Source: Saccostrea cucullata
Lineage: Eukaryota
Assembly: GCF_032062105.1 (NCBI RefSeq)
Contig: NW_026930920.1
Coordinates: 1-64,000, forward strand
DNA: 64,000 nucleotides
Reading direction: 5' to 3'
A program made the position numbers and the translations under genes. Below, in pieces: positions 1 to 64,000 of this stretch. Each line of letters begins with the position of its first letter. Position 1 is the first letter of the stretch. Below the pieces are notes generated by a model. That model was not told the origin of the DNA. It ran no database searches and worked only from the letters and a program-made list of their open reading frames with translations.

Positions 1-13394: not shown

Positions 13395-15392
13395 TCAAGT
13401 CGGCCACTCGTATAACGCTTTGCCCATCGCACCACTCTTCGCTAAATGGTGGAATCCAAAATCATCTTCTTCCTCCGTGAATATTTTGAAAACCTGCTCA
13501 ATTATATGAAATAACACTTTTTAGACCTAGTAATTTTCAAAACCTCCTCGAAAGTATCATCATCCGAAAAATCCACGATTGAATATCAATCGTAGATAAA
13601 ACAATTAAAAATAAATAAATTTAGCAAAACTATTCTCATTTTCGTTATCTCTAAATTTTGGGTTTATTTAACAGAACAAAACATATTTGAAAATCAATCT
13701 ATCACGATGTGTTTTATGCATGCAAAACTTTCATCTGAAAAACTGAGAGCAACAAAGATGGTTTATGTTATTCCAAAATTCACTAAGTAAAGACACTGAG
13801 AAAATCTTTGTCTCTCCCCCAGAATATGACAAAAGAAAAAATGTCAAATGTCTCTTATATACTTAATATATACAGGATATCAAAAGAAATCTAAAATGTT
13901 ACACATATGCATGACCCTTTAATTACTGTAAAAGACGCTGATTTGGCATTACTTAATTAAACACCCAGACATTTAATCTTTAAGCATAACATGAACTTGC
14001 GCTCGGACTGATGTGCAGTCTGCGAATCACATGACAAAGCTAACACAACTCACCTTATTTTGACTATCTAAAGTATACACTTTCACCTCCCCTGGCTGTA
14101 AATATACCTCAAGCTTAACTCCATAGTTCTCTATCGTGTGGTTCCCGGGAGGGACATTTCTAAACCCCCGAAATCCCCCTACTATCTCAACTTTCTTTCC
14201 ATCGCATATTATAAAGTCTTTCCAAATATCTCGCAATACCAACCAGGCACCTAAACAGAATTAACAAATCAAAAAACACAAAGTACATGCACTGTATATA
14301 CTCTGTACTAGGGTACATTTATACTAACTACATGTACATTAAAGTCAATCATCAGTCTTCCAAGTTCTGAGTGTTATACAATGTATGTATATTCTCTAGT
14401 TCCTAACTCAGTTCGAGCACTATACCATGATTTATATTTCATACAAGTTTTGAACTATTGATATTTTTTCCTATTAAAGGTACTTGGACACAGATTTGAA
14501 GTTAATATTTTCTCTATAATATTACGACTTATATATTTTAATAGCATATCACACAAAAATTAATTAAAAATCTTATTTCATTTAAAAGTTATTAAAACTT
14601 CAAATTTTTAGGTGGGTTTGATTGACATCCTTGCACTTTCACAAATTTTAACTTTATTCTTAATCCTTAGGGAAAATGGCAATCTTGTTGAGTATTAATG
14701 AGAAAATATCAAAACTTTAATCCAGAAAAATTATTTTATTCAGGGTAGGAATGTTAGAAAGCAAAACTCCTTCACAAGTATCGTCATTCCGAGCTAAGTG
14801 TTGTGTACAGAGTTTAGCAAATCGATCACACTCGTGTTGTGTACGCAGCTTTTTGTAAACAGGGCACGGGCTCTGTTATTGTTGATGTTTACGATTCACC
14901 GGGTGCGTTCAATCGTCAAAGTCTGCTTACCACAACTGCACGGACTGACAATATATTGTGTGTTTGTTTTGCCTTCGAACATGTCTACTCTGAATTTTCT
15001 GGATTATAGTATTAATATTTTTTCATTTATACACAACAACATTGCCATTTTTCCTAAGTATTAAGAATAAAATTAAAATTTGTGAAAGTGCAAGGATGTG
15101 TCAATCAAACCCGCCAAAAAATTGAAGTTTTAATAACTTTTAAATGAAATAAGATTTTTAATTAATTTTTGTATGAACTGCTATTAAAATATATAATTAA
15201 GTCGTAATATTATAGAGAAAACATTAACTTCAAATCTGTGTCCAAGCACCTTTAAAAAATTCATGCAGGATATTCGATTACTGGTTTCTGTGAGGAAATG
15301 TATATGGCATTTAACACTGCATGCTGCACTGCATGCTTAACGATTTTCGGAGTTGTTACATTGTACTGAGAAATTATAAACTTACTTGTCAT
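13395..15392 (-). CDS. 100-aa protein resembling a stand-alone AAR2 N-terminal domain; exons 15392-15386, 14250-14054, 13493-13395
   Basis: ATG ACA A|gtaagt ... tttag|GT GCC TGG ... AAT AAG|gtgagt ... cag|GTT TTC ... ACT TGA gives 303 nt in frame: MTSAWLVLRDIWKDFIICDGKKVEIVGGFRGFRNVPPGNHTIENYGVKLEVYLQPGEVKVYTLDSQNKVFKIFTEEEDDFGFHHLAKSGAMGKALYEWPT. AATAAA (minus strand) near 13240. The gene model is well supported; the AAR2 likeness (FRGxxx(V/I)PPGxH) is recalled similarity. Confidence 0.75.
14478..15251. mobile_element. Kolobok/T2-type MITE with long (~230 bp) TIRs, in intron 1 of the AAR2-like gene
   Basis: TTAA|AGGTACTTGGACACAGATTTGAAGTTAAT ... ATTAACTTCAAATCTGTGTCCAAGCACCT|TTAA. TTAA TSD with AGG..CCT termini. 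Confidence 0.88.
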
Positions 15393-16242
15393 TTTCTGTC
15401 TCGATGAATCTAGCCTAGGCTGAAAAAATATGGACTTTTGTGACAACACATAGTAACAACAAAAACAGGGACTTAACAATGTCAATATAGGTGTAGAAAA
15501 TTTAAATCCACCATGGACAAGATTTGGTCAGATACATTGGATCGCGGCCGTTCAATAGTCATTTCTCGGTTTAAATGCCCAATCAGTTTACTTCCATTTC
15601 CCCCTATAAATCAGGCAGAAAATGTTAAACAGTTTAAGAAAATAAAATATTAAATGAATATAAATTTTGTCAGAGGCCGCAGTCATACTATACAAACAAT
15701 GAACAGCAACACAGTGGCGGATCCAGAAGTTCATGGGGGGGGTGAGGCCCAAAGGGCCTAAGAGGGAGGGCATGGGAGGGGGTGTCCCCCTCCCATAGGT
15801 GGGGGTTCGGGGGACCTCCCCCGAGAAAATTTTGTTTTAAATGGTTCTAAATGGTGCATTTTTCAGCATTTTTGGGGTACTTTTGTAGCTTTTTTTAAAG
15901 ACCGATCATCACAAATCTTTAAGAATTTACCTTTAACAGAAGACTTTAGACTTTGCTTTAAAAAATTGTTAAATCTGACAATTTCAGGAATACAAGCAGT
16001 TGACTTCAAGCTGTCTTCACTTTAAATGCACCTTCTGTTAATTTAGTCGTACGTCAAGCTGACTTCTAAGATACAACTGATGTTCACTATTTAAACAATT
16101 AAAAAAAAAAATTAGAAATTGAATTCTTTTCAGAATCCCAAAATAGTGCTTTCCAATTCACTTGAATATACTGTCAATATGATTTGGGATATAAACACAC
16201 ATGTGATATTTCAAACTGTAGAAAAAATTATATAAACTGAAG

Positions 16243-16787
16243 ACGGTGCCAGACAACTCACCGAAAGACAGGTCACCGACAAAAGTGAAAATCACCGAAT
16301 TGACAATTCACCGACAACAGCGTCGGTGAGAAGAATTTCACAGACAATGTTTTTATAATAATTGTTAGATGTCGTGTTAAGTACGTAGTTCTATTCAGAT
16401 ATAATAAACATAATCAAAGATGTATAAAAAAAAACACCCCAAAAAACATGTTTTTCTTTGTCTTTTTTGTATATCCATCATTGTTGGTCTAGCGCATACA
16501 GATTGCTTCTCGTGAATCCGAGCAAGGTCATAGGTCGGCAATATTGGGTGAAGTTTTTGATTTAATGAAAAAAAGATTTGAAAATGAATAAAAACGTTTA
16601 TTCACATACACGATTTTCTCTAAATATTTGTTAAATTTCGATGTTTTATATATTCGGTCGATGATGTGTCTGTTGGTGACCCTTCTTTCGGTGACTTGTC
16701 GTATCGGCGAGTTTTATAGTGTCGGTGAAAAAAGTGTCGGCGAGTTGTCGTTCGGTGAGCTGTCTTTCAGTCACCTGTCATAGACCC
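16243..16787. mobile_element. Degenerate TIR element with short subterminal repeats (possibly MULE-like)
   Basis: Repeated GACAACTCACCGA/TCACCGAC motifs on the left mirrored by TCGGTGA/TCGGCGAGTTGTC on the right. Near-duplicated flanks aactgaag / aactgagg. Confidence 0.55.
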
Positions 16788-17601
16788 AACTGAGGAATCT
16801 GTCAAAACTAGAGGGTTTTGCTAAGCCAACCTGATTTTGTAAAAAAAAAAAAAAAAAAAAAAATGCATTAATTTAATTTTTAAAACGGTAAAAAAAAAAA
16901 CCTGAATAATAATTTATTCAAATAGTTAAAAACATGCATTTTATCAGCAAAAGAATATTACTGTGCAGCACCGACTATGCAGTTTTCTGTTGTTAGTACC
17001 TGACTATATTGTACTGTTCATGTTTATGATCTTGTGACTTCACTAGATGCACGGACTACCCTGATCTCTCTCTCTCTCTCTGTTGATTTAATACTTGTGT
17101 ATCGTGTGCGTTCAAGCGGAAAGTAATTTCCTGTTACGTAGTTGATACCTGTATATTGGTATTAATTAGCATAGTGTATAAACGATGAAGATTTGTTTTA
17201 AAAATCGGATCTTTGAATTTTATGAAACGAACCTTTGCATCGAATATAGCCGACCACACCTTACTGAAAGTCCAAGGTTGACTGAGAATTGTACTAATTT
17301 TACAGCCCTCTATAAAAAGGACTAGAATCATGAGAACATTTATTACATTCGAAACTTCGATTAGAATATTTAACTTTTCATATCATAAATCAAATAAATA
17401 AAACTTTAAAAAGTGAAAGAACTAATTCCAACATACGCTATTGTATCTATCCGGGAAATATACTGCTGTGTTTGGTTCTAACATTACGTTGACCTTAGAA
17501 TTTCCCGTTTCGAATTTGGCTGTCCAAACTGTTTTCACACCAAGAAGGTGCAGTAAATGTTTCCTAAACAGCTCAGTCTTATTTCGTACGAGTAAGAAAT
17601 A

Positions 17602-46830
<29,229 letters not shown>

Positions 46831-47689
46831 GTGTATCTAAGCCAGTGAGAGGATAATATGGTCAAACTGAAGATGTATAGATTGCATATAAATCTCCCTA
46901 TTTTGAGAAGAATTATTAATGTGTTTATTTTTAATGATTTATACATAACATCCCAATTGGAATGAGAAGTTGAACTTCAAGTATGTACAAAACCTTTTCC
47001 CTCAGAGGATAGGTAGCATTTTTATCAAAATGCCTTGAAGACAGTTAAGTTTTAGGAAACAGAGCACTTGATATTTTGAATAATATGAAACTGATAACTC
47101 TAACTTGATTGAGCAAATGAATAATAGCTTTTGAAATCAAAGATACTACACAAATTCAGAATACCTAGTATTGTTAAAGATTTTTTTTAGAGTTCATATC
47201 AATGTTTGAGATGAAGTTCAATTGTACAATAATTCTGTTTAAAAAAATTAGGTATGTCAAACAGTATGTCTAATGATAACCAACCATATTTTGTAAAATG
47301 TTGAAATCTTGTGAAATTTAGATATAGTTTTATCCAAGCATTTTATAAACAGAAGCTGCGAATAGTGTGTAAACATATATATGATTCTAATTCAGTATAG
47401 CTATTTTATTGTGTAATCATGCATTTTTTCAGGGTTGACTACAGAATGCATAAATAATGCATACAGCATAGCATAAGCCTATTTCACTTTGGTATTATAT
47501 CATAAGTTTAAAAGTTTTTTCCTAGAAGATATTGAGAAATATCTCAAAGATAAAAGCATGGTATAGTTACACATTGTACTGTATTTATATATATATTATA
47601 TGTAATTTGTTTTCATGTACAGTGTTTTCAATTAAAGTATTCTTAATTATGTAGTTCAGCATTCTTATGCAGGGGTGATTAGTACCCTT

Positions 47690-48490
47690 CTAATTCAAAA
47701 GTTACAACAAGTTAAAGTTTTTGTGTCAAAGAGACAGATTGATAGAAAAACAGAGATATGAGATTCAATGTCCCCATACTTTTACAAAACTAGGTAACAA
47801 CATGAGAAGAATTCATAGTAGCTAATAGTGGCCAGCTTTCTAACATGACAAGCAAATTCAAGAATTGTGGTTCCCCGCTTTCGGTGTCTAAGTTGGTGTG
47901 ATGCTATAATTCATGGCATATTGTATCAAATATAAATGCCCTATCATATGTCATTCCAAAGTAATCACCAAAGTTATTTTTTTAAATTAGGTCAAACATG
48001 AAGGATAAGGCCAAAGTTCAAAATTCATAGCTTGCCTCAAAAATCTTGTCTCATGCATTGCACAAGTCAAATATGAAAGCCCTACCTCTTTCCAATCAAC
48101 AGGTTTTAGGAAAAACATTTTTGAAAAGTAGATCAAACATTGTGGTCAAGGCCACAGGGTCAAAAGTCATAGTATATTTTGAAATGTCTTGTCACAGGTA
48201 AAATGCATGTAGATGTATAATATGAAAGTCCTATCTTTTCTCTTGCAAGAGATACATGTATGACCAAATGTATTTTTTTAATAGTAAGTCAAGGTCAAGG
48301 TCACGGGTCCAAAAATCAAAGTAATTTTGGAAAGGTCATGTCACATTTACTGTACATGTGAAATATGAAAGGCTTATCTCCTCTCATTCAAAATTTATGA
48401 CCAAGGATAAAGTTTTTGTCACAAACAGACAGACTGACAGAAGAATGAGATTCAATGTCCCCTCGCTTTCGCGAAAGCGGAGGACTAAGA
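47690..48490. repeat. Helentron-like repeat (GGTCAAGGTCA family) with tandem core units
   Basis: Repeated aaatatgaaagccctat / ggtcaaggtcac units, gaca microsatellite, terminal hairpin cctcgctttcgcgaaagcggagg. Confidence 0.7.
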
Positions 48491-49295
48491 GCTTTCACGA
48501 AGTACAAAGAATTACTCAGTGACAAGGAATGACTATATAATAAGCATGATAAGTTATACATGTTTATGCAGATGTCAACCCTGTAGCAGTGTAATATTCA
48601 TCAGACAATGGAAAAAGAAGCATTTTATACAATGTATACATTGTTTGTATCTATGACAGCAGAAACTCTTCAAGGTACGTATTAGATGACAATAATAATA
48701 CCCAGTCATCAAGCTAGACATTTAAAACGAATTGATAGAATGAACCACCTCAACAAGTACAAATGACAGGTGATCCTTGAAATCTGAGGATATCTTTATA
48801 TCTGGGAGGCTCTGACAGAATTAAGTCTGCAGACTTCCAAACAGAGAGGGTACATTGATTTTATTAATCTACAAAGATCATTTAGTGATCTCGTGAGACT
48901 GGCCGCCATGTCTATTGGAAAAATGCCATGTGTTAAAGGCTACTGGGTGATCCTCTAGAAAAAACTTAAAGTTCATCAGGCCTTTTGAATGTTTTACTTT
49001 GCAAATTTAATGGATTAAACAACTGTTTTTCCCTTTAAACTACTTTGTGTGATGATCATCCTTTTAATTTTACAATGATGACCGACTAAATGATCATTCA
49101 TAACATTTTCAAAAAATGTACATTCTTCTCAGTATATGAATGAATAAAGTAACAAATTTAAAGTTTTCAAGAAACTTTTAAGCAAGTGTCTCTTAAAGGA
49201 ATCAATGCGCATCTTCCAAGAACGGAAGAACAATTTTTCACATATGTCACGAAGCATGAAGAGAATACATGCGTCAATAAAATAACAGAAAAAGA

Positions 49296-51314
49296 TCATT
49301 TCATTTTGTTTCCGTTCGGATTTTTCCAGTACAAGTTTTTAGAATTTTCTACTTTCCCAGATGTATTGAATGGCCTGGTCAGCATTGGTTTAGTAGTCGG
49401 CGGCTGTTTCTTCCCGCGGTAATTCTGATCGCTTGGTGGTAGTATCGCCAGCACGTTCTGCTGCTCCTGTTGCGTGAGCACTGTCATTTCTAGTCTCTCT
49501 AGATTCTCCTGTAATATAGCCAGTGACGCCTGTTGAGTGTTCAACTGTTTCTGTTGCTGAGCCAGCAGCTGATGCGCGCTCTCTTTCTCAGAACCAAGTT
49601 TCATGATTTCCTCGTTCTGCTTGACCAACAAGTCCTCTAATTTTATCTGTCCGTCTGCTAACCTCTGGTGACCAGACGCTAAATGCTCGATCATGCTTAG
49701 TTTCTTGTTGATCACGTGCTCCTGGTTTGAGATCTGTAATTCTTGATCCTCGATTGTTCTTTTCAACTGACTTATCTGCTGACTTTTTTCATTTAAGTCT
49801 ATTGGAAAAATGCATGTTTGAATTAGAAAAATCTTTCACGGACTTGAATGTTTTAATTGCAAATTTTCGATTAAACAACTTTGTAACTTTGTGACTCTTT
49901 CATGAAATCGATTGTTTGTCTCTTTCAATTTCCCCATGGCGTTTTGCAAGTCTCTATATTTTCTTTGCATGTCCGCAATTTCGTCGTCCTTGAAGCGTAG
50001 CTGCTGCAGAAGCTGTGCCTTCTCTTCCCTCTCGCGTATCAATGCGTCTTTAGCACTGTCCAAAGTTTTCATCACGTCTGCCAGTTGCTTCTCTAGTTCA
50101 GACTGTCTCTGTATGATTGTATTGAATTCTCTTTGGGAGGCTTTTGTATCCTTAGATAGTGTAGACAAAGACATTTTCACACCGACAATTGCTAGTTTCT
50201 CTTCTCGTTCACTAAAGGAAGTATTCAGAGGCGAACTACCATCCCATGGCATAGAAATATCCTATTGGTGAAAAGAAGAAGTTAAGGAGGCTGGGGGGTC
50301 AACAGATTAACCACAAATTAACGAACAGATTTAACTTATTTTTTTAGATACGGTATCTTAAGCTGTCAACTATCATTTGGCAAAGAAAAAATTCATACAT
50401 TTTAGTTTTAAAATTTGATTATTTTTGTATATTTTTATATGGAGCTCTTCTTTTAAAGGAGATCGAAACAGTCTGAAAATGGCTGCCACCCCCCAGCCTC
50501 TTTAAAAACGAGAGTTTATACAGAAATTGCACATTATATTGTAACTCAAATTCTTAATCTGTATTTTACCTTTGCCGTTTTTTCATAAAAATCTTCGGAA
50601 TTCAGAGTATCTGTAAATATAAAAAAAAAAAGGATTGTCATATAATCTATAACAACCTTTGTAAATAATATTCGGGAAAAGGTTGTCGTAAATAATAAGA
50701 ACAGACGGTTAGCTGAACTGAACTTCTTAGAAAATGAATGAGTTTGAAATATTTTACTTTCATACATTTACTGATTGAGTCCGCGTCTTCTCTCTCAGTT
50801 CTCAAGTTTTCAACCACGTGATTGTACCCACAATCCTTTAGGACTTCACAGAATTGGTTATATCCGCTAGGGCATGACTTGAGGACCCGTTGTATGCACG
50901 TGTCTATTCTGTCTTTATATGTTCCCTGTTGCAGCACGTCGTCTTTATCCGAGGGAGTCAATACGCCTCGATCCTCTAGAGTGTCACAAACTATCTGGAG
51001 GTTTATCTCTTCATTCAGAGTTAAAAGGTACCTTTCAAAGATACATCATTGTAAATTCATGTACTTCAAATAAAAAATACACTTTTATTCATAGACATAT
51101 CAAGCAATACAGTTGAATGAAATATAAATCACAAACCAGGAAAACAAATAATATCAAAAATTGCAAGCTAAGGCGATGATGACATTCAAATAATCTCCAA
51201 GAGATGGAGATAAACATTACAAAAATACCTCAGAAAACTCCATTTACCATCGAGAAGATAGGCCTGTTCTACATCGGGATTGAATGTGACTTTTCTCTGG
51301 TCTTTTGTTTCCAT
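49296..51314 (-). CDS. CARD-like + coiled-coil protein A (~423 aa); probable exons 51314-51229, 51031-50772, 50610-50570, 50261-49880, 49798-49296
   Basis: YLLTLNEEINLQIVCDTLEDRGVLTPSDKDDVLQQGTYKDRIDTCIQRVLKSCPSGYNQFCEVLKDCGYNHVVENL follows the CARD helix pattern. Downstream exons are Q/E/K/L heptad-rich. The first and fourth donor sites are uncertain. Confidence 0.75.
50286..50501. mobile_element. Kolobok-type MITE in an intron of CARD-CC gene A
   Basis: TTAA|GGAGGCTGGGGGG ... CCCCCCAGCCTCT|TTAA. Confidence 0.85.
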
Positions 51315-52155
51315 TCTGTTAATAAGGATATGGGTATGTATCAAGTGTGTTCGAGACTTTGATTCTGAATTCACACTTCCTCTAAAGATTGATAAAAGGT
51401 TGCGAAACAAAGAAACCTAATTTAAATAAATATGGTCTTTAAGACATCTTTTATAAATCTTTATTTTTTTTTTTGTTGTTGAAAGACCTAGCTGTTTCAG
51501 GCACAAAGCTTAAAGGAATATCGAAAAAGATACACAGATTTTACTTGTTTTATTTTTATCTTGCTAACTAATGAAAATACGTTGAAGCTCAGATTACACA
51601 AAATATAACTTTCCTAACAGTAGAATTGATAGATTTTTTGGAGATTAAATCTTACCTTTAATTAAGGAGATGAGCACCGCCACTACTTCTGGCTTTTTGA
51701 GCTCCGAGTGAAGATTGTAAGGACTGAGGAAGAGTTTGGCTTAGTTCCATTTTGTCTCTTTGCAATGATTTAGCATTTATTGTCCTGACGCTTCTATCTG
51801 AGACAAATGTTTTGTTGACAGAATTTAATTGTCTCAGACGTGATCTGTTTGGCATTTATTATTCTCTTCTTTATTTTCCAGTGCGAACCTTTTCTGATGA
51901 GAACTCTGATTTGACGTAATCAGGTTTTAGACAATGAGATAGGGTCCAATTTTAAATTTGAATCATCGCTGTAGTTTTTAACCTGGATATTTTTTATGTC
52001 AATAGGTTTGGGGGTTTAAAGACTTGTTATTTGAATTCACCATGATTTAAGACTTAGACATTAACAATATTAACTTTTCATAGAACAATGACAAATCAAT
52101 TAATTTCTCTGAAGAAGTGGCCTAGAACAACAGAACCTTTAGTTAAGGTTCATGA

Positions 52156-53040
52156 CTAGAGGTACTCAGTGTGAGCACTGAGCTCACTTAATGATATCTC
52201 CCCGCCTTCCATATGATTATAATGGCAAAATTCATGTATTGCACTGGGAGACCCGAATTAAGTGTTAGATCAAAAAGTAAAATAGAAGGCACACAATGGA
52301 ATTATGATATCAAGAAATCTGTGAAAGTTTTAAATTTTATTCAGTGCTATAGGAGGAGTTGCCGATAAGAGATGTTATCCTTCAATATTATCGAAAGAAT
52401 AGCAGTGGCCATGTTTTTGCTATGGAAAACCCAAAATATGTTTCCGATCAAAAAGTAAAATAGGATCGAGGTGCAAAATGGCCAGATTCTGTGGAATCTC
52501 ATTAAAATTTCATTCAATGGTATAAGAGGAGTTGCGGATAAGAGATGGGTACCCCAAAGCGTAACAGACGGACATCCCGATCACTATATACCCTACTGTT
52601 TTTCAAGCGGGGATGTAAATTCCCGTGCACTTGCATGAATTGATAAATTTATTTTTTTCCTCTTAAAAGGCTTAATAATTTCTGAACAATTCTCGTAAAA
52701 AAAAAAGTTCCCTAATTCCCCTATTTATATTTTTCATGTCTTTGTTTCAATTTTCCTTTGCGTTTTTAATACCTCCCGCTTGATCGGGATGTCCGTCCGT
52801 CTGTCTGTTACGCTTTGGGATACCCATTTCTTATCCGCAAGTCCTCTCATACCACTAAATGAAATTTGATGAGACTTTCACAGAATCTTTATTACATATT
52901 GCCATCATGACCTCCTATTTTACTTTTTGATATATTTGGGGTTTCCCGTAGCAAAACATGGACACTGCTATTTTATTCATATAGGAATGGGAAGCGGGGG
53001 ATATCATTTAGTGAGCTCATTGCTCACAGTACCTCTAGTT
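52156..53040. repeat. Inverted pair of a Helentron-like repeat (52156-~52615 and ~52773-53040)
   Basis: ACTAGAGGTACT..GTGAGCACTGAGCTCACTTAATGATATC mirrored by GATATCATTTAGTGAGCTCATTGCTCACAGTACCTCTAGT. The internal gcggataagagatgggtaccccaaagcgtaacagacggac is also mirrored. Confidence 0.75.
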
Positions 53041-54069
53041 CAACATAGGTTACTGTTGCACTAGGAAGCATGTATGTGAAATAACAAAAATATTTTGGTC
53101 ATGATTTCTATGAAACCTGACCCTAGCAACCAGTCAATTTTCCATGTGGATGGACAAAAAATATCACTTAGAACAATTCCCAGTTCAGCTTGGATTTACA
53201 GTAACGTTACATAATTAGCTTATGAAATTTACAAAGCTTTCCTTCACTCTTTAAATATACATAGAATAGAAATTCGGCCGAAAGTCAAATAGTGTAGCAA
53301 ATAGCCTATTAAAAGTTCTCGCACGGCACAGGGGCGGAGCTTAAGTCGTCTCATCGTTGTCGACAGCAATTTAAAGTTCCTGATGTTATTAATTTTCTGA
53401 CCAATGAGAATCTTTCCGAGGTTGCCTTACTAAAAGTCCAAGCTTACCTTAGAACTAGCTGTAATAATTTAAGGATTTGAAATGTTCAATGTTTGAAACT
53501 GCAATCCTTTTAATGTCTCTTTCTACTAGTATTTTGGAGAGGATTTGCAGAGGCTGTACTTGATGTTCAATCCAATCAGTTAATTGACTTTAAATAAAAA
53601 ATACTGATTAAATTGTGAGAAAACTGTTTTCATCTAAAACATTTTAATAACGTCTATCCGAAAACTTTTTATTCATATTGAGAAACCACCACTTGCAGTC
53701 GAGGGCTGCAGATTTATAACTGCAATTGGTATAAAATTGGTATAAAATTTAAGACCTTTGAGTCAGTTCTTACTGGCAGTTACTGCGACCCGGGACCTGG
53801 TTTGAATGGCTTCGTCGAAAATGCAGCTAATAGACAAATAAATTGCCTTAAGCCAATGTGACCCCTCAACATGTTATTTTCGTAAAGCGTTTACTTCGTA
53901 AACTTTGTTTGCATGTGATGACGTACCAAAAAGAAAACTTCATGAACGCGATGACTTCAACTTTTCTATCGTCATTTAAAACTCCTCTTATCCTTATTAA
54001 TGCAGTTAATGTCATTATCACCAGAAAAAGGAGTTGATGTTTCCCAATTGATTTGATACATAAGGCCAT

Positions 54070-54192
54070 GCTCTACGTAAAAACGATTTCTGAGACGAGG
54101 CAACCTGTTGACAAATAAGCTGATTAAGCAAGGCTATGAAAAGTTTCGTTTAAAGTCAACATTTCACAAATTCTATAGAAGATACAACGGCC
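54070..54192 (+). mobile_element. Penelope-like retroelement fragment
   Basis: FLRRGNLLTNKLIKQGYEKFRLKSTFHKFYRRY resembles the RT C-terminal motif (LTxKLLxQGY...LKSS.RKFYGR) of mollusc Penelope-like elements. Confidence 0.65.
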
Positions 54193-54923
54193 TTTCAGCC
54201 TTTTCAATCTTTTATTATATCGATTGTAAGCATACGTTATGCACCGAAAAATATCCCAAAGGCAACATGGGACAGAGAGAAGTAGCAGTAAAACTGAAAC
54301 AATGGCACAAACATCTTCACTTTGTTGGGACATTAAAGCATTTCTTATTCCACAGCGCATCGCGTGCTATTTTAAAAATAAAATTTCTGCAAGTTGCGTA
54401 AATAATTGTTCATTATTATACCTGAATGTTCTTATTCTATATACATGTTATACTCAGTATTAATTCGTGACGATTTATATAAACCCTGGGCTAATTCACA
54501 AAAAGGATACAATAAAATTGATATATAGATTTAAATGCTATTATCGATGCTTTATTAAATGTTTTATTGACAATATAAGATGTAACATGATAATGAATGT
54601 CTAACAAAGATCACCTGTACCGCTGTCTTTGAAACAACCTTCAAGCTTCTGTGCACGTCTTCTGTGATCAAACTGTTCTAAAGGCATTGCGTTAACTTTA
54701 AAACGTGCAAATATAGAGTACAGGAATTTAAAAAAATAAAAATGTAAAGCACTGACTTAAAAAAAGATGGATGCCAGTAAATTGATACACTTTGCTGCCT
54801 CAAGTTTATATTTTCAAAAGCATATAGTCTTTAGATACAAAGGAGGCAGTTTTTCCATGTTCAGTCGAATAAACTACATATATTTGTTATTCCAATTGAC
54901 TTCGTTTTCCATATGAGATAAAC

Positions 54924-56554
54924 TCAAAACGACCATCCCTTTTCTTGGGTCTTCCCTCCGACACCGCCTCGTGGTGGAGGTGGTGTGAACTTCACGTTGG
55001 CGTGATGCGATCGATTCACGACCCCGCTCATCCAGGGCATGGCGCGGGGAGGAGATACAACCCGTGCATTCCGGCGACGCGGGGCACCGTACGATGTACC
55101 ACGGGTCGAGGCGGGAGCGAGCTGCTCCAGCAATCGAAGACGCGCCTCCAAACGCTCCAAGCGGTCCTCGTCCTTTTTCTGCATTTCCTCCAGATGTGCA
55201 ATCTTGTTATTCTGTTTTTCCTTTTCCTCGCGCAGTTCTGTGATTTGAATCTGCTGACGAGATCTTTCGCTGACGCCTTCATCATGAAGAACTTGAAGGT
55301 TTAGAATCTGAACCTTTTGTCTTTCGTTCTCGTCCTCAATATCTTTGATTTTCTGGAGTTGTTCATTCAGCTCCTGGTCTTTTTCTTCCAGCTCTTGTTT
55401 CTGTTGCTCTAACTTTTGTTTCAGTTTCTCTAATTCTTCAGCTTTCCTGTCGAGCTCTCCCTTAGTCTCAGTTTCGCATACGCCTTTGTCACGAAGTTTT
55501 TTGTTTTCAAGCTGAAGCTGAATGATTTGCTTTTGGAATGTGTTGAGTTTTTCAATAAGAGCCCGATTAGATTTTCGCAACCTCTCATTGTCTGCTTTCA
55601 CTCTCTGCAGTTCATCCCAACTTGGATTCGTCTGTTTTGTTGTCTGAACTATTTTTTGGAAAAGTTCAGCAATTGTTGGTGCAATGCGCACAAGTTCAGT
55701 TTCCAAAAGTTTCAAGTCTACTCCGGACTCGTTCACACCTACATTTGCCATAACTGCCGCTGCAGCTTGCACGGAAGCGGCTGCTTGGACGGGATCAGCA
55801 GCAAACGACACATTAGTACTGGCGCGAGAAATGGAAGATGACTGTCTGCTGTTCATTGTATTTTGTCTGTCGGCAAGGAGGTTTGCAGATATTTCAGTAT
55901 GGTTCTAAAGGAAGAAAATATACCTTAAAGATTTGACATTAGATAATAACTATTATTGTTTATAATTCTTTAAATTTCGAATAAAATTTGACCTGAAACA
56001 AATAGGTCTCCGATATTTGTATTATTTTGAAATACAGTACCTGGTCACAAGAACCTCCGGCGGCTGCAGGATCTGAAACACGTCATCGCAAATGAGCAAA
56101 TATTAAAAATCTCAAATACAACATTTAATTCTCTTCTTTTACCTTTCATAATTACTTCTTTTAATTGTACAAATAAATGGCTGTTTTTTTTAAATTAATC
56201 TTTCAGCAAAAAAAAAAAAGAAAAAAAAATCAGCTAACCTTCAGTAACTGGTTCCTTATGAACAGCGATCTCCATTTTTTCGTTGATTTCCTCAAATCTT
56301 CCAGAAGACTCTTGGCGGAGGAAATGACAAAAAGTTTCATATCCCTTGTCTCCCGTTTCCAACAAAATATTAAGAAACCTCTCAGCCCGCATCAATTTCG
56401 TGTTCGGTTTAACGTTATTTATGTCCTTCTTGTTTTCTTCCGTATAAATCCCGGCCTCTATCATTTTGTCTGTTATTTCCAGAACCGGAAGTTCCTGTTT
56501 TAGGAACATCCAGTTCCGCCACAACTTTCGCTCGTTTTCCGGATTCATTTTCAT
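54924..56554 (-). CDS. CARD-like + coiled-coil protein B (442 aa); exons 56554-56239, 56072-56041, 55904-54924
   Basis: ERKLWRNWMFLKQELPVLEITDKMIEAGIYTEENKKDI...RAERFLNILLETGDKGYETFCHFL is CARD-like. 316+32+981 nt splice in frame with GT/AG sites. Long heptad region. The frame stays open upstream to an AG at ~56625, so an extra 5' exon is possible. Confidence 0.85.
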
Positions 56555-58381
56555 CTTTTCTTCGTCATCTTCTTCGATTTTCTCTTTCTGAGCTTCATCT
56601 AGCTGATGTGTTGACTTCGACTTCTAAGATTCAAAATGGCTTCCACAATTCAAATTTGATTTGCCTTTGTGTCTTTGCATTGTTCCCAGTCATTTAAATT
56701 ATATCTGTAATTTTATTCGTAAGATCAGAATTCTTCACGGTGATGAGCCTTCGTTGTTCAAATAATAAAGTTGGGGTCCCATAGGTCAAAGAAGGGGGTC
56801 GGATTACACAAATATCCAATAAATATTCCCGCTAGCGATTGTTACATATTGAGATTATTTTTATAAAATTAATAACTAGGCAGATAAATCTCTATTTCTG
56901 GCAATAACAACTCTGACTACAGAGGTAACCTGTACGACAACGATACCAAACTCATTAATACTTCAACCGATCATGCATCAGAGGCGGGTTCGGATTTTGG
57001 TACACATGAAGAAGAGGGTATTTACAGTTTTAGGTTTACTGGTTTCCAAAGATTGCACATTTTCTGAAATCTTTGTTTGTCAGCTACATGAACATGATAT
57101 TTAAATTTGTCATTTTATTTAATTTGAATACGACATCAATCATTTCTTTAATATTAAGCTATCAGCAAACTTTTAAAATGCTCATGTAAAAATAACGCAG
57201 GCAATTAAAGTTTTACACATAAACTTATTTCAGACTGAAAAAATCCCCATCAAAATGATATGTAATCTATTTTTAGGTTCTAGTCTTCCGAAATCATTTA
57301 AATAATTGCAGCTTATAGAATTACATGATTTAAGCCATGCGTTGCTTTTTGTTTAAGAGCCATTTCTGTGAATATGAAGAGAAAGGAAACATCCAACATA
57401 TTGAATGTCAGCGTTAAAAATAATGCCAAAAGCAAAATTAACAAGGGAACCGCAAAGCGGAACATCCCCTGGCAAAAAAAGCATATCTATAAATCAAGGC
57501 AGCCCTCGACATCAATCTCGATGCAAATAACGTAACTTCCGTTACGTATACAAGGACAAACTAACCCACCCACACACACATACATGTACATAAAAGCCCC
57601 TCAAAAGAAATATGTTATCCACTTTCTCGCTGAGCAGACCAAATAAAGGCACATTTTAATGATTTTCGAAAAATCCACTTCTGCAATATCAATGTTTTAA
57701 AGCCATTGTATGAGTGTATGTGTGAAAGCTTATCGATACATATTAAAAAAGGGGCTGCGTTTAAAGGAAATGGATAAAACTGAAACGTCTCAGACTGTTT
57801 TTATGCATAGACATCGGAAGCATATTAAAAGTGCCCCCCCGCTCCCGGTTCTGACGAATATGGGCGCTTGAAATAGGAGAGTCTTCTGTAGTATGACAGA
57901 GTGTAGGGTGCTTGTACAAAGAAAATCAAAATAATGAAATGTTTTTATCTTTCCATTAACATCAAATAAACTTTTCTTTTTTAATGTATGACCCTCTCTT
58001 CAACGCAACATATCTGATGCTTTTGACAAAAGAAGTAAAGGAATTCTTAACTCAAATTTATCCTCACGATATTATTATATGCTCACATGTTCTGACTAGT
58101 TACTCACATAACTTAATGCAATAACTCTATGGATTGCTTAAAGTTCCTCTATTTGTCATTCTAAGCATGGTTACTTTTTCTTGAAGTCGCCATTCTGTAG
58201 ATTACAGGGTGTTATATACCCTATTTCTCTGGCTGTAAGACGTCACTTCTACATTATCAACTTTCGCAAACAATTCAATAAATTAATGAAGAATAAATTA
58301 ATGAAGAACGAGGGTATGAATTATTATTTTCCTGCACTACTGTGTCATAGCTCACGGTCCTATAGAAAATATTGCTTTCTT

Positions 58382-60490
58382 CACTCTAAAAAAAGTTTTA
58401 CTATTAATTTTCAAAATAAGTATTTGCATTTAGAAAAACAATAAACATTAAGTAATACAATTAGTCAGAATAGTAAGTAAAAGGCAATCCTGCTTAGTAA
58501 CTGCAATAATAAATAGTAAATACCAATAAAACAATTACTTGTCAATTCTTTTACTATTTATTATTATAATTACTGAAATAAGTATTAAAATAAGTATTAA
58601 GACTACTTATTTATATACTCAATTTATTACTCATTTCTAGTGATCAAATTTATATTTTTATTTCATAATTTTCTTAAATTAAGTAATTGGAATACTTATA
58701 CAAGTTTGAACCATTTACTTATTTCATATACATGTGGGATTGAAACAAGTAATTCATTTACTCATAAAAGTATAAACCATTTACTTATTTCATGTACATG
58801 GGATTGAAACAAGTAACTACTCATGTTTAGTAAATCCTTATTACTTCATTAAGAGATAATATGCTTTCTTTTTACTAGGTTTTATGAATTATTACTAAGT
58901 AATTGTAAATCTGAAATTAATAATTTAATTATTAAAATCAAGAATATTATTACTTCAAGAGAATGCCAAGTAAATGAAATATTTATCATATTTACTAAAA
59001 TCGACATTATTTCTTTGTAACTGTTTTATTATATTAAGCAATAAAACATTTAATTCCAATATCAAACGCCTTCTAAATAGAATAAGTTGTATATTTTTAA
59101 AGACCATTTTAAAAATGGTTGATAGTTTCAAGTACTTAATACAACATTTTAGTTAGTATAACTTTTTTTGACATGAAGAAATATTTAGAAGAAATATAAC
59201 TCCTCATCACAGACAATTAATATGGAAGCCATTAAGAATTCAGTCCTGATAGTAATTAGACTACCATTTTTAAGTAATTATTTGTATTGCAACTGCTCTG
59301 AATTCTCCTTGATTCAGTAAATAAATTATTGTTTTAAGTAAATCAATTGAATGCAATTTAAACAAGATGTGCTTGTGAAATACTGACCCCCCCCCATATG
59401 GCAACACAGCAAAGGTTTAACTTTTCTTATATACAAATTCAATATATTGGTATTTCTTGATCTCTCAAAGGTCAAGGTCAAATGGTCAATGTTATTGGTA
59501 TCTAATGAAAGGTCCTGCCATAAAAGATTCATATCTGAAATAAGAAAGCACTATCCCCAACCCTTCAGAAGTTATGGTGAAGTTTACTAACTTTGAAATG
59601 TAGATCAAACTCCAAGGTCAAGGACAAAGGGTAAGATTTGATGGCAAACCCAAAGAAAGGTCTTGTCACAAGGATGAAATATGTAAAGTATGAATGCACT
59701 AAATCCAACCTTTGTAAAGTTAAAGTCAAGGTCTGCTTTTTAAAAGTAGGTCAAACTCTAAGGTTAATGTCAAAGGATCAAAGTTCTTGGTATCTAATGA
59801 ATGGTCTTCTCACAGGAATTATATTTATATAAGTATGAAAGCCCTATCTCTTATCGTTCAAAAGTAATGGCCAAGGTTAACAGTTTTTTTTCACAAGGAT
59901 TGAAATCTCCAAGGTCAAGGGCAAATGGCCTAAACGCCAAAGCCCCAAGAAACTCCCTGCATAAGATCATCAACTGCATTATAATTGCTCAATTTATTTT
60001 ATGCATAAAATCATAAAGCTGCACATACTTAACATTACGGCAGGAAATATATGTATAAAGCACTTGACGTTTTCGGGACATGCATCCTAATATTCCTTAC
60101 GACAAAAGAATAAAGTTGATGCATGTACCGGTAAACACGGTATATATTAATTTATTTATAATTACAAACTTATTTGCATAATTTATCATTGCAGAATTCC
60201 TCAGAAACTTAAAATTAGACAATGCTTAAGTAATTGACATGTATAAGTAACTCTTTTAATTATATTTAGTAAGTGTTAATTACTTATCTAAACAAAATTC
60301 AGTAAAGAGGAAATACAAAGTAAATCAATTCTTTAAAATACAAAAATCAAGTAAAACATTTCAATCTAGTAATTTACATATGTTTCAGTAATTGATTTAA
60401 ATTTTTAAGTAAAGGCTTAGTAATTATCTATTACTTATCTTTGTTATTTCAAGTAAAAAATGACTACTAAGTAAAACTTTTTTAAGAGTG
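58382..60490. mobile_element. AT-rich non-autonomous CACTA/EnSpm-like element containing a Helentron-like insert (~59360-59920)
   Basis: TT|CACTCTAAAAAAAGTTTTACT ... AGTAAAACTTTTTTAAGAGTG|TT. Dense AGTAA/TTACT motifs throughout. Confidence 0.7.
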
Positions 60491-60932
60491 TTTTAATCTG
60501 TTTTAAAACTTTTAAAGCATTTTTGATTTGTAAAAAAACTAAAATTGTTGTTTTTCAATACTTAATATAAAAATACTCATCATAAATGTATGTGACATGA
60601 AAATTATGATTGATGAACGATATGAATTAATGGCAAATAAAAACTCTGAAGTTCTGAAAGCAAGACTTGAAGTCATTTATTTCATAAACATGAATTCATC
60701 GATAAAAAGAAAATAACAAATACAGTAAAATCATGAAAACAAAGGAAAGAGTCAAAATTTTGTTTGGAAAATTAATATCCATCGAAATTTTACATTGATG
60801 AAAGCACAAAAGCAAAAAAATACAAAGAGATGGAATATCCAAAAAAAATTGCCATTTATTACAACAGATAACATGGATAATGCTGAAATATTTATATGCT
60901 ACCGTGCTGATGACTTTTAATATTAGAAGTCT

Positions 60933-63546
60933 TCAAGTGATTTCGCTATTGTACATCTGACCTAAGAGCCGTTTGGTTGTCCTGAATTTGGGATCGCGAG
61001 TTTTGATGCCTTTATTCTTGTTGACGGGAGCTTCCTCTATCTGCTTCAATCTTTCTTCAAGCCTTCTCAGACGTTCATCGCCCTGCCTCTGTTTTAGCTC
61101 CAGCTGACGAATCTGCTCCTGTTGTTTTAATCTATCGTCTTTCAATATGGCGATTTCCTCTTGTTGCCGTTCGTTTTCTTGTTGGCCTTCTTCGTGTAGT
61201 ATCTCTAGTTTCGTGATCTGCCTTTTCTGTCGTATGATGTCCTTTTCGATTTCCTTTATTTTCATGAGCTGGATGTTAAGCTCCATCTCCTTCTCTTCCA
61301 AGGCATTTTTCTGCTCCTCCAATCTCCGTTCCATATCTTGCAGTTCTCTTGCCTTACGTACCAATTCTTCTTTAGCCTCTTTCGCTCCCTCTCCATTCTC
61401 TCTTAAATTTTTATTTTCCAACTGCAATTGAATGATTTTCTGTTGAAAATTGTTAAGCTTTTCTATCAAAGCTCGATTAGTTTTGCGCAGTCTTTCGTTT
61501 TCATCCTTGACCTTACGGATTTCTTCCTCGCTGACTGGTATGTTAGATGATGTTGTTTTCGAAATCTTCTGGAATAGCTCAGCAATGGTTGGTGCAATGC
61601 GGACGAGTTCTTGCTCCAAGATATTCATATCGACTGATAAACTTTTCTCGTTTAACCGTCTATCGTCGGAAGATGCTGCTGATGGTGGTTGATCACTTAC
61701 CACGTTTGATGATTGTGCTGGCTGTGGTTGACCAGGGAATCTAGTTACTGAATTCATCTCTCCCGTACTCGGTTGGCGAACCATACCTCGAGCGGCATTG
61801 TTACTGGTCGGCCGCCGGGAGGAGGCGCTGTTTGGAGTACTTCCTGAAGTCTGTGACCTCCATGCTTGTCTCGCTGATTTTCGGTTCTTCTCTCCGGTCT
61901 CCCCGTCTCTACTAATATCTGTGCTTCCGCTCTGCAATACACAAGTAAAGTTCTAATGAATATGTTTATAGATTTCAACTTCAAGATTATAATTCCATAC
62001 GCATTATACTGAAGGAAATACTTAAAATAATTGAAGAAAATTACTAGTGGTATGGAGAATTAAAATTTTCATGAAGAATTTGTGTATTTTATCAAATAAC
62101 AAACATTTTCTGATTTTCAAACACAAAACAGTGAGAATGCCTTTGTGTATTCATGTAAAATGATGACGAAATTCCATTTTCTTGAAATCTTTTCTACATG
62201 TATATCGAAATAAAAATTTTCAACCACTTTTCATTTCAGTTAGAACTCCTTACCGACGCCGTGGAAGGTCTGTTGGAGCCTCGGGTGTCAGGTCTAGGGT
62301 CACCTGAGGCAGCAGAGGCTGTAATTGATATAAATAATCCAATTAATAATAGCATTAATTAAACTGATTTCAAGACAAGGTCATTGGAATAGTTTGTTTT
62401 TCAAGGAAACTTCAAGACTTCAGGGCTGTTGTATCGATATTGAAAAACCTTTGTTCTAGAACTGCAGAGGTGTTCCTGGGATTAAAGTTACAAAAATTTG
62501 AGTTACTTGAAAGACCTTTTCTTTGTCTCTGTTTCCTGACCCGATTTATATGAATAGTCACGTGACTAGATCTGCAGGAAATGTTAGACCAAAGGGAAGT
62601 TGTGGATAAATGTGTGATTTAAACCTTTAAAAATTAGGGTAACCCCAGTGACGTCAATACATGGTCAAATTTCCAGAATGTAAAGAGAAAGAAACTAAAA
62701 ATGATTTTTAAGATTAAATTTTCATCTTGCTTTATCATTTAGCAAATACCTCTTAACAGACGTCATGTTTTTTTATCTTTCATTAATTGATGTTTCTTTT
62801 TGAAAATGTATTTCATTCATCTATACATTAACCCTCAATAACAATCGAAACAAACTATTAGGTCTATTTTATATAAACATCTATAAGTTTTATACAATAC
62901 CAAGATAAAAAAAACTCATTTAATTAAGATATTAAAGATTTAGAGAGGAATCGGAATGAATACGAATCAAATACAGAATACTTCATTTACTCCGTAAGTA
63001 TTACTCATGCATCTACAAGGAAATGTTATATTTCCCTTATATCTAATATCAATGGTCAATAAGTAGAGAAAGAAAATATTTTTGAAACTTTCTCTGCAGA
63101 TAGTTTGTTTTGTTTGATAAGTTTACTCTTCATCCTTTTCAAAAAACATTCTCTCAGATTACATTATTATTCTTTTCTACCGAAATTCTGCTACAAAATA
63201 TTTCTTAAAATTGATAAACTCTCTTACCATCATCCACTAGCGGATGGACGACCATGACGTTGCTGCTCGGGAGATTGAGTTTCTCCATCAGAGACGTATA
63301 TCTGTTATCACTCCTCATATCGTGCAGGACGGTGGTGAACATCTCGTAACCCCTCTCTCCTGTCTGGATCAGCACATTTAGGAACTTCTCGGCCTTCATT
63401 TGTCGCGTGCTAGGTTGCGCCATCATAATGTCTCTCTTATTTTGAGCAGTAAATATCCCAGCCTCCATCATCGCGTCGATGAAATCCTCTACATAAATCT
63501 CATTCTTCAAATACTGCCAATTCTTCCAAAGCATTCGCTCATCCAT
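60933..63546 (-). CDS. CARD-like + coiled-coil protein C (460 aa); exons 63546-63228, 62318-62254, 61931-60933
   Basis: MDERMLWKNWQYLKNEIYVEDFIDAMMEAGIFTAQNKRDI...KAEKFLNVLIQTGERGYEMFTTVL is CARD-like. 319+65+999 nt splice in frame. Clear paralog of gene B with the same intron phases. Confidence 0.87.
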
Positions 63547-64000
63547 TTTGACGCGATGCCTTTCCTTCGGTGCGATGATTCAGTAACTAGATTCTTTAAG
63601 TTGTTCGTTCTTTCCGATATTGTCTTATACTGCCAAATCTTTCGAGGCAAAGCCAGTGTTATCCTCATAAGAGAATGAACAACAGAATGACTTGGCAACG
63701 CAGAGGGTATCTCCAATTGATCAAAACTTAATTCAAGGACTTTGTCACGAGAAATTATGCAGCACAAAATCTAACCTCCTTAACGAACCTCGCCAATTTG
63801 CATACAGGATCGCTATTGGGTATCATCTCATCTTATTATTCTTTATTAAGATTTAAGTAATAAAAACATAACAGAAATAGAGGCAGGCATTTTTGTTGGC
63901 ACGATGCTATCTCTGTGGTTTAAAGCTCTGACTTTTTGTGTGCAATAGATCGAAGTATGTACGTCCTATTGTTATTCCAGGTGCAGGGGTTGCTGGTTGT

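Follow-up and report, generated by a model that had tools for sequence, protein, structure and literature searches.

Three tandem genes with a CARD and a long coiled coil

The 64,000-nucleotide window analyzed here, positions 1 to 64,000 of contig NW_026930920.1 of Saccostrea cucullata, contains three adjacent minus-strand genes (A, B, and C), each of which encodes a CARD that a disordered linker joins to a long coiled coil ending in a basic tail (Table 1). A sequence-only reading had described the three neighbors as a repeated set of CARD exon, micro-exon, and coiled coil, and our exon models together with the Pfam CARD scores (below) confirm this. The shared exon pattern was retained, but the coiled coil of A turned out to be a single exon, not two, and A has an extra first coding exon. 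The model of gene B is identical, letter for letter, to RefSeq XP_062568385 (P0001), and 446 of 460 positions agree between the model of gene C and S. echinata P0049.

Table 1. Features of genes A, B, and C, in window coordinates
Feature	Position	Strand	Details
Gene C exon 1, CARD	63546-63228	-	319 nt, ends phase 1
Gene C micro-exon	62318-62254	-	65 nt, ends phase 0; carries RPSTA kinase-type motif at 62257-62271
Gene C last exon	61931-60933	-	Linker with DGETGE and RxPSTGE motifs, conserved helix, coiled coil, basic tail
Gene B exon 1, CARD	56554-56239	-	316 nt, ends phase 1; XP_062568385
Gene B micro-exon	56072-56041	-	32 nt, ends phase 0
Gene B last exon	55904-54924	-	Linker, conserved helix aa 180-206, coiled coil aa 212-378, tail
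Gene B tail motif PWMxG...SHHANVKF	54987..55037	-	Conserved in Solemya and heterodont members; lacking in C
Gene A extra first coding exon	51314-51229	-	86 nt, phase 2; encodes the disordered N-terminus and the first part of helix 1 of the CARD
Gene A RVxF-type PP1 docking motif RKVTF (predicted)	51282..51296	-	aa 7-11
Gene A CARD exon	51031-50766	-	Ends phase 1
Gene A micro-exon	50610-50570	-	41 nt, ends phase 0
Gene A last exon	50261-49296	-	Coiled coil and basic tail; single exon, not two
Gene A lesion in this assembly	49800-49879	-	27 extra bases in 8 small pieces; in-frame TGA 49836-49838

RNA reads and contigs showed transcription and splicing of all three genes. The joint between the CARD exon and the micro-exon of C was crossed by 13, 96, and 16 reads in three runs and by one contig, the joint between the micro-exon and the coiled coil of B by 1, 7, and 3 reads in three runs and by a contig, and all three introns of A by 0-2 reads per run and a contig. 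Two joints fall outside the 15 listed, with 106 further joints beyond these: micro-exon to coiled coil of C has as its sole support the loose end of a contig that resembles the micro-exon end, and for CARD to micro-exon of B the support is RefSeq plus a contig that extends 235 letters beyond its coiled-coil part. The likeness of many RNA reads is only 90-99%, implying that they do not come from the assembled individual. RNA joints, contigs, and RefSeq together support the earlier assumption that the CARD and coiled-coil exons are joined in one transcript. A promoter motif search over 49000-66000 returned nothing usable: the strict NF-kB site sits where thousands of repeat-like reads pile up, the ISRE-like matches lie in or at exons, and X-box matches number 6 against 3.0 expected.

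An RNA contig and one or two raw reads cross the lesion of gene A without the extra bases, which appear as eight small gaps, and a contig from a second study also crosses it, with 28 gap letters. RefSeq P0060 skips the lesion and is missing 18 residues that all eight other A rows have; the intron that this RefSeq reading places at 49790-49878 is ruled out by the RNA. A second copy of A, sought as a check on the lesion, was not found. The extra bases and the internal stop are likely a consensus or assembly error, and the reference model of gene A is probably faulty here; alternatively, the gene may be genuinely broken in the sequenced animal.

CARD fold, coiled coil, and tail

The CARD exons of C, B, and A score 32.1, 37.1, and 28.5 bits, respectively, all above the Pfam CARD (PF00619) cut-off of 23.9 bits. 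CARD was the only family above its own cut-off in A, B, and C, and the family search found no NB-ARC, NACHT, or death domain and no caspase, helicase, or kinase, in agreement with what had been read from the sequence. The 19-residue hydropathy maxima lie between 0.67 and 1.35 across the three proteins, none of these maxima lies in the C-terminal tails, which are basic (net +6 to +10), and no C-terminal transmembrane helix was found.

The AlphaFold2 models of B and A each contain six helices and one continuous long helix (residues 212-378 of B and 170-391 of A), so the death fold that had been expected of the N-terminal domains is predicted for both as a six-helix CARD. The linkers are modeled as disordered, with pLDDT <50 at residues 100-156 of B and 106-168 of A. 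Among solved structures, the B CARD best matches Apaf-1 (Z 14.3, rmsd 1.6, 89 aligned), a caspase-9 complex (13.2), and CARD9 (12.6), and the best natural structural match of the A CARD is the Apaf-1 CARD (E 2.7e-3); such matches cannot name a binding partner.

The caspase-activating CARD platforms Apaf-1/CED-4 and RAIDD provide the best structural matches of the CARDs, and the trio could likewise gather CARD partners. Those proteins have NB-ARC, WD40, or death domains, whereas A, B, and C lack them, and their oligomerization would come from the coiled coil. CgCARDCP-1, a short protein with a CARD and a transmembrane segment, is an oyster CARD adaptor without an enzyme domain, like A, B, and C. 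The same holds for oyster CgMAVS, which according to excerpts of PMC5557890 contains a transmembrane helix as well as a death domain, both absent from A, B, and C.

A lineage apart from CARD9/CARMA

An N-terminal CARD, a long coiled coil, and the lack of an enzyme are common to A/B/C, CARD9/CARMA1-3, and the invertebrate CARD-CC proteins (PMC5978004; bioRxiv 10.1101/046789), and control through a disordered region, as in CARD9/CARMA, is plausible for the trio too. On this likeness, A, B, and C could be nucleators of Bcl10/paracaspase filaments that switch on NF-kB. The nearest language-model clusters are CARD9 (0.88, 155 of 256 features), which is a lead only, and Bcl10-like CARDs are present in the S. 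cucullata genome. Of the Bcl10-binding basic patch, R35/K41/K69/R72 of CARD11 (PMC3411838), 27 of 28 rows have K or R at the R72 position, and 0, 2, and 16 rows have one of these residues at the R35, K41, and K69 positions, respectively.

A true CARD-CC/Bcl10/paracaspase set is, however, already known from molluscs (PMC5978004), and S. cucullata holds a CARD9/11-like gene on contig C4042, from which 41 residues reach CARD11 at E 3e-7 and all seven matches are CARD9/11; by our reading, this gene also lacks R35 and K41. The whole CARD of B matched CARD9/CARD11 only at E 0.16-0.33, the B/C profile listed caspase-9 and CED-3 but no CARD9/11 at E 0.01, and the A profile gave no CARD9/11 at E 0.1. 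In the CARD tree (98 columns, 37 of 66 rows kept, vertebrate rows absent), the C4042 gene groups with a Bcl10-like CARD with support of 97/89, and a forced clade of this gene with A/B/C was narrowly rejected (p-AU 0.0425), placing the trio, by a borderline value, outside the CARD-CC/Bcl10 clade in the phylogenetic comparison called for earlier.

The gene structures differ as well: in the oyster CARD-CC orthologue the CARD is split and the coiled coil is spread over many small exons, whereas the coiled coil of A, B, and C is one exon. CARD9 has a short linker, and in the autoinhibited CARD-CC1 dimer (6n2m) the coiled coil follows directly after the CARD, whereas a disordered stretch of ~60 residues or more intervenes in A and B. 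With no orthology by sequence or tree and this long linker, we consider a CARD9/CARMA-like role for the trio improbable. The proposal of an independently evolved adaptor is supported as regards an origin apart from CARD9/CARMA. With the CARD9/11-like gene lying on C4042, the trio is not the invertebrate stand-in for it.

Old paralogs with a fixed gene order in bivalves

Profile comparison related A to B/C with a probability of 99% (E 5.7e-18), and a coiled-coil-only profile still matched at E 5e-10, whereas its reversed control reached 0.29, bearing out the view of A as a distant but true paralog. B and C had been called close paralogs; they are nearer to each other than to A, but identities of 45% in the CARD and 53% in the coiled coil mark them as an old rather than a recent pair. 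The A and B/C CARDs form one clade in only 40% of bootstrap trees in the careful tree.

B and C both occur in scallop, mussel, and ark shell, and the order C-B-A is identical in scallop, where OWF46636 (C), OWF46637 (B), and OWF46638 (A) are consecutive accessions on a 354 kb scaffold. The genes are single-copy orthologues in a fixed order. The family extends to Solemya, and all named members are bivalves; no non-bivalve member was found among the named rows, in a set with most rows unnamed, limited word searches, and the taxon looked up for 20 rows. The openly accessible article texts on CARD-containing bivalve coiled-coil proteins and on six accessions yielded no paper on this family, and related literature searches returned only the two versions of the invertebrate CARD-CC study (PMC5978004; bioRxiv 10.1101/046789). 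Most orthologue pairs have a better conserved coiled coil than CARD (C and its pearl oyster orthologue share 81% and 54%, respectively), and in A the CARD equals or exceeds the coiled coil. This pattern, of single-copy genes in which conservation mostly favors the coiled coil over the CARD, does not resemble a fast immune expansion.

Putative linker kinase sites and the division of motifs between B and C

RPx[S/T] occurs in 25 of 28 B/C-family linkers against 4.2 expected, the rows being related and not independent; S. cucullata B itself has no such site. The CDKL5 consensus fits RPx[S/T], and many CDKL5 targets are microtubule or cilium proteins (excerpts of PMC9444073). A precedent is the inhibition of caspase-9 at Thr125 by DYRK1A and other kinases (excerpts of PMC5410359). 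The tail motif is present in 10/10 B rows and 0/9 C rows, one of the latter apparently truncated. DGETGE is present in 9/9 C rows and 3/10 B rows, and the Solemya member has both motifs, a distribution suggesting that the tail motif of the ancestor was kept in B and its linker motifs in C. TRAF2/3, TRAF6, and pLxIS motifs are scattered in the family rows rather than conserved, and none is found in Saccostrea A, B, or C.

The CDKL5-type sites, the basic tails, the single copy and fixed order of the genes, and a coiled coil that mostly outconserves the CARD would also suit a structural or cytoskeletal role, such as in sperm or in the ciliated epithelium of gill or palp, with the coiled coil as a fiber, the tail on microtubules or membrane, and the CARD only aiding self-assembly. 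We find this unlikely, as every full-length member retains an intact CARD and that of A is conserved at least as well as its coiled coil.

A predicted PP1 docking site in gene A

The RVxF motif of A is present in 10/10 A orthologue rows, which are related sequences and not independent events, and arises by chance in 3-9% of shuffled N-termini. It lies in residues 1-20, modeled as disordered (pLDDT <50), and RVxF binding to PP1 is a textbook interface. The predicted A-PP1 complex scored 0.90 against 0.00 for the best of three controls, on a score that is uncalibrated for peptides; of 78 solved complexes 51 attain the pass mark, as do 2 of 108 mismatched pairs. At least 86% of the contacts are shared between model runs, the partner pLDDT is at least 57, and residues 7-12 of A are placed on residues 168-169, 242-243, 261, and 288-293 of PP1. 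The PP1 sequence was taken from a metagenome record and shows 99% identity to those oyster PP1 exons with which it was compared. Memory of, or likeness to, solved complexes may be the source of this result.

From the model, A is predicted to dock PP1 through the RVxF motif adjoining its CARD, at what would be the usual PP1 groove of RVxF regulators. As in A, the regulators Phactr1, spinophilin, and PNUTS carry basic-V-x-F in a disordered segment; those named in the excerpts of PMC7599070 have no CARD, and A has no RPEL or PDZ family match. We found no earlier description of a CARD protein with its own PP1 docking site, as predicted here, and the motif in this one paralog sets the trio apart from CARD9/CARMA.

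PP1 dephosphorylates the CARDs of RIG-I and MDA5 and initiator caspases, and the predicted docking site directly adjoins the A CARD. A, B, and C, having no enzyme, sensor, or conserved TRAF motif, might then be decoys or brakes whose CARDs sequester those of caspases, RIG-I/MAVS, or Bcl10, with A-bound PP1 acting on these clients and not on B/C. The long, highly conserved coiled coil and the split motifs exceed the needs of a simple decoy, which makes this reading quite unlikely.

A possible phosphorylation-controlled scaffold

The analysis establishes the architecture, expression, homology, conserved gene order, and conserved motifs of the trio. In our overall reading, held with somewhat less than even confidence, these ancient paralogs belong to a CARD-linker-coiled-coil family, so far found only in bivalves and separate from CARD9/CARMA, and they likely form a joint scaffold, controlled by phosphorylation, in which CARDs are kept paired. 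We infer its steps as follows. The helix of 170-220 residues would dimerize in parallel, as homo- or heterodimers; a kinase of the CDKL/DYRK/MAK type would phosphorylate RPx[S/T] in the B/C linkers; and A, predicted to dock PP1 through the RVxF motif beside its CARD, would reverse the phosphate mark. B and C would divide the motifs of one ancestral gene, the tail going to B and the linker to C, and would therefore act jointly. The last step, in which the CARD pairs would draw in a partner with a CARD of its own, is the weakest, and our best guess for this partner is a CARD-caspase of the caspase-2/-Y type or an adaptor with a CARD and a death domain.

We make this guess because Apaf-1 is absent from molluscs, which show cytochrome c release and have CARD-caspases, according to excerpts of PMC10959488 and PMC7836458. 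The S. cucullata CARDs scoring highest on the family profile include two genes with a CARD and a death domain. The A/B/C family is a conserved single-copy candidate for activating mollusc CARD-caspases. A bolder version, which we regard as a long shot, is that the trio forms a bivalve-invented coiled-coil platform for caspase activation that replaces the missing apoptosome and is switched by kinase and PP1, with A as the PP1-targeting subunit and B and C as complementary halves. Whatever the CARD partner, a second CARD-coiled-coil lineage is distinguished here from the CARD9 orthologue.

A language-model search with the coiled coil and tail of B gave no match of at least 0.9, and for another locus, G, coiled-coil homology to A/B/C/D did not stand out clearly from reversed controls. 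The grouping of A/B/C and loci D, E, and F in one clade is neither supported nor rejected (p-AU 0.46). Elsewhere, at least three loci besides A, B, and C have the same CARD and coiled-coil design.

Gene models, transcription and fold of A, B and C

The gene models bear out the cluster that the sequence-only reading had placed at 49296-63546, with micro-exons of 65 nt (C), 32 nt (B) and 41 nt (A) and with every CARD exon closing in phase 1. Each of these three exons scores above the Pfam CARD cut-off, and the proposed splicing of CARD to coiled coil is backed by RNA reads and contigs, directly at five of the seven coding joints and indirectly at two. RNA depth was highest for C and lowest for A (three raw-read runs, tissue unspecified). 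The expected six-helix fold appears in the predicted models of B (RefSeq XP_062568385) and A (RefSeq counterpart XP_062568420), followed by a predicted disordered linker, a single long helix and a disordered tail. The best structural alignments of the modeled B CARD were to the CARDs of Apaf-1, caspase-9 and CARD9, barely separable at Z 12.6-14.3.

The last exon of A contains an in-frame TGA in the window. RNA from two studies, whose source animal differs from the assembled one, spans this stretch without an intron and without the 27 extra bases, with eight small gaps inside 80 bases. The RefSeq A model lacks 18 residues that are present in all other A rows, and a search for a second copy of A found none. 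Since eight tiny insertions fall within 80 bases, we infer that a noisy consensus is likelier than a mutation.

A family so far named only from bivalves, apart from CARD9/CARMA

The B coiled-coil exon retrieved 59 relatives (all 17 species-named ones bivalve) and the A CARD exon 11 (7/7 named ones bivalve). A family profile searched against 1.84 billion representative sequences gave 18 long, very strong matches, then a sharp fall to fragments or CARD-only matches; none of these searches found a named member outside bivalves. Look-up added Potamilus and Sinanodonta (A type) and Solemya (B/C type), so the family likely arose in early bivalves, which are of Cambrian-Ordovician age. A is homologous to B/C over the full length and also with the coiled coil only, and scallop C, B and A lie on one scaffold with consecutive accessions.

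The trio shares the CARD/coiled-coil design of CARD9/CARMA, but its CARDs are not clearly closest to theirs in sequence. CARD-CC, Bcl10 and paracaspase are reported in molluscs by Staal et al. (PMC5978004, bioRxiv 10.1101/046789). A search of this genome gave 93 CARD matches, 79 of them examined in sequence; one, the C4042 gene, is likely the true CARD9/CARD11-like CARD-CC of this oyster. The first half of its CARD matches BCL10 (E 2e-4) and the second half CARD11 and CARD9 in 7/7 matches (E 3e-7 to 1e-4), whereas the B CARD reaches only E 0.16. In a CARD tree of 37 rows (29 of 66 left out for speed), C4042 groups with a Bcl10-like CARD, and forcing it together with A/B/C is narrowly rejected. 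The Bcl10-binding patch, with positions from PMC3411838, is half retained and does not discriminate. The C4042 gene has a tandem repeat in the intron after its second CARD exon. Two CARDs on C8135 look Bcl10-like by inspection and tree position.

At least three more loci (D, E and F) share the exon design with a weaker coiled-coil match (E-values 3e-5 and 8.5e-6, against 0.13-0.24 reversed); a fourth, G, is built alike and shows no clear match. D has three RPx[S/T] sites; relatives occur in scallop and Potamilus. The CARDs on C4823 and C20852 are among those nearest to the family profile.

Table. Features around the trio and at other loci of the genome
Feature	Location	Strand	Description
Upstream neighbour of C	contig 67.8-69.2 kb (L080:3805-5205)	minus	466-codon open frame
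AAA ATPase gene exons	window ~44400-46470	plus	AAA and AAA_lid_3 matches
High-copy repeat elements	window 50300-50500, 52200-53400, 59400-59950		in A's intron and between genes
CARD9/CARD11-like CARD-CC gene (likely)	G000:C4042:54.6-67 kb (L055, L083, L084)		two-exon CARD, then many small coiled-coil exons
DIRS-type retroelement look-alike	G000:C4042:78.8-83.3 kb (L085)		long overlapping frames, judged by eye
Two adjacent Bcl10-like CARDs	G000:C8135:764 kb (L009), 776 kb (L001)		label from reading and tree
D	G000:C2365:111.9 kb (L088)		CARD + single-exon coiled coil; XP_062583656
E, F (tandem)	G000:C3498:146-150 kb (L091)		CARD + single-exon coiled coil
G	G000:C20211:29.4 kb (L095)		CARD + single-exon coiled coil
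RAIDD-like design	G000:C4823:6.6 kb (L086), C20852:133 kb (L087)		CARD + death-domain-like exon; second domain judged by eye

Linker motifs, predicted PP1 docking and a possible mechanism

RPx[S/T] occurs in the linkers of 25 of 28 B/C-family rows against 4.2 expected, and is absent from the S. cucullata B linker. DYRK and MAK/ICK have the same consensus as CDKL5. The motif agrees with the CDKL5 consensus (PMC9444073), and DYRK1A is reported to inhibit caspase-9 at hinge Thr125 (PMC5410359). The B-type tail is found in 10/10 B and 0/9 C rows, and DGETGE in 9/9 C versus 3/10 B rows. Because Solemya combines C-type linker motifs with a B-type tail, the tail being kept in B and DGETGE in C, the motif split fits subfunctionalisation after duplication. 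An older Magallana gigas C model (P0048, UniRef K1RK16) lacks the RPSTA micro-exon, through a missed exon or alternative splicing.

The extra first exon of A encodes RKVTF, where basic-V-x-F is present in 10/10 rows from oyster to freshwater mussel; no B/C row has it ahead of the CARD. The predicted A-PP1 complex scored 0.90 versus 0.00 for the best of three controls. For this score, which is uncalibrated for peptides, 51 of 78 solved complexes passed the mark, against 2 of 108 mismatched pairs. At least 86% of contacts agreed between runs (partner pLDDT at least 57), and the modeled motif contacts PP1 residues 168-169, 242-243, 261 and 288-293, which we take to be the RVxF groove. The score may stem from the predictor having memorised solved complexes.

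The pairing of a CARD with a coiled coil is already known; what appears new is the independent lineage with its predicted PP1 docking site, and no description of the family was found in the open literature. Tentatively, A/B/C would dimerise as a CARD scaffold regulated by a kinase and by the predicted PP1 docking. The weak step is the CARD partner: a CARD-caspase is a first guess because Apaf-1 is missing from molluscs, which do possess caspase-2 and caspase-Y (PMC10959488, PMC7836458). A structural role is rather unlikely, and would be in keeping with the conservation of the coiled coil, the single gene copies and the basic tails; that A/B/C are decoys, or that they nucleate Bcl10, is less likely still. 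Of immune-function signals, no conserved TRAF motif was found in family rows, and a promoter scan of the A-C region gave none.

Surroundings of the trio

The AAA ATPase gene, presumably NVL-like, converges on A. The upstream neighbour of C encodes a basic, low-complexity product with RPxT-like and RVxW-like motifs and no Pfam match. The C4042 retroelement frames look reverse transcriptase- and recombinase-like by eye, and the repeats in the window attract many partial reads.
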